From contig JBNJKM010000001.1 of the NCBI GenBank assembly GCA_051751085.1, positions 135,314-199,313 of the forward strand: DNA of 64,000 nt, written 5' to 3'. The DNA is from Actinomycetota bacterium. GTDB taxonomy: Bacteria > Actinomycetota > Actinomycetes > Actinomycetales > Microbacteriaceae. The translations under genes were made by a program, and so were the position numbers. Each line of letters starts with the position of its first letter. Position 1 is the first letter of the stretch. The notes beneath the pieces were generated by a model. That model saw only the letters and a program-made list of their open reading frames with translations. It made no database searches and was not told the DNA's origin. Shown here in pieces: positions 1 through 64,000 of the stretch.

Positions 1-408
1 GGCCGCCGCCTGGAGGGTGATGGGGGATTCATCAGCAAGTCCGATGCGGACGGTTCCAGCGGTATAGCGTGCTCCCGCCGACCAGACCGGCCCGCTCCGC
101 CCGCGCCAGTCGTTGAGGCCGCGTGCCGCGTCGGTGCGTTCGACGATGTACTGCGACCAGGTCGCGGCCTGGCCGAGGTGCGTGAGATCGCCCGAGTACC
201 GCCACGCCAAGCACGCTGCACGGATCATCAGCGAAACGTCCCAGGCAAAGTGCCCCGATTCGTTCGTCGAGTAGATGGGCTCTTGTGAGAGCTTCTCACC
301 CATCGACCGTAATCCTTCTCTGGTGAGGTTCTCGTAGGCGGAGCGGATGTCCGATGCGCGGCGGTCCGCAGCCATCGGGAGATTGTGCGGAAGCGAGTCG
401 TGGTCCAT
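1..408 (-). CDS. Partial hypothetical protein running off the left edge (absent from the ORF track), probably part of the polysaccharide locus
   Basis: Manual translation from ATG at 408 is open to base 1: MDHDSLPHN...YSTNESGHFAWDVSLMIRAACLAWRYSGDLTHLGQAATWSQYIVERTDAARGLNDWRGRSGPVWSAGARYT. Preceded by GGAGAGAG. The 5' end abuts the IS3 remnant. Confidence 0.55.
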   Translation of the reverse strand, partial: MDHDSLPHNLPMAADRRASDIRSAYENLTREGLRSMGEKLSQEPIYSTNESGHFAWDVSLMIRAACLAWRYSGDLTHLGQAATWSQYIVERTDAARGLNDWRGRSGPVWSAGARYTAGTVRIGLADESPITLQAAA

Positions 409-422
409 CTCTCTCCATCGGT

Positions 423-480
423 GCGGCGATGCCCTCGAGCGCGAGCGTTTCGGCGAAGCCCACAGACGTGTATTGGGCAG
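423..480 (-). mobile_element. IS3-family transposase (integrase core) fragment
   Basis: Translates AQYTSVGFAETLALEGIAA, matching the SQYTS..F...LA.EGIA.SIG segment of actinobacterial IS3 OrfB. Confidence 0.75.
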
Positions 481-840
481 GTTCAACCCGTCGATGCAAC
501 ACCGGCTTGTTGAAGTGAGCGTAACTGCTCGCCGAGCGCGTCGGGTGGGGTCTGCCAGTCGAGGTTCTTGCGTGGCTGATCGTTGAGCGCGACGGCGACG
601 GCTTCGAGGTCCTCGGCAGAGCACCTGGACAGGTGGGTTCCCCCGCGAAGTACTGCCGCAACCGCCCGATCGTATTCTTCGTTCGTCGGCCGCTGCCAGG
701 GCGAACGCGGATCGGCGAAGAACACGCGCGTGCCTGTCGCTAGCGTGAACGCAACGTGGTGCGTCCACTCTCGATCCCAGGTCAGCGTCTGCCGGAATCG
801 GACGGGCAGACGCGTCGTCGAGACGGTCGGTGCACGAAAC
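481..840 (-). pseudogene. IS30-family transposase C-terminal remnant, frameshifted, with its right end
   Basis: QTLTWDRE...VFFADPRSPWQRPTNE and LNDQPRKNLDWQTP...LRSLQQAGVASTG are IS30 motifs; RQYF lies in another frame; the end reads GGTGTTGCATCGACGGGTTGAAC. Confidence 0.85.
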
Positions 841-873
841 CGTCTTCTCCCTTCCGGGTAGAGACACAACACG

Positions 874-901
874 AACTGTCCGGACGTCCAGGGGCGGTTA
901 A
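874..901 (-). mobile_element. Probable IS3-family left inverted repeat remnant
   Basis: Reverse complement TTAACCGCCCCTGGACGTCCGGACAGTT resembles IS6110/IS51-group ends (TGAACCGCCCCGG..GTCCGGA), recalled from memory. Confidence 0.45.
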
Positions 902-1304
902 TGCGGGCTGGGCTTCGAACGCTCCTGCCTTGCCGTCACCGCCAACGCCACCGGACGAACTATCGCATGGCTTCGCGCTCACACTGCTGACGTATCGATT
1001 TGAGTGAGCGTCATCGCGAGTTGCTTGGCTTCGCGTCGCACCAGCGGGACCCGCCGCCTCCCGGGCGGACAGCACCCTGACGTCGAGGAACGCTTCGCAC
1101 GGCGCCCCTCCGCGCCTGTCACAAATGGCTGTCGGTGTTGCATGACTGCGTGCAGCAGCGTCTGGACGGCAAGGTGCTCAACAGGGTCAGGCTTCCTGAG
1201 CCGATGAACCGCACTTGAATCCGGCCACGGGACTTCGAAGCCTCGACGCACGTGCGAAACGGGCTTGCGCCTGAACCTGGTAATCTTAGCGCCATTCACA
1301 AGCG

Positions 1305-2885
1305 TTGGGACTGGTGGGCGTGATCATTTCTAGCTTTACGGGTAGCCCTGCGAAATACTTCGAAGGCTACTGCTTTTCGGGAAGCGACTATGTTGCCGAA
1401 GAGGATGGGTACAGGGCCCATGTCAGTTCTGGCGGGTCGGTGCCGCCCGGATTGGATGGCTGCTACGCAGTGATCCGCACGACCGATGCTGGTGTGGAGT
1501 TCGGCACGGATGCGCGCGGTCTGCGCCGATTATTTGTCTACGAGAACGGAGCCCAATGGGCAGTTGGCTCCTCTCTCTATGAATTAGTTGACCATCTGCG
1601 CTCCCATGGAGTCGACCTGAAGCCATGCTTACCAGTTCTGCGCGCGTTCGGAGTGCGGAAGAGTCTGACAGCACAACTCAGTACTCTCCAGACAATCTTC
1701 CAAAACATCACCTTGGTCCCGTCGTACTGCGTCGTTCGCGTAGAGCGCGACGTAGTCAGTGTTGTGCCCAGGGCTGAGTCAGCCGATCACGCTCCATACG
1801 AGCGAGACCTGCAAGTCTATGTTGAAACATGGTTGTCGCGATTCCAGACGCTGTATCAACATCCCGACTCTCAGTTCACAATCGATCTGAGCGGGGGTCT
1901 GGATTCCCGGCTGGTGTTTGCATTCGCGCTGGCATCAGGAGCTCTCGAGCTTCCAGAAAATCGAATTCGCGTCGTATCTCAGGTGAACCTGTTGGACGAC
2001 TATGTCGCTGCGCAGGTGATTGCTGATAAGCATGGCGTCACGTTGAATCACCCGCGTGGGGAGATAGTTCGCGGCCGGAGTAGCATCGAGAGCGCCATAG
2101 CATCATGGAAGGACACATGCCTCGGTCTCTACCTTCCGCTCTACGCCAATCCGCACCAGTTCGACGCGCTGAGCATAAAAGGACATGGGGCCGGCGGTGG
2201 GACCTTCCGCGACATATACACCGACGCTACGCTCGGACGGAGGCTTGAGTCGCTTAGCGGCGAAATGCCGCGGCAATTGTATGACGAGTATCGTGATCTG
2301 GCCGACTCAGCGCTCCGTAAGATGGCGGACGAGCGTCCCCGCGTGGACGTGGGGAAACTCTTGTACAGAGAGTACAGGAATCGCTTCCATTTCGGGCACG
2401 CACCTCAGCGAAGGCCTGCCTATTCCCCGGTGAACTCAATCCTCACGGACCGCCTCGGAGATCGGCCTGGGTTCGAGCCGAAGAACATCTACTACGACGC
2501 TCTCGACTGCCTGGTCCCGGGCTTGAAGAACGAAGCCTACGACCAGAGCTCAAAGATGCCCGCCGCGTCTGAGCCCAGTGCAGCCTCTCGAAGCGTTCGG
2601 AATCTCCAAATCAGCCCAGGAAGCGTGTATGCCCCCAAGGTGCTTCCGCCGACGAAGCCGGCCTCTACAAGGGCTGCGCTCAGGGAGCTCCATCTGGCCG
2701 CTCGAGAGGTTCTGCAGGACGATGGCGTGCAAGATCTCATCGGAGACAGAACCGTCATCGGTCGCTGCAAGGAAGCTCTCGAGCACGTCCTCTCTGCGGA
2801 GAAGCCGCTGCGAGCAAATCATCCTGACAATCAGGATGTTTCATTCGTTCTGACGACAGCATTCGCGGCCGGCGTTCTTCCTTAG
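1305..2885 (+). CDS. Asparagine-synthase-like (ATP pyrophosphatase fold) protein
   Basis: LSGGLDSR PP-loop; GTDARGLRRLFVY typical of the N-terminal domain; no N-terminal Cys; lower GC; TTG start uncertain. Confidence 0.7.
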   Translation: MGLVGVIISSFTGSPAKYFEGYCFSGSDYVAEEDGYRAHVSSGGSVPPGLDGCYAVIRTTDAGVEFGTDARGLRRLFVYENGAQWAVGSSLYELVDHLRSHGVDLKPCLPVLRAFGVRKSLTAQLSTLQTIFQNITLVPSYCVVRVERDVVSVVPRAESADHAPYERDLQVYVETWLSRFQTLYQHPDSQFTIDLSGGLDSRLVFAFALASGALELPENRIRVVSQVNLLDDYVAAQVIADKHGVTLNHPRGEIVRGRSSIESAIASWKDTCLGLYLPLYANPHQFDALSIKGHGAGGGTFRDIYTDATLGRRLESLSGEMPRQLYDEYRDLADSALRKMADERPRVDVGKLLYREYRNRFHFGHAPQRRPAYSPVNSILTDRLGDRPGFEPKNIYYDALDCLVPGLKNEAYDQSSKMPAASEPSAASRSVRNLQISPGSVYAPKVLPPTKPASTRAALRELHLAAREVLQDDGVQDLIGDRTVIGRCKEALEHVLSAEKPLRANHPDNQDVSFVLTTAFAAGVLP

Positions 2886-2989
2886 GCACCAGAGCGTTTC
2901 CTAACTCGCTCATGGAGGCACGGGCGCGCAGGGTGCCGCGCTGCATGAACTCTGCCTGGGATCGTCGCCGCGCGGACCTATGGGGCGCG

Positions 2990-3108
2990 GGACGGGCTCG
3001 TCCACCACAGCGATGCCTGGTCGCGTGTCAGGTCCGTGGGCTTCGCCGAGGCGCTCGCCCTCCAAGGCATTGCCGCGTCGATCGGCGACGTGTACGACGA
3101 CGCGCTCA
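2990..3108 (+). mobile_element. Second IS3-family integrase fragment
   Basis: Translates GLVHHSDAWSRVRSVGFAEALALQGIAASIGDVYDDAL, versus the IS3 consensus GLIHHSDAGSQYTS..F...LA.EGIAASIGSVGDAYDNAL. Confidence 0.8.
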
Positions 3109-3160
3109 CCGGGTCCGCGTCAATGTCCCATCGAGACGCTTCCGGAGCGAGATCCTTGCG

Positions 3161-4318
3161 TCAATTCACCTTCAGAGCGAAGTCGCTTTCGCGCTCGCCC
3201 ACGCCGAGCAAGGCCGCAATCGCTGCTACCGCTCGAGCGGACGCCTTGCCGTCGCCGTAGGGGTTGGATGCGTTCGCCATGGCGGCGTATGCGTCCGCGT
3301 CCTCGAGGAGGTGGCTCGCTTCGAAAACGATGCGATCGTAGTCGGTTCCAACGAGCCGCACCGTGCCGGCGTCCACTGCTTCGGGTCGCTCTGTGTTCTC
3401 GCGCAGGACGAGCACCGGCTTGCCCAGGCTGGGTGCCTCCTCCTGTACGCCGCCCGAGTCGGTGATGATGATCCGAGCGGCTGCCATCACCTTCGTGAAC
3501 TCAGCGTAGGGAAGCGGCTCGGTGACGATGATGTTGTCCTTGCCCTCCAGGTGAGGGAGGACAGCTTCGCGCACGATCGGGTTGCGGTGCACCGGGAGGA
3601 TCACGATGTGGTCCTTGTGCTTCTTCGCGATCTTGGCCAGAGCGCGACCGATCGCTTCCATGGCGTCGCCCAGGTTCTCTCTGCGGTGCGTCGTCGCGAG
3701 GATGATGGGCCGACCGCTCGCAAGTGCTTCAGCGACGGCAGGGTCTCCTGGCACGGTGTCCCACGTCGCCGCCTCCAGCAGCGCATCGATGACGGTGTTT
3801 CCCGTGACGACGATCGTCGAGGGCTCCACCGACTCGTGGAAGAGGTTGTCGCGCGATCCTCGAGTTGGTGCGAGATGCAGCTTCGCCACCTGGCTGATGA
3901 GCTTGCGATTCGCCTCCTCCGGGAACGGGGATGTGATGTCACCGGTGCGCAGGCCGGCCTCGAGGTGCACGACGGTGACCTGGCGATTGAACGCCGCGAT
4001 CGCCGCAGCCATCGCGGTGGAGGTGTCTCCCTGCACGATCACCACGTCTGGCTCCTCGGCGACGATGAGTTCGTCGATCCCGGCGATCGCACGGGACACG
4101 ATGCCATTCAGCGACTGGCCGGGCTTCATCAGATCGAGGTCGTGCTTGGGCGTGATGCCGAACATCGTATTGACCTGATCCAGCATCTCGCGATGCTGCC
4201 CAGTGACCACTGGGATCGACTCGAAGCGGTCGTCGCGCTCGAGCGCCTCGATGACCGTCGCGACCTTGATCGCCTCTGGGCGAGTGCCGTACACGGTCAT
4301 GATCTTGTGCTGTCGCAT
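3161..4318 (-). CDS. wecB: UDP-N-acetylglucosamine 2-epimerase (non-hydrolysing)
   Basis: GTRPEAIK, VQGDT, HLEAGLRT, TDSGGVQEEAPSLGKP, NPYGDG motifs; start MRQHK at 4318. Confidence 0.95.
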   Translation of the reverse strand: MRQHKIMTVYGTRPEAIKVATVIEALERDDRFESIPVVTGQHREMLDQVNTMFGITPKHDLDLMKPGQSLNGIVSRAIAGIDELIVAEEPDVVIVQGDTSTAMAAAIAAFNRQVTVVHLEAGLRTGDITSPFPEEANRKLISQVAKLHLAPTRGSRDNLFHESVEPSTIVVTGNTVIDALLEAATWDTVPGDPAVAEALASGRPIILATTHRRENLGDAMEAIGRALAKIAKKHKDHIVILPVHRNPIVREAVLPHLEGKDNIIVTEPLPYAEFTKVMAAARIIITDSGGVQEEAPSLGKPVLVLRENTERPEAVDAGTVRLVGTDYDRIVFEASHLLEDADAYAAMANASNPYGDGKASARAVAAIAALLGVGERESDFALKVN

Positions 4319-4326
4319 GGTGGTCC

Positions 4327-5163
4327 TCAGGAGGTGGAGAACATCGGGGGATGACTGCTGGTCGCGCTGGCGAGCGCCTTCTTCGCGGCTTGGTCTTTGC
4401 CGAGCGCGATGCTGTGCGCGTAGTACCGATACATGGTCGCGACCTCGTCGGCAGGCCCGTCCGCGATCAGCGTGCCGTTGTCGAGCCAGAGCGCGCGTGT
4501 GCACATGTCTTCGATGGTCTTTGCCGCGTGGCTCACGAGGAAGACCGTGCCAGCGCGAGCGATGAGGCCTTGCATCGCTTCCTTCGCGCGCTCCGCGAAC
4601 GACGCATCGCCCGTGGAGAGCGCTTCGTCGATCATGAGGATCTCGGGGTCGGCCGCTGCCGAGATCGCGAAGCGCAGGCGCGCTGCCATCCCCGAGGAAT
4701 AGGTGCGCATGGGCTGCTTGATCGCTTCGCCCAAGCGGGCGAGCTCCTCGATGCGCTCCTTCGCGAAGTACGCGTCATCGGGCGTCATCCCCATAGCCAG
4801 TGTGCCGAGCCAGATGTTCTCCTCGCCGGACAGGTCCGGCACGAGAGCCGCGCTCACGCCCAGCAGCTGCGGCTGCGCTGACGCGACGACCGTGCCGGAT
4901 GTCGCCGGTTGCAGGCCCGCGAGCACGCGGAGCAGCGAGCTCTTGCCGGAGCCGTTCAGGCCGACGAGCCCGACCATCTCGCCCTCACGAGCGGCAAGCG
5001 TGACGCCACGGAGCACCGGACCAGTGACGGCCTTGCGGCTCGCGAACGAGCGCAGGGTCGGTCGCTCGGTGCGCTGCACTCGGTAGCGCAGACGCACGTT
5101 CTCGGCGGCGATGGTGACCTTCGGATCGTCGCTGAGTCGCCATCCTGTTCCCAGTTCAGTCAC
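4327..5163 (-). CDS. Polysaccharide ABC exporter ATP-binding subunit (Wzt/KpsT/TagH-like)
   Basis: GLNGSGKS Walker A, YSSGMAARLRF signature, ILMIDE Walker B. Confidence 0.92.
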   Translation of the reverse strand: MTELGTGWRLSDDPKVTIAAENVRLRYRVQRTERPTLRSFASRKAVTGPVLRGVTLAAREGEMVGLVGLNGSGKSSLLRVLAGLQPATSGTVVASAQPQLLGVSAALVPDLSGEENIWLGTLAMGMTPDDAYFAKERIEELARLGEAIKQPMRTYSSGMAARLRFAISAAADPEILMIDEALSTGDASFAERAKEAMQGLIARAGTVFLVSHAAKTIEDMCTRALWLDNGTLIADGPADEVATMYRYYAHSIALGKDQAAKKALASATSSHPPMFSTS

Positions 5164-6118
5164 GGCTGTAGCGCTCCTCGTCGAGCCAGAACAGCGTGAA
5201 GCCGATGACCAGTGCGCCGACGGCCCAGGCTGTCACCATCATCCATGCACTCGCAAGCGGAACAGCACCGTCGATGAGCACCGACCGGTACATCTGGAGG
5301 ATGACGTACAGCGGATTGGCCTCGATCACAGCCATGATCGCAGGCTGATCGACGAACCGATCGATCGGGAAGAGCACGGCCGAGGCGTACATCAGGAATC
5401 GACTGACGAAGCTCATCGCCTGCGCTAGATCAGGCAGGACGGCGCCAAGCCAGCCGAAGAACAGGGCGAACCCGAGGTTCAGTGTGGTCTGCAGGAGGAG
5501 GATGATCGGGAACACGGACCATGCGATGCTCGGCGCTTCGTGCGGCGGGATGACCACGATTCCGACGAGCATGATCACGATCGCTGGCGCGCACATCATG
5601 AGCTCTCGGACCGTCAGAGATAGCGCCAAGGATGCTCGAGGGAAAGCGAAAGCTCGGATCATCGGTTTCGATCCACGGACGAGGCCGGTGCCTCCCCTGA
5701 TCGCTCGGCTTGAGAGCTGGAACATGAAGATTCCGACGACAATCCAGGCGAGGTAGTTCTCCATGCCACGCGAGATCTGCAGGATCACGCCGAAGACCAG
5801 GCCGTAGAACGCTGCATCGAGCACGGGTCGCAAGATGTACCAGAGCGCCCCGAGGCGCTCGTTCGCGTATCGGGTCAGCGCTTCGCCCCGCGCGCCAGCC
5901 CAGATGAAGTGGCGCCGGTCCCAGAGCTCGGTGAAGTACTCGCGGAGAGGCGGGCGACTGCCAACCCGGCGCAGGTGGCTGACGTTGCCGTATCGATCCT
6001 GCAGCTCGTGTCGGAGCGGCTCGGACAAGAGTTGCGCACCCGACTGTCGGGTCGACCACGCCCTTCGCCATTGCGTCCGGAGCCCACGCGGCTCTGGGCG
6101 CTGTGAAGAGCGAGCCAT
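5156..6118 (-). CDS. Polysaccharide ABC exporter permease (Wzm/KpsM/TagG-like)
   Basis: LGALWYILRP, multiple transmembrane segments, NPLY motif; 8-bp overlap with the ATPase gene. Confidence 0.9.
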   Translation of the reverse strand: MARSSQRPEPRGLRTQWRRAWSTRQSGAQLLSEPLRHELQDRYGNVSHLRRVGSRPPLREYFTELWDRRHFIWAGARGEALTRYANERLGALWYILRPVLDAAFYGLVFGVILQISRGMENYLAWIVVGIFMFQLSSRAIRGGTGLVRGSKPMIRAFAFPRASLALSLTVRELMMCAPAIVIMLVGIVVIPPHEAPSIAWSVFPIILLLQTTLNLGFALFFGWLGAVLPDLAQAMSFVSRFLMYASAVLFPIDRFVDQPAIMAVIEANPLYVILQMYRSVLIDGAVPLASAWMMVTAWAVGALVIGFTLFWLDEERYSRD

Positions 6119-6197
6119 GTTCGGGTTCCCGGGCAATCTGTGCGGTGTGACGGAATGATGCCTCGCAGGCACCGTCCTTATGCTCGCACAGGTTGCA

Positions 6198-7970
6198 TCA
6201 TCGTGCGCGCGCAGCGAACGTGCGCGCGTACGTCGCTGCGACCGAGCTCCAGGTGCGCGTCATCGCACGGCGACCCCCGAGCTCAACCAGGCGAGCCCGG
6301 AGCGAATCATCGCCAGCGAGCATCATGATGCAAGCGGCTAGCGCGGAGGCGTCGCCAGCCGGCACAGTCGCGCCTTCGGCCACGAGCTCCTCTCCGACCA
6401 CCTCGAGCAGCGGGGCGAGCGCGCTGACCACCAATGGACGTCCGCTGGCCATCGCTTCGATGGGCTTCAGGGGTGCGACAGTGCGGGTGACCTCGCGATC
6501 GAGTCTCGGCACGACGAACAAGTCGAGCGCGTCACGGCAGCCGTCAACGGCATCCCGCGGCACACGGCCCGCGAAGCGCACGACGTCGGTGAGCCCGAGC
6601 TTTGCCGCGCTCGACTCGAGCCCCTTTCGCGCGGCGCCGTCGCCCACGAGGAGCACACGGATGTCATGCCCGTCTGCGCGCGCCGTCGAGACCGCCTCCA
6701 GGAGCACGTCGAAACCTTCGTAGTCGACGAGCGAGGATGTCGAGCCGACCCAGAACCCGTCGCGTGGGAGGCCGAGCGCTTCCCGGGCGTCGGCGGGTGC
6801 CGCCGGTGAGCGATGCAGCAGGGCTTCGTCGATGCCGTTCGGCACGAGTTCGATGTGCTCACGAGGCACCCCGCGAGCGGTGAGATCGTCTCGCATGCTG
6901 CTCGCGAGCGTGAAGACCGCGTCGGCGGCGGTCGCGAGCTCCGCTTCGCGCTCCCGCGTCAGCCGGTAGCGCTCGCTGGCGAGCGCTCGCGCGCGGGCGG
7001 CGTCGCTGCCGAGGCCGGCGACCCACGTCTGCTCGAGCATCCCGCGCACCTCGTAGGCCCACGGGATCCCCAGTGCCTCGGCGACCTCGCGAACGACGAT
7101 CGCGTTCGGGTAGTGCGTCGTCGTCTGCAGCACGGCCGGTCGTATGCGGGCAGCCAAGCCGAGCAGCGCATCCGCTTGCTGCGTCAGGCGGCCGTCCGGC
7201 GTCGCTGCGAGCCGCATCGGCAGCGCACGGTGGTAGCGGATGCCGTCGACCTCGTCCACCGTTGCGGCGCCGAGCCCTCCGACGACGACGGGATACCCCA
7301 CCCGGGTCATCGCGGTCGGCGCGAGCCCCGCGTCGCGCTGCGCGCGCAGGACGGCGTGCGAGCGGACGGTGTAGCCGGACTGCGTGTGCGGGAGCGAATT
7401 CGTCAGCAGATGGAGCACGCCGTGCGCTGGTTCTCGAGAGCCGTCGAGGCCGGAGGGCGCCCAACGAAGCCTCGTGCCGGGGGTGATGAGCGCGAGCTCG
7501 GCGCGGAACGCGCGGTGCAGTCGAGAGCCCGGTCGATGCGCCTCGAGCAAGCTGATGGCGCGTGACGCCTCGCCCAGCTGCCACGCGGCGCGTGCCCTGG
7601 TGGCGGGGCGGACGCGCACGTCGTCCGCGACGAGCTCTGGCAGGCCGGCCGCCTGCGCGATCTCGGCCGCGATCGTGCTCAGTGCGCCGCTCGCGGCGAG
7701 GGAGGAGAGGACGGTGCGGGTGGCCTCGAGGTCGCCGCCGAGCCAGATCTGCACCAGTTCGCGGTCGCCACCGCTCGCGGTGCGTGAAGCTGCCAGCAAC
7801 TGACCACGCGCGCGGGGGAAGCGACGCGCGAGCTGGATGGAGAACGTGAGCGGATCTTCAGTCACTGAGCGGAAGGCTGTAGACACCGCCATCGCGGCGT
7901 TGCCAGCGAGCCGAGCGGCGCGGCCAGCGCGTGCTCGATCACGCGCGGGAGGGAAAGCCATGGACGCCAT
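6198..7970 (-). CDS. Glycosyltransferase family 4 (GT-B)
   Basis: LTNSLPHTQSGYTVRS, AYEVRG, VPNGID, YEGFDVLL, PLKPIEAMASGRP; start is 7970 or 7961. Confidence 0.9.
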   Translation of the reverse strand: MASMAFPPARDRARAGRAARLAGNAAMAVSTAFRSVTEDPLTFSIQLARRFPRARGQLLAASRTASGGDRELVQIWLGGDLEATRTVLSSLAASGALSTIAAEIAQAAGLPELVADDVRVRPATRARAAWQLGEASRAISLLEAHRPGSRLHRAFRAELALITPGTRLRWAPSGLDGSREPAHGVLHLLTNSLPHTQSGYTVRSHAVLRAQRDAGLAPTAMTRVGYPVVVGGLGAATVDEVDGIRYHRALPMRLAATPDGRLTQQADALLGLAARIRPAVLQTTTHYPNAIVVREVAEALGIPWAYEVRGMLEQTWVAGLGSDAARARALASERYRLTREREAELATAADAVFTLASSMRDDLTARGVPREHIELVPNGIDEALLHRSPAAPADAREALGLPRDGFWVGSTSSLVDYEGFDVLLEAVSTARADGHDIRVLLVGDGAARKGLESSAAKLGLTDVVRFAGRVPRDAVDGCRDALDLFVVPRLDREVTRTVAPLKPIEAMASGRPLVVSALAPLLEVVGEELVAEGATVPAGDASALAACIMMLAGDDSLRARLVELGGRRAMTRTWSSVAATYARTFAARAR

Positions 7971-7994
7971 TCTGGCACCCACTAGCCTGACCCC

Positions 7995-8888
7995 ATGCGG
8001 CACTCCGTCACCAAGGTCGTGATCCCGGCAGCCGGGCTCGGCACTCGATTCCTGCCCGCCACGAAGGCCATGCCGAAAGAGATGCTGCCGGTCGTCGACA
8101 AGCCGGCGATCCAATATGTCGTCGAGGAAGCGGTGCGCGCAGGGCTACCGGATGTGCTGTTCGTCACGGGGCGAAACAAGAATGCGCTCGAGAACCACTT
8201 CGACCGAGCGACCGAGCTCGAGGCGATACTGATGCGAAAGGGCGACCAGGAGCGCCTCTCGAAAGTGGCGGAATCCACAGGTCTGGCCAACATCCATTAC
8301 GTACGCCAGGGAGACCCGCTCGGCCTCGGTCACGCAGTGCTGCGCTCGAAGGCGCATGTAGCGGGCAATTCTTTCGCGGTGCTGCTCGGCGACGACATCA
8401 TCGACTCCCGGGATCACCTGCTCGAGCGCATGCTGCAGGTGCACGACGAGCGCGACACGAATGTGGTGGCACTGATGGAGGTCGATCCATCCCAGGCCCA
8501 TCTCTACGGTGTTGCGACCGTCGAGGCAACCGATGAGGACGACGTCGTGCGCGTGCAAGGGCTGGTGGAGAAGCCCGCGCCCGGCACGGCGCCATCGAAC
8601 CTTGCTGTCGTGGGGCGGTACGTGCTGAAGCCCGAGATCTTCCCCGTGCTGGAGCAGACCACGCCCGGCCGCGGTGGTGAGATCCAGCTCACCGATGCCC
8701 TGCTCACTCTCGCTGAGGACGAGACCGACGGCGGCGTGCATGGGGTGATCTTCCGCGGCAGGCGCTACGACACTGGCGACCGATTGGACTACATCAAGGC
8801 GAATGTGCAGCTCGCGGCCGAGCGGGACGATCTCGGGCCGCCACTGCGTGATTGGCTCCGGGAGTTCGTGCTCACCTTCGACGGCTGA
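7995..8888 (+). CDS. galU: UTP--glucose-1-phosphate uridylyltransferase
   Basis: AAGLGTRFLPATKAMPKEMLP, VEKP, GEIQLTDA; TAGCCT -10 element 6 nt upstream (leaderless). Confidence 0.96.
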   Translation: MRHSVTKVVIPAAGLGTRFLPATKAMPKEMLPVVDKPAIQYVVEEAVRAGLPDVLFVTGRNKNALENHFDRATELEAILMRKGDQERLSKVAESTGLANIHYVRQGDPLGLGHAVLRSKAHVAGNSFAVLLGDDIIDSRDHLLERMLQVHDERDTNVVALMEVDPSQAHLYGVATVEATDEDDVVRVQGLVEKPAPGTAPSNLAVVGRYVLKPEIFPVLEQTTPGRGGEIQLTDALLTLAEDETDGGVHGVIFRGRRYDTGDRLDYIKANVQLAAERDDLGPPLRDWLREFVLTFDG

Positions 8889-8965
8889 CGGCATTCCGCT
8901 CCTGCGTCAATGCTCAGGAATTTCCTGGGTATGGCTGTCCTGCGCACTGCGGTATTCTTCTCGCT

Positions 8966-9313
8966 ATGGCAAAGAAGACAATGGTCCAACTGGTCGACGA
9001 TTTCTCCGGTGAGCCGATCGGTGACGGCGAGGGCCGCACGATCCGCTTCGCCTTCGACGGCGCCGAGTACGAGATCGATCTCACGAACTCCAACATCGAA
9101 GAGTTCTCCAACTCGCTCGAGCGCTTCGTGCGCGCATCTCGGCGGGTCTCCGGGCGACGCAAGACCGGCGGGAATGCCGGCCGCAGCAGCGGCGGCGGTG
9201 GTGGCGATAACGAGACTGCCGCCATTCGCGAGTGGGCGGAGTCGCAGGGGCTGAAGGTCGCGTCGCGCGGGCGGATCTCGGCGGACATCGTGGAGCGGTA
9301 CAAGAACCGCTAG
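8966..9313 (+). CDS. lsr2: Lsr2 family nucleoid-associated / xenogeneic silencer protein
   Basis: MAKKT.VQLVDD, DGAEYEIDL, IREWA..QG.KV.SRGRI (AT-hook RGR). Confidence 0.93.
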   Translation: MAKKTMVQLVDDFSGEPIGDGEGRTIRFAFDGAEYEIDLTNSNIEEFSNSLERFVRASRRVSGRRKTGGNAGRSSGGGGGDNETAAIREWAESQGLKVASRGRISADIVERYKNR

Positions 9314-9325
9314 AGCAAGAACTTC

Positions 9326-9358
9326 GCAGACGCCGTCCCTCTTCGGGGCGGCGTTTGT
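9326..9358 (+). terminator. Intrinsic terminator after lsr2
   Basis: Stem GCAGACGCCGTCCC / GGGGCGGCGTTTGT with a short loop. Confidence 0.7.
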
Positions 9359-9404
9359 GGTTTCAACTCGCTCTGCGCTCTTCGCGCGCGGAGCGGCTCA
9401 ACCA
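9358..9404. repeat. REP-like element (family 1, GGTCTCGA...TCGACC type), variant copy
   Basis: TGGTTTCAACTCGCTCTGCGC...GCGCGGAGCGGCTCAACCA aligns with the copies at 11557 and 14284. Confidence 0.7.
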
Positions 9405-9409
9405 GCGGG

Positions 9410-10120
9410 TCAGCGCATCTGCTCGTGGATGCGCTGGGCGATGAGGGCGAGGCCCTCCTCGTTGGGGTGGAGCTCGTCGGAGGCGATGAGGTCCGGGCGG
9501 TCGAGGAACATGTCGCCGAGGTCGATGTACTCGGCGCCGACACGCGTCGCCTCTCGCTCGACCTGCTCGCGGAGGGTGATCAGCTCATCCGGTGTCGGCC
9601 CGTCGTCCCAGAGCGGTGACGTGACCACGAGACGCGCCGTCGGCAGCTGGCGGCGCAGCTCCGTGTAGAAGGTGACGACCGCCGGTTCGAGGTGCGACCG
9701 GTTGAGGTCGTTGCGGCCGCCCGAGACGATGACGATGTCGGGGTTGGCTTCGGCCGCCGCCGGCAGCATGCCGACGTAGGAGGTGCAGCCGGACTGCGGG
9801 CAGAGGCCGTCGGGCCGGCCCGTGGAGTAGCCGGTGCCGGCGATCGCCAGGTTCTGCACGCTCCAGCCGCGCAGCTCACCGAGGATGGCCGGGAAGCCGG
9901 TGCCGCTCAGCGAGGTGCCGGTGCCGACCGTGTAGGAGTCGCCGATGAAGACGGCGGTGGGCCGGGAGTCGCCGGGGGTGCTCGAAGCGCTGAGCTCGGC
10001 GATCGAAGGGCTCGCTGTCGGCGTCGGTGCGGGGGAGCGGGGCCAGAGGACGATGGCGGCCACGATCGCGACCACGAGCACCGTGACCGTGGTCGCGATG
10101 ACTGCCGTGCGGCGGGTCAT
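9410..10120 (-). CDS. Exported SGNH/GDSL hydrolase family protein
   Basis: FIGDSYT block I, GGRND block III, DELHPN block V; N-terminal transmembrane/signal segment. Confidence 0.88.
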   Translation of the reverse strand: MTRRTAVIATTVTVLVVAIVAAIVLWPRSPAPTPTASPSIAELSASSTPGDSRPTAVFIGDSYTVGTGTSLSGTGFPAILGELRGWSVQNLAIAGTGYSTGRPDGLCPQSGCTSYVGMLPAAAEANPDIVIVSGGRNDLNRSHLEPAVVTFYTELRRQLPTARLVVTSPLWDDGPTPDELITLREQVEREATRVGAEYIDLGDMFLDRPDLIASDELHPNEEGLALIAQRIHEQMR

Positions 10121-10130
10121 GGGCTCAGGC

Positions 10131-10173
10131 TGGTCTCGATACGCGGGCGGCTTCGCCGCCTGCTACTCGACCA
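10131..10173. repeat. REP-like element (family 1)
   Basis: TGGTCTCGATACGCGGGCGGCTTCGCCGCCTGCTACTCGACCA, with internal hairpin and a CTAC (GTAG) tag. Confidence 0.8.
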
Positions 10174-11509
10174 CCGGCGGAGGAGTGAGCAAGGCCCTGA
10201 CCGCCTCCAGCGGGACCGTCACCCAGGTGGGGCGGTTGCGCAGCTCGTAGACGACCTCGTAGAGGGCCTTGTCGAGCAGCAGCGCGACGAAGACGGGGTC
10301 GGATTCATCGACCCGACCTGCAGCAGCCGCGTAGCCAGCGAGGAACTCGGTGCGGCGCTCGAAGACCCAGTCGCCCGCTGCGGCGCCGTCGGCCTCCGGC
10401 AGCTCCTGCAACGCAGAGCCTGCCGCGTAGTCGAACGACCGCAGCATGCCGACGACATCGCGCAGGCGCGGCTCGCGCACCATGCGCTCGTGCATAGGCC
10501 GCAGCGGCTCGCCCTCGAAGTCGAGCAGCAGCCAGCGGCCGTCCGCGCCGCGCAACACCTGGCCGAGGTGCAGGTCACCGTGGATCTGCTGCAGCTGGCC
10601 GAGGTGCTGCACCTCGCGCAGCCGGTCGGCCGCCGCCTGCAGCTCGTCCTGCAGGTCGCCGAGCACATCGTGGGCCTCCTGCCGCGCCCACGCCATGCGC
10701 TGCTCGAGGCCGGTGATGAAGCGCAGCGTGTCGGCCTCGTCGGCCTCGACGGTGCCCATCGCCTGTGCGAGGTCGCGATGCACGATCGCGACCGCCTCGC
10801 CGAGCGCTCGCGCGTCGGGCGCCCCGCCGGCGTCCTCGCCCCGCAGGGTCGCGAGGGCGTGCTGCCGGAACAGCTCCCACGCATCCTCGCCGCCCGCGAC
10901 GAACTCCGAGACCGCGAGCAGGTGCCCGGTCACGAACGCGTCGCCCGCGGGCCAGCCGGCCAGCACCGAGGCGAGCAGGTGCGGGATGCGGTCGCAGCCG
11001 GCCTTCGTCAGGGCGCCGGTGACGACCACGTCGGGGTTGTCGCCGGGTGCGACGACGCGGAAGACCTTGGCGATCCAGCTGCCGTCGCCGCCGATGATCG
11101 AGGTGTTCGACTGCTCGCCGGTGATCACGCGGATGTCGCCCGCGGGCGCCGGGTCGGCGGTGGCGTCACCGTCGAGGCCGTTGACCGCCCGCCTGCCGGT
11201 GGCGACGTCGAGGAGAGCCTGCACGGCATCCGCATCGCCGCACGCGTCGACGAGCCAGCGGTCGCCGAGCTGCGCGATGGGGGAGCCGCCCGGCTCGTCG
11301 CGCCACGCGACCGGCACCTGCAGCAGCGTGTCGCCGGCGCGCAGCAGCAGGATGGCGGCGTCGCCGAGGTCGTAGCTCGTCTCGAGGCTCACGTCGACCC
11401 GCTGGCCCTTCAACGGGTACCAGCGGGTGGTGGGCATCCACGCGGTGATGGCGTCGATGACGGATGCGTCGGTGAGGGCGGGAGCGTCGGTCGGAGTGGG
11501 GTCGCTCAT
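10163..11509 (-). CDS. mak: Maltokinase (Mak/Pep2; aminoglycoside phosphotransferase fold)
   Basis: EQSNTS, IHGDLHLGQVL, LLDFEGEP, RDVVGMLRSFDYA, LDKALYEVVYE.RNRP.W. Confidence 0.85.
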   Translation of the reverse strand: MSDPTPTDAPALTDASVIDAITAWMPTTRWYPLKGQRVDVSLETSYDLGDAAILLLRAGDTLLQVPVAWRDEPGGSPIAQLGDRWLVDACGDADAVQALLDVATGRRAVNGLDGDATADPAPAGDIRVITGEQSNTSIIGGDGSWIAKVFRVVAPGDNPDVVVTGALTKAGCDRIPHLLASVLAGWPAGDAFVTGHLLAVSEFVAGGEDAWELFRQHALATLRGEDAGGAPDARALGEAVAIVHRDLAQAMGTVEADEADTLRFITGLEQRMAWARQEAHDVLGDLQDELQAAADRLREVQHLGQLQQIHGDLHLGQVLRGADGRWLLLDFEGEPLRPMHERMVREPRLRDVVGMLRSFDYAAGSALQELPEADGAAAGDWVFERRTEFLAGYAAAAGRVDESDPVFVALLLDKALYEVVYELRNRPTWVTVPLEAVRALLTPPPVVE

Positions 11510-11556
11510 GGTGGCCATCATGCCGGGTGGGGATGAGCGCTGGCTACGAGCGGGGT

Positions 11557-11665
11557 GGTCTCGACGCGCTCAGCGCGCTTCTCGCGCGGAGCGGCTCGAT
11601 CGGCGGGGGGCGCGCGGAGCGGCTCGACCGGCGGGGGCGCGCGGAGCGGCTCGACCGGCGGCGGG
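11557..11665. repeat. REP family 1 element followed by tandem partial copies
   Basis: TGGTCTCGACGCG...GCGCGGAGCGGCTCGA(T/C)CGGCGG with three 27-bp-period repeats of the 3' half. Confidence 0.85.
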
Positions 11666-12973
11666 TCAGGGGAGCGTGTGCAGCTGCAGTCCGTAGACGA
11701 CGGTGCCGAGCTGCGAGATGGGCGCCATGAGGCCCTCCTGCGCGCAGCGGCTGCCGGTGCCGCGGATGCCGGAGACGACGCCGACGGCGCGGGCGCCGGC
11801 CGCGGTCGGGCGGCTCACGATCGGGCCGCCCGAGTCGCCGAGGCAGAAGGCGGTCGCCGTGCTCGCGTGCACGCGCTGGACGTGCATGCACTCGGAGCCG
11901 CGGGGCGTGCCGTAGCAGGTGACGTAGGCGGCGCCTGCGGTGATGTCGCACTTCCAGCCGGTGACCTGGCCGGAGGAGCAGAGCTGGTAGCCGGCGGGCG
12001 GCCACGTGGTCTGCGTGCTGAGGATGTTGACGGTGGAGGTGTCGCCCGTGTAGATGCGGGGGAGCGTGCGGGTGTCGTAGGGCGCGGCGATGACGCCGAG
12101 GTCGAACGGCAGCGCGCCGTCGTTGAGCTCGGCGACGAGGTCGCTGCGGCCGATGCTCGCGCCGGCCTGGTTGCGCACGGCGCGGTCGTCGGCGTAGTCG
12201 CTGCAGTGCGCGGCGGTGACGATGACGGGCTGGTGGCCGTGGAAGCCGGTGAAGCCGGAGGTGCAGGAGACGAAGCTGCCGGTGCGGAACTGCGTCTGCA
12301 CGCGCATGCCGCCGGAGAGGACGGACACGTCGTTCGTGCGGGCGGTGCTGATCGGTGCGACGGTCGCGGCGTCGATGGGAGTGCCGGCGGTGAGCGGCGT
12401 GGCGGCCGCGTTGAGCGGCACGGTGCCGGTCTGCTCGACGGAGACGCGCGCGCCGACCTGGGCCGCCGCATCCTCGGCGCTGCCGATGACATCGAGCACC
12501 CCGCCCTGCAGCGCGATCGGCGCGGAGCCGGCGGCCTGCGCGGCGGCCTCGGTGGGCACCTCGACCGCGAGCGTGTCCTGGCCGAGACCGATGGAGAACG
12601 CGCCGTCGACCGGCATGGCTGCTGCCATGTCGAGAGCGATCTCGAGCAGCTCGGCGCCGCTCGACTCCTGCTCGACGAAGGTGACCTCGATGCCCTGGGT
12701 GCGCGCGTCACGGGCCATGGCCTGGAGCTCGCTCGGCACGTCGCCGGCCCAGCCGATCTGGATCGTGCCTGCAACCGGGTCGCCCTGGATTGCACCGATG
12801 CGGGGGAACGGCGTGAGGGCATCCCAGCCCGCGATGTCATCGATCACGGCGTAGTGCGCCTCTTGGATCGCCGGGATGTCGTCGGCGGAGACCGCGGCGG
12901 GCGCGGGCGGGACGGCGACGAGAGCGGTGCCGAAGGCAAGGGTCATGACAGCAAGGAAGAGCGGGCGGCGCAA
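11666..12973 (-). CDS. Secreted S1 (chymotrypsin-like, streptogrisin/alpha-lytic type) serine protease with prodomain
   Basis: CTSGF, VTAAHC, GDSGGP catalytic motifs; TTG at 12973 gives the signal peptide MRRPLFLAVMTLAFGTALVAVPPAPAA; start uncertain. Confidence 0.88.
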   Translation of the reverse strand: MRRPLFLAVMTLAFGTALVAVPPAPAAVSADDIPAIQEAHYAVIDDIAGWDALTPFPRIGAIQGDPVAGTIQIGWAGDVPSELQAMARDARTQGIEVTFVEQESSGAELLEIALDMAAAMPVDGAFSIGLGQDTLAVEVPTEAAAQAAGSAPIALQGGVLDVIGSAEDAAAQVGARVSVEQTGTVPLNAAATPLTAGTPIDAATVAPISTARTNDVSVLSGGMRVQTQFRTGSFVSCTSGFTGFHGHQPVIVTAAHCSDYADDRAVRNQAGASIGRSDLVAELNDGALPFDLGVIAAPYDTRTLPRIYTGDTSTVNILSTQTTWPPAGYQLCSSGQVTGWKCDITAGAAYVTCYGTPRGSECMHVQRVHASTATAFCLGDSGGPIVSRPTAAGARAVGVVSGIRGTGSRCAQEGLMAPISQLGTVVYGLQLHTLP

Positions 12974-12991
12974 GCGGGAACCTCGTGACGG

Positions 12992-13040
12992 GGCTGGGGA
13001 GCAGACTGGCTGGGGAGCAGTCGACTGGCTGGGGGAGCAG
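12992..13040. repeat. Three direct repeats GGCTGGGG(G)AGCAG upstream of the protease
   Basis: Seen at 12992, 13008 and 13027. Confidence 0.75.
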
Positions 13041-13216
13041 TACCTCGCCGATGCTAGCAAGGTTCAACGTTTCGTAAAGAGTAATCTTTCGCGGATGCCC
13101 GCGTGGCGATGCGAGACGGCGCTCCCTCCGCTGTAATGCGCGGAGCGGGCGCCGTCGGCGTCCGCTCGACCCGGCGCGCGCGTCGTGTCCGTCCTGGACG
13201 GGTGTCGCGCCCTGCG

Positions 13217-14194
13217 CTACTCGGCCGCGGGCACCGTCGCGGGGTTGTCGACCGACGCGACCCGCGCTGCCGGGCGGCGTGAGGGCATCCGTCGGAGCAC
13301 CGCACGCACGACCAGCCAGGCGACGATGGCCAGCACCGCGAGGAGCACGAGCGCCGGCAGTGCCTGCCCGAGCGCGAAGAGCGCCGCAGCGCCCCAGGCG
13401 AGGAAGGCGCCCCATCCGGCGACCAGACCGTCCCAGAAGCTCGGCGTGCCCGTCGGCCCCTCGACCGTCGTAGAGCTGATGCGCACCTCGATCGTCGACA
13501 TCGCGACCTGGTCGGTGAGCGAGCGCTGCTGCGACATGAGCTGCTCGAGCTCGGACGTGCGATCGGTGAGCTGCGCCTCGACCTCGAGCAGCGTCTCGGT
13601 GTCGGCCGCGGTGGTCTGCAGCTCGGTGAGCCGGTCGACGGATGCGCGGCTCGCGTTGACGCGCACCTCCAGGTCGCGCACCTGGTCGGTGACGACCTCC
13701 TCGCCGAGGTCGACGCTCGTCACGTCGCCGAGCGCGCGCAGCGCCGTCAGGAGATCCTCGACCTGCGCGGCCGGCACGCGCACGGTGAGCATCGCCCATG
13801 CCGGCTGGAAGTCGGTCGACGCGCCCTCGGCCCGACGGTCGATCGAGCCGCCGCGGGACTGCGCGGCGTCGCTCACCGCATCCGCCATCTGGATCGGGTC
13901 GCCGACGCGCATGCTGAGGTTGCCGGAGATGATGACGGCGCGGTCCTCGTCGGCCGCTTCGGCGGGGACGTCGTCGCTCCCGCCCATGTCGCCGCCGGCC
14001 GATTCCTCGTTGCCGGGCTGCGGGGCCGCCTCGGGCTCGCCGGCCCAGTCGGGGAGGCCGCCGCTCTCCGTGAAGGGCGCAGGTTGGCCGATGCCGGGAG
14101 CGGGCGCTTGGGATGCGCTCATCGCGCCGCAGCCGGTGAGGAGGACGGTGCCGGCGATGACGATGCCGGCCATCGAGAGGTGTCTGCGGGTCAT
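13217..14194 (-). CDS. DUF4349-type lipoprotein with C-terminal transmembrane segment
   Basis: LLTGC lipobox, LTVRVPA, EDVT-like EVVTDQVRDL, coiled coil, C-terminal transmembrane segment. Confidence 0.8.
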   Translation of the reverse strand: MTRRHLSMAGIVIAGTVLLTGCGAMSASQAPAPGIGQPAPFTESGGLPDWAGEPEAAPQPGNEESAGGDMGGSDDVPAEAADEDRAVIISGNLSMRVGDPIQMADAVSDAAQSRGGSIDRRAEGASTDFQPAWAMLTVRVPAAQVEDLLTALRALGDVTSVDLGEEVVTDQVRDLEVRVNASRASVDRLTELQTTAADTETLLEVEAQLTDRTSELEQLMSQQRSLTDQVAMSTIEVRISSTTVEGPTGTPSFWDGLVAGWGAFLAWGAAALFALGQALPALVLLAVLAIVAWLVVRAVLRRMPSRRPAARVASVDNPATVPAAE

Positions 14195-14283
14195 GCTTCC
14201 AGGGTGGGCCGAGGGTGGGGAAAGCACAGCCCAACCTTTGTGGGGACTCGGGCGTCAGGCATCAGCGTTGACGTTCGGGTGCG

Positions 14284-14331
14284 GTGATTTCGACTCGCTC
14301 AGCGCGCTGCGCGCGCGGAGCGGCTCGATCA
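14284..14331. repeat. REP family 1 element
   Basis: GTGATTTCGACTCGCTCAGCGCGCTGCGCGCGCGGAGCGGCTCGATCA. Confidence 0.75.
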
Positions 14332-14352
14332 GCGAGGCCTACGATCGGACGC

Positions 14353-15291
14353 GTGAGCATGCCGATTCCCGTGATCGTCGACTGCGACCCCGGGCACGAC
14401 GACGTCTATGCCCTGTGGCTCGCGGCAGGGCATCCGTCGCTCGAGCTGCTCGCGGTGACGACGGTCGGCGGCAACGTCCCGCTCGAGCACACCAGCCGCA
14501 ACGCGCGCATCGCCCTCACCGTCGCCGGCGTGCAGGGTGTGCCGGTCGCGGCGGGGGCGAGCGGGCCCATCCAGCGCGAGCTCGAGACGGCCGAGTCGAT
14601 CCACGGGGAGAACGGTCTCGGCGGACCGGTGCTGCCCGAGCCCGCCGAGCCGCTCGATCCCCGGTCCGCGACCGAGCTCATCGCCGACACCGTGCTCGGC
14701 TCGCCCGAGCCCGTTGCGATCATCGCCACCGGCCCCATCACGAACGTCGCGATCGCCTTGCGCGATCGGCCCGAGCTGGTCGGCCGGATCCGGGAGATCG
14801 TCTGGATGGGCGGATCGACCGAGCGCGGCAACTGGACGCCGTATGCGGAGTTCAACGCGTGGGTCGATCCCGAGGCGCTCGCCCTCGTCCTGGAGAGCGG
14901 CATCCGCTTCACGATGGTCGGCCTCAACGTGACGCACCAGGCACTGGTGACCCCCGCGGTGCGAGCGCGACTGGCTGCTCCCGGGAACGGCACGGCAGCG
15001 TTCGGCGACGAGCTGCTCGAGTTCTTCTGCGCCACGAACGATGCGGTGTTCGGTCTGCGCGACGGTCCGCTGCACGACCCGGTCGCGGTCGCGGTGCTCG
15101 CCGACCCGGGATGTGTCGACCTCACGCACGCACGACTCGACGTCGAGCTCGCGGGAGCCGAGACCGTCGGCGCGACGAGCGTCGACCTCGCCGGCGTGCT
15201 CGGGCGTGAGCCGAACGCGTGGGTCGCGACCGGCATCGACGTCGAGCGGTTCTGGGACGGGATGGCGGACGCGATCGCGCGCCTCTCCTGA
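14353..15291 (+). CDS. Nucleoside hydrolase (IU-NH/RihA-like)
   Basis: DCDPGHDD, TGPITN, AEFN.WVDPEA, LHDPVAV; TACGAT 7 nt upstream of the GTG. Confidence 0.93.
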   Translation: MSMPIPVIVDCDPGHDDVYALWLAAGHPSLELLAVTTVGGNVPLEHTSRNARIALTVAGVQGVPVAAGASGPIQRELETAESIHGENGLGGPVLPEPAEPLDPRSATELIADTVLGSPEPVAIIATGPITNVAIALRDRPELVGRIREIVWMGGSTERGNWTPYAEFNAWVDPEALALVLESGIRFTMVGLNVTHQALVTPAVRARLAAPGNGTAAFGDELLEFFCATNDAVFGLRDGPLHDPVAVAVLADPGCVDLTHARLDVELAGAETVGATSVDLAGVLGREPNAWVATGIDVERFWDGMADAIARLS

Positions 15292-15327
15292 TCCGCAGGG
15301 CGCTGCCGCAACCAGAGGTGCGGGCGG

Positions 15328-16335
15328 TCAGTCGCCGCGCTTCGCCGCCTTCGCCTCGGCTTTGGCGGCGCGAAGCTCCGCCTTCGCCGCGGTCCGCGCC
15401 GCGGCCGCCGCGTCGCGCGCCTCGATGGCCTGCAGCCGCTCGACGGCGTTGGCCACCGCATCCGCCGCCTTCGCCTCGGCCTGCCGCAGACGGCCGCGCG
15501 CCTCGTCGACGAGCTTCGCGGCGTCGCGCACCTGCTTGTCGTTGACGATGGCCGTGGGCATGCGCTCGAGCAGCTCGTCGGGCTCGTTGCGCTCGAGCCA
15601 GCGCTCGATGCCGTCGAACAGCCGCGAGAGGCCGAAGCCGAAGCCGCTGCCGTCGTCTTCGACGTCGCTCCGCTCGAAGACGCCCGCGCGCACGGCGGGT
15701 GCGAGCAGTGGGAACCGCTCGTCGGTCACGAGCTCGGGCAGCGCCCGCCGCACGGCATCGTCGACGAGGGCGTCGCTCGACGCCTTCGAGTAGAGGGCGA
15801 TGTAGCCGAGCAGCAGCCGCAGCGTCGGCAGCTTCATGGTGTCGGGCGCGGGCACGCCCTCGAGCGCGGCGAGGCCGGCCTCGATGATGGCGAGCCGGTT
15901 GGGGGTCGTGGGGGTCGAGCTCGGCGGCAGGTCGGCGAGCCAGGGGTGCGCGTCGTACGCCGCCCGCACGAAGACCGCCCACTCGCGCAGCCGCTCGCGC
16001 CACGTGCTGCCGGCGCCGGGCACGGTCACCTCGCTCGCCGTGTCGTACATGAGCAGCAGCAGGCCGTCCTTGCCGGTCACGTAGCGGTAGAGCGACATCG
16101 GTGCGACCCCGACGGCCGCGGCGACCTTGCCCATGCTCACGGCCTCGAGCCCCTCGGCGTCGGCGAGCTCGATCGCCGCCTCGACGATCTGCTCGGTCGT
16201 CAGCTCCCGCTTCGGGCCGCGGTGCGGCAGCTCGGCGACGCCCCACGTCACCGCGTGCGCGTGCGGCAGGTCGGGGACGTGCTCCGGATGGTCGAGATGG
16301 TCGGGCGGGTTCGTCACGGGTGCCTCGTCGCTCAC
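15328..16335 (-). CDS. TetR/AcrR family regulator with long C-terminal Ala/Lys/Glu coiled-coil tail
   Basis: HTH IVEAAIELADAEGLEAVSMGKVAAAVGVAPMSLYRYV; GTGA overlap with the upstream reductase. Confidence 0.88.
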   Translation of the reverse strand: MSDEAPVTNPPDHLDHPEHVPDLPHAHAVTWGVAELPHRGPKRELTTEQIVEAAIELADAEGLEAVSMGKVAAAVGVAPMSLYRYVTGKDGLLLLMYDTASEVTVPGAGSTWRERLREWAVFVRAAYDAHPWLADLPPSSTPTTPNRLAIIEAGLAALEGVPAPDTMKLPTLRLLLGYIALYSKASSDALVDDAVRRALPELVTDERFPLLAPAVRAGVFERSDVEDDGSGFGFGLSRLFDGIERWLERNEPDELLERMPTAIVNDKQVRDAAKLVDEARGRLRQAEAKAADAVANAVERLQAIEARDAAAAARTAAKAELRAAKAEAKAAKRGD

Positions 16336-17159
16336 TGGCGGTCGTCGGGATGGGTGCCGGTGCGCTCGCCGGTCTCGAGCGCCGCGATCGCGGCCATGTC
16401 GTCGTCGCTCAGCGTGAAGCCGTCCACGTCGAGGTTCTCCCGGAGGCGGTGCGGATGCGTCGACTTGGGGATCAGGGCGCCACCGAGCTGCAGATGCCAG
16501 CGGATGATCGCCCGCGCGGGGCTCACGCCGTGAGCGGCTGCGATCCGCCCGATGACCGGATCCTCGAGCACGCGCGAGCGACCGAGCGGGCTCCACGCCT
16601 GCGTGACGATGCCGTGCTCGGCGTGGAATGCGCGCAGCTCGTGCTGCGGCAGCCACGGGTGCGACTCGACCTGGTTGACGACCGGCGTCACTCCTGTCTC
16701 GTCGATGAGGCGCCGGATGTGCTCCTCGGTGAAGTTCGAGACGCCGATCGAGCGGATGCGCCCCTCGCCCTGCAGCGCGATGAGCTCGCGCCACACGTCG
16801 ACGTACTGCCCGCGCGCCGGGCGCGGCCAGTGAATCATGTAGATGTCGACGGGGGAGCCGAGCGCGGCCTCGCTGGCCGCGAACGACGCGCGCACCGCAT
16901 CCGCCGACTGGCTCTCGTCGCCCCAGAACTTGCTCGTGACCGTGAGGCTCGCTCGGTCGAGGCCTGCGTCGACCGCGCGGCGGATCGACTCGCCGACCTC
17001 GCGCTCGTTGCCGTAGAACTCAGCGCCGTCGACCAGCGCGTAGCCGGCCTCGAGAGCGGCGGCCACGACGGCCGGCGTCTCGTCGGCCGGCACCTTGTAG
17101 AGACCGAACCCGAGCGCGGGGAGCGTGCGGCCGTCGAGCAGGGGCAGGGTGGAGGGCAC
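16332..17159 (-). CDS. Aldo/keto reductase (2,5-DKG reductase-like)
   Basis: GFGLYKV, DGAEFYGNE, TSKFW, MIHWP, SIGVSNF, AWSPLG, IPKS. Confidence 0.93.
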   Translation of the reverse strand: MPSTLPLLDGRTLPALGFGLYKVPADETPAVVAAALEAGYALVDGAEFYGNEREVGESIRRAVDAGLDRASLTVTSKFWGDESQSADAVRASFAASEAALGSPVDIYMIHWPRPARGQYVDVWRELIALQGEGRIRSIGVSNFTEEHIRRLIDETGVTPVVNQVESHPWLPQHELRAFHAEHGIVTQAWSPLGRSRVLEDPVIGRIAAAHGVSPARAIIRWHLQLGGALIPKSTHPHRLRENLDVDGFTLSDDDMAAIAALETGERTGTHPDDRQ

Positions 17160-17241
17160 GCTCCAGTGTCGCAGGCGGCCTCGCTCGCCTCATCCCTCGC
17201 AAGGGGGAGACTGCGCGTGCCTTGGCCTGGCGCCCGGCGGA

Positions 17242-17802
17242 TCAGCCGGCGGGCGTCGTCGGCTGCGCGTGGCGCCAGCCGTCGGGCCCGAGCCGGTACT
17301 CGATGCGCACGTGCTTGCGGTCGTGGGTCGCCTGCAGGAACTCGAAGCGCGTGGGCTGCAGCGCCCAGACGACCCAGTCGGGGTTGGGTCGGCCGTCGTA
17401 GTTGGGCCGCCGCATCCAGTCGTCGACCGCGGCGGCAGGGCCGAGGTCGACGACCGTGCCGGTGATCTCCACCTGGCGGCCGAGCGGACGCCAGAAGAGC
17501 AGCGCCGTCGCGACCGGGCGCGCGGCGAGGTGCGCGGCCTTCCGCGAGCCGCGCGACGAGGAGAAGTGGATGCCGCGCTCGTCGACATCCTTGACGATGA
17601 GGGTGCGGCTGGTCGGCTCGCCCTCGTCGCCGGTCGTCGAGAGCGTGAAGGCGCTCGGCTGCCGCTCGCCGCTCGCGATCGCGTCGTCGAGCCATCCGGT
17701 GAAGAGCTGCAGCGGATGCGTCGGCGCGGCATCCGGGTCGAGCGTCGTCAGGACGTCGGGGAAGGTCGGCAGCGCGCGGAGGCGCTCGCGGAGTTGGCTC
17801 AC
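17242..17802 (-). CDS. Pyridoxamine 5'-phosphate oxidase family protein (short PdxH-like)
   Basis: AFTLST, SRTLIVK, LFW.PLGRQVEI.G, EFLQ....RKH.RI.Y. Confidence 0.8.
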   Translation of the reverse strand: MSQLRERLRALPTFPDVLTTLDPDAAPTHPLQLFTGWLDDAIASGERQPSAFTLSTTGDEGEPTSRTLIVKDVDERGIHFSSSRGSRKAAHLAARPVATALLFWRPLGRQVEITGTVVDLGPAAAVDDWMRRPNYDGRPNPDWVVWALQPTRFEFLQATHDRKHVRIEYRLGPDGWRHAQPTTPAG

Positions 17803-17899
17803 GCCGCCACGCTAGCCCCGACTCGCCGCAGGTAGAGGGTTACCTGTGCTCGACGGCGCGTGGTGAGCGCCGATCGCCCTATAGCTGTCGGCGGCGGTG

Positions 17900-19102
17900 T
17901 CAGCGCGGCAGCTCGACCGGCGCCGTCTCGGGCGGCTCGCCGATGCCGTAGCGGAGGTCGGGCTGGTGCCGGCGGAAGATCGCCGCGATCGCCGCGGCGA
18001 TGGCCACCATCACGACCGCGACCCAGACGGCGCCCACGCCGCCGATCGCGTCGATCGCGATGCCCGCGACCGCCGAGCCGACGGCGGCGCCCAGCAGCTG
18101 GCCGGTGCCGATCCACGCGTAGGCCTCGGGGGTGTCGGCGAACTTCACCGTGGCGGCGATGATGGCGGAGAACGCCGCGAGCGCCGGCGCCGTGCCGAGG
18201 CCGGCGACGAAGAGCGCGATCGAGAGGCCGACGACCTCGCTCATCGGCAGCGCGATGGCCATGCCCGCGAGCACGATCGCGAGCCGGATCGCGAGCGACC
18301 ACGGGGTGATGGGGCGGCCGCCGAGCGCGAAGCCGCCGATGAGCGAGCCCATCGCAGAGACCCCGAGCACGATGCCGGCCTCGAGCGCGCCCTCGCCGAA
18401 GGTGGCGACGACGCCGGCCTCGACGGCCGAGAAGCCGCCGATGAACATCGCCGAGATGACGACCGAGAGCAGCACCGGGGGCTTGCGCAGCACGCGGCCG
18501 AGCTTGCGCGTGGTGGGCGGGATCCGCAGGCGGCGCACCTCGGGCGAGATGATGAAGAACGCGGCGCCGACCGCCTGGATCACCATCACGACGAAGAGCG
18601 TCGGGCCGGTGCCGAACCCGGAGACGAGCACCACGAGGAGCACCGGGCCGAAGACCCAGATGATCTCCTGCAGCGCCGCGTCGAAGGAGAACAGCGGTGA
18701 CAGCAGGCGCTGCGGCACCATGCGCGGGTAGAGCGTGCGGACGGTGGGGGTGATGGGCGGCATCGCGGCGCCCGCGATCGCGCCGGCCAGCACATCCGCC
18801 CAGAGCGGCAGGCTGAGCGTCGAGATGGAGAAGAGCGCGCCCACCGAGACGACGGTCGTCGTGACGAGCACGGTGACCGTGCCGAAGCGGGCCATGAGCC
18901 GCGTGACGAACGGGCCCGCGACGGCCATGCCGATCGAGAAGGCGGCGAGCACGATGCCGGCCGCCGTGTAGTTGCCGTGCTCGTGCTCCATGTGCATGAG
19001 CAGCCCGAGCGAGTACATGCCAGCGGGGAAGCGGCCGATGAGTTGCGCGAGGATGATGCGCGCGAGTCCCGGAACCCTCAGCACCTCGGCATACACACGC
19101 AC
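17900..19102 (-). CDS. MFS transporter
   Basis: About 12 hydrophobic segments; TAGGCT 6 nt upstream of GTG at 19102. Confidence 0.85.
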   Translation of the reverse strand: MRVYAEVLRVPGLARIILAQLIGRFPAGMYSLGLLMHMEHEHGNYTAAGIVLAAFSIGMAVAGPFVTRLMARFGTVTVLVTTTVVSVGALFSISTLSLPLWADVLAGAIAGAAMPPITPTVRTLYPRMVPQRLLSPLFSFDAALQEIIWVFGPVLLVVLVSGFGTGPTLFVVMVIQAVGAAFFIISPEVRRLRIPPTTRKLGRVLRKPPVLLSVVISAMFIGGFSAVEAGVVATFGEGALEAGIVLGVSAMGSLIGGFALGGRPITPWSLAIRLAIVLAGMAIALPMSEVVGLSIALFVAGLGTAPALAAFSAIIAATVKFADTPEAYAWIGTGQLLGAAVGSAVAGIAIDAIGGVGAVWVAVVMVAIAAAIAAIFRRHQPDLRYGIGEPPETAPVELPR

Positions 19103-19214
19103 CAGCACAGCCTAGGGGCGCGGGTGTCGAGCCTTCGGGCAGAATGGCGTGTGTCCGCGGCGTCGCCCGGCGAGCGTGCGCTGACGCGGCAGCAGCGGAC
19201 AGGAGAGGCACATC

Positions 19215-20222
19215 GTGACGGAGACCACTGGCAACGAGCCGACCGGCACCGCGCCCGACCGCAGCGGCCCCGTCGGCCCGGTCGACGCATCCGTCGTGCC
19301 CCGCTACGCGGGCATCGCGACCTTCGCGCGGCTGCCGCGCATCGAGGACGTGCCGCGCGCCGACGTCGCCGTCGTGGGCGTGCCGTTCGACACGGGCGTC
19401 AGCTACCGGCCGGGCACGCGCTTCGGGCCGTCGCACGTGCGCGAGTCGTCGCGGCTGCTGCGGCCGTACAACCCCGCGCAGGACGTGTCGCCGTTCGCGG
19501 TCGCGCAGGTCGTCGACGCGGGCGACTTCCCCGTGAACCCGTTCGACATCCAGGAGGCGGTGCTCGAGGTCGAGCGCGCCGCGACCGAGCTCGGCGAGCG
19601 GGCGACGCGGATCGTGACGATCGGCGGCGACCACACGATCGCGCTGCCGCTGCTGCGCGCGGTCGCGAAGCAGCACGGGCCGGTCGCGGTGCTGCACTTC
19701 GACGCGCACCTCGACACCTGGGACACCTACTTCGGTGCGCCCGTCACGCACGGCACGCCCTTCCGGCGCGCGAGCGAGGAGGGGCTCATCGACCTCACCG
19801 CGAGCTGCCACGTGGGCACGCGCGGGCCGCTGTACTCGAAGCAGGACCTCGAGGACGACGAGCGGCTCGGCTTCTCGATCGTCTCGAGCGAGTACGTCGA
19901 GGAGCGCGGCGCCGAGGCGGCGATCCAGCGGATGCGCGACCGCATCGGCGACAAGCCGCTCTACATCTCGGTCGACATCGACGTGCTCGACCCCGCGCAC
20001 GCGCCCGGCACGGGCACGCCTGAAGCTGGTGGGCTGACGAGCCGCGAGCTGCTGCGGATGCTGCGGAGCCTGGGCGACAAGCACATCGTGGGCGCCGACG
20101 TCGTCGAGGTGTCGCCCGCGTACGACCACGCGCAGATGACCGGCATCGCTGCGAGCCACGTCGTCTACGAGCTCGTGACGCTGCTGGCGGCGCAGGCGGG
20201 GCGGATGCGCGAGGCCGAGTAG
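19215..20222 (+). CDS. speB: Agmatinase / guanidinobutyrase (ureohydrolase)
   Basis: GGDHT, HFDAHLD, SHGT-like [21 protein letters not shown]; exact substrate cannot be told from sequence. Confidence 0.88.
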
Positions 20223-20262
20223 CCCTCCTCCGCTGATCGAGCCGCACGCGTCGACCCGCCGC

Positions 20263-20453
20263 TGGTCGAGCCGCACGCGCCGCAGGCGCGCGCGAGTCGA
20301 GACCACGCCGGTGGTCGAGCCGCACGCGCCGCAGGCGCGCGCGAGTCGAGACCACGCCGCTGGTCGAGCCGCACGCGCCGCAGGCGCGCGCGAGTCGAGA
20401 CCACGCCGCTGGTCGAGCCGCACGCGCCGCAGGCGCGCGCGAGTCGAGACCAC
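20263..20453. repeat. Tandem array of four 49-bp REP family 1 units
   Basis: Unit TGGTCGAGCCGCACGCGCCGCAGGCGCGCGCGAGTCGAGACCACGCCGC at 20263, 20312, 20361 and 20410; partial copy at about 20230-20250. Confidence 0.95.
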
Positions 20454-20485
20454 TCGCCGACGGCCGCACTCCCGACGGCGTCACC

Positions 20486-21595
20486 TCAGACGGCGACCTC
20501 CACCGAGACCGACAACACCTGCCCGCGGAAGGCGGCGACCCGCGCGACCTGCTCCTCGAGCGCGGTCGTCGGCGGCGTGCCGGCCTCGGCGAACCACGAG
20601 ACGGCGAGAGCGTCGCGGCTCATGCGCCACGTGCCGGCGACCACGCCACCCGCGACGACGAGGTTCGCGCCGTTCGAGACGAGCGAGCGCCGCGCGGGCG
20701 GCACGACTCGCGAGTCGGCCGTGCCCGGGCCCAGCACCCACGGGTCGAACGCGGGCAGCAGCACCACGGCATCCGACGGCTCGGCGGCCTCGAGCTCGGC
20801 GACGTCGGCGGTCCGCAGGAGCAGCTCCTCACCATCCACCTCGACGGTCGCCACCTCGCCGCCGAGATCGCGCAGCCACCCCTCGAGGCGCCGGCGCGGC
20901 ACGCCGAGCCCCTCCGTCAGCCAGTAGCCGAGGTTGGCCGCGGTCGCCGGACCGTACGCCTCGAGGTAGAGGAGGCACGCGCGCCGACCCGCCTCGTCGA
21001 GTTCCGGCAGGCCTGGCCAGCGAGGGTCGCCCTCGAGCAGTCGGAACGTCGACTGCCCGTCGCGTGCCGGCCCGAAGCAGATGTCGCCCCACCAGTGCAG
21101 CGGCTTGAAGAGCGCATCGGCGCCGCTGCCGGAGGTCGCGGCCTCGGCGAGGTGCCGCAGCGCGGGGATGCGCGCGAGGTGCGCGCCCACCTCCGATCGC
21201 GTCATCGGGCCGGTGCGCAGCGCATCCCGCACGGCATCGCGCAGCGGCGCCCAGTCGTCGATGGCGAAGCCGCCCTGCCGCTGCCAGCGAGCCGTCTCCC
21301 AGACGCGCGTCGCGGTGCGCGCGGCGAGCAGCACGGAGGCCGCGTCGTGCGTGAAGACGTACGAGCCGCCGCGGAACGCGTAGCTGCGCACCAGCTCGCC
21401 GTCGTCGAGCGCTCGCTCGAGGGCGCCCGGCCGCGGGTCGGTCTGCCGCATGGCGACGGAGAGCTCCGCCGACTCCATGAGCCAGCCGCGCACCGCGACG
21501 ACGCGGCGGATGGTGTCGGTCGCGTCGGCGGGCAGGGCAGGGTCGAGGCCGTGGCGGCGCAGCCGCCAGCCGAGCGCCTGCGCTCCGTCGATCAC
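20486..21595 (-). CDS. Winged-helix HTH_42 (AlkZ/YcaQ-like) DNA glycosylase family protein, divergent
   Basis: Overall layout, YL.AYGPAT...L.YW, LLPAFDPWVLG, GGVVAGTW; the catalytic QxQ position reads RGW. Confidence 0.75.
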   Translation of the reverse strand: MIDGAQALGWRLRRHGLDPALPADATDTIRRVVAVRGWLMESAELSVAMRQTDPRPGALERALDDGELVRSYAFRGGSYVFTHDAASVLLAARTATRVWETARWQRQGGFAIDDWAPLRDAVRDALRTGPMTRSEVGAHLARIPALRHLAEAATSGSGADALFKPLHWWGDICFGPARDGQSTFRLLEGDPRWPGLPELDEAGRRACLLYLEAYGPATAANLGYWLTEGLGVPRRRLEGWLRDLGGEVATVEVDGEELLLRTADVAELEAAEPSDAVVLLPAFDPWVLGPGTADSRVVPPARRSLVSNGANLVVAGGVVAGTWRMSRDALAVSWFAEAGTPPTTALEEQVARVAAFRGQVLSVSVEVAV

Positions 21596-21659
21596 GCGCT
21601 CACGGTAGCGGTGGGCTCCGACGATCGGTGCGCCTGGTGCGCTGCGACCTGGTGCGCTC

Positions 21660-21995
21660 CTACTCGGCGCGCGGCGCCTTGATCATCACGGCCGCCACGA
21701 GCGCGACGAGCGCCGCCGCGAGGTGCGCGAGGAGCCACGGCTGACTGGCGAGGTCGAAGGGCAGCACCGGGTTCCAGATGACCGCGATCGCGAGGAACAC
21801 CGGGATCCACCACCAGTGCTTCGCCTGGAACGCGAACCACGCGACGATCACCGCGAGCACGGCGATCACGAAGCGCAGCGTGTCGTACCACTCGGTGCCC
21901 ATGAGCATCGTGCCGACCACGAGCGCGATCGCGACGAGCACGCCGGGGGCGAGCGCGTTGCGCTGGAACGTGGGGCCGTAGCGGTTGCTCTCCAT
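21660..21995 (-). CDS. Small membrane protein (DUF6804-like)
   Basis: Four hydrophobic segments, IAVIWNPVLP. Confidence 0.6.
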   Translation of the reverse strand: MESNRYGPTFQRNALAPGVLVAIALVVGTMLMGTEWYDTLRFVIAVLAVIVAWFAFQAKHWWWIPVFLAIAVIWNPVLPFDLASQPWLLAHLAAALVALVAAVMIKAPRAE

Positions 21996-22032
21996 CGCCA
22001 TCAACCGTACGGCCTCGGGGTCGCGCCCCCTG

Positions 22033-22121
22033 CTGATCGAGCAGCAGCCGCAGGCCGCGTATCGAGATCCGGTGCGCCGGCGTCGTCTCGATACGCGCGC
22101 TTCGCGTGCTCCTCGACGAGC
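22033..22121. repeat. Inverted pair of REP family 1 elements
   Basis: TGATCGAGCAGC...CGTATCGAGATC followed by GTCGTCTCGATACGCG...CTCCTCGACGAGCG. Confidence 0.8.
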
Positions 22122-22135
22122 GGGGGGCGGGGCGC

Positions 22136-25100
22136 TCAGGCGGCGAGCGCCTTCTTCACCCGCTGCAGGCTGACCGGCCCGGAGGTGCCGAGCTGCTGCG
22201 CGAAGAGGCTGACCCGCAGCTCCTCGAGCAGCCAGCGGGCGGTGATGAGCCGCTCGGCCTTCGGCCATCCGTCGGTGCCCGGGACGGCATCCGTCACCGC
22301 TCGCGCGAGCGGCAGCGTGCCGCCCGCCTCGGTGAAGAGCGCGGTCGCCTGCTCGACCTCGGTCATCCAGATGCGGTCGCGGTGCGCGGTCTCGGGGAGG
22401 CGCTTGACGCGGTGCTCGATCGCGCGCACGTAGACCTCGAGCCGCCCGAGCCTGGCGAGGCCCGTGCGGCTGACGAAGCCGTCGAAGACGAGCTGGTCGA
22501 GGTGCGCGCGGGCGTCGGCGAGCGCGGCCATGTGCGCGAGGCTCGCGCCGTCGCGGATCGCGCGGTCGGCGAGCCGGGCGGAGGTGAGGATGCGCGCCAC
22601 CTGCGAGGCGAGCGCGAACAGCCGGTCGACGAGGCCGTCGGCGACGCGGGCCCGCAGCGCCTCGAAGTCGGCGACCGTCGCGGGCGGCGCGGTGCCGAGC
22701 TCGGCGTCGATGATCGCGAGCATGAGGTCGTCGAAGAGGCGGTCGGTCGACGGGTAGGGGCTCGCGCCGAGCGCGAGCTTCTCGGCCGCTGTGAGGTTCG
22801 ACTGCACGTAGGGCCCGGGGCTCGGCACCTGCCGCAGCAGCAGCTGCCGCACCGCCGCGCGCTGGTCGCGCTGCTGCGCCTCGCGCGTCGACGCGAGCCG
22901 GATGCTGACCGTCGCCTTCCCGCCCTTGCCCGCGCTCGTGATCGCGTAGCCCGGGTAGGCCCGCACCGTGTTGCCGCCCTGCCGCACGTCGATGTGCTCG
23001 GGCAGCTCGACGTCGAAGCCCGTCACCTCGTCGCGCTCCAGGTCGCTCGTCACCTTGACCGCGGCCTTCGCGACCTGCGCGGTCGCCTGCTGGCCGAAGC
23101 GACGCTTGAGCGCCTCGAGGTCCTTGTCGGCCCCGAGTCGGCGGCCGCGGCCGTCCTCGACGGCGAAGGTGGGCTTGAGGTGCTCGGGGATGCGGTGCCA
23201 GTCGACATCGCTCGCGGCCGCCTGCACGTAGGCGGTGCGGGAGATGCGCGCGGCCAGCACCTCTGCGATGGAGGCGGGCCGGTCGCTGCCCTTGCCGGCC
23301 GCGGCGGGCTCGGACGGCAGGTCGGCGAGCATGCCGCGCGCCCAGTCGGCTGCCGGGACGACGTGCTTGCGCACGTGCTTCGGCAGGCTCTTGATCATCG
23401 CGGTCAGCAGCTCCTCCCGCATGCCGGGCACGAGCCAGTCGAAGCCCTCCGGCGTAATGCGCGGCAGCACCGCGAGCGGCACGTGCACGGTGACGCCGTC
23501 GTCCGTGGCGCCCGGCTCGAACCGGTAGCTGAGCCGCAGCCGCTGCTCGCCCTGCTGCCACTTCGTCGGGAACGCCTCCTGGTCGACGCGGGCGTCCTCG
23601 CCGGTGAGGTCCTCGCGCGTCATCGTCAGCAGCTCGGGACGGGTCTTCCGCTCCTCGCGCCACCACCCCTCGAAGCTGCGGGTGGAGGCCACGTCGGCGG
23701 GGATGCGCGCGTCGAAGAAGTCGAAGACGGCCTCGTCGCCGACCAGCAGGTCGCGGCGGCGCTGGCGCTCCTCGAGCCGCTCGATCTCGCGGCGCAGCTC
23801 CTTGTTCTTGCGGTCGAAGTCCTGCGGGCTGTCCCACTCGCCGTCGACGAGCGCGTGCCGGATGAACAGCTCGCGCGCGTGCTCGGGGTCGATGCGCGAG
23901 AACTGCACGCGCCGCCGCTCGACGATCGTGACGCCGAAGAGCGTCACCTTCTCGAAGGCGACGACGGCGCCCTGCTTGCGCTCCCAGTGGGGCTCCGAGA
24001 CCTGGCGCTTCGCGAGGTCGCCCGCGAGCGGCTCGGCCCACGCGAGGTCGATGGATGCGACGTTGCGGGCGAAGAGCCGGCTCGTCTCGACGAGCTCGGC
24101 GGCCATCACGGAGCGCGGCGGCTTCTTGGCGAGGGCCGAACCGGGGAAGATCTGGAACCGCGCGCCACGCGCGCCGAGGTACTCGGGCCGCACGCGCATC
24201 CGCCGCTTGTCGCCCTTGTCGCCGGGCCGCGACTGCTGCGGCTTCTGCGTCTCGTCGAGCGTGCCGATGCGGCCGAGGAGGCCGGAGAGGAGCGCCTTGT
24301 GGACGGCGTCGGCGTCGACGGAGGCGGCGAGCGAGCCGGGGGCCCCGTCCGCTGGTCGAGCCGCCTCCTCCGCTGGTCGAGCCGCACGCGCCGCACCGTC
24401 CGCTGGTCGAGCCGCACGCGCCGCAGGCGCGCGCGAGTCGAGACCACTGCTGTCGTCTCGAGACGCGCCTTCGGTGCTCCTCGACGAGCGACGCTCCGGC
24501 TTCAGCCCCATCGCCCGGGTCAGCTGCCGCACGACGTCCTGCCACTCGCGCACGCGCAGGAACGACAGGTGCTCCGCCTTGCACGCCTTCCTGAACTGGT
24601 TGCCCGAGAGCGCCGCCTGCTGCGCCTGCAGGTGCCGCCAGAGCGCGAGCAGCGTGATGAAGTCGCTCGTCGGGTCGGTGAAGCGCGCGTGCGAGCGGTC
24701 GGCCTCCTCGCGCCGCTCGAGCGGACGCTCCCGGGGGTCCTGGATCGTCAGGCCGGCGACGATCGCGATGACCTCGTGGGCGACGTCCGCGTCCCGGCCG
24801 GCCAACGCCATCCGCCCGAACCTCGGGTCGACGGGCAGGCGCGCGAGCTCGCGCCCGATCCTCGTGATGTCGCCCTTCGCCGAGATGGCGCCGAGCTCGC
24901 GCAGCAGGTCGTGGCCGTCCTTGATGCCGCGCGGGTCGGGCGGCTGGAGGAACGGGAACTCCTCGAGCGGACCGAGCCCGAGCGACGCGGCCTGCAGGAT
25001 GACGGCAGCAAGATTCGTGCGGAGGATCTCGGGGTCGGTGAACGCGGGGCGCTTGTCGAAGTCGTCCTCGGCGTAGAGGCGGATCGCGATGCCCGGCGCG

Positions 25101-26155
25101 ACGCGGCCCGCGCGGCCCGAGCGCTGGTTGGCGCTCGCCTGGCTGATCGCCTCGATCGGCAGCCGCTGCACCTTGCTGCGCGCGGAGTAGCGCGAGATGC
25201 GGGCGGTCCCCGTGTCGATGACGTGACGGATGCCCGGCACGGTCAGGCTCGTCTCGGCGACGTTCGTGGCGAGCACGACACGACGACGGATGCCGGGGCG
25301 GCTCGAGCGCTCGAAGACGCGGTGCTGGTCGGCGGCGCTCAGGCGGCCGTAGAGGGGGAGGATCACGGTGGTCGGGCCGAGCTTGCCCTGCAGCTGGTCC
25401 TGCGCGTCGCGGATGTCGGCCTCGCTGGGGAGGAAGACGAGCACGTCGCCTGCGTCGTCGCGGGCGATCTCCTGCAGCGCCGACTCGATGCCGTCGATCG
25501 GGTCGAGGTCGGCGGCGGGCTCGTCCGCACTGCGTCCATCGAGCTCGGCATCGTCGTCCTCATCCATCGCCTCGGAGACGAGCGGGCGGTAGCGGACGTC
25601 GACCGGGAAGGTGCGGCCGGAGACCTCGATGATCGGGGCGCCGCCGAAGTGCCGGCTGAACGACTCGGGATCGATCGTCGCGCTCGTGACGATCACCTTG
25701 AGGTCGGGGCGGCGGGGGAGCAGCCGCTGCAGGTAGCCGACGAGGAAGTCGATCGTGAGGCTGCGCTCGTGCGCCTCGTCGATGATGATCGTGTCGTACT
25801 GCTTGAGGTCGCGATCGCGGTGCATCTCGGCGAGCAGGATGCCGTCGGTCATCACCTTGATCTGCGTCGCCGCCGACACCTGGTCGGTGAAGCGCACCTT
25901 GTAGCCGACGATGCCGCCGAGCTCCTCGCCGAGCTCCTCGGCGATGCGCTCGGCGATCGTGCGGGCGGCGAGCCGGCGCGGCTGCGTGTGGCCGATGCTG
26001 GTGCGGCCGAGCTCGAGGCACATCTTCGGCAGCTGCGTCGTCTTGCCCGAGCCCGTGGCGCCGGCGACGATCACCACCTGGTGGTCCCGGATCGCCGCCA
26101 TGATCTCGTCGCGCGCCGCGCTGACGGGCAGATCAGCCGGGTACTCGATGCGCAT
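22136..26155 (-). CDS. hrpA: ATP-dependent RNA helicase HrpA with an internal REP-derived insertion
   Basis: GATGSGKTTQLPK, DEAHERS, SAT, LATNVAETSLT, QRSGRAGR, C-terminal WLLEELRVSLFAQ; start MRIEYP at 26155. Confidence 0.96.
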   Translation of the reverse strand: MRIEYPADLPVSAARDEIMAAIRDHQVVIVAGATGSGKTTQLPKMCLELGRTSIGHTQPRRLAARTIAERIAEELGEELGGIVGYKVRFTDQVSAATQIKVMTDGILLAEMHRDRDLKQYDTIIIDEAHERSLTIDFLVGYLQRLLPRRPDLKVIVTSATIDPESFSRHFGGAPIIEVSGRTFPVDVRYRPLVSEAMDEDDDAELDGRSADEPAADLDPIDGIESALQEIARDDAGDVLVFLPSEADIRDAQDQLQGKLGPTTVILPLYGRLSAADQHRVFERSSRPGIRRRVVLATNVAETSLTVPGIRHVIDTGTARISRYSARSKVQRLPIEAISQASANQRSGRAGRVAPGIAIRLYAEDDFDKRPAFTDPEILRTNLAAVILQAASLGLGPLEEFPFLQPPDPRGIKDGHDLLRELGAISAKGDITRIGRELARLPVDPRFGRMALAGRDADVAHEVIAIVAGLTIQDPRERPLERREEADRSHARFTDPTSDFITLLALWRHLQAQQAALSGNQFRKACKAEHLSFLRVREWQDVVRQLTRAMGLKPERRSSRSTEGASRDDSSGLDSRAPAARAARPADGAARAARPAEEAARPADGAPGSLAASVDADAVHKALLSGLLGRIGTLDETQKPQQSRPGDKGDKRRMRVRPEYLGARGARFQIFPGSALAKKPPRSVMAAELVETSRLFARNVASIDLAWAEPLAGDLAKRQVSEPHWERKQGAVVAFEKVTLFGVTIVERRRVQFSRIDPEHARELFIRHALVDGEWDSPQDFDRKNKELRREIERLEERQRRRDLLVGDEAVFDFFDARIPADVASTRSFEGWWREERKTRPELLTMTREDLTGEDARVDQEAFPTKWQQGEQRLRLSYRFEPGATDDGVTVHVPLAVLPRITPEGFDWLVPGMREELLTAMIKSLPKHVRKHVVPAADWARGMLADLPSEPAAAGKGSDRPASIAEVLAARISRTAYVQAAASDVDWHRIPEHLKPTFAVEDGRGRRLGADKDLEALKRRFGQQATAQVAKAAVKVTSDLERDEVTGFDVELPEHIDVRQGGNTVRAYPGYAITSAGKGGKATVSIRLASTREAQQRDQRAAVRQLLLRQVPSPGPYVQSNLTAAEKLALGASPYPSTDRLFDDLMLAIIDAELGTAPPATVADFEALRARVADGLVDRLFALASQVARILTSARLADRAIRDGASLAHMAALADARAHLDQLVFDGFVSRTGLARLGRLEVYVRAIEHRVKRLPETAHRDRIWMTEVEQATALFTEAGGTLPLARAVTDAVPGTDGWPKAERLITARWLLEELRVSLFAQQLGTSGPVSLQRVKKALAA
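24349..24490. repeat. REP family 1 cluster inside the hrpA coding sequence
   Basis: 24404-24447 is identical to the first 44 nt of the 49-bp array unit; two truncated copies and an inverted partner adjoin it; reading frame preserved. Confidence 0.93.
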
Positions 26156-26244
26156 CCGACCATTCTCCCGTGCCGGGCTGTGCCTGCGCACCGCGCCCAC
26201 CGCATCCGCCGTCGCCCGTCCCCGTCGCCCCCCCCGCTCTCGAT

Positions 26245-26306
26245 GCGGACCCCAGTTCGGCAGCCGGACCCGCGATCGCGGGTCCGTCTGCCGAACTCGG
26301 GTCCGG
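26245..26306. repeat. 62-bp four-box palindrome (family 2), copy A
   Basis: GCGGACCC-N12-CGGACCC-GCGATCGC-GGGTCCG-N12-GGGTCCGG. Confidence 0.95.
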
Positions 26307-26376
26307 CGGGCGGGAGTCTCCACAGCTCCGCGGATGCAACGGGTCGCGTGGCGCGCGCCCGTGCGACAGTGCCGAC

Positions 26377-27327
26377 ATGGCCGTGGGGAAGCAGCACGAT
26401 GCACCCGCTCTGCATCGGGCGAGGAGCCTCGCCGGCGCCGATGTCGGGGTCCAGCCCGAACGAGAGCCGTCGCTCGCGCGGGTGCGCTACGGCGTCTATG
26501 CCGATGCGGCGGAGCTCGAGGTTGCGAGCCGCGAGGCCTCGTACCTCGCGCTCGTGCGGTCGGTCGCGATCACGCGCGACCAGCCCGTATTCGCGCGTGA
26601 GTCAGCGCTCGCCGTCCACGGCATCCCCTTCGGGCTCGCACCTGATGCCGTGTTCACCATCGGCGACGAGCGCACCGCCAGGAAGAAGGCGGGCGTGATC
26701 CACGCCGTCACGGTGCTCGATCCGATCGACGTCACGACCGTCGGCGAGCTGCTCGTCTGCACGGTGGAGCATGCGCTCGCAGACGTTGCTCGGCGGCGCG
26801 AGGTGGTCGTGGCAGTCGCCGCTCTCGACTGGGCGCTGCGGAATGGGCTCGCCAGCAAGGACGGCGTGCTCGAGGCGCTCGGTCGGCAGGGAAAGCGAGG
26901 GCGGGCCGCCGCGGAGTGGGCGATCGCGTTCGCCGACGCGGCCGCCGAATCGGTCGGTGAGTCCTACAGTCGCGTGCGGCTGCATCAGCTCGGCTTCGCG
27001 ATCCCCGAGCTGCAGGCGCTCGTCGTCGGCAGGAGCGGCAAGGAGTATCGCGTCGATGCGAAGTGGTCGTTCAGCGATCGGCGCCCGCTGTTCGGTGAGT
27101 TCGACGGCATGCAGAAGTACGGCGAGCTTGCGAACCGCGCCGGGAAGTCCGGTGCGGCGGCGCTGGCGCAGGAGAAGGCGCGCGAGGACGACATACGTTT
27201 CCGAGGCGACGTCATGCGCTGGGTCTGGGACGAGATGATCCAGCCACGGCGCTTCGAGCGGCTGCTGCTGGCGCACCGCGTGCCGCGGGTACGCGCTGCG
27301 CTGCCGGAAGCGCTCCTCCGCGGCTGA
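26377..27327 (+). CDS. Orphan AbiEi-like wHTH plus DUF559/Vsr-like putative nuclease domain protein
   Basis: RVRYGVY, ESALAVHG, TVEHALADVAR, AESVGES.SRVRL..LGF.IPELQ, RVD...GEFDG.QKY...EK.RED...RW.W; family assignment from recalled motifs. Confidence 0.75.
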   Translation: MAVGKQHDAPALHRARSLAGADVGVQPEREPSLARVRYGVYADAAELEVASREASYLALVRSVAITRDQPVFARESALAVHGIPFGLAPDAVFTIGDERTARKKAGVIHAVTVLDPIDVTTVGELLVCTVEHALADVARRREVVVAVAALDWALRNGLASKDGVLEALGRQGKRGRAAAEWAIAFADAAAESVGESYSRVRLHQLGFAIPELQALVVGRSGKEYRVDAKWSFSDRRPLFGEFDGMQKYGELANRAGKSGAAALAQEKAREDDIRFRGDVMRWVWDEMIQPRRFERLLLAHRVPRVRAALPEALLRG

Positions 27328-27348
27328 CCGACAGCTCCCGCTCAGGAA

Positions 27349-27410
27349 GCGGACCCGAGTTCGGCATGCGGACCCGCGATCCCAGGTCCGGCTGCCGAAC
27401 TGGGGTCCGC
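27349..27410. repeat. 62-bp four-box palindrome, copy B (inverted relative to A)
   Basis: GCGGACCC GAGTTCGGCATG CGGACCC GCGATCCC AGGTCCG GCTGCCGAACTG GGGTCCGC. Confidence 0.95.
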
Positions 27411-27489
27411 TTGCCACTCCAGCCGGTGCGGGCGGCGGATGCGGCACGCACTCTGGTGCTTCTCAGGGCACGCCGCCAGGATGGCGAGC

Positions 27490-27960
27490 ATGGACATCCA
27501 CGACAACGGGCCCAAGCCGAACACGTTCGACATCGAGACCGCCACCACCGAGAACGACGCCTACCGCCGCGTCGCCTGGACGGGCAAGCACCTCCAGGTG
27601 ACCCTCATGTCGATCGAGCCGGGCAAGGCGATCGGCCTCGAGGTGCACCACGGCACCGACCAGTTCCTGCGCATCGACCAGGGCAAGGGCGTCGCGAAGA
27701 TGGGCCCGGAGAAGGACGACCTGCAGGAGCACGAGGTCGAGGACGGCTGGAGCATCCAGGTGCCCGCCGGCACGTGGCACGACGTCGAGAACACCGGCGA
27801 CGAGCCGCTCCGCCTCTACACGATCTACGCGCCCACGCACCACGCGAAGGGCATCGTGCAGCAGACGGCCGAGAAGGCCGAGGAGGACGAGGAGGCCGGC
27901 CGCGACGAGCCGCCGAAGTGGGTCGAAGAGGTCGACGAGAAGGGCGAGGAGAGCGCCTGA
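27490..27960 (+). CDS. Cupin domain protein
   Basis: LQVTLMSI.PG..IGLEVH..TDQFLRI..G, VPAGTWHDV.NTG...L.LYTIYAP. Confidence 0.88.
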   Translation: MDIHDNGPKPNTFDIETATTENDAYRRVAWTGKHLQVTLMSIEPGKAIGLEVHHGTDQFLRIDQGKGVAKMGPEKDDLQEHEVEDGWSIQVPAGTWHDVENTGDEPLRLYTIYAPTHHAKGIVQQTAEKAEEDEEAGRDEPPKWVEEVDEKGEESA

Positions 27961-27975
27961 CGCCTCCCCGCACGC

Positions 27976-28007
27976 GAGACGCCCGCCGGTGATCCGGCGG
28001 GCGTCTC
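27976..28007. terminator. Terminator-like hairpin after the cupin gene
   Basis: GAGACGCCCGCCGG-TGAT-CCGGCGGGCGTCTC perfect stem. Confidence 0.7.
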
Positions 28008-28060
28008 GTCGTCTGCGGCAGGCGGATGCGCGTCAGGCGTGCGCGGTCCCGTCCGCGTCG
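27978..28060. repeat. Direct repeat, left copy, flanking the acyl-CoA dehydrogenase gene
   Basis: A 32-bp block (27978-28009) and a 39-bp block (28022-28060) are identical to 29412-29443 and 29474-29512. Confidence 0.92.
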
Positions 28061-28226
28061 CGCGCGACCACCGAAGTCGGCGGCGCCGACCGCGGGGCCA
28101 CGAGTCGAAGCGAGGCGCTCATGCTGGCATGCTTGCGCCAGCGCCCAGTGCGGGGCGTGGGCGGTCGAGACCCGACCGGCCGGATCCCGCGCACCGTGGC
28201 GCATCCACGGACAACGGGAGACACGA

Positions 28227-29390
28227 ATGACGATCGATCTGGCCACCTACCAGCTGAGCGAGGACGAGCTGGCGCTCGCCGAGGGTGTGCGCGACTTCGC
28301 GGACCGGGTGGTAGCACCGGTCTCGTACGAGGCCGACCGCACCAAGACGCTGCCGATGGACGTCGTGGCGCGGATGGGCGAGATGGGCCTGTTCGGGATC
28401 CCCTTCCCGGAGGAGCTCGGCGGCCAGGGCGGCGACTACTTCGCGCTCTGCTTGGCGATCGAGGCGCTCGCGCGCGTCGACCAGTCGATCGCGATCACCC
28501 TCGAGGCGGGCGTCAGCCTGGGCGCGATGCCGATCTTCCGCTTCGGCAGCGACGAGCAGAAGGCCGAGCTGCTGCCCGACCTGCTCTCGGGCGCCGCGCT
28601 CGCCGGCTTCGGCCTCACCGAGCCGGAGGCCGGTTCGGACGCGGGCGCCACCCGCACCACCGCCCGCCTGGAGGGCGACGAGTGGGTGATCAACGGCGCG
28701 AAGCAGTTCATCACCAACTCCGGCACCCCGATCACGCGATTCGTCACCGTCACCGCTGTGACCGGCGAGCAGGACGGCCGCAAGGAGATCTCGACCATCT
28801 ACGTGCCCAACGGCACCCCCGGCTTCACCGTCGAGGCCCCGTACGACAAGGTCGGCTGGCACGCGTCCGACACGCATCCGCTCACGTTCCGCGACGTGCG
28901 GGTGCCGGCGCGGAACCTGGTGGGCGAGCGGGGCCGCGGCTTCGCGGGGTTCCTGCACATCCTCGACGAGGGGCGCATCGCGATCGCCGCGCTCTCCACC
29001 GGTGCCGCGGAGGGGTGCCTCGAGGACGCCATCGACTACGCGCACTCGCGCAAGGTCTTCGGCGAGCCCCTCGCGAGCCGGCAGAACGTGCAGTTCGTGA
29101 TCGCCCGCATGCAGGCACGCGTGCACAACGCGCGCCTCGCCTGGCATCACGCGGCTCGCCTGCGCGACGCCGGCAGGCCCTTCAAGACCGAGGCGGCGCT
29201 CGCCAAGCTCACGGCCAGCGACGCGGCGATGGACAACGCGCGCGACGCGACCCAGATCCTCGGCGGCAACGGCTTCATGAACGAGTATGCGGTCGCGCGT
29301 CACTTCCGCGACTCGAAGATCCTCGAGATCGGCGAGGGCACGAGCGAGGTGCAGCTGCTCGTCATCGCGCGCGCCCTCGGGCTCGCCTGA
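28227..29390 (+). CDS. Acyl-CoA dehydrogenase
   Basis: FGLTEPEAGSDA, WVINGAKQFITN, KVGWHASDT, RIAIAA, ILGGNGFM.EY.V.R.FRD.KILEIGEGTSEVQ. Confidence 0.95.
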   Translation: MTIDLATYQLSEDELALAEGVRDFADRVVAPVSYEADRTKTLPMDVVARMGEMGLFGIPFPEELGGQGGDYFALCLAIEALARVDQSIAITLEAGVSLGAMPIFRFGSDEQKAELLPDLLSGAALAGFGLTEPEAGSDAGATRTTARLEGDEWVINGAKQFITNSGTPITRFVTVTAVTGEQDGRKEISTIYVPNGTPGFTVEAPYDKVGWHASDTHPLTFRDVRVPARNLVGERGRGFAGFLHILDEGRIAIAALSTGAAEGCLEDAIDYAHSRKVFGEPLASRQNVQFVIARMQARVHNARLAWHHAARLRDAGRPFKTEAALAKLTASDAAMDNARDATQILGGNGFMNEYAVARHFRDSKILEIGEGTSEVQLLVIARALGLA

Positions 29391-29411
29391 CCCTCCGGGG
29401 CTGAGCAGCAC

Positions 29412-29512
29412 GACGCCCGCCGGTGATCCGGCGGGCGTCTCGTGCACGCAGCGTCACGCGGATGCCAGGCGGTGCGGATGCGCGTCAGGCGTGCGCGGTC
29501 CCGTCCGCGTCG
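29412..29512. repeat. Direct repeat, right copy (hairpin plus 3' end of the small acidic gene)
   Basis: Identical blocks to the left copy; includes the codons DADGTAHA-stop on the minus strand. Confidence 0.92.
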
Positions 29513-29712
29513 TGCTGTCCCACGTCGCCCTCGGGTGAGGCGTCGACGTCGGTGTCGACGGGCGAGGTGGCGATGTCGGGGTCGGCGCCCACGACCGCGG
29601 TGCCGTCCTGGGCGCCCTCGCTCGGACCGGGATGCGACGCCGCGGTCCCGTCTGCGCGGGCCTCTGCGTCGGCGTCGCCCTGCGTGCCGTTGGGGGTGGT
29701 GCTATCGGTCAT
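29485..29712 (-). CDS. Small acidic low-complexity protein (75 aa)
   Basis: GGAGGG ribosome-binding site before MTDSTTPNG; overlaps the stop of the upstream gene. Confidence 0.5.
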   Translation of the reverse strand: MTDSTTPNGTQGDADAEARADGTAASHPGPSEGAQDGTAVVGADPDIATSPVDTDVDASPEGDVGQHDADGTAHA

Positions 29713-30232
29713 GCTGCCCTCCGTGGTGGTCGGTGCCGGCGTCGTCGCCGGCGGTGGGAACGGTGCCGCCGAGCGGCTGGTCGTGCCGAGCCCGCGCATC
29801 GCGGGGTCGGGCGTCGCCGGTCGCGGCGGGCGCGGGGTCGTCGGGGATGACATCGGCGTCGGAGCCGGGCACGCCGTCCTGGGACGTCGGCCGGTGCGCC
29901 CCGACGGCCGGGTCATCCGCGTCGTCCGTGTCCCCGTCGAACGGGTTGTCGCCGATGAGCGGCGGCAGCTCCTCGCCGTGCTCGCCGCGACGCTCGAGCA
30001 CGAAGATCGACGCGAGCATCGTCATGATCGCGAGGGCCACGAAGACCCAGCCGATGATGCTGTTGGCCAGGAATCCGAGCGGGTCGGTGACGCGCGTGTA
30101 GCTCAGGATCGCGAGCAGCGCGCCGACGCCGACGAGCACGCTCGTCAGCACGACGAACCACGTGGGCCGCGTGCGACGGGTGGCGATGACGGCGCCCATG
30201 ACGAGTGCTGCGAGACCGAGCAGGTAGTGCAT
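29702..30232 (-). CDS. Membrane protein with three transmembrane segments and an acidic tail
   Basis: Hydrophobic N-terminal half; TAGGCT 6 nt upstream of ATG. Confidence 0.7.
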   Translation of the reverse strand: MHYLLGLAALVMGAVIATRRTRPTWFVVLTSVLVGVGALLAILSYTRVTDPLGFLANSIIGWVFVALAIMTMLASIFVLERRGEHGEELPPLIGDNPFDGDTDDADDPAVGAHRPTSQDGVPGSDADVIPDDPAPAATGDARPRDARARHDQPLGGTVPTAGDDAGTDHHGGQHDR

Positions 30233-30414
30233 GCGGTCAGCCTAGGCGCCCGCCCCTGGATCCGCGACGAGATCTCAACGTCGCGGGTGGCAGCTCGCGG
30301 GCCCATACACGTCGAACGACCACCCGCGACGTTGAGACCGGAGAACGCGAGCGGGGGCGGATGCGCGACACGCGCAGGCGCACCGCGTCGGCGGCCGCGC
30401 CTACGATGGAGCGA

Positions 30415-32268
30415 GTGACCGACCAGCCTGCCGCGACCCCGTTCGGGGCCTTCTCCGGGCAGCAGTGGATCCAGCACACGGGTCAGCAGGCCGGCCAGCA
30501 GGCCGCCGAGCAGGGCACGCACTTCGGCACCTACGCGGCCGATCACCTGCCGCCGACCTACCCCGAGCGCGCCGCGTGGGGCACCGCGCAGCCGCTCCGC
30601 GCGTGGCAGGAGGAGGCGCTCACGCAGTACTTCCGCACTGAGCCGCGCGACTTCCTCGCCGCCGCCACGCCGGGCGCCGGCAAGACGACCTTCGCACTCC
30701 GCCTCGCCTCCGAGCTGCTCCTCCGCGGCAGCATCGCGCGCATCACGGTCGTCGCGCCCACCGAGCACCTCAAGCAGCAGTGGGCCGACGCCGCGCACCG
30801 GGCCGGCATCCGCCTCGACCCCGACTTCTCCAACGGCGACGGCGACTACCCGCGGCAGTACCACGGCGTCGTCGTCACCTACGCGCAGGTCGCCGCGCGG
30901 CCGCCGGTGCACGAGCGCATCACCCGCTCCGCGCCGAGCCTCGTCATCCTCGACGAGGTGCACCACGCCGGCGACGCGCTGAGCTGGGGCGACGCGGTGC
31001 TCGAGGCGTTCGGCCCCGCCGCGCGCCGGCTGTCGCTCACGGGCACGCCGTTCCGCAGCGACACCGCGCCCATCCCGTTCGTCGAGTACGTGCGCGACGA
31101 GCGCGGCATCCGCCTCTCGCGCACCGACTACGCCTACGGCTACGACCACGCGCTCCGCGACGGCGTCGTGCGCCCGGTGCTCTTCATGGCCTACGCCGGC
31201 ACGATGCAGTGGCGCACGTCGATGGGCGACGAGATGAAGGCGACGCTCGGCCACGGCGACACGAAGGACATCACGAACGGCGCCTGGCGCACGGCCCTCG
31301 ACCCGGGCGGCGCGTGGATCCAGCAGGTCCTGAAGAGCGCGGACGTGCGGCTCGCGCATGTGCGGCAGACGGTGCCGGATGCGGGCGGCCTCGTGGTCGC
31401 GACCGACCAGGCCCAGGCGCGGCAGTACGCGCAGCTGCTGCGGGAGATCGCGGGGGAGGAGCCGACCGTGGTCCTCTCGGACGACGCCGGCGCATCCGAC
31501 CGCATCAGCGCCTTCGCGCAGGGCACGCAGCGCTGGATGGTGGCGGTGCGGATGGTGTCGGAGGGCGTGGACGTGCCGCGGCTGGCGGTGGGCGTCTACG
31601 CGACGAGCTCCTCGACGCCGCTGTTCTTCGCGCAGCTCATCGGCCGCTTCGTGCGGTCGCGCCGCCGCGGCGAGGTCGCGACCGTCTTCCTGCCGTCGGT
31701 GCCGCCGCTGCTCACGCTCGCGGCGGAGCTCGAGCGGCAGCGCGACCACGCGCTCGACCGCGAGCAGGCCGACGACCAGCTGCTCGACGACGACGCGATG
31801 GATGCGGCCGAGAAGGGCGACAACGACGACCGCGAGGCCGCGCCCTTCACGTGGGAGCCGCTCGAGTCGAGCGCCACCTTCGACCGCGTGCTCTTCGGCG
31901 ATGCCGAGTTCGGCCAGCTCGTCGAGCCGGCGACCGAGGAGGAGATGGACTTCATCGGCATCCCCGGCCTCCTCGACGCGGAGGACGTCTCCGACCTCCT
32001 GAAGCGCCGGCACGCGCGACAGGCCGCGCGCATCCGCGACCGGCCGCCCAACCAGGAGGCGCCGGAGCCGCTCTACCGCAACATGCGCGAGGAGCGGCAG
32101 CTGCTCAACTCGCTCGTCGCGATCGCGGCGAAGCGGCGCGGCGAGGCGCACGCGCTCGTGCACGCCGAGGCGCGGCGCATCTGCGGCGGCCCGCCCGTCG
32201 CGCAGGCGTCGATGCAGCAGCTGCGCGACCGCATCCGCTACCTGCGCAAGGTGGTCGACAAGCGCTGA
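30415..32268 (+). CDS. Superfamily II DEAD/DEAH-box helicase (actinobacterial Rv2917-like)
   Basis: LRAWQ, ATPGAGKT, ILDEVHH, LTGTPFR, VRMVSEGVDVP, QLIGRFVR; TACGAT 7 nt before the GTG. Confidence 0.92.
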   Translation: MTDQPAATPFGAFSGQQWIQHTGQQAGQQAAEQGTHFGTYAADHLPPTYPERAAWGTAQPLRAWQEEALTQYFRTEPRDFLAAATPGAGKTTFALRLASELLLRGSIARITVVAPTEHLKQQWADAAHRAGIRLDPDFSNGDGDYPRQYHGVVVTYAQVAARPPVHERITRSAPSLVILDEVHHAGDALSWGDAVLEAFGPAARRLSLTGTPFRSDTAPIPFVEYVRDERGIRLSRTDYAYGYDHALRDGVVRPVLFMAYAGTMQWRTSMGDEMKATLGHGDTKDITNGAWRTALDPGGAWIQQVLKSADVRLAHVRQTVPDAGGLVVATDQAQARQYAQLLREIAGEEPTVVLSDDAGASDRISAFAQGTQRWMVAVRMVSEGVDVPRLAVGVYATSSSTPLFFAQLIGRFVRSRRRGEVATVFLPSVPPLLTLAAELERQRDHALDREQADDQLLDDDAMDAAEKGDNDDREAAPFTWEPLESSATFDRVLFGDAEFGQLVEPATEEEMDFIGIPGLLDAEDVSDLLKRRHARQAARIRDRPPNQEAPEPLYRNMREERQLLNSLVAIAAKRRGEAHALVHAEARRICGGPPVAQASMQQLRDRIRYLRKVVDKR

Positions 32269-32274
32269 GCCGCG

Positions 32275-32958
32275 CTACGGCAGCGAGCCGATGCGCGTGA
32301 CGACCCAGTCCATCGGCTCGAGGTCGAACCCGGTCGTCCGCTCGTGCCACGCGAGGTCGTTCTCGCCGAGCATCGCCGAGTCGAGCCGGACCGCCTGCAG
32401 GGTGCCCGCGGGGGCGGCCTCGTCGCCCAGCACGTAGCTCGGGTGCTCCGCGGCCGCATCGACCGCCGCGTACCCGTGCGTCGACGCCCACGACTGCACC
32501 GCGGCGCCGACGTCGTCGCCGCGCACGTACGACGTCGAGACCTCGATCGCCTCCTGCGCGCCGTCGAGCTCGACGTCGAACGTGGTCGCGCAGAGCACGG
32601 CCGCTGCCTCCAGCACCGACGCCGGCTCGAAGCCCGGCCGGGCGGCGCCGGCCTCCAGCCACCCGTCCGCGGACGGGGAGTCGGGCTCCACCATCGCCGC
32701 GGCGAGCACCACGCCGTCGCCGCAGCTCGGCGCATCGGCGAGCGGGCCGCCGGCGCTGACCGCCAGCGACGGCTCGGCGGTCGGGGACGCGGCGGGCGGT
32801 GACGCGACCTCTGCGGTCGCGGTCGCGGATGCGGTGGGCTCGGCCGTCGAGGAGCCGGTCGGCGCGGTGCTCGGGACGGCCGGCGGCGCGGCGGGCCCGG
32901 CGCAGCCGGCCAGGGCGAGCGCCACGGCGGTGACGAGGAGGGGGAGGACGGTTCGCAT
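32275..32958 (-). CDS. Lipoprotein, two-Cys paralogue family A, member 1
   Basis: ALAGC lipobox, Pro/Thr/Ala linker, C...RPGFEP....VLC...WA.THGY. Confidence 0.8.
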   Translation of the reverse strand: MRTVLPLLVTAVALALAGCAGPAAPPAVPSTAPTGSSTAEPTASATATAEVASPPAASPTAEPSLAVSAGGPLADAPSCGDGVVLAAAMVEPDSPSADGWLEAGAARPGFEPASVLEAAAVLCATTFDVELDGAQEAIEVSTSYVRGDDVGAAVQSWASTHGYAAVDAAAEHPSYVLGDEAAPAGTLQAVRLDSAMLGENDLAWHERTTGFDLEPMDWVVTRIGSLP

Positions 32959-32962
32959 GGCG

Positions 32963-33646
32963 CTATCCCTGCGTGAAGTCGGCGTGCCACACGAGCACGG
33001 CATCGGGCTGCGCCCCGGAGAGGCGCACGATCTCGGCCGCATTGCCGATCGTCGGGTCGGTGCCGTCGAGCGGCGCCCAGAAGATCTTCATCGTCGAGGT
33101 GCCGTCGGCGTTGAGCGGCGCCTCGCGCTCGACGAAGCCGGTCTGGCCCGTGCGCGACGCGTAGCCGTTGGCTGTCGCCCAGGCCTCGAGCTCCTGGAAG
33201 ACGACGTCGTCGCGCGCGAGCACCGCCTCCGAGACGACCGCGACGCCGGGACTGCCGTCCGTCGGGCTGCGGTAGGTCACGACGCACTCCACGTCGAGAC
33301 CGGCGAGCGCCTCGGCCGGAGCGAAGGACCCCTGCGGCTGCGCCTGCGCGAGCTGCTCCTCGTCGGTGCCCTCCCAGCCGACCGGGCCGGAGCCGATCAT
33401 CAGCAGCACGTACTCGTCGCCGCAGTAGGGAACGTCGGAGGCGTCGGGCGAGGGCGTGGGCGAGGCAGCGGGGGAGGCCGGCGCCGTGGTCGCGGGCCGG
33501 CTGAAGGGATCGCTGCTGGGCTCCGGTGGCGGGGTGGTCGTGGCAGCCGGCGTCGGGCCGGGCGTCGACGCGGGTGCGGTGGGGACGCAGCCGACGAGCG
33601 CGACGAGCGCGATGCCGGCGGCGGAGAGCGCGAGCGTGGGCCGCAT
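32963..33646 (-). CDS. Lipoprotein, family A, member 2
   Basis: LVGC lipobox, C...VGWEGT.E.Q...GSFAP....VEC...WA.ANGY. Confidence 0.8.
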   Translation of the reverse strand: MRPTLALSAAGIALVALVGCVPTAPASTPGPTPAATTTPPPEPSSDPFSRPATTAPASPAASPTPSPDASDVPYCGDEYVLLMIGSGPVGWEGTDEEQLAQAQPQGSFAPAEALAGLDVECVVTYRSPTDGSPGVAVVSEAVLARDDVVFQELEAWATANGYASRTGQTGFVEREAPLNADGTSTMKIFWAPLDGTDPTIGNAAEIVRLSGAQPDAVLVWHADFTQG

Positions 33647-33772
33647 GACAGGCTCCTTCGGTGCTGGCGCCCCGGCGGCGCGCGTGCCCTTCAGTGTCCG
33701 GAGCGTACCCCGACGAGAGCCACGAGCTCGGTCACGATTGCGCCACGATCGGCGCCGGGTTCGGAGCCGTCC

Positions 33773-34390
33773 TCAGTCGTGCTCGGTCCAGCAGACGAGC
33801 ACGGCGGAGGCGACCGCGTACGCGACCTCGTCGCGCGTCATCGTGCCGTCGGCGAGCTCGGCGGGCAGGCGGGTCGCGTCGACGACGAGCGTCTTGCCGT
33901 CGCGCAGGAAGGCGACCGTCCCCGCATCCGTCGTGAACGAGGGCATGCCGAGCGCCAGCAGTCCCTCGATGTCGCGCGCGCCCTCGACGCTGCCCTGCAG
34001 CTCATCGAAGTGCGCCGCACCGACCTCGAGGTCGGTGGCGTCGTGCACCGAGAGCATCAGCGGTGCCCCGTCGACGTCGTAGGTGCAGGTGAAGGTCGGC
34101 TCGTTCCACGTCGACGTCGACGGCGCATCGCCGGGGAGGCGGAGCATCGAGGCGATCGCGCCCGTCACCTGCCCCTCGCAGATCATCGCGGCGGCCGCGG
34201 ACGGCTCCGCGGCGGCCTCGTGCCCCGATCCGTGCGCACCGTGCTCGGCCCCGGTCATCACGGTCCCGTCGGGCATCGTGTGCGACGCCTCCGGAGCCCG
34301 GCTCTCGGGAGCGGAGGCGGAGGGGCTCGCGCAGCCGGTCAGCAGCAGCGCGGCGACGGCGATGGCGGTGAGCCAGCTCGTGCGGGCCAT
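33773..34390 (-). CDS. His/Met-rich lipoprotein of unknown function
   Basis: LLTGC lipobox, HTMPDGTVM..AEHGAHGSGH, two Cys. Confidence 0.8.
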   Translation of the reverse strand: MARTSWLTAIAVAALLLTGCASPSASAPESRAPEASHTMPDGTVMTGAEHGAHGSGHEAAAEPSAAAAMICEGQVTGAIASMLRLPGDAPSTSTWNEPTFTCTYDVDGAPLMLSVHDATDLEVGAAHFDELQGSVEGARDIEGLLALGMPSFTTDAGTVAFLRDGKTLVVDATRLPAELADGTMTRDEVAYAVASAVLVCWTEHD

Positions 34391-34439
34391 GGGGACATCC
34401 GATCTGTCGGGTGCGTGCACGGTGGTGCCTGCACGGAGT

Positions 34440-34468
34440 GGTTCGGCGCCACCCGCCAACGGGATTGG
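34440..34468 (-). promoter_or_regulatory. ECF (SigK-type) promoter, leftward
   Basis: CCAATCC-N15-CCGAACC on the minus strand; M. tuberculosis SigK consensus recalled as CCATCC-N15-CCGAA. Confidence 0.7.
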
Positions 34469-34499
34469 TGCGCATCCGGAGCGATCGATCCCGACTGCT

Positions 34500-34528
34500 C
34501 CAATCCGCCGGAGCGGCCGCCCCGAACC
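34500..34528 (+). promoter_or_regulatory. ECF (SigK-type) promoter, rightward
   Basis: CCAATCC-N15-CCGAACC with identical boxes and spacing. Confidence 0.7.
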
Positions 34529-34585
34529 ATTGCCAGGAGACGGCGCAACTCCATGTGCCCGACACTCAAGGAAGAGGACATCCCC

Positions 34586-35356
34586 ATGAAGAAATCAGCA
34601 TTCCTGATCGCTCCGGCGCTCGGGATCGGCCTCGTGGCCATGGCCGCGACCCCCGCGATGGCGCACGACGGCGCGCACTCGTACTCGGCGATGCTTGGCG
34701 AGATCAACAACAGCGGTGCCACCGGTGAGGTCTGGATCGACGTCGAGGGCACCACGGCGACCGTGACGCTCAACGCCTCCGGCCTCGCGGCCGAGTTCGA
34801 CGGCGCCGCGTACCCGCACGTGCAGCACATCCACATCGGTGCGCAGGGCCTGTGCCCGAGCCCCGAGGCCGACGAGAACGGCGACGGCATCATCAGCACG
34901 ACCGAGGGTGGACCCTCCTACGGCGAGATCGGCACGACGCTCTCGGTCGGCGACGCCGACAAGAGCCCGGCCGGCGGCCTCGACCTGGCGGCTGCACCGT
35001 CCGGCGCGACCATCGCCTACGAGGAGACCTTCGAGATCGACCAGGCGACGCACGACGCGATCGAGGACGGCACCGCCGTCGTCGTGGTGCACGGCCTCGA
35101 CCCGGCCACGCAGCCCGAGTCCGGCACGAGCCCCAGCGACCTCGTCCCCGAGCTGCCGCTCGCGGCGACCTCGCCCGCCCTCTGCGGTGCGCTTGAGATG
35201 GCACCGGCCGGCGGCGTCGACACCGACGTCACGACCATCGCTGCTGCCGGCACCGGCGACTCCGCGCTCGGCACCGTCGCCCTCGGCGGCACGCTCGCGC
35301 TGATGGCCGCCGCTGGCGTCTACGCCGTCCGTCGTCGCGTGGTCCGCGACAACTGA
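34586..35356 (+). CDS. Secreted SodC/CHRD-like protein with C-terminal sortase-type sorting signal
   Basis: Signal peptide ending AMA, PHVQHIH, VVVVHG, PALCG, then PAGGVDT, a transmembrane segment and RRR. Confidence 0.7.
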   Translation: MKKSAFLIAPALGIGLVAMAATPAMAHDGAHSYSAMLGEINNSGATGEVWIDVEGTTATVTLNASGLAAEFDGAAYPHVQHIHIGAQGLCPSPEADENGDGIISTTEGGPSYGEIGTTLSVGDADKSPAGGLDLAAAPSGATIAYEETFEIDQATHDAIEDGTAVVVVHGLDPATQPESGTSPSDLVPELPLAATSPALCGALEMAPAGGVDTDVTTIAAAGTGDSALGTVALGGTLALMAAAGVYAVRRRVVRDN

Positions 35357-35369
35357 TCCAGTCACCACG

Positions 35370-36032
35370 ATGATCGAGCACAGCAACGGCCGTCGCCTCC
35401 ACCTCGCGGTGGGGGCGGCGGCCGTCGTGATCGCCCTGACCGCCTGCACCTCGAGCGGCGGCGGCTCGCCCGCGCCCGCACCGCCGGCCTCGACCGCCCC
35501 CGCGGCTCCCGAGTCCGAGGCTCCGGCGTCCGAGGCACCGAGCGACGCGGCGCCGGCGCCGGACGACATGGTCATGGATGCCTCGGCGCCCGTGCGCGTG
35601 GGCATCCCGTCGGTCGGCCTCGACGCCGCGCTCATCCAGACGGGCGTCCGCGACGACGGCGTGCTCGAGGTGCCGCCCGGCGAGGAGGGCTCGCCCGCCA
35701 GCTGGTACGACGGCTCGCCGACGCCCGGCGAGCGCGGCGCCTCCGTGCTGCTCGGCCAGGTCAACTCGACCACCGACGACAGCGGCGTCTTCTACGACCT
35801 GCCTCGACTCGTCGAGGGCGACGAGGTGACCGTGACGCGGGAGGACGGCTCGACGGCCGTCTTCGAGGTCTACGCCTCCGAGACGTTCGCCAAGGACGAG
35901 TTCCCGACGCGCGCGGTGTACTACCCGGTGCAGGGTCCTGAGCTGCGGCTCATCACGTGCCACGAGGGCGAGGGCGAAGGCCCCTACCCGAACAACTACG
36001 TCGTCTTCGCGCGACTCGTCGGGTCGGCGTAG
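35370..36032 (+). CDS. Class F sortase with catalytic His replaced by Gln
   Basis: PV.V.IPSVG.DA, WY..SP.PGE.G, LLGQVNS (normally GHVD), LRLITC, NYVVFA. Confidence 0.85.
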   Translation: MIEHSNGRRLHLAVGAAAVVIALTACTSSGGGSPAPAPPASTAPAAPESEAPASEAPSDAAPAPDDMVMDASAPVRVGIPSVGLDAALIQTGVRDDGVLEVPPGEEGSPASWYDGSPTPGERGASVLLGQVNSTTDDSGVFYDLPRLVEGDEVTVTREDGSTAVFEVYASETFAKDEFPTRAVYYPVQGPELRLITCHEGEGEGPYPNNYVVFARLVGSA

Positions 36033-36043
36033 GCGCCGGTCGG

Positions 36044-36712
36044 TCACCCGGCCGGTGGCGGCGACTCCCACCCCTGCAGGGAGGGGCAGACCTGCCAGGA
36101 GACCGACACGTCGGCGCCATCGAGCGGGATGCCGGCGAGGTCGGCGTGGCGCTGCACCCCGTCGGCTCCCTCGGAACGGCTCACCGGATCCCACTGCAGC
36201 ATCGTCGCGACAGCGCCGTCGCCGCTCACGCTGATCCCGAAGCTGCGCGTGTTGTCGGTCATCGCGATGTCGGTGCGCTCGAGCCCGTGCTCGTCGGCCC
36301 ACGCCATGAGCGCCTCGTCGATCTCGCCGATCCTCGCGCCCTCGACGCCACCGTCGAGGTAGGCGCGGGCGAAGTCCATCTGGCAGTCGTTGGTCAAGAA
36401 CGTCCAGCTCGACGCGCACAGGATGTCGAAGCCGTCGACGACGCCCGGCAGCGCGAATCCGCTGCGGTACTCCGCTGACGACGGCAGCGCTCCACCCTTG
36501 TCGTCGGCGCCACCCCAGAAGACGTTCTCGTGGCACAGGGCGTCGGGCCCGGGCGCATCGCCGACCGCCTCGGCAGGGACCGCGGTGGCGCTGGCGTCCG
36601 TGCGGTCTGGGAGGGACGCGCATGCCGACAGGGCCAGGGCGGCCGCGGATGCGGCGGCGGCAGCCGCGAGCCAGCGGCGAGCTCCGGATGCGCGTGCGCT
36701 CCACTCGGCCAT
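36044..36712 (-). CDS. Lipoprotein, family A, member 3 (most divergent)
   Basis: LSAC lipobox, C...RSGFALP...ILC...WA.EHGL; extra Cys pair. Confidence 0.75.
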   Translation of the reverse strand: MAEWSARASGARRWLAAAAAASAAALALSACASLPDRTDASATAVPAEAVGDAPGPDALCHENVFWGGADDKGGALPSSAEYRSGFALPGVVDGFDILCASSWTFLTNDCQMDFARAYLDGGVEGARIGEIDEALMAWADEHGLERTDIAMTDNTRSFGISVSGDGAVATMLQWDPVSRSEGADGVQRHADLAGIPLDGADVSVSWQVCPSLQGWESPPPAG

Positions 36713-36823
36713 GGCCGCCTCTTCCTCGAGGGTCGGCGCGATCGTACGCCCGCGCGACGCCGCGCGGCAGGGGTCGATCCGGCGGTGCGGGTCAGCGAGC
36801 GCCGGAGTGCGGCGCCGGGCGGG

Positions 36824-37519
36824 TCACTCCGACGGCGCCCCGAAGGTCACGTGCGTGAGGAGCACGTCGGTCGGCTGCAGGTCGAGACCCGACCGGCGCT
36901 CCAGCGCATCGAGCTGCGGCTCGTCGCCGTAGAGCGGCTCCCCGATGGGGGCCACCGCGAGCCGGGCGCTGAACACGTCGCCGTCCCGCTGCACGTACTC
37001 GGGACCCTCGGCCTCCGGTTCGAGCGGCTCATAGCCGTGCTCGGCAGCCCAGGCCTGCACGGCGGGAACGACGTCGGCGTCGCGCACGATCGCGGTCGAG
37101 AATCGGCCGACACCGGCGCCGGGGCCGTCGGCCGGGTAGTCGTAGGTGACGGCGCACAGCACGCCGTCGCTGTCGAGCAGGTCGGCGGGCTCGAAGCCGG
37201 GGCGCGGGGCGGATGCCGCGATCTGCTGCTCGTAGGTGCCCTCCCAGCCCACGGTGTAGGCGCCCTCCGGGTCGATCACGATGGCGTCGGCGCATCGGGG
37301 CCAGTCGGCCTCGGGTGACGCCGTCGGCACGGCGGATGCGGTGGGTGCCGGCGTCGGCGTCGGCGTCGGCGTCGCGCTCGGCGTCGGCGTGGGCGTGGCC
37401 GTCGCGCTCGGCGTCGGCGCCGGGCTCGAGGGGGCGGGAACCTCGGCATCTGGCGCGCAGCCGGTCAGCAGGGCGAGCGCGGCGATGCCGACGACGATGG
37501 AGCGGGCGGCGGAAGCCAT
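36824..37519 (-). CDS. Lipoprotein, family A, member 4
   Basis: LTGC lipobox, PT repeats, C...VGWEGT.EQQ...RPGFEP...VLC...WA.EHGY. Confidence 0.8.
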
Positions 37520-37668
37520 GCGGGATGCCTCTCAGGACGGTGGCGGACGCGACGGGGCGTCCTCGAGCCAGTCTCTCGGAGTCGACGGCATCCGACCCGA
37601 CCGACGGCAGGGAGAGGGGTAACGATCCCGCAACGAGCGCCCGACCGCCGCCGGATAGGCTCGGCAGC

Positions 37669-39174
37669 ATGCAGCACCATGACGTGAGAGCCCACAAGAG
37701 CGCCGAGAACCTGCCCCGCGAGGAGCAGCTCGCCTGGAAGATCGCGCAGGTCGCGGTCGACCCGGTGGAGGTGGAGGCCGACGTCGTGGAGATGATCGCG
37801 AACCGCATCATCGACAACGCCGCCGTGGCGATCGCGAGCCTCAACCGGCCGCCGGTCGTCTCGGCTCGCGAGCAGGCGCAGCGCCACCCGTACTCGCCGG
37901 GCGCCGCCGTCTTCGGCATCGAGGACCGTGTCAGCCCCGAGTGGGCTGCGTGGGCGAACGGCGTCGCCGTGCGCGAGCTCGACTACCACGACACCTTCCT
38001 GGCCGCGGAGTACTCCCACCCGGGCGACAACATCCCGCCCATCCTCGCCGTCGCGCAGCACGTCGGCTGCGACGGGCGGGCGCTCGTGCGCGGCCTCGCG
38101 ACCGGCTACGAGATCCAGGTCGACCTCGTGCGCTCGATCAGCCTCCACAAGCACAAGATCGATCACGTCGCGCACCTCGGCCCGTCGGCCGCCGCCGGCA
38201 TCGGCACGATGCTCGGCCTCGACGCCGAGACGATCTTCCAGGCCGTCGGCCAGGCGCTCCACACCACGACGGCCACGCGCCAGTCGCGCAAGGGCGAGAT
38301 CTCGACGTGGAAGGCGCACGCCCCCGCCTTCGCCGGCAAGATGGCGGTCGAGTCGGTCGACCGCGCGATGCGCGGCCAGACGAGCCCCGTCCCCATCTAC
38401 GAGGGCGAGGACGGCGTGATCGCCTGGCTGCTCGACGGCTGGGAGGGCGCCTACTCCGTGCCGCTGCCCGCACCGGGCGAGCCCAAGCGCGGCATCCTCG
38501 ACACGTACACGAAGGAGCACTCGGCCGAGTACCAGGCGCAGGCCTGGATCGACCTCGCCCGCAAGCTCTCCGCCGAGCGGCCCGAGCTGCGCGACCCTGA
38601 CAACGTGCAGTCGATCGTGCTCCACACGAGCAACCACACGCACTTCGTGATCGGCTCCGGCGCGAACGACCCCCAGAAGTACGACCCGACCGCGAGCCGC
38701 GAGACGCTCGACCACTCCATCCCCTACATCGTCGCGGTGGCGCTGCAGGACGGCGGCTGGCACCACGTCGACTCCTACGCGCCCGAGCGCGCATCCCGCC
38801 CCGACACCGTCCAGCTGTGGAACCGGATCACGACGCTCGAGGACCCGCTCTGGACCGAGCGGTACCACGACCCGGACCCCGACAAGAAGGCGTTCGGCGG
38901 CCGCATCGTCATCACCCTCACCTCCGGCGAGGTCATCGAGGACGAGATCTCGGTGGCGGATGCGCACCCGGCCGGAGCGCGTCCGTTCGGCCGCGCGGAG
39001 TACGTGCACAAGCTGCGCTCGCTCGCGCAGGGGATCGTCGGGAACGACGAGCTCGAGCGGTTCCTCGCGCTCGTCGAGCGGCTGCCGGAGCTCTCGGTCG
39101 ACGAGGTGCGCCAGCTCACCGTCTACGCGCCCGCCGGCATCGTCGACCAGGGCACGACGAAGGGTCTCTTCTAG
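37669..39174 (+). CDS. prpD: 2-methylcitrate dehydratase
   Basis: [55 protein letters not shown]. Confidence 0.95.
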
Positions 39175-40094
39175 TGCTGTCGACGTCGGTCACGCCCTCC
39201 GAGAAGCGGAAGGCGATGCGCGCGGGCCTCGCCTCCGGCACGCTCCAGCGCTTCCCGGGCGCCTTCACGCCGCTCACCGCGCCGCTCATCCAGCAGCTCG
39301 GCTTCGAGGGCGTCTACATCTCGGGCGCCGTCATGGCGGCCGAGCTGGGCCTGCCCGACATCGGCATGACGACGCTCACCGAGGTCGCGCAGCGCGGCCG
39401 CGAGATCTCGCGCATGACCGACCTCCCGACCCTCATCGACGCCGACACCGGCTTCGGCGAGGCGATGAACGTCGCGCGCGCCGTGCACGAGCTCGAGGAC
39501 GCGGGCGTCTCCGGGCTGCACCTCGAGGACCAGGTCAACCCCAAGCGCTGCGGCCACCTCGACGGCAAGGAGGTCGTCTCGCTCGACCAGGCGGTGCAGC
39601 GCATCGCGGCCGCCGTCTCGGCCCGACGCGACAGCGACCTCGTCATCATGGCCCGCACGGACATCCGCGGCGTGTCCGGCCTCGACGCCGCGAAGGACCG
39701 CGCCAAGGCGCTCGAGGCGGCCGGGGCCGACGCGATCTTCCCCGAGGCGATGGCGAGCCTCGAGGAGTTCGCGGCCATCCGCGAGGCCGTCGACGTGCCG
39801 ATCCTCGCCAACATGACCGAGTTCGGCAAGAGCGCCCTCTTCACCCACCAGCAGCTGCAGGACGTCGGCGTCGACATCGCGATCCATCCCGTGTCGCTGC
39901 TGCGCATCGCGATGGGCGCGATCGAGCGCGAGCTCGGGCTGCTCGCCGAGACCGGCACGCTCGACGGTGCCGTGGAGCGCATGCAGACGCGCGCGCGCCT
40001 CTACGAGCTCAACGACTACGCCGCGTACAACGCGTTCGACGAGGGCGTCTTCAACTTCGAGGTGCCGGGCGTCGAGACAGGTGCCGAGCGATGA
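39174..40094 (+). CDS. prpB: Methylisocitrate lyase
   Basis: DADTGFG, HLEDQVNPKRCGH, ARTD, FPEA, ANMTEFGKS; overlaps the prpD stop. Confidence 0.95.
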   Translation: MLSTSVTPSEKRKAMRAGLASGTLQRFPGAFTPLTAPLIQQLGFEGVYISGAVMAAELGLPDIGMTTLTEVAQRGREISRMTDLPTLIDADTGFGEAMNVARAVHELEDAGVSGLHLEDQVNPKRCGHLDGKEVVSLDQAVQRIAAAVSARRDSDLVIMARTDIRGVSGLDAAKDRAKALEAAGADAIFPEAMASLEEFAAIREAVDVPILANMTEFGKSALFTHQQLQDVGVDIAIHPVSLLRIAMGAIERELGLLAETGTLDGAVERMQTRARLYELNDYAAYNAFDEGVFNFEVPGVETGAER

Positions 40095-41185
40095 GCGTGC
40101 TGTTCTCGCCCGTGCAGCTCGGGCCGATCGAGGTGCGCAACCGCGCCTGGGTCTCGCCGATGTGCCAGTACTCCTGCGAGGAGCGCGACGGCATGGCGGG
40201 CTACTGGCACCACGAGCACCTGACCTCCTTCGCGCGCGGCGGCGCCGGGCTCGTCATGACCGAGGCGGCCGCGATCGAGCCGATCGGGCGCATCTCGCCG
40301 CACGACCTGGGGATCTGGAACGACGCGCAGGCCGAGGCGCTCGCGCCGATCGCCGCGCGCATCCGCGCCCACGGCGCCGTGCCGGCCGTGCAGCTCGCGC
40401 ACGCCGGCCGCAAGGCGTCGATCCACCGCGAGTGGAGCGGGCGAGGCTCCGTGCCCGAGGCCGAGGGCGGCTGGCAGACGGTGAGCGCGGGGTCGGATGC
40501 GTTCGGCAGCTACGCGGCGCCGCGCGCGCTCACGTCCGACGAGGTCGCGGCCGTGCCGGAGCTCTTCGCCGCGGCGGCGCGCCGCGCGGTCGGCGCCGGT
40601 TTCGACGTGCTCGAGGTCCACGGCGCGCACGGCTACCTGCTGCACCAGTTCCTCTCGCCGCTCTCCAACCACCGCGACGACGAGTGGGGCGTGGGCGACG
40701 GGGGACTCCGCACGCTGCTGCTGCAGCGCGTCGTCGAGGCTGTGCGCGCCGCGGCACCCGACGCCGCCCTCATGGTGCGCCTGAGCGCATCCGACTGGGT
40801 CGACGGCGGCATCGATTCGGCCATGACCGTCGAGCACGTGCGCGTCGCGATCGCCGCGGGCGCCGACTGGTTCGACCTCTCGTCCGGCGGCAACGACCCG
40901 CGGCAGCAGATCCCGCTCGAGCCCGGCTACCAGGTGCCGTTCGCGCGCGCCGTGCGCGCCGCGACCGGCGCGAAGGTCAACGCCGTCGGGCTCATCGAGG
41001 AGCCGGAGCACGCCGAGTCGGTGCTCGCCGACGGCGACGCCGACGCGGTCATGCTCGCGCGCGCCTGGATGCGCAACCCGCACTGGGCGCTCGGCGCCGA
41101 GGTCGAGCTCGACGGCGTCGCGGATGCGTCGGTGTGGCCGCCGCAGTACACGCGCGCCCGGCGCGTCCCGACCCCGGCCCGCTGA
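40091..41185 (+). CDS. NADH:flavin oxidoreductase (old yellow enzyme, YqjM-like)
   Basis: SPMCQYS, QLAHAGRKAS, EVHGAHGYLLHQFLSP, GYQVPFA. Confidence 0.93.
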   Translation: MSVLFSPVQLGPIEVRNRAWVSPMCQYSCEERDGMAGYWHHEHLTSFARGGAGLVMTEAAAIEPIGRISPHDLGIWNDAQAEALAPIAARIRAHGAVPAVQLAHAGRKASIHREWSGRGSVPEAEGGWQTVSAGSDAFGSYAAPRALTSDEVAAVPELFAAAARRAVGAGFDVLEVHGAHGYLLHQFLSPLSNHRDDEWGVGDGGLRTLLLQRVVEAVRAAAPDAALMVRLSASDWVDGGIDSAMTVEHVRVAIAAGADWFDLSSGGNDPRQQIPLEPGYQVPFARAVRAATGAKVNAVGLIEEPEHAESVLADGDADAVMLARAWMRNPHWALGAEVELDGVADASVWPPQYTRARRVPTPAR

Positions 41186-41195
41186 AGCGCGCGGC

Positions 41196-42284
41196 ATGTC
41201 CGAGCACGTGCGCACAGCCCGGCGCGGGCACCTCGCGGTGATCGAGCTGCACCGTCCCGAAGCGCTCAACGCGCTCACGCACGAGATGGTGCGCGGCATC
41301 GCCGCGGCGCTCGCGGAGGCCGAGGCCGACGCATCCGTCGCGACGATCGCGATCGTCGGCGCCGGGGAGCGCGGGCTGTGCGCGGGCGGCGACGTCGTGG
41401 GCCTCCGCACCGACGTGCAGGAGCGCGGCGGTGCGGGCGCGCGCGCCTTCTGGCGCGACGAGTACGCGCTCAACGCCGCGATCGCCCGCGCCGGGAAGCC
41501 CGTCGTCGCCATCCAGCACGGCATCGTGCTCGGCGGCGGGGTCGGCATCTCGGCGCACGCGAGCCACCGCGTGGTCACCGACTCGACCCGCATCGGCTTC
41601 CCCGAGGTGACGATCGGCTTCGTGCCCGACGTGGGCGCCAGCTGGCTGCTCTCTCGCGCGCCGGGGGAGCTCGGCACGCGCGCCGCGCTGACCGGTGAGC
41701 ACGTCGGCCCGGCCGACGCGATCCTGCTCGGGCTGTCGGATGCGTTCGTGCCGCACGCGGGGATCCCCGATCTCCTCCAGGCGCTCACGACGACCGCCGC
41801 CGACGAGGCGATCGCCGCGGCCGCAGCGGCGCCGCCCGCGGGCCAGCTCTCGGAGGGCGCGCCGATCGACGGGGCGTTCGCGGGCGACGACCTACCTGCG
41901 ATCGTCGCCCGGCTCGAGGCGGCGGGGGCGGAGGGCGCGGCGCTCGCGGCGACGATCGCGAAGCGCTCGCCGACGGCGCTCGCCGTGACGCTCGCGTCGC
42001 TCCGCCGCGCCGCGCACCTCCCGTCGCTCGAGCGCGCCCTCGAGCAGGAGTACCGGGTCTCGTCGCACGTGAGCCTCCTGCCCGACTTCGCCGAGGGCAT
42101 CCGCGCCCAGCTCGTCGACAAGGACCGCAGCCCCTCGTGGCAGCCCGCCGACATCGAGCACGTGACGGATGCCATGGTGGAGGCCTGCTTCGCCCTCGCG
42201 CCCGACGGCGACCTCGAGCTGCCGGCGCCCGACCTGCCAGAGACCGACCTGCCAGAGCCCGACCTGCCAGAGGAGACACCATGA
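41196..42284 (+). CDS. 3-hydroxyisobutyryl-CoA hydrolase-like crotonase
   Basis: ALNAL, CAGGD, GIVLGGGVG, PEVTIGFVPDVG, DFAEGIRAQLVDKDR.P.W. Confidence 0.88.
   Translation: MSEHVRTARRGHLAVIELHRPEALNALTHEMVRGIAAALAEAEADASVATIAIVGAGERGLCAGGDVVGLRTDVQERGGAGARAFWRDEYALNAAIARAGKPVVAIQHGIVLGGGVGISAHASHRVVTDSTRIGFPEVTIGFVPDVGASWLLSRAPGELGTRAALTGEHVGPADAILLGLSDAFVPHAGIPDLLQALTTTAADEAIAAAAAAPPAGQLSEGAPIDGAFAGDDLPAIVARLEAAGAEGAALAATIAKRSPTALAVTLASLRRAAHLPSLERALEQEYRVSSHVSLLPDFAEGIRAQLVDKDRSPSWQPADIEHVTDAMVEACFALAPDGDLELPAPDLPETDLPEPDLPEETP
42228..42272 (+). repeat. Three 15-bp tandem repeats encoding (P/T)DLPE in the C-terminal tail
   Basis: CCCGACCTGCCAGAG ACCGACCTGCCAGAG CCCGACCTGCCAGAG. Confidence 0.9.
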
Positions 42285-43057
42285 TCGAGCCCACCACCAT
42301 CCGCGTGGAGCGCCGCGACCGAGTCGCCTGGATCCACCTCGACCGTCCCGAGGCGCTCAACGCGCTCAACGCGCAGCTCATGCGGGAGGTCGTCGCCGCC
42401 GCCGTCGAGCTCGACGGCGACGACGGCATCGGCGCGATCGTCGTCACCGGCTCGGAGCGCGCCTTCGCCGCCGGCGCCGACATCAAGGAGATGGCCTCGA
42501 AGTCGGCCGCCGAGATGCGCGCCGACGACCACTTCGGCGAATGGCTGCGGTTCGCGGACGTGCGGAAGCCGGTGATCGCGGCCGTCTCGGGCTACGCGCT
42601 CGGCGGCGGCCTCGAGCTGGCGCTCATGTGCGACATCATCCTCGCGGCCGACTCGGCGACGTTCGGGTTCCCCGAGGTCTCGCTGGGCGTCATCCCCGGC
42701 ATCGGCGGCACGCAGAGGCTCGTGCGCGCGGTCGGCTACCCGAAGGCGGCGGAGATCATCCTCACGGGCCGCCGCATCGGTGCTGAGGAGGCCGAGCGAG
42801 CGGGCCTCGTCTCGCGCGTCGTGCCCGCCGATCGGCTGCTCGACGAGGCGCAGGAGCTCGCGGTCGGCATCGCCGCGAAGCCGCTGCCCGCGCTCGTCGC
42901 GGCGAAGGCCGCGATGGATGCCGCGCTCGAGCTGCCGCTCGCCGATGGCCTCGCCCTCGAGACCGAGCGGTTCACGGCGCTCTTCGACACCGAGGACCAG
43001 CAGGAGGGCATGGCGGCCTTCAGCGAGAAGCGGGAGCCGCACTTCCAGCACCGCTGA
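42281..43057 (+). CDS. Enoyl-CoA hydratase
   Basis: AFAAGADIKEM, GYALGGGLELALMCD, FGFPEV.LG.IPG.GGTQRL, DQQEGMAAF.EKR.P. Confidence 0.93.
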   Translation: MIEPTTIRVERRDRVAWIHLDRPEALNALNAQLMREVVAAAVELDGDDGIGAIVVTGSERAFAAGADIKEMASKSAAEMRADDHFGEWLRFADVRKPVIAAVSGYALGGGLELALMCDIILAADSATFGFPEVSLGVIPGIGGTQRLVRAVGYPKAAEIILTGRRIGAEEAERAGLVSRVVPADRLLDEAQELAVGIAAKPLPALVAAKAAMDAALELPLADGLALETERFTALFDTEDQQEGMAAFSEKREPHFQHR

Positions 43058-43174
43058 GCCTCCGGGCGGTGAGAGCCCTCTCATCCGCCGCTCCTTCCCG
43101 CCTCACGGCCGCTCGCGAGGGTGGGTGTCAGACGCAGGGACGGCCACCGCCTCCCACGACAGAAGGAGCAGCTC

Positions 43175-43762
43175 ATGCACACGAAGTGGATCGCCGTCGG
43201 CACCCTCAGCACCCTCGGCCTCGGCGCGATTGCCGCGAGCGCGGCGAGCATCGCCAACGCCGTCGAGCTGCGCGACACGCAGGGCCGGGTGCTCGAGTCG
43301 AGCACCGTGCGCGGCGACCTGCTCGAGCGCGGCACGGTGTCGATCAAGACGACGGGCGACCACGCCTCGGTCATCTCCGCCGCATCCGCCTCGGACGCGA
43401 GCTCGGCGGACGTCGCATCCGCCACCTCGGCAGACGCCGCCACCGCCTCCGCGCCCTCGGCCACGCAGTCGGCCGTCTCGCCCGCGTCGGCGCCGTCGCC
43501 CGCCTCGGCGCCGTCGGCGGCAGCCCCCGCCCCTGCACCCGCTCGCCAGGCGCCCGCGCCTGCACCCGCACCGGCGCAGCAGGCCCCGGCGCCCGCTCCC
43601 GTGCAGGCGCCCGCCCCCGCTCCGGCACCGGCGGTCGACTCCGCCCCGAGCCCCGCGTACTCGGCGCCGAGCGCCGCCTCTGCACCGTCGGCGGCCTCCG
43701 CGCCGTCGCCGGTCTCGGCGCCGTCCCCGGGATCGGCGCCCTCGGCCGGCTCGAACGACTGA
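43175..43762 (+). CDS. Secreted Pro/Ala/Ser-rich low-complexity protein
   Basis: AGAAGGAG ribosome-binding site, signal peptide, long SAPS/APAP repeats. Confidence 0.75.
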   Translation: MHTKWIAVGTLSTLGLGAIAASAASIANAVELRDTQGRVLESSTVRGDLLERGTVSIKTTGDHASVISAASASDASSADVASATSADAATASAPSATQSAVSPASAPSPASAPSAAAPAPAPARQAPAPAPAPAQQAPAPAPVQAPAPAPAPAVDSAPSPAYSAPSAASAPSAASAPSPVSAPSPGSAPSAGSND

Positions 43763-43783
43763 GCCGCAGCCCCGCCCGACCGC

Positions 43784-43810
43784 AGCGCCCCGCCACTCCG
43801 GCGGGGCGCT
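43784..43810 (+). terminator. Terminator-like hairpin
   Basis: AGCGCCCCGCC-ACTCC-GGCGGGGCGCT. Confidence 0.7.
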
Positions 43811-43911
43811 TCGGCGTCGCGCGGAGGAGGCGGCCGGCGCGCGGCGGTCGTCGGGGGAGCGTGCCCTAGAGTCGGATGGCGCCCCGCACCACCGTTCCAC
43901 CGAGGAGCACC

Positions 43912-45905
<1,994 letters not shown>

Positions 45906-45921
45906 CCGCGACCGCGCGCAT

Positions 45922-45983
45922 CCGGACCCGAGTCCGGCAGCCGGACCCCCGATCGGGGGTCCGCCTGCCGAGCTCGGGTCCGT
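45922..45983. repeat. 62-bp four-box palindrome, copy C
   Basis: CCGGACCC GAGTCCGGCAGC CGGACCC CCGATCGG GGGTCCG CCTGCCGAGCTC GGGTCCGT. Confidence 0.93.
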
Positions 45984-45991
45984 TCGCGTTC

Positions 45992-46053
45992 GCGGACCCG
46001 TTCCACCGGGGCGGACCCGGTGCACCGGGTCCCGGATGGTGGAGCGGGTCCGC
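45992..46053. repeat. 62-bp four-box palindrome, divergent copy E
   Basis: GCGGACCC GTTCCACCGGGG CGGACCC GGTGCACC GGGTCCC GGATGGTGGAGC GGGTCCGC; same boxes and length, different but still partly self-pairing spacers. Confidence 0.85.
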
Positions 46054-46083
46054 GTGCCCTGCCAGGTCGGCGACGGGCGCGCG

Positions 46084-46743
46084 TCAGCGCAGCAGCGCCG
46101 CGATCCGCGGGCCGAGCGCCGCCGCGACCCGCTCCGGGTCGCGATCGCCGCCCGCGACCAGGAACGAGTGGTCGCCGCCCGCGACCCAGTCGACCCGCGC
46201 ATCCGGCAGCCGGGCGACGACGTGGTCGAGCGCGTCCCCCGACTGGAACGGGTCGTTCGTGCCCTGCAGGAACCGCTGCGGCAGGGCGATGTCGCCGAGG
46301 TGGGCGTCGCGGATGCGCTCCGGCCGGCCGGGCGGGTGCAGCGGGTAGCCGAGGTAGACGAGGCCCGCCGCCGGCATGCCGGCCGTGACCGCGGCTGCGG
46401 CCATCCGCCCGCCGAGGGACTTGCCGCCGGCCCAGGGCGGGTGCGGCAGGAGCCCTTCGGCGGCGGCCATCACGGCGAGCCACGTCGCGATCGCGCTCGG
46501 CTCGCGCTCCGGCTGTCGCTTGCCGGCCTGCGCGTTCGGGAAGCTCGCGCGCAGCACCGCGATGCCCTCGCCGACGAGTCCGCGCGCGACGCCCGCCATC
46601 CACGGATGCGTCGCCGAGCCGCCCGCGCCGTGCAGCAGCACGATGCTCGCCCACGCGTCGGCGGGCACCTCGACGATCGCGTCGACGTGCGGCACCGTCG
46701 GGTGCTCGATCGCGACGGGCACGACGCGGTGGGAGGCATCCAT
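46084..46743 (-). CDS. Alpha/beta hydrolase (KANL3/Tex30-like)
   Basis: HGAGG, GGKSLGGRMA nucleophile elbow, LGYPLHPPG, LQGTNDPF, GGDHSF. Confidence 0.9.
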   Translation of the reverse strand: MDASHRVVPVAIEHPTVPHVDAIVEVPADAWASIVLLHGAGGSATHPWMAGVARGLVGEGIAVLRASFPNAQAGKRQPEREPSAIATWLAVMAAAEGLLPHPPWAGGKSLGGRMAAAAVTAGMPAAGLVYLGYPLHPPGRPERIRDAHLGDIALPQRFLQGTNDPFQSGDALDHVVARLPDARVDWVAGGDHSFLVAGGDRDPERVAAALGPRIAALLR

Positions 46744-46780
46744 CCCTCGAGCTTCCCACGCGGCGCGCCGGCCGCCTCGT

Positions 46781-46842
46781 GCGGACCCGAGTTCGGCAGA
46801 CGGACCCGCGATCGCGGGTCCGCGTGCCGAGCTCGGGTCCGC
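46781..46842. repeat. 62-bp four-box palindrome, copy D
   Basis: GCGGACCC GAGTTCGGCAGA CGGACCC GCGATCGC GGGTCCG CGTGCCGAGCTC GGGTCCGC. Confidence 0.95.
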
Positions 46843-46852
46843 CTGGGGTGTG

Positions 46853-47446
46853 TCAGGCGCCCACGAGCGCTGCGGCGGGTCGCGGCGCCCGCGCGCGGTC
46901 CTTCGCGCCGTCGGCGGCGACGAGCGCGAGCCACGCGGCGCGCTGCTCGGGGCTGGACGTGCGCACCGGGCCGAGCCGCCGCATCCGCACGGGGCTGATG
47001 CCGCAGAGCCCGAGGGTGCCCGTCCGCAGCTGGTCGAGCCGGGTGTCGGGCAGCAGCGGCGCGAGCCAGCTCGGGGTGTCGGCGGTCGCGATGATGCGGC
47101 CCGTGCGGCCGGTGAGCAGCCCCTCGGGCGTCGCGCCCTTGTAGCGGTAGTCCTCCTGCGGCAGCAGCGCGCGGTCGAGGAAGCCCTTGAGCATCGCGGG
47201 GGTCGAGCGCCACCAGACCGGCGTGGCGATGACGATGTGGTCTGCGTCGCGGATCGCCTGCCGGGCGTCGGCGAGGTCGGGCTCGATGGGCATGCGTTGG
47301 GTGTAGCCGAAGCGGAGGTGCACGTCGAAGTCGAGGTCGCGCAGCGCCAGGAGGCGGCTGTCGCCATGGCCGTCGACGTACGCGCGAGCGAGGGCGGCGA
47401 CGAGGGAGTCGGGGTTGGGATGGGCGTCGATCACGAGGGCGGACAT
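46853..47446 (-). CDS. NAD(P)H-dependent oxidoreductase (flavodoxin-2, MdaB/KefF-like)
   Basis: AHPNPDS, TPVWW.STPAMLKGFLDR, GLLTGRT. Confidence 0.9.
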   Translation of the reverse strand: MSALVIDAHPNPDSLVAALARAYVDGHGDSRLLALRDLDFDVHLRFGYTQRMPIEPDLADARQAIRDADHIVIATPVWWRSTPAMLKGFLDRALLPQEDYRYKGATPEGLLTGRTGRIIATADTPSWLAPLLPDTRLDQLRTGTLGLCGISPVRMRRLGPVRTSSPEQRAAWLALVAADGAKDRARAPRPAAALVGA

Positions 47447-47456
47447 GGCGGTTCCT

Positions 47457-47521
47457 ATCTGGACAGTGTCAACAATCTGGACACCGCCCAGCGTGGCGTA
47501 GGATCTTGCACGTGTCAAGAT
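47457..47521. promoter_or_regulatory. Probable TetR operator sites in the divergent promoter
   Basis: ATCTGGACAGTGTCAAC (47457), ATCTGGACAC (47476) and the near-palindrome ATCTTGCACGTGTCAAGAT (47503-47521) overlapping the TAGGAT -10 element and the start codon. Confidence 0.7.
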
Positions 47522-48096
47522 CGGGCGCCGCCTACCACCACGGGAACCTGCCGGAGGCGCTCGAGCGCGCGGCGATGGGCCTGCTCGAGGCGCAGCCGGC
47601 GGCGGCGATCAGCCTGCGCGAGGTGGCTCGCGCGGCCGGCGTCAGCCACAACGCGCCGTACCACCACTTCGGCGATCGCCGGGCGCTGCTCAAGGCGCTC
47701 GCCGAGCGCAGCATGGCCGCGCTGCTCGAGTCGCAGCGCGAGGCGGCGGCGATCGACGGGCCGGCAGGCAGCCTGCGGGAGATCGCGCGCGACTACGTGC
47801 GCTTCGCCGCGGAGCGCCCGCACGCCTTCGCCGTCGTCTATGACCCGACGGTGTGCGTCCCCGGGCAGCCGACCGCCGCGATGGCCCCGCTCATCGCGGC
47901 AGAGGAGGCGCTCGTCGGCGACGCGGTGCGGGCCGCCATGCCCGATCTCGACGAGCCGGCGGTCGCGGCGATGACGGCGGCCGCATGGGGCGCCGCCCAC
48001 GGCCTCGCGCAGCTGGCCCAAGCCGGGCACCTCGCGCTCGACGAGGCGCTCGCCGCGGTCGACGCGCTCATCGCCCGGCTGGTGCGCTCCGACTGA
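47512..48096 (+). CDS. TetR family regulator (WHG-type C-terminal domain)
   Basis: YHHGNL, SLREVARAAGVSHNAPYHHF, WGAAHGL. Confidence 0.92.
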   Translation: MSRSGAAYHHGNLPEALERAAMGLLEAQPAAAISLREVARAAGVSHNAPYHHFGDRRALLKALAERSMAALLESQREAAAIDGPAGSLREIARDYVRFAAERPHAFAVVYDPTVCVPGQPTAAMAPLIAAEEALVGDAVRAAMPDLDEPAVAAMTAAAWGAAHGLAQLAQAGHLALDEALAAVDALIARLVRSD

Positions 48097-48175
48097 GTCG
48101 CCCCGCTCCCGCACTCTCCACAAGCAGGCGGATGCGTCGCACGCGCGAGCACCCGCCTCTGCCATCGTGCGGGCC

Positions 48176-48598
48176 ATGGAGCGATCGATCACCGACGATG
48201 CCGAGTCCTACGTGCGCGGCCTGCTCGACGAGTGGCTCGCGCCGCTCGTGGGCGAGTGCCTCGCCTGCTACCTCGACCGCGTGCTCGAGTACCAGGAGTG
48301 CGACGGCAGCCTGCGGTTCGCGAAGCACTACCGCGACCTCGCCGCGCCCCGCGCGACGCGCGTCGAGCAGCGGCTCGAGGCGAGCGGCGGCTTCTGCGAC
48401 TGCGAGGTGCTCGCCAACGTGGTGCAGCCGGCATGGCACCTGTGGACGACGAGCCGCGAGGTCGACGTCGACGGCCAGTCGATCGTGCTCGAGGCCGAGC
48501 CGCCGGACGGCATGCCGCCGTGCGCGGGCGTCCGGCGCGGCTCGACGCAGCCGTGCGTGCACTGGCACCGGATGCGGCGGCCCCGGATGCCGTACTGA
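48176..48598 (+). CDS. DUF2695-like Cys-rich protein
   Basis: ECL.CY, GGFCDCEVL.N, CAGVRRGSTQPC. Confidence 0.7.
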   Translation: MERSITDDAESYVRGLLDEWLAPLVGECLACYLDRVLEYQECDGSLRFAKHYRDLAAPRATRVEQRLEASGGFCDCEVLANVVQPAWHLWTTSREVDVDGQSIVLEAEPPDGMPPCAGVRRGSTQPCVHWHRMRRPRMPY

Positions 48599-48649
48599 TG
48601 CGCTGGTCAGCACCGCGGTCTCGCGGCCCGCCGGAGTACCGTTGGGCGC

Positions 48650-50395
48650 ATGCAGGAGCACGGCGACAACCGGCTCGCGGACGCGACGAGCGACTACCTG
48701 AGACTGCACGCCGACAACCCGGTCGACTGGCGCGAATGGGGCGACGACGCCTTCGCCGAGGCGCGCGAGCGCGGCGTGCCCGTGTTCGCCTCGGTCGGCT
48801 ACGCCACCTGCCACTGGTGCCACGTCATGGCGCGCGAGTCGTTCGCCGATCCCGATGTCGGGGCGCTGCTGCGCGGTGGGTTCGTCGCGGTGAAGGTCGA
48901 CCGCGAGGAGCGGCCCGACGTCGACGCCGCGCTCATGGGGGCGGCCTCCGCCTTCACCCGCCAGCTCGGCTGGCCGCTCAGCGTCTTCCTCACGCCCGAT
49001 GGTCTGCCGTTCTACGCCGGCACCTACTTCCCGCCGGTGGCGACGCAGGGCATGCCGGGGTTCCGCGACGTGCTGGCGGCGATCGGTGACGCGTGGCGCG
49101 AGCAGCCGGATGCGGTGGCGGGCACGGCAGACCAGGTGCAGCAGGCGCTGCGGGACGCCGCGGTCGGCCCGGAGGGCGGCGCGCCCGACGCGGCCGCCGT
49201 GCGCGACGCGCTCGCGTCGGTCGTGCGCGCGGAGGACCCGGAGCACGGCGGGCTCGGCACCGGGCAGAAGTTCCCGCAGGCGCCGCTGCTGCTCGCCCTC
49301 GTCGACGTCGATCCGGAGCTCGCCCATCGGCTCCTCGACGCGGCAGCGGGCGACGACGCGGTGGTCGCCGCCGGCGGCTACTCGCACCTGCGCGGTCGCG
49401 ACGGCGGCTTCTTCCGGTACGCGACGCAGCGCGACTGGTCGGTGCCGCACTTCGAGCGCATGCTCGTCGACAACGCGCAGCTGCTGCACGTCGCGACGCT
49501 GCTGGGCCGCGAGACCGTCGCGCGCGGGCTCGTCGGCTTCCTCGCCGACGTGCTGCGGCTGCCGGGCGGCGCGTTCGCGATGGCGGAGGACGCCGAGTCG
49601 ACCGTCGACGGGCAGCGCGTCGAGGGCGGATGGCACCTCGCGCCTCCGGACGCCGACGTCGAGCGGCCGCCGCTCGACCGGCTCGTCGTCACCGCCGCCA
49701 ACGGACTCGCGATCGAGGCGCTCGCCCTGCGGGCGCTCCGCGACGGCGATGCGGCGGCGCTCGCACTCGCCCGCGGCGCGGCCGAGCACCTGCTCGAGCA
49801 CCACGCATCCGACCCTGCGGCGCTCGTCCACGCGAGCCTCGACGGCCGCCCGTCATCCGCGGCCGCGACCGCCACCGACGCCGGCTGCCTCGCGAGCGGG
49901 CTGCTCGCGCTCACGGCCGCCACCGGTGAGGCGCGCTGGGCGGTCGCCGCCCGCGCGATCCTCGAGGCGGCCCCCGATCCCGCCCGCACCTCGAGCGGCG
50001 GACCCGCGCTGCAGCTCGGGCCGGATGCCGACGGCGATGCCCCGTCGGGTCAGGCGGCGCTCGCGGGCGCGCTGCACACGCTCTTCTCGCTCACCGGCGA
50101 CGCCACCCATCTGGACCGCGCCGCCCGCGTGCTCGACGCGCGCCTCGCGATGCGCAACCCGATCGCGGGCCCGGCCATGCTGCGGGTCGCGGCCCTCATC
50201 GCCGAGCCGCCGCGCACGCTCGTCCTCATCGGCGACCCGCCTTCCGCGCTCCGCCGCGAGCATGGCGCCTTCGTCGCGAGCCCCGAGCAGGCGGCCGAGC
50301 TCGCCGCCGCCGGTTTCGCGCTGCTGGAGGGCAAGACGGCGCCCGCCGCCTACCGCTGCGAGGGCTTCGTCTGCGAGCTGCCGCAGCCGTACTGA
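48650..50395 (+). CDS. Thioredoxin-domain YyaL/SPATA20 (DUF255) protein
   Basis: NRL...TS.YL..HA.NPVDW, CHWCHVM..ESF, KVDREERPDVD, GWPLSVFLTP, PHFERML.DNAQL. Confidence 0.9.
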   Translation: MQEHGDNRLADATSDYLRLHADNPVDWREWGDDAFAEARERGVPVFASVGYATCHWCHVMARESFADPDVGALLRGGFVAVKVDREERPDVDAALMGAASAFTRQLGWPLSVFLTPDGLPFYAGTYFPPVATQGMPGFRDVLAAIGDAWREQPDAVAGTADQVQQALRDAAVGPEGGAPDAAAVRDALASVVRAEDPEHGGLGTGQKFPQAPLLLALVDVDPELAHRLLDAAAGDDAVVAAGGYSHLRGRDGGFFRYATQRDWSVPHFERMLVDNAQLLHVATLLGRETVARGLVGFLADVLRLPGGAFAMAEDAESTVDGQRVEGGWHLAPPDADVERPPLDRLVVTAANGLAIEALALRALRDGDAAALALARGAAEHLLEHHASDPAALVHASLDGRPSSAAATATDAGCLASGLLALTAATGEARWAVAARAILEAAPDPARTSSGGPALQLGPDADGDAPSGQAALAGALHTLFSLTGDATHLDRAARVLDARLAMRNPIAGPAMLRVAALIAEPPRTLVLIGDPPSALRREHGAFVASPEQAAELAAAGFALLEGKTAPAAYRCEGFVCELPQPY

Positions 50396-50440
50396 GTCGC
50401 GCGCGGCAGGACTGTCCGCGCTGTGGTGCAGGATCGTCCC

Positions 50441-50935
50441 ATGACGATCGAAGCGTCCGGCTCCGCGAGCACGTGGGCCGAGTTCCACCACTTCGCCCTC
50501 TCGCCGGACTGGGAGACGTTCGACTGGGACGGCAGCGCCCGGAACGGCGTGATCGAGCCGCTCCCGGGCGGTGGCGCCGTGGTGGTCACCGGAGTCGCGA
50601 TGGGGGAGGTGCCCTACGAGTGGGCATCGCACGCCGAGCGACCGACGGTCGAGGACGGCTGGGACGATGTCGTCGAGGTCGTGCTCGCCGTCGAGAGCGG
50701 CGACCTGCGCGTCGAGGGCTGGGGAGGGATGGGCGGGGAGTCCGAGAACCTCGCGTCCCGTGGTCCCGGGCGCTACGTCGTGCGCTGCAGCGCGCGGGAC
50801 CGCGACGCCCAGTGGGATCAGGTGTACGAGGCGCCGGGGGAGGCATTCCGCTTCGACGTCTGGCCGGCTGCTGAGGGCGACGAGGAGCAGGTGATCCGCT
50901 CGAGCGGCTTCGCAGAGCGCCACCGCAGCGCATGA
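50441..50935 (+). CDS. Acidic Trp-rich hypothetical protein
   Basis: GC3-rich ORF; WDDVVEV, GPGRYVVR.SAR.RD, FDVWPA; CAGGAT 6 nt upstream. Confidence 0.7.
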   Translation: MTIEASGSASTWAEFHHFALSPDWETFDWDGSARNGVIEPLPGGGAVVVTGVAMGEVPYEWASHAERPTVEDGWDDVVEVVLAVESGDLRVEGWGGMGGESENLASRGPGRYVVRCSARDRDAQWDQVYEAPGEAFRFDVWPAAEGDEEQVIRSSGFAERHRSA

Positions 50936-50950
50936 CCGCTCAGGGGCCTG

Positions 50951-52675
50951 TCAGGGCCAGGTCGGCGGCCAGAACCGCAGCCGCATGAGCTCGGGCGGCA
51001 GCGGGATGCCGTAGGCGACCGGCAGGTACCAGACGGCGACGACGATGCTCGTCACGACGAGGAGCGCGACGATCGACCACGCGGCCGCGCGCCACTCCAC
51101 GTCGTCCGCCGGCTCGCCACCGGCCGAGGCAGCGGTCGAGGGTGTGCCCGGGCCCGCGGCCGCGGGCAGCGGCGGGATCGCCGCCGCGACGTCCGCGTCG
51201 ATGGGCGGCACCGCATCCGCTCGCACGGCAGGCACCCGCGACCGCAGCCCGACGAGCTGCTGCAGCGCGAGGGCCAGCCCGATCACGAGGAACGGCAGGA
51301 AGACGATCGCGTAGAAGAAGAAGATCGTGCGGTCGGGGAACAGCAGCCACGGCCCGTAGCCGGCGGCGATCGCGACGAGCAGGAATCCCGCGCGGCGGTC
51401 GAGCGTGCGGCCGAAGTGGAAGAGCAGGAAGCCGAGCGCGAGCACCGCGGCGTACCAGACGAGCAGGTTGGGGAGCGCGGTGATCCACCAGGCGCCGTCT
51501 CCGACCGCCATCGTCTTGAAGCCGGTCGGGCGGCCGAGCCACAGCCACTCGATCGCGGGGGACTGGTAGGCGTGGTCGTTCGACAGCCCCACGTGGAAGC
51601 CCAGCTGCTGCGCGTGGTACGCCCACAGCGACTGGAGTCCGAGCGGCACCCAGGCGAGCAGCCCGCCCCAGCGCAGGTCGGCGCGCTCGAGCATGAGCTG
51701 CGAGCCCCAGCCGCCGTCGAACCAGCCGGCGAAGCTCGCGACGTAGACGACGAGGGCGGGCCCGACGAGCAGCACGAGGCTCGTCGGCGCCTGCGTGAGC
51801 AGGGTTCCGATCCACGGGTGCCGGTAGCCGGCGCGGCGCCGGTCGAGCGCATCGAGCGCCACGATCCACAGCCCGAAGAGCGCCAGGAACGCGGCGCCCG
51901 ACCACTTCGTCGCGCAGCCGGCGCCGAGCAGCACGCCCGCGACGAGGATCCACGGGCGGTTCCACATGGCGGCGCCGAAGCGTCGCGGCTTGTCGGCGAG
52001 CGCCCGCACGGTGCGCGCGGGGGAGCCCCGCCGATCGAGCAGCAGCGCCCCGGCGCCGGCGAGCACGAAGACCGCGAGGATCCCGTCGAGCAGCGCCGTG
52101 CGGCTCATCACGATCGCGAAGCCGTCGATCGCCAGCCAGAAGCCGGCGAGCGACGCGAACGCGACCGACCGCAGCACCCCGCGCGCGACCGCGTAGGTGA
52201 GGCCGACGAGCGCGATGCCCGCGAGCGCGCTCGGCAGCCGCCACCAGGAGGGGTCCGTCATGCCGAACACGGCCATCGCCATGCCGATGAGCCACTTGCC
52301 GAGCGGCGGGTGCACGACGTAGTCGGCGTCGGTCGAGAGCGCGCCCGGGTCGCCGGCCTCGAAGCGCTCGTTCGCCGTCTCACCCCACTCGCCCTCGTAG
52401 CCGAGCTGCCACATCGACCAGCCCTCCTTGACGTAGTACGTCTCGTCGAAGACGAGGAGGTGCGGATGCCCGAGGCCGACGAGCCGCGCGACGGCGGCGA
52501 GGCCGACGATGGCGACCGGCGCGGCGATCTCGATGCGGCGGCGGATGCGCGGCTCGGCCAGGCGGCGCTCGAGCGACCCGTACGCATCCGTGAGCCGCTC
52601 GAGGCGAGGCCGGGAGGTGGCCGCGGATGCTGTCCCGCCGTCGAGCGCGGGGTCGGCGTCGCGCTGCAGGGTCAC
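50951..52675 (-). CDS. pmt: Dolichyl-phosphate-mannose--protein mannosyltransferase (GT39)
   Basis: VFDETYY.KE, VVHPPLGKW, SRTALLDG, GCATKWSG, H.YQS, RTIFFFY; GAGAAT 7 nt before the GTG. Confidence 0.92.
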   Translation of the reverse strand: MTLQRDADPALDGGTASAATSRPRLERLTDAYGSLERRLAEPRIRRRIEIAAPVAIVGLAAVARLVGLGHPHLLVFDETYYVKEGWSMWQLGYEGEWGETANERFEAGDPGALSTDADYVVHPPLGKWLIGMAMAVFGMTDPSWWRLPSALAGIALVGLTYAVARGVLRSVAFASLAGFWLAIDGFAIVMSRTALLDGILAVFVLAGAGALLLDRRGSPARTVRALADKPRRFGAAMWNRPWILVAGVLLGAGCATKWSGAAFLALFGLWIVALDALDRRRAGYRHPWIGTLLTQAPTSLVLLVGPALVVYVASFAGWFDGGWGSQLMLERADLRWGGLLAWVPLGLQSLWAYHAQQLGFHVGLSNDHAYQSPAIEWLWLGRPTGFKTMAVGDGAWWITALPNLLVWYAAVLALGFLLFHFGRTLDRRAGFLLVAIAAGYGPWLLFPDRTIFFFYAIVFLPFLVIGLALALQQLVGLRSRVPAVRADAVPPIDADVAAAIPPLPAAAGPGTPSTAASAGGEPADDVEWRAAAWSIVALLVVTSIVVAVWYLPVAYGIPLPPELMRLRFWPPTWP

Positions 52676-52699
52676 GCGGGCGATTCTCGCACTCCCGGC

Positions 52700-52972
52700 T
52701 GATCGAGCGGGATCGCGCCGCGCCCCGCAGCCCGTGCTCCGGTGGTCGAGCCGCTCGGCGCAGCGCCGGTCGAGCCGCTCGGCGCCGCGCTGGTCGAGCC
52801 GCACGGCGCCGCGCTGCTCGAGCCGCACGGCGCCCCCAGGGCGCCGCGCGAGTCGAGACCAGAGCGGGCGGGTGGTCTCGACTCGGGCGGGGCGCGGGGC
52901 GCCCCGACCGGCTCGACCGGCGGGACCGGCTCGACCGGCTCGCCCGGCTCGCCCGGCTCGACCGGCGGGAGG
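52700..52972. repeat. Large REP family 1 cluster with slipped partial copies in the pmt/rsmI divergent promoter
   Basis: Repeated GGTCGAGCCGC(T/A)CGGCGC, ...GAGTCGAGACCA, an inverted TGGTCTCGACTCG, and CCGGCTCG(A/C)CC repeats. Confidence 0.85.
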
Positions 52973-52990
52973 AGCAATAGCCTGGATCGC

Positions 52991-53809
52991 GTGATCATCC
53001 TCGGCGCGACGCCCATCGGCAACCTGGGCGACGCGAGCGGCAGGCTCCGCGACGCGCTCGCGACCGCGCCCATCATCGCGGCCGAGGACACCCGCACGGC
53101 CAGGCAGCTCATCCGCGCGCTCGGCATCGAGGCGCAGCCGCAGCTCGTCGCCCTGCACGAGCACAACGAGGAGGCCGCGTCGCCCGCGCTCGTCGAGCGC
53201 GCCCGCGACCAGGACGTGCTCGTGCTCACCGACGCCGGCATGCCGACCGTGAGCGACCCCGGCTTCCGGCTCGTGCAGGCAGCGGTCGCCGCCGGCGTCG
53301 CCGTCACGTGCCTCCCCGGCCCGTCGGCCGTGCTGACGGCGCTGGCGCTCTCGGGCCTGCCGACCGACCGCTTCGCCTTCGACGGGTTCCTGCCGCGCAA
53401 GGCGGGGGAGCGCGATCGCATGCTCGCCTCGATCGCCCGCGAGGAGCGCACCGTCGTGCTGTTCGAGGCGCCCCACCGCATCGCCGACTCGCTCGCGGCG
53501 GTCGACCGCGCCATGCCCGGTCGGCGCATCGCGGTGTGCCGCGAGCTGACGAAGCGGTTCGAGGAGGTGCGCCGCGGCACGGCGGCCGAGCTCGTGCCGT
53601 GGGCGAGAGAGGGCGTGAAGGGCGAGATCGTCATCGTCATCGAGGGCGCGGTCCCCGTGCTCGCCGACCTGGATGCCGCGGTCGAGCAGGTGCTGCGGCT
53701 GAAGGCGGGCGGGATGCGGCTGAAGGACGCCGCCGCGGAGGTCGCCGAGGCGACCGGGCACCCGCGCAACGCGCTGTACCAGGCCGCGCTCGCGAAGCCC
53801 GCGCCGTAG
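52991..53809 (+). CDS. rsmI: 16S rRNA (cytidine1402-2'-O)-methyltransferase
   Basis: ATPIGNL.DAS, AAEDTR, TDAGMP.VSDPG, PGPSA, FEAPHR, CRELTK; TAGCCT 7 nt before the GTG. Confidence 0.95.
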   Translation: MIILGATPIGNLGDASGRLRDALATAPIIAAEDTRTARQLIRALGIEAQPQLVALHEHNEEAASPALVERARDQDVLVLTDAGMPTVSDPGFRLVQAAVAAGVAVTCLPGPSAVLTALALSGLPTDRFAFDGFLPRKAGERDRMLASIAREERTVVLFEAPHRIADSLAAVDRAMPGRRIAVCRELTKRFEEVRRGTAAELVPWAREGVKGEIVIVIEGAVPVLADLDAAVEQVLRLKAGGMRLKDAAAEVAEATGHPRNALYQAALAKPAP

Positions 53810-53815
53810 CGGGCT

Positions 53816-53916
53816 GGTCTCGACACGGTCAGCGCGCTGCGCGCGCGGACCGGCTCGACCGGCGAAGGGGGGCTGACCCCGGGCGTGACGCGCGGACCGG
53901 CTCGACCGGCGAAGGA
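53816..53916. repeat. REP family 1 element plus duplicated 3' half
   Basis: TGGTCTCGACACGG...GCGCGGACCGGCTCGACCGGCGAAGG, with the 3' half occurring twice. Confidence 0.8.
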
Positions 53917-53979
53917 GGGGCGACGACCACTGGCGTCACACGCCGAGCGGCCAGCGCCCGCGCACCTAGACTGGAGCCC

Positions 53980-55530
53980 ATGCCCGAGCGCTTCACCGTC
54001 ACGACGCCGATCTACTACGTCAACGACGTGCCGCACATCGGGCACGCCTACAACGAGGTGGCCACCGACGTGCTCGCGCGCTGGCACCGGATGCGCGGCG
54101 ACGCCACGTGGATGCTCACCGGCACCGACGAGCACGGGCAGAAGATCATGCGCACCGCCGCGGCGAACGGCGTGAGCCCGCAGGAGTGGACCGACCGGTT
54201 GGTCGAGACCGCCTGGATCCCGCAGCTCGAGCTGCTGAACATCGCGAACGACGACTTCATCCGCACGACCGACGAGCGCCACAAGGTGGGCGTGCGCATC
54301 TTCCTCGAGCGGCTCAGGGAGGCCGGGTACATCTACCACGGCGAGTTCGAGGGCCAGTACTGCGTCGGCTGCGAGGAGTACAAGACGCCGAACGACCTCG
54401 TGCCGGGAACGGGCGAGTTCGAGGGCCAGCTCGTGTGCGCCATCCACTCCCGCCCGATCGAGACGGTGCGCGAGGCGAACTACTTCTTCAAGCTGTCGGA
54501 GTTCGGCGACCGGCTGCTCGCGCTCTACGACGAGCGCCCCGACTACGTGCAGCCCGAGCACGTGCGCAACGAGGTGCGGCAGTTCGTGAAGCAGGGCCTC
54601 AACGACCTGTCGATCAGCCGCAACACCTTCGACTGGGGCATCAAGGTCCCGTGGGACGAGACGCACGTCGTCTACGTCTGGTTCGAGGCGCTCCTCAACT
54701 ACATCACCGCCAACGGCTACGGCGTCGACGACGAGCAGTTCGAGCGCCGCTGGCCCGCGACCCACATCGTCGGCAAGGACATCGCGCGCTTCCACGCGGT
54801 CATCTGGCCCGCGATGCAGATGGCGGCCGGCCTCGAGATCTCCGACCACGTCTTCGGACACGGCTGGCTGCTCGTCGGCGGCGAGAAGATGTCGAAGTCG
54901 AAGGCGACCGGCATCGAGCCGCGTCAGATCACCGAGGTGTTCGGCGTCGACGCCTTCCGCTACTACTTCATGTCGGCGATCGCGTTCGGCTCCGACGGCT
55001 CGTTCTCGTGGGAGGACCTCGACGCCCGCTACCACTCCGAGCTCGCCAACGGGCTCGGCAACCTCGCGAGCCGGGTCATCGCGATGGTGCACAAGTACTG
55101 CGACGGCGTCGTGCCGGCGGTGGATGCGGACGACGACATCCGAGCGCTCGTCGCGGATGCCGTGGGCCGCGCCGACCGCGCGATCGACCGGTTCGCGATC
55201 GACGAGGCCGTCGACGCGGCGATGTCGATCGTCGAGCGGCTGAACGGCTACATCACCGAGCAGGCGCCGTGGGTGCTCGCGAAGGACGAGGCGCAGCGCG
55301 ACCGGCTCGCGGCGGTGCTCGCCTCGAACGTGCACGGCATCGGCGCGGCGGCCATCCTGCTCGCGCCGATCATGCCCGAGTCGTCGCAGAAGCTGTGGTC
55401 GGCCGTCGGCGGCGAGGGCGACGTGCTCGCCCAGCCGATCCGCGAGGCCCACGCGTGGCAGGGCACGGGCCGCGTCTCGACCGTGCCGCCGCTGTTCCCG
55501 CGCATCGAGCAGGCGCAGCCCGCGGCCTGA
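53980..55530 (+). CDS. metG: Methionine--tRNA ligase
   Basis: HIGH, GTDEHGQK, CVGC/CAIH knuckle, YVWFEAL.NY, KMSKS. Confidence 0.97.
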   Translation: MPERFTVTTPIYYVNDVPHIGHAYNEVATDVLARWHRMRGDATWMLTGTDEHGQKIMRTAAANGVSPQEWTDRLVETAWIPQLELLNIANDDFIRTTDERHKVGVRIFLERLREAGYIYHGEFEGQYCVGCEEYKTPNDLVPGTGEFEGQLVCAIHSRPIETVREANYFFKLSEFGDRLLALYDERPDYVQPEHVRNEVRQFVKQGLNDLSISRNTFDWGIKVPWDETHVVYVWFEALLNYITANGYGVDDEQFERRWPATHIVGKDIARFHAVIWPAMQMAAGLEISDHVFGHGWLLVGGEKMSKSKATGIEPRQITEVFGVDAFRYYFMSAIAFGSDGSFSWEDLDARYHSELANGLGNLASRVIAMVHKYCDGVVPAVDADDDIRALVADAVGRADRAIDRFAIDEAVDAAMSIVERLNGYITEQAPWVLAKDEAQRDRLAAVLASNVHGIGAAAILLAPIMPESSQKLWSAVGGEGDVLAQPIREAHAWQGTGRVSTVPPLFPRIEQAQPAA

Positions 55531-55539
55531 CGCTCTCGT

Positions 55540-55617
55540 TCGTCTCGAGACGCGGCGCCTGCGGCGCTGCTCCTCGACGAGCGGGTGGGCGGAGCCGGCC
55601 GCGTATCGAGATCGCGT
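55540..55617. repeat. REP family 1 pair
   Basis: TCGTCTCGAGACGCGG...CTCCTCGACGAGCG followed by CGTATCGAGATC. Confidence 0.75.
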
Positions 55618-55629
55618 AGTCTCACCGCC

Positions 55630-56097
55630 ATGAGCGAGACCACCCACGAGCGCGTCAGCGACCAGTCGATCGTGCACCGACGCGAGTTCGATGCATCGGC
55701 GTCAGCCGTGCAGCGCGCCCACACCACGGCCGAGCTCTTCGCGCAGTGGATGGGGCCGCGCGGCTCCCGGCTGCGCATCGAGCACTTCGAGGCGCGCACC
55801 GGTGGCCGCTTCGACTACACCGTCGAGGCGGGCGGCGACTGGCGCTTCTGGGGCTCGTACCACGAGGTCGTCGAGGGACGCATCGTGCACACGTGGGAGT
55901 TCCAGGCGCAGCCCGGCCGGCCGACGCTCGAGGTGCTCGAGTTCCGCGACCTGCCCGACGGCGGCAGCGCGCTCGAGATCACCTCGACCTACGCCTCGAA
56001 GGCCGACTGCGACGCGATGGTCGCCTCCGGGATCGACGGCGGCATGGACGAGGACTTCGAGCGGCTCGACGAGGCCCTCGCGCGCCTCGCGCACTGA
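55630..56097 (+). CDS. SRPBCC/AHSA1 domain protein
   Basis: RREFDA, QWMGP, F.G.Y.EV, T.EF, GMDE.FERLDE. Confidence 0.85.
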   Translation: MSETTHERVSDQSIVHRREFDASASAVQRAHTTAELFAQWMGPRGSRLRIEHFEARTGGRFDYTVEAGGDWRFWGSYHEVVEGRIVHTWEFQAQPGRPTLEVLEFRDLPDGGSALEITSTYASKADCDAMVASGIDGGMDEDFERLDEALARLAH

Positions 56098-56116
56098 CCG
56101 CCCCGACGAGGCGCCG

Positions 56117-56713
56117 CTACGCCGACGGCAGCGTGAGGGTGAACTCGTGCTCGAGCCCGACGACCGCGAGATGCAGGTCGGCGCTCGTGTCGACGCCATC
56201 CGGCACCGGGATCGCATAGGTGCGGGCGGCGTTGGGGGCGCCGCACGGCTGGGGCAGCTCGACGTGCACGACGATCAGGGTCGGCGACTCCACGACCGGC
56301 TCCGCGGCGAACGGCCAGCAGTCGCTCGTCGCCGGCAGCGAGAGCGCGATCAGCACGGGCTGCTCGATCCAGGTGGCGACCGCGCCGAGCCGCAGCACGT
56401 CGTCGATCGACGCGCCGCTCAGCTGCGGGAGCCCGGGCACGCCGGGATCGCCCTGCGCCGCGGCGTCCGTCGCGCTGGAGTCCTCCGGCTGCCCGCTGCC
56501 CGACTCGGTCGCGCTCGCGGTCGGCTCGGCGTCGCTCGGCTCGGTCTCGCTCGGCGCGGTCGCGCTCGCATCAGGCGCGGGCGAGGTGCCCGTCTGCGTC
56601 GCCGAGGCCCCCGGACGTGCGGGCGCCGTGCTGCTCGCGTCGTCGACAGATGCGCACGCAGACAGCGTGAGCACAGCCGCGACGGCGACGGGCAGGGCGA
56701 GGGATCGAAGCAT
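56117..56713 (-). CDS. Lipoprotein, two-Cys paralogue family B, member 1
   Basis: LSAC lipobox, Ser/Thr/Pro linker, W....SDCWP...CGAP...TY.IPVP. Confidence 0.75.
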   Translation of the reverse strand: MLRSLALPVAVAAVLTLSACASVDDASSTAPARPGASATQTGTSPAPDASATAPSETEPSDAEPTASATESGSGQPEDSSATDAAAQGDPGVPGLPQLSGASIDDVLRLGAVATWIEQPVLIALSLPATSDCWPFAAEPVVESPTLIVVHVELPQPCGAPNAARTYAIPVPDGVDTSADLHLAVVGLEHEFTLTLPSA

Positions 56714-56827
56714 GCCGGGAGGACCTCCAACAGGTGTCGCTGCCGGTCATGGTGGCATCGACCCCAATGCGCAACCTGGGCGGTGACTCAGGATCCGCCG
56801 CGCGGCCGCGCTCGTAGGCTGGGCGGC

Positions 56828-57781
56828 ATGCCTGCGAGCCCCGACGGAACCGTGCCCATCCCTGACGTCGCCAGCCGCCTCGGCGAGGCCCCGCGCGGGA
56901 CGACGCTGCCGGGCGGCGAGTACATCCGCGAGCGGTTCGACGACGGCAAGCGCGACACGACGAGGCCGCCCGAGCCAGAGCCGCTCGGCGTGCCGATCTA
57001 CGACAACCACACGCACCTCGAGATCAAGGACGGCGAGGACTTCCCCTACTGGGCGGCGCTCGACGCGGCCGAGCGGGCGGGGGTCGTCGGCGTCATCCAG
57101 GTCGGCGGCGACGTCGAGTCGTCGGAGTGGTCGGCCTCGCTCGCGGCGCAGGATCGACGGGTGCTCGCGGCCGTCGCGCTCCACCCCAACGAGGCGCCCG
57201 GCTACGCCGACGCGGGCACGCTCCCCGACGCCCTCGCGACCATCGACGCGCTCGCCGCGCAGCCGCGCGTGCGCGCGATCGGCGAGACGGGGCTCGACTT
57301 CTTCCGCACCGGAGACGAAGGGCGGCACGCGCAGTTCGAGTCGTTCGAGGCGCACATCGAGATCGCGAAGCGGCACCGTCTCGCGCTGCAGATCCACGAC
57401 CGGGATGCGCACGACGCGGTGGTCGAGACGCTCCTGCGGGTGGGCGCGCCCGAGACGACCGTCTTCCACTGCTTCTCCGGCGACGAGCACCTCGCCCGCG
57501 TCGCGGCGGAGCACGGCTGGTACCTCTCGTTCGCCGGCACCGTCACCTTCTCGAACGCCCGCAACCTGCACGCGGCGCTCGCGGTCGCCGACCGCAGCCG
57601 CATCCTCGTCGAGACGGATGCGCCGTTCCTCACGCCCGCGCCGCACCGCGGTCGCCCGAACAGCCCGTACCTGACGCCGGTCACCGTGCGCGCCATGGCG
57701 GAGCGGCTCGGCGTCGACGCCGACGAGCTCGCGGCCGAGACGGCCGAGAACACGCTGCGCGCCTACGGCAGCTGGGACTGA
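56828..57781 (+). CDS. tatD: TatD family hydrolase
   Basis: DNHTHL, ALHPNE, IGETGLD, IHDR.AH, FHCFSG, LVETDAPFL.P. Confidence 0.94.
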   Translation: MPASPDGTVPIPDVASRLGEAPRGTTLPGGEYIRERFDDGKRDTTRPPEPEPLGVPIYDNHTHLEIKDGEDFPYWAALDAAERAGVVGVIQVGGDVESSEWSASLAAQDRRVLAAVALHPNEAPGYADAGTLPDALATIDALAAQPRVRAIGETGLDFFRTGDEGRHAQFESFEAHIEIAKRHRLALQIHDRDAHDAVVETLLRVGAPETTVFHCFSGDEHLARVAAEHGWYLSFAGTVTFSNARNLHAALAVADRSRILVETDAPFLTPAPHRGRPNSPYLTPVTVRAMAERLGVDADELAAETAENTLRAYGSWD

Positions 57782-57790
57782 GCTCGAGCC

Positions 57791-58357
57791 TCAGCCCGCC
57801 GGCTCGATGTCGACGGTCACGCCGTCGCCGTCGGCGAGCCCGTCGATCCGCGCCGTCATGATGGCGGCGCTGCCCTCGGTCGGCAGCGTGAACTCCCAGC
57901 CGAAGACCGCGAGGTCGGCCGGGCAGTCGCCCTCGCCCTCCGGCTCGTCGAAGTCGATCTCGAGCCGGTCGCCCTCGATCTCGACGTCGTCACCGGTGGG
58001 CTGGCACTCCGGGCTGCTGCTGCCGGCGGAGAAGACGCGCACGGTCGAGAAGCCGTCGCCCCACACGACGACCGGCGCGGTCGACACGGTCACGGGGTCC
58101 CACGCATCCAGCTGGGCGGCATCGGCGATCCGAGTCGCGCGGTCGTCGTCGTCCTGGGTGGCGGATGCGCTCGGCTCGGCCGACGTCGAGGGCGACGGCG
58201 AGGTCGACTCCTCAGGGGACGCGGACGAACCGGGTTCCGCCGGGCTCATGCTCGGCGCCGGATCGGGCGTGATCGAGGGCGTGCTCGACGCGCAGCCCGC
58301 CAGGGCTGCGACGCCGATGGCGGCGATGGTGATCGTCAGGGGCTGGATGCGGCGCAC
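57791..58357 (-). CDS. Lipoprotein, family B, member 2
   Basis: LAGC lipobox, W...GSSSPECQP...CPADL...WEFTLP; GAGGAG before the GTG. Confidence 0.78.
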   Translation of the reverse strand: MRRIQPLTITIAAIGVAALAGCASSTPSITPDPAPSMSPAEPGSSASPEESTSPSPSTSAEPSASATQDDDDRATRIADAAQLDAWDPVTVSTAPVVVWGDGFSTVRVFSAGSSSPECQPTGDDVEIEGDRLEIDFDEPEGEGDCPADLAVFGWEFTLPTEGSAAIMTARIDGLADGDGVTVDIEPAG

Positions 58358-58380
58358 GGGGCGCTCCTCTCGGGGCAGGA

Positions 58381-59433
58381 TCATGGGATGTCGAGCAGGT
58401 CGTCGGGCTGGAGCGTCAGCACCGCGGTCGCGCCCGTCCTGCTCGCGCCGGTCACGGTCACCTCGACGGGCTGCGTCGCGGGCACGCGCTCGGGCAGCGT
58501 GAAGGCCCAGCCGCGCAGCATGCCGTCGGCGCTGCAGTCACGGTCGTCCGGCGCGAACTCGAACGACACCTCGACCATGCCGATGCCGGTCGAGCGCGCC
58601 GCGACGGGCGTCGGCGTGCAGTGGTCCGCGCCGGATCCGTAGCGCAGCACCGCGAGCCGCACACCCGGCTCGATCCAGCGCACGCCGACCTCCGGGTCCT
58701 CGGTCTGCACCACGCCGGCCTCGGTGGACGACGGCAGCTGCTCTGCGGGGATGGCCGACGGCGCGGGCACGTCCTCGGGCGGCGTCGGGATGAGCGACGG
58801 CTGCGGATCGGCGGTCGGGCCGCTGTCGAGCAGGTCGTCGGGGCCGATCTCCACGTCGGTGGACTCGTCCTCCCCGCGCAGGTTCTCGAGCATCACCGTC
58901 AGCGTCTCGGTGGCATCGACCGGTGACGCGAGCCCCAGCTCCCAGCCGTGCAGCCGGAAGTCGGCCGTGCACATCATGGCCGGGTCAGGCGGATCGAAGG
59001 CGACCAGGACGCCGCTCTCGCCTTGCTCGGCGGCGTGCGGCTGGGGGATGCACCCGCCACCGCCGCCCGAGCCGCCGATGACGACCGCGATGGATTCGCC
59101 GGGCTCCAGCCAGCGCACCGCGAAGCCCTCCTCGCTCACCTCGTCGAAGAGGCCCTCCGACTGCAGCAGCTCGTCCGCGAGCTCGACGGGCGCGGCGCCG
59201 GCCGCGCCCGGGGCGCCGGTCGAGGTGGAGGGCTGCGGCGGCGCGGAGGTCGGCGACGTGCCGGGCGACGCGCACGCGGCCAGCAGCGCGGCCGAGCCGG
59301 CGAGCGCGACGGCGGCGAGCATCCGCCGCGATCGAGCGGCAGATCGGCCTCCGGTGGCGGTGAGCGGGTGACTCTCGGATCGGCGCACGGCTGGGTCCTC
59401 TCTCGCGAGGCTCCTCCTCGCACGTCCTGACAT
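58381..59433 (-). CDS. Lipoprotein, family B, member 3, with two tandem domain copies
   Basis: LAAC lipobox; RW.EPG...GSG...C.P.P...C(T/S)AD...GW occurs twice; alternative start 59388. Confidence 0.78.
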   Translation of the reverse strand: MSGRARRSLAREDPAVRRSESHPLTATGGRSAARSRRMLAAVALAGSAALLAACASPGTSPTSAPPQPSTSTGAPGAAGAAPVELADELLQSEGLFDEVSEEGFAVRWLEPGESIAVVIGGSGGGGGCIPQPHAAEQGESGVLVAFDPPDPAMMCTADFRLHGWELGLASPVDATETLTVMLENLRGEDESTDVEIGPDDLLDSGPTADPQPSLIPTPPEDVPAPSAIPAEQLPSSTEAGVVQTEDPEVGVRWIEPGVRLAVLRYGSGADHCTPTPVAARSTGIGMVEVSFEFAPDDRDCSADGMLRGWAFTLPERVPATQPVEVTVTGASRTGATAVLTLQPDDLLDIP

Positions 59434-59561
59434 GTCCAGTCTCCGGCCGAGGTCACGCCGGTGCGGTCACGATCCGGTCACGTTCCGACGGGCTCCGCCA
59501 CCGCATCCTGTCGCAGATCGCGGCGCGCGCGCTCGCGACGGGCTCGGCATAGGCTCGACCC

Positions 59562-60515
59562 GTGAGCATCGACAGCCAGGCCGGCGACACCCGACCCGGT
59601 ACCGGCAGGGGCAGCCTCGAGTCGCTGCTCGGGCCGACCGAGATCCGCGCGCTCGCGTCGACCCTCGACCTCACCCCCACGAAGCGCTGGGGCCAGAACT
59701 TCGTCGTCGACGCGAACACCGTGCGCCGCATCGTGAAGATCGCGGATGTCGCCGGTCGCGACGTCGTCGAGGTCGGACCGGGTCTCGGCTCGCTGACGCT
59801 CGGGCTGACCGAGGTCGGCGCGCGGGTCGCGGCCGTCGAGATCGACGCGCGGCTCGCGGAGCTGCTGCCGAGGACCGTGGAGCGGAAGCAGCCCGACGCG
59901 AGGCTCGAGGTCGTGCAGCACGACGCGCTCACGATCGAGTCGCTGCCCTTCGCGCCGCAGGCGCTCGTCGCGAACCTGCCCTACAACGTCTCCGTGCCCG
60001 TGCTCATCCACCTGCTCGAGCGGTTCCCGACGATCGACCGGGCGCTCGTGATGGTGCAGTCCGAGGTCGGCCACCGGCTCGCGGCGCCGCCCGGATCGAA
60101 GGTGTACGGCTCGCCGAGCGCGAAGGTCGCATGGTGGGGCCAGTGGGGGCTCGAGGGCGACGTGTCGCGGCAGATCTTCTGGCCGGTGCCCAACGTCGAC
60201 AGCGTGCTCGTCGGCTTCCGCCGCGGCCCGTCGCGGGGCGACGAGGCGCTGCGGCGGCGCACCTTCCGGGTGATCGACGGCGCCTTCGGCCAGCGCCGCA
60301 AGATGCTGCGGCAGGCGCTCTCGGGCGTCTTCGGCTCGTCGGCGGCCGCGACCGAGGTGCTCGAGCGCGCCGGCGTCGCGCCCACGCTGCGCGGCGAGGC
60401 GCTCGACCTCGACGACTTCATCCGCATCGCCGAGGCCGCGCCTGGGGGCGTCGCCGGCCCGGACGCATCCGCCGCCGACGCATCCGCCGTGCCGGACGCA
60501 TCCGCGGAGCACTGA
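59562..60515 (+). CDS. rsmA: 16S rRNA (adenine1518/1519) dimethyltransferase
   Basis: PTKRWGQNFV.D, EVGPGLGSLT, VANLPYNVS, MVQ.EV, FGQRRKMLR. Confidence 0.96.
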   Translation: MSIDSQAGDTRPGTGRGSLESLLGPTEIRALASTLDLTPTKRWGQNFVVDANTVRRIVKIADVAGRDVVEVGPGLGSLTLGLTEVGARVAAVEIDARLAELLPRTVERKQPDARLEVVQHDALTIESLPFAPQALVANLPYNVSVPVLIHLLERFPTIDRALVMVQSEVGHRLAAPPGSKVYGSPSAKVAWWGQWGLEGDVSRQIFWPVPNVDSVLVGFRRGPSRGDEALRRRTFRVIDGAFGQRRKMLRQALSGVFGSSAAATEVLERAGVAPTLRGEALDLDDFIRIAEAAPGGVAGPDASAADASAVPDASAEH

Positions 60516-61045
60516 TGGTCGACCGCATCGACCGCACCATGGGGCCGGCCGCGATGCGCGCCGCGACCGGTCGCGACCACGAGGCGTGGCGCGACCTGCT
60601 CGAGGCGGCCGGCGCGCTCGAGTGGAGCCATCGGCAGATCGCCGACTGGCTGGTCGCCGAGCACGGCGTCGAGCCGTGGTGGGCGCAGGGGATCACGGTC
60701 GACTTCGAGCAGGACCGCAAGGGCAGGATGCCGGGCCAGCAGCCCGACGGCTCGTTCTCGGTCGCGCGGACGCGCACGGTGCCGGGGGAGCGGCTCGCGG
60801 CGCTCGCTGCGGTGCGCGCGGCGATCGAGGAGCGCCACGGCCCCGCGCACGGCGAGAACCTCGCCGCCGCGCAGCCGGTCGTGCGGTGGCGACTGGGCGA
60901 CGGGACGCGCCTCACGGCCGCCGCGCAGCAGCCGAACGCGACGGGCACGCCCGTGAGCCTCACGGTGCAGAAGCTCGCGGATGCGTCGGCGATGGACACC
61001 GCGAAGGCCGAGATCGCCGCGATCTTCGACGCCGTCGCGGGCTGA
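60515..61045 (+). CDS. DUF4287-like hypothetical protein
   Basis: ATGRD...W...L, WL..EHGV..WWAQ.ITV.FEQ. Confidence 0.65.
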   Translation: MVDRIDRTMGPAAMRAATGRDHEAWRDLLEAAGALEWSHRQIADWLVAEHGVEPWWAQGITVDFEQDRKGRMPGQQPDGSFSVARTRTVPGERLAALAAVRAAIEERHGPAHGENLAAAQPVVRWRLGDGTRLTAAAQQPNATGTPVSLTVQKLADASAMDTAKAEIAAIFDAVAG

Positions 61046-61049
61046 GCCC

Positions 61050-61448
61050 TCAGCCGTCGGGCGAGCGCGCGTCGAGCTCGGCCGCGAGGCGGCGCGGCGC
61101 CGTGACGCGGAAGGATGCGTCGAGCAGCTCGGCCACGCGCGCCCAGTCGGCGGCGTCGAGGTCGACCGCGATCCAACCGCTCGGCGCGAGGTAGGCGGGC
61201 TCGATCGCGCCCTCCTCGAGCATTGCGAGCCGCTCGTCGGGCTCGAGCAGCACGCTCAGGTGGTGCGGGTGCTGCAGCCACTCGCCGTCGCGCTTCGTCG
61301 AGCAGCCGAAGTAGGCGAAGACCTTCTGGGTGAAGAACGCGGGCCGCCCGTGCGAGACCTTCTCGGCGGCACCGGGGAGCGCGAGCGCGAGCGCGCGGAC
61401 GCGCGCGAGCACCGGGTCGTCGTCGTCGAACATCGGCGGATGCGCCAT
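61050..61448 (-). CDS. MmcQ/YjbR family protein
   Basis: [35 protein letters not shown]. Confidence 0.85.
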
Positions 61449-61512
61449 GGCCGCGAGAGTAGCGCTGCCCGTGCGACAGGAGCACCCTGCGGCGCGCACT
61501 AGGTTGGTTGCC

Positions 61513-62445
61513 GTGGTGCGCGGAACTCAGAGGAGCACGGTGCGGGCGAAGGCGCCCGGCAAGATCAACGTGCACCTGGGCGTGGGCGCGCTGCAGGACG
61601 ACGGCTACCACGACGTCGCGACCGCCTACCAGGCCGTGAGCCTGCACGAGCTCGTCGAGGCGACCGAGGCCGACGACTTCTCGGTGCGCTTCTCGGGACC
61701 GGTGCCGCACGACCACCTCTCCACCGGCGCCGACAACCTCGCGATCCGCGCTGCGATGGCGCTCGCCCGGCGCGGTCGCGTGACCGGCGGCGTGGCGCTC
61801 TCGATCGAGAAGCACGTGCCGATCGCCGGCGGCATGGGCGGCGGCAGCGCGGATGCGGCGGCGACGCTCGTCGCGTGCGACGAGCTGTGGGGGCTGCACC
61901 TGGGGCGCGAGGCGCTGCACGAGATCGGCCGGGAGCTCGGCGCCGACGTGCCGTTCGCGCTCGCGGGCGGGACCGCCGTCGGCACGGGCCGCGGCGACCG
62001 GCTGACGCCCGCGCTCGCGCGCGGCCAGTTCCACTGGGTGCTCGCCTACGCCGAGGCAGGCCTCTCGACCCCGGACGTCTACCGGGCGCTCGACGAGCAC
62101 CGCGCCGTGCACGCGGCCGACATCGCGCCCGCGCACGACGTGCCGACGGTGGATGCGCGGGTGCTGCAGGCGCTCCGCGCCGGCGACCCGTCGATGCTCG
62201 CCGAGGTGCTCCAGAACGACCTGCAGGCGCCGGCGCTGCGGCTCATGCCGCGGCTGGCCGGCACGCTCGAGCTGGGGGAGCGCTCCGGCGCGCTCGCGGG
62301 CATCGTCTCCGGCTCCGGCCCGACCGTCGCCTTCCTGTGCGACGGCGTCGAGTCGGCGCTGGAGGTGCGCGAGCGCCTCGCGGCGGCCCAGCTCACGGCG
62401 GTCAAGGTGACCGGCCCGGTGCCCGGCGCCCGCCTGATCGACTGA
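61513..62445 (+). CDS. ispE: 4-diphosphocytidyl-2-C-methyl-D-erythritol kinase
   Basis: [43 protein letters not shown]. Confidence 0.95.
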
Positions 62446-62587
62446 GCCGACCGCATCCGCCCGTCCGTCCCGTGAGGGGCGCCTCCGGCATGTGACCGGC
62501 GTCCTCTGCGAGTGCGTGGCGTCACTCAGGTGCGAGCGGCACCGGCCCTCGGCGCGGCGCTCGCCGCGCGTGCGGGAGGATGGAGGC

Positions 62588-64000
62588 ATGGCTCATCTTC
62601 TGGGCGCCGAACGCGTCGGCGTCGCGTTCCCCACGCGCACCGTGTTCGAGTCGATCTCGCTCGGCCTCGAGGACGGCGACCGCATCGGCATCGTCGGCCG
62701 CAACGGCGACGGCAAGTCGACCCTGCTGCGCGTGCTCGCCGGCAGCCTCGAGCCGACGAGCGGCCGCGTCACGCGCCGCGGCGGCCTGCAGGTCGGCGTG
62801 CTCGACCAGCGCGACACGCTCGACCACGAGATGACGATCAGCGAGGCCATCGTCGGCGACCGGCCCGAGCACGAGTGGGCGGGGGATGCGCGCATCCGCG
62901 ACCTGCTCGCCGGCCTCGTGGGCGACCTCGACTGGCACGGCCGCATCGGCGACCTCTCCGGCGGCCAGCGCCGCCGCGTCGCGCTCGCGCAGCTGCTCGC
63001 GGGCGACTGGGACGTGCTCTTCCTCGACGAGCCCACGAACCACCTCGACGTGCAGGGCATCGCCTGGCTCGCCGACCACCTCAACGCCCGCTACGCGACC
63101 GGCCGCGGCGCCTTCGTGGCCGTCACGCACGACCGGTGGTTCCTCGATGCGGTCTGCACCGGCACGTGGGAGGTGCACGACCAGCTCGTCGAGCCCTTCG
63201 AGGGCGGCTACGCCGCCTACGTGCTGCAGCGCGTCGAGCGCGACCGCATGTCGGCCGCGAGCGAGGCGAAGCGCCAGAACCTCATGAAGAAGGAGCTCGC
63301 GTGGCTCCGTCGCGGCGCGCCCGCCCGCACCGCGAAGCCGAAGTTCCGCATCGACGCGGCGACGCAGCTCATCGAGGACGAGCCGCCCGTGCGCGACCCG
63401 ATCCAGCTCGCGCAGCTCGCCGCGACCCGCCTCGGCAAGGACGTCGTCGACGTCGTCGACGTCTCCGTCGAGCTCGGCGGCCGCACGATCCTCGACGACG
63501 TCACGTGGCGCATCGCGCCCGGCGAGCGCGCCGGCGTGCTCGGGCGCAACGGCGCCGGCAAGTCGACCCTGCTCGCGCTCATCGCCGGACGCATCCGCCC
63601 CACGACGGGCCGCGTGAAGACCGGCAAGACGGTGAAGATCGCCGAGCTGACGCAGGAGCTCTCCGAGCTCGAGCAGCACGAGGACGACCCGGTGCGCACC
63701 GTGGTCGCCAACCTCAAGACGAGCTACGCCTCCGGCGGCAAGGAGCTCACGCCCGGCCAGCTGCTCGAGAAGCTCGGCTTCCGCTCCGGCGAGCTCTCCA
63801 CGCCCGTCAGGGACCTCTCGGGCGGTCAGCGCCGCCGCCTGCAGCTGCTGCTCATCCTGCTGGACGAGCCGAACGTGCTCATCCTCGACGAGCCCACGAA
63901 CGACCTCGACACCGACATGCTCGCCGCGATGGAGGACGTGCTCGACTCGTGGGCCGGATGCCTCATCGTCGTGAGCCACGACCGCTACCTCATCGAGCGC
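62588..64000 (+). CDS. ABC-F family ATP-binding protein (Uup-like), truncated by the window end
   Basis: GRNGDGKST, LSGGQRRR, LDEPTNHLD; second ABC domain GRNGAGKST, LSGGQRRR, LDEPTNDLD. Confidence 0.93.
   Translation, partial: MAHLLGAERVGVAFPTRTVFESISLGLEDGDRIGIVGRNGDGKSTLLRVLAGSLEPTSGRVTRRGGLQVGVLDQRDTLDHEMTISEAIVGDRPEHEWAGDARIRDLLAGLVGDLDWHGRIGDLSGGQRRRVALAQLLAGDWDVLFLDEPTNHLDVQGIAWLADHLNARYATGRGAFVAVTHDRWFLDAVCTGTWEVHDQLVEPFEGGYAAYVLQRVERDRMSAASEAKRQNLMKKELAWLRRGAPARTAKPKFRIDAATQLIEDEPPVRDPIQLAQLAATRLGKDVVDVVDVSVELGGRTILDDVTWRIAPGERAGVLGRNGAGKSTLLALIAGRIRPTTGRVKTGKTVKIAELTQELSELEQHEDDPVRTVVANLKTSYASGGKELTPGQLLEKLGFRSGELSTPVRDLSGGQRRRLQLLLILLDEPNVLILDEPTNDLDTDMLAAMEDVLDSWAGCLIVVSHDRYLIER

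What the first reader, a model, noticed from the sequence alone, without database searches (positions are those of the whole stretch)
45922..46842. Second set of 62-bp palindromes brackets an unrelated cargo gene, and one copy shows compensatory change
Copies C and E (45922-45983, 45992-46053) and D (46781-46842) enclose only the alpha/beta hydrolase gene, like a cassette. Copy E has rewritten spacers (TTCCACC pairing with GGTGGAG; core GGTGCACC instead of GCGATCGC) yet keeps the exact 62-bp length and all four CGGACCC-type boxes. That indicates selection on box spacing (20-bp period, 8-bp core) and on hairpin formation rather than simple copying. The four-box-with-core geometry recalls recombinase sites such as integron attC or lox-like cores. 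The element may capture or move passenger genes in trans using the protein at 26377.
Basis: partly seen in the sequence, partly recalled or inferred. Interest (0 to 1): 0.72.

Follow-up and report, generated by a model that had tools for sequence, protein, structure and literature searches.

The report
Hairpin repeats, not a gene cassette
The three 62-base palindromes around the hydrolase gene belong to a repeat family scattered through Agrococcus genomes; the hydrolase is an old, vertically inherited gene that repeats later landed beside, so it is not captured cargo.

Summary
C (45922-45983), E (45992-46053) and D (46781-46842) are 62-bp near-perfect palindromes with four GGACC(C) boxes. The box period is 19 bp, not 20.

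They are 3 of 23 copies in this 2.72-Mb Agrococcus genome: 7 of type T1 (including C, D, A and B) and 16 of type T2 (including E). E is an ordinary T2 member and the ancestral resident of its site. It is not a rewritten C.

The family occurs in 26 of 34 Agrococcus genomes and in none of 119 genomes from other Microbacteriaceae genera.

The cassette reading fails:
- Palindrome-free Agrococcus species already have the gene order AKR-hydrolase-FMN reductase-TetR.
- Nine relatives carry the hydrolase, and none has a D-like copy.
- The palindrome after AKR is present in 19 of 20 relatives, whatever gene follows it.

The inference of selection on hairpin symmetry is strongly supported. At that one orthologous site, 19 of 29 stem pairs show changes on both sides.

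The gene at 26377 encodes an AbiEi-like protein with a nuclease-like tail. It is flanked by palindromes at all 20 orthologous loci examined, and its paralogues at none of 20. This points to a REPIN-like partnership, which remains unproven.

The parts
45922..45983 (.). Copy C. A T1-type 62-bp four-box palindrome, added in this lineage 8 bp from the resident copy E.
   Evidence: The closest relatives have a single non-T1 palindrome at this site.
45992..46053 (.). Copy E. A T2-type palindrome and the ancestral resident at the 3' end of the AKR gene.
   Evidence: It is one of 16 T2 copies. An orthologous palindrome is present in 19 of 20 relatives, T2-like in G016, G008, G015 and others.
46781..46842 (.). 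Copy D. A T1-type palindrome 10 bp after the FMN-reductase stop and 34 bp upstream of the hydrolase start. Found only in this genome.
   Evidence: None of the nine other hydrolase-bearing species has a covariance-model hit at this position.
46084..46746 (-). Alpha/beta hydrolase gene (Abhydrolase_11). Ancestral and vertically inherited, not cargo.
   Evidence: Pfam E=6.9e-38. Same position and orientation in 9 relatives and in 3 palindrome-free species. Its tree does not conflict with the species tree.
45051..45905 (+). Aldo/keto reductase gene. Its 3' end is the conserved anchor of the C/E site.
   Evidence: Pfam. Syntenic citrate synthase-AKR pair in all 20 relatives.
46853..47518 (-). Flavodoxin-like/FMN reductase gene, with D just after its stop.
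   Evidence: Pfam. Present next to the hydrolase in G017, G012 and G046 without a palindrome.
47506..48096 (+). TetR regulator, divergent partner of the reductase gene.
   Evidence: Pfam. Synteny.
48167..48598 (+). Conserved small gene that forms the far anchor of the variable interval.
   Evidence: tblastn in 17 of 20 relatives.
26245..26306 (.). Copy A (T1), 70 bp upstream of the AbiEi-like gene.
26377..27327 (+). AbiEi-like winged-helix protein with a PD-(D/E)xK-like tail. Candidate partner of the palindromes.
   Evidence: AF2 pLDDT 88. Best PDB match is Rv2827c. D227, E241, D243 and K247 are invariant. Palindromes flank it at 20 of 20 orthologous loci.
27349..27410 (.). Copy B (T1), 21 bp after the stop of the AbiEi-like gene.

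Best explanation
C, E and D are three members of a family of 62-bp hairpin palindromes. The layout is [S]GACCC box, about 12-nt spacer, box, 8-bp core, box', spacer', box'. The family is interspersed and almost wholly intergenic, and it is restricted to one large subclade of the genus Agrococcus. It behaves like REP/REPIN elements.

Shown:
- The hydrolase and its neighbours (AKR, FMN reductase, TetR) are an ancestral, vertically inherited gene block.
- E is the old resident palindrome behind the AKR gene and is conserved at that site across the clade.
- C and D are absent from all the relatives examined, including the sister species. So is the T1 copy at genome C1:20015.
- The hydrolase is therefore bracketed by accident of insertion, not carried.
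- Symmetry of the element is kept through evolution.

Inferred:
- C, D and the T1 copy at C1:20015 are later T1 insertions in this lineage. They landed beside or near existing palindromes.
- The element acts as a nucleic-acid hairpin or cruciform. Its conserved boxes are read by the winged-helix domain of the AbiEi-like protein encoded at 26377. This would parallel the structural homologue Rv2827c, which binds four inverted repeats.
- The PD-(D/E)xK-like C-terminal domain of that protein nicks or processes the element.
- This gives slow copy-and-insert spread, preferentially next to existing copies and in the gene's chromosomal neighbourhood.
- Some copies probably also act as transcript-end or stabilising hairpins, as a side effect.
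For: Family and spread:
- 23 copies here in two subfamilies.
- Present in 26 of 34 Agrococcus genomes.
- Absent from 119 genomes of other Microbacteriaceae genera and from 15 of 16 genomes of other families of the order; the sixteenth (G038) has only a marginal match (E 3.5e-4).

The hydrolase is ancestral:
- The same four-gene order occurs without palindromes in G012 and G046. G013 also has it, with insertions.
- The hydrolase tree does not conflict with the species tree.

E is old; C and D are new:
- An orthologous AKR-3' palindrome occurs in 19 of 20 relatives. The sister species G044 and G016, G008 and G001 have a single non-T1 copy there and no D.
- The other T1+T2 dimer, at C1:20015/20089, is likewise a single non-T1 copy in G044, G001 and G008.

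Symmetry is maintained: orthologous site; within the genome.

Partner gene:
- 20 of 20 orthologous loci carry flanking palindromes, 16 on both sides. This includes two separate loci in G005.
- 0 of 20 paralogue loci carry any.
- The two flanking copies are of the same subtype within a species.
- The protein tree conflicts with the species tree and follows the palindrome subtype: G001+G024, G043+G048, G047+G021.
- The fold resembles the AbiEi family with a nuclease-like tail.
- Rv2827c binds four inverted repeats in its own promoter (PMC7319586).

Clustering: 9 of 21 sites lie in the 193 kb around the gene (P about 6e-6).
Against: - No clean empty site or target-site duplication could be shown. 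The available relatives are separate species, and their intergenic flanks are too diverged.
- No two copies are identical and copy numbers are low (1-25), so any mobility is slow.
- Most sites are shared between species.
- The gene-palindrome association sits largely at one syntenic locus. It may descend from one ancestral event.
- G020, G011 and G041 keep 2-10 copies with only the paralogue. G044 keeps 23 copies with a pseudogene.
- T2, the majority type here, is not the type that flanks the gene here.
- The fold match is weak by E-value (0.03, TM about 0.36).
- No nuclease activity or DNA binding has been tested.
Confidence: 0.7

Rival explanations
1. Gene cassette. The palindromes are recombination sites, like attC or lox. 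They let the hydrolase be captured, excised and moved, with the protein at 26377 supplied in trans.
For: - One gene is bracketed.
- Bracketing occurs more often than chance: 3 genes against 0.17 expected.
- The hydrolase is absent from 11 of 20 clade members.
- G009 has AKR, one palindrome, then FMNred. This looks like an empty site that kept one copy.
Against: - The same gene order exists with no palindromes in the palindrome-free species.
- Nine relatives have the hydrolase without a D copy.
- The AKR-3' palindrome is there whatever follows it.
- The hydrolase tree does not conflict with the species tree.
- Palindrome sites are not enriched for gene-content breaks: 4-7 of 20 against 9-10 of 30 random intergenic sites.
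- The three tyrosine recombinases of the genome lie on other contigs.
Confidence: 0.04
2. Ordinary transcript-end hairpins. The copies are factor-independent terminators or 3' stabilisers that lack a U-tract. Selection on RNA structure keeps them, and gene conversion homogenises them. There is no mobility and no protein partner.
For: - The hairpins are very stable.
- About 12 of 21 sites sit 5-60 bp after a stop codon, including C, E, D and B.
- The AKR-3' site is conserved across the clade with compensatory changes.
- In G017 an unrelated hairpin occupies D's position.
Against: - No T-run follows the hairpin, and the terminator scan finds nothing.
- Five sites lie between divergent gene starts, including A.
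- One copy is read in frame inside DnaX. One forms the tail of an ABC ATPase whose stop overlaps the next start.
- Eight Agrococcus species and all other genera do without them at the same genes.
- New T1 copies sit directly beside an existing hairpin, where a second terminator is not needed.
- The copies are tightly linked to one gene family.
Confidence: 0.13
3. Dispersed operator sites. The palindromes are binding sites of the AbiEi-like protein acting as a regulator or nucleoid organiser. They arise and are kept by selection for binding and are not copied as elements.
For: - The four-box geometry parallels the four inverted repeats bound by Rv2827c.
- Copy A lies 70-131 bp upstream of the gene's start, where an autoregulatory operator would sit.
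- Protein and box subtype co-vary.
Against: - The spacers are free in sequence but are kept complementary. This points to base pairing, not duplex recognition.
- Whole 62-bp units recur with shared spacers, so they are copies and not convergent sites.
- Many copies sit at gene ends or inside reading frames, where regulation is implausible.
- The conserved nuclease-like residues have no role in a plain repressor.
Confidence: 0.1

Closest known systems
REP/REPIN elements with their RAYT partner (REPtrons)
   Same: - Short extragenic palindromes built of two inverted halves.
- Several subfamilies per genome.
- Clusters and adjacent pairs.
- Vertical persistence with compensatory change.
- A low-copy (one or two per genome) chromosomal gene flanked on both sides by the repeats, with repeat subtype following the protein lineage.
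   Different: - No Y1 (PF01797) transposase in the genome.
- No GTAG head.
- The partner is an AbiEi-like winged-helix protein with a PD-(D/E)xK-like tail.
- Copy number is far lower (1-25).
- The host is a high-GC actinobacterium.
- The element has four repeated boxes.
Integron attC sites and gene cassettes
   Same: An imperfect palindrome with paired boxes next to the end of a single promoterless-looking gene.
   Different: - No IntI, attI or cassette array.
- Fixed 62-bp length and near-perfect pairing.
- Copies on both sides of the gene.
- The gene is ancestral at its locus.
AbiEi/Rv2827c operators (type IV toxin-antitoxin antitoxins)
   Same: The closest solved fold is Rv2827c. That protein binds four inverted repeats arranged as two pairs upstream of its own gene (PMC7319586).
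   Different: - No AbiEii/DUF1814 toxin gene follows; the next gene is a cupin.
- The sites are dispersed genome-wide.
- The C-terminal domain carries invariant acidic and lysine residues typical of nucleases.
MITEs such as Correia or Nezha elements
   Same: Small, non-coding, interspersed, hairpin-forming. Sometimes co-transcribed or read into proteins.
   Different: - No terminal inverted repeats distinct from the body.
- No target-site duplication seen.
- No parent insertion sequence with a transposase.
U-tract-less ('I-shaped') intrinsic terminators proposed for mycobacteria (from my own knowledge)
   Same: A GC-rich hairpin without a U-run just after stop codons in a high-GC actinobacterium.
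   Different: A repeated 62-bp unit with conserved boxes. It also occurs in promoter regions and inside reading frames.

Membership tests
Integron cassette / attC | An adjacent integron integrase (tyrosine recombinase) with attI and Pc | tested here: not met
   The PF00589 search of the whole genome finds three genes, on contigs C7, C11 and C4. None is in the window contig C1.
Integron cassette / attC | Cargo gene mobile: found with its site at varied loci and absent from the ancestral locus | tested here: not met
   The hydrolase is always next to AKR and in the same orientation. This includes palindrome-free species. Its tree does not conflict with the species tree.
Integron cassette / attC | One attC per cassette at the 3' end; variable length (about 57-141 bp) with extrahelical bases | tested here: not met
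   Fixed 62 bp. Copies lie on both sides of the gene, with two at one end.
REP/REPIN-RAYT | Short extragenic palindromic repeats, many per genome, formed of two inverted halves | tested here: met
   23 copies, 21 of them intergenic. Self-complementary at 23-28 of 31 positions.
REP/REPIN-RAYT | A Y1 transposase (RAYT, PF01797) in the genome, flanked by the repeats | tested here: not met
   No hits in this genome, while the control genomes do hit. The genome is 93.6% complete.
REP/REPIN-RAYT | Conserved GTAG-type head at the 5' end of each REP | tested here: not met
   The invariant positions are the GGACC/GGTCC boxes. There is no GTAG.
REP/REPIN-RAYT | A low-copy partner gene flanked by the repeats, vertically kept, with repeat type matched to protein type | tested here: met
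   Met, but with an unrelated protein. 20 of 20 orthologous loci are flanked and 0 of 20 paralogue loci. Subtype follows the protein clade.
MITE | Target-site duplication and clean empty sites | tested here: inconclusive
   Six sites are empty in at least one relative. The flanks are too diverged to define the junctions. No direct repeats are visible at the 23 copies.
Intrinsic terminator | GC-rich hairpin followed by a U-run at the 3' end of a transcription unit | tested here: not met
   The scan finds none in 45700-47000. Five sites lie in divergent promoter gaps and two lie inside reading frames.
AbiE (type IV toxin-antitoxin) | An AbiEi antitoxin followed by an AbiEii (DUF1814) toxin gene | tested here: not met
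   The downstream gene is a cupin. No Pfam or NCBIfam model hits the 26377 protein itself.
AbiE (type IV toxin-antitoxin) | AbiEi two-domain fold with an N-terminal winged helix | tested here: inconclusive
   The best Foldseek match is Rv2827c/1zel: probability 0.97 but E 0.028 and TM 0.35-0.37. The model itself is confident, pLDDT 88.

The most novel reading that the evidence does not exclude
Agrococcus carries a REPIN-like replicator system whose partner is not a Y1 transposase. The partner is an orphan AbiEi-type winged-helix protein fused to a PD-(D/E)xK-like nuclease. Protein and four-box palindrome diversify together and are exchanged between species as a palindrome-gene-palindrome module. 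C and D would be its recent products in this lineage.
Probability: 0.35. Interest if true: 0.8.

Novelty: new variant of a known kind. Interest (0 to 1): 0.5.

Why it matters
The cassette idea would have meant a new gene-capture system. The evidence says there is none here.

What remains is a well-defined repeat family, restricted to part of one genus, with unusually clear evidence that hairpin symmetry is preserved at a single orthologous site across some 20 species. It is also tightly linked to a gene of a protein family known only from toxin-antitoxin regulation.

If that protein does drive the repeats, REP-like 'resident replicators' have arisen at least twice with unrelated enzymes. An AbiEi-type DNA binder would have been recruited for it. 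Both claims can be tested with simple binding and nicking assays.

Tried and rejected
- **Restriction-site avoidance.** GGWCC looked about 4.6-fold rare under a base-composition model. It is not rare under a Markov model (O/E 0.87). Dropped.
- **Rfam.** Only sub-threshold chance hits to microRNA and sRNA hairpin models.
- **Clean empty sites and target duplications.** Six sites are empty in some relative, but the flanks are too diverged to fix the junctions.
- **Palindromes as hot spots of gene turnover.** A control of 30 random intergenic sites gave the same or a higher share of broken synteny: 9-10 of 30, against 4-7 of 20. The control flanks were shorter (200 bp against 300 bp). That biases the control towards 'broken', so the result shows no enrichment but is not precise.
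- **Do paralogues of the 26377 gene carry palindromes?** None of 20 loci does. A generic palindrome scan of the two paralogue loci examined also found nothing. In G000 a lone T2 sits where G001 and G044 have the paralogue, but no flanking copies exist there to explain it by recombination.
- **Family assignment of the 26377 protein by sequence.** Nothing in Pfam, NCBIfam or PDB sequences.
- **Literature.** Nothing found on Agrococcus palindromes, on REP/RAYT in Actinobacteria, or on AbiEi with DUF559.

Full report
**What is in the sequence.**
- The region 45922-46842 holds three 62-bp near-perfect palindromes at exactly the stated coordinates.
- Each has GGACCC at positions 3-8 and 22-27, and GGGTCC at the mirror positions. 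The core is 8 bp.
- The distance between direct boxes is 19 bp, not 20.
- They bracket one gene, a 220-aa Abhydrolase_11 protein on the minus strand.
- C begins 16 bp after the stop of an aldo/keto reductase (AKR). E ends 30 bp before the hydrolase stop.
- D lies between the hydrolase start (34 bp away) and the stop of a flavodoxin-like FMN reductase (10 bp away).
- As RNA the hairpins fold at -54 to -59 kcal/mol, with z-scores of -7 to -9.5.
- No T-run follows them, and the terminator scan finds nothing. Rfam has no real match.

**A genome-wide family with two subtypes.**
- The window's genome (2.72 Mb, 22 contigs, 72% G+C) holds 23 copies, found by nhmmer and by a covariance model.
- Seven are type T1 (spacer GAGTTCGGCAG, core GCGATCGC): A, B, C, D and three more.
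- Sixteen are type T2 (spacer CTTCCACC, core GGTGCACC), including E.
- E is therefore an ordinary member of the majority type, not a uniquely rewritten copy.
- Within this genome all four GGACC/GGTCC boxes are invariant. Spacers and core differ between types but stay complementary.
- The arrangement T1 plus T2 a few bases apart occurs twice: C/E and C1:20015/20089.

**Taxonomic range.**
- Record titles place the genome in Agrococcus.
- The model finds the family in 26 of 34 Agrococcus genomes, at 1 to about 25 copies.
- Eight deep-branching species have none.
- None of 119 genomes from 100 other Microbacteriaceae genera has it.
- Nor do 15 of 16 genomes of other families of the order; the sixteenth (G038) has only a marginal match at E 3.5e-4.

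**Is the hydrolase cargo?**
- In all 20 relatives fetched, citrate synthase-AKR is a fixed anchor. The content downstream varies.
- The hydrolase is present in nine of them, always directly after AKR and convergent with it.
- With the covariance model, a four-box palindrome lies just after AKR in 19 of 20 relatives. The next gene may be the hydrolase, the FMN reductase (G009) or the small conserved gene at 48167.
- None of the nine hydrolase-bearing relatives has a palindrome at D's position.
- Most tellingly, the palindrome-free species G012 and G046 have AKR-hydrolase-FMN reductase-TetR in the same order and orientation as this window. Their gaps are about 90-110 bp and hold no palindrome. 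G013 has the same order with insertions.
- A hydrolase tree separates that outgroup and recovers the G043/G020/G024 clade of the species tree. Nothing in it conflicts with the species tree.
- The block is therefore ancestral, and the palindromes came later. Absences of the hydrolase are best read as losses.

**Which copies are old and which are new.**
- The sister species G044 and the next relatives (G016, G008, G001) each have a single non-T1 palindrome after AKR.
- The same holds at the second dimer site. G044, G001 and G008 have one non-T1 copy where this genome has T1+T2.
- So E and C1:20089 are the inherited copies.
- I infer that C, C1:20015 and D are T1 additions in this lineage. Two of them lie within 8-12 bp of a resident palindrome.
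- T1 as a type is not new. T1-like copies are shared with G001 and G008 at two other sites.

**Compensatory change, tested properly.**
- The AKR-3' copies of 20 species are descendants at one site, or replacements at one site. They give a stricter test than paralogous copies.
- They differ widely. Spacers include CTTCCACC, CTTTCTCACTGC, CTTCTCGC and CGTCCGCC. Cores include GGTGCACC, GTTGCAAC and GATAGATC. Yet 87% of cells pair.
- 19 of 29 pairs have changes on both sides. The covariation score is 0.426, against 0.158 for shuffles (0 of 500 as high) and at most 0.109 with slid partners.
- The first box letter alternates between G and C, and it does so symmetrically. Pairs 3:60 and 22:41 show 12 G:C with 8 C:G, and 11 C:G with 8 G:C, with only one or two unpaired.
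- The box is therefore SGACCC. The constraint is on pairing plus box identity.
- Selection on a hairpin and template-switch 'correction' of quasi-palindromes would both give this pattern. I cannot separate them.

**Not simply terminators.**
- Of 21 sites, about 12 lie shortly after a stop codon, in tandem or convergent gene pairs.
- Five lie between divergent gene starts, including A.
- One T2 copy is read in frame at codon 436 of the 763-aa DnaX.
- One T1 copy forms the C-terminal tail of an ABC ATPase whose TGA overlaps the ATG of the permease.
- Transcription must pass through these last two copies.

**Not hot spots of gene turnover.**
- I joined 300-bp flanks of 20 sites into one query and searched four relatives.
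- Most sites are occupied in the relatives as well. Six are empty somewhere, but without clean junctions.
- Flanks were non-collinear at 4-6 of 20 sites in G001 and 5-7 of 20 in G008.
- Thirty random intergenic sites gave 9-10 of 30 and about 10 of 28-30.
- So there is no enrichment.
- Bracketing of single genes is commoner than chance: three cases against 0.17 expected.
- Nine of 21 sites lie in a 193-kb stretch that includes the 26377 gene.
- This fits insertion near existing copies.

**The protein at 26377.**
I tested it independently.
- Sequence libraries give no family.
- An AlphaFold model is confident (pLDDT 88, pTM 0.85).
- Its best solved match is Rv2827c, an AbiEi-family protein (probability 0.97, but E 0.03 and TM about 0.36).
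- Weak matches to PD-(D/E)xK nucleases cover the C-terminal part.
- D227, E241, D243 and K247 are invariant across distant homologues.
- Rv2827c binds four inverted repeats in its own promoter (PMC7319586).
- Across Agrococcus, all 20 orthologous loci in 19 genomes have a flanking palindrome. Sixteen have one on both sides. These include two separate loci in G005 and the pseudogene in G044.
- None of 20 loci of a paralogous clade has one.
- The two flanking copies match each other in subtype within a species and differ between species.
- The protein tree conflicts with the species tree. G001 groups with G024, and G008 with G019. The grouping follows palindrome subtype.
- The copies in palindrome-free species are sister to the palindrome-linked clade, which sits on a long branch.
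- Caveats:
  - The locus is syntenic, so much of the association may be one inherited event.
  - G020, G011 and G041 keep 2-10 copies with only the paralogue.
  - The species tree rests on 2 kb next to the locus under study.
- No RAYT is present.

**Verdict.**
- The structural inference (boxes plus hairpin under constraint) is right and now much better supported.
- The cassette/cargo interpretation is wrong.
- C, E and D are members of a REPIN-like palindrome family restricted to part of one genus. They sit in the intergenic gaps of an old gene block.
- The partnership with the AbiEi-like nuclease-tailed protein is the interesting open question. It needs biochemistry.

Noticed in passing
outside the window: genome contig C5:181271-181332: A T2 palindrome is read in frame at codon 436 of DnaX (763 aa), in the Pro/Ala-rich linker between the clamp-loader domains and the C-terminal region. 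Relatives (G001, G009 and, in a variant form, G044) also carry a palindrome there. A very stable hairpin inside dnaX could pause or truncate expression, giving a shorter gamma-like product. This was not tested.
   Followed up: partly
outside the window: genome contig C6:81104-81165: A T1 palindrome is translated as the last ~32 residues of an ABC-transporter ATPase. Its TGA overlaps the ATG of the permease gene. G001 and G008 share the insertion; G009 lacks it.
   Followed up: partly
L060 and L064 (G005:C2:737000-738950 and 2679400-2681350): One Agrococcus species has two copies of the AbiEi-like gene, 63% and 57% identical to this one. They lie at different places, and each is flanked on both sides by palindromes. 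The palindrome-gene-palindrome unit may itself move or duplicate.
   Followed up: partly
L075 (G044:C8:157300-159300): In the sister species the AbiEi-like gene has an in-frame TGA and split matches, so it is probably a pseudogene. That genome still has 23 palindromes, and the two flanking copies are type T2, not T1 as here.
   Followed up: partly
window 26377-27327 and relatives: The AbiEi-like protein is only 51-63% identical between species whose neighbouring genes are 80-95% identical. Its tree disagrees with the species tree. This suggests fast evolution and exchange of alleles between species at a fixed locus.
   Followed up: partly
window 45906-48166 compared with L001-L020: The interval between AKR and the small gene at 48167 varies in gene content across the genus. 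It can hold the hydrolase, FMN reductase+TetR, a ~0.7-kb secreted-protein-like ORF in G008, or 2.8 kb in G011. The reductase is 88% identical in the distant G007 but 78% in the closer G009, hinting at recombination.
   Followed up: no
window 20208-20501, 24349-24495; also 9349, 11547, 14276, 52864, 53806: Other repeat families share this window: a 49-bp tandem unit containing GGTCTCGAC...GGCTCGACC motifs, and related 62-nt dispersed copies. They are distinct from the four-box palindromes. The copies at 24349-24495 fall within the hrpA reading frame.
   Followed up: no
outside the window: genome C12:~13677 and C1:~433654: A further palindromic repeat (GTTGAGGGTTTGCGTCCGAGT...ACTCGGACGCAAACCCTCAAC, in pairs) turned up in two of the 30 random control intergenic regions. 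It matches many places in G008.
   Followed up: no
outside the window: genome C1:20015-20808: A second gene, DinB-like and about 175 aa, is bracketed in the same pattern: T1+T2, then the gene on the minus strand, then T2. The gene and its palindrome sites are conserved in G044, G001 and G008 (in G009 only the left site was seen). This bracket is old.
   Followed up: partly
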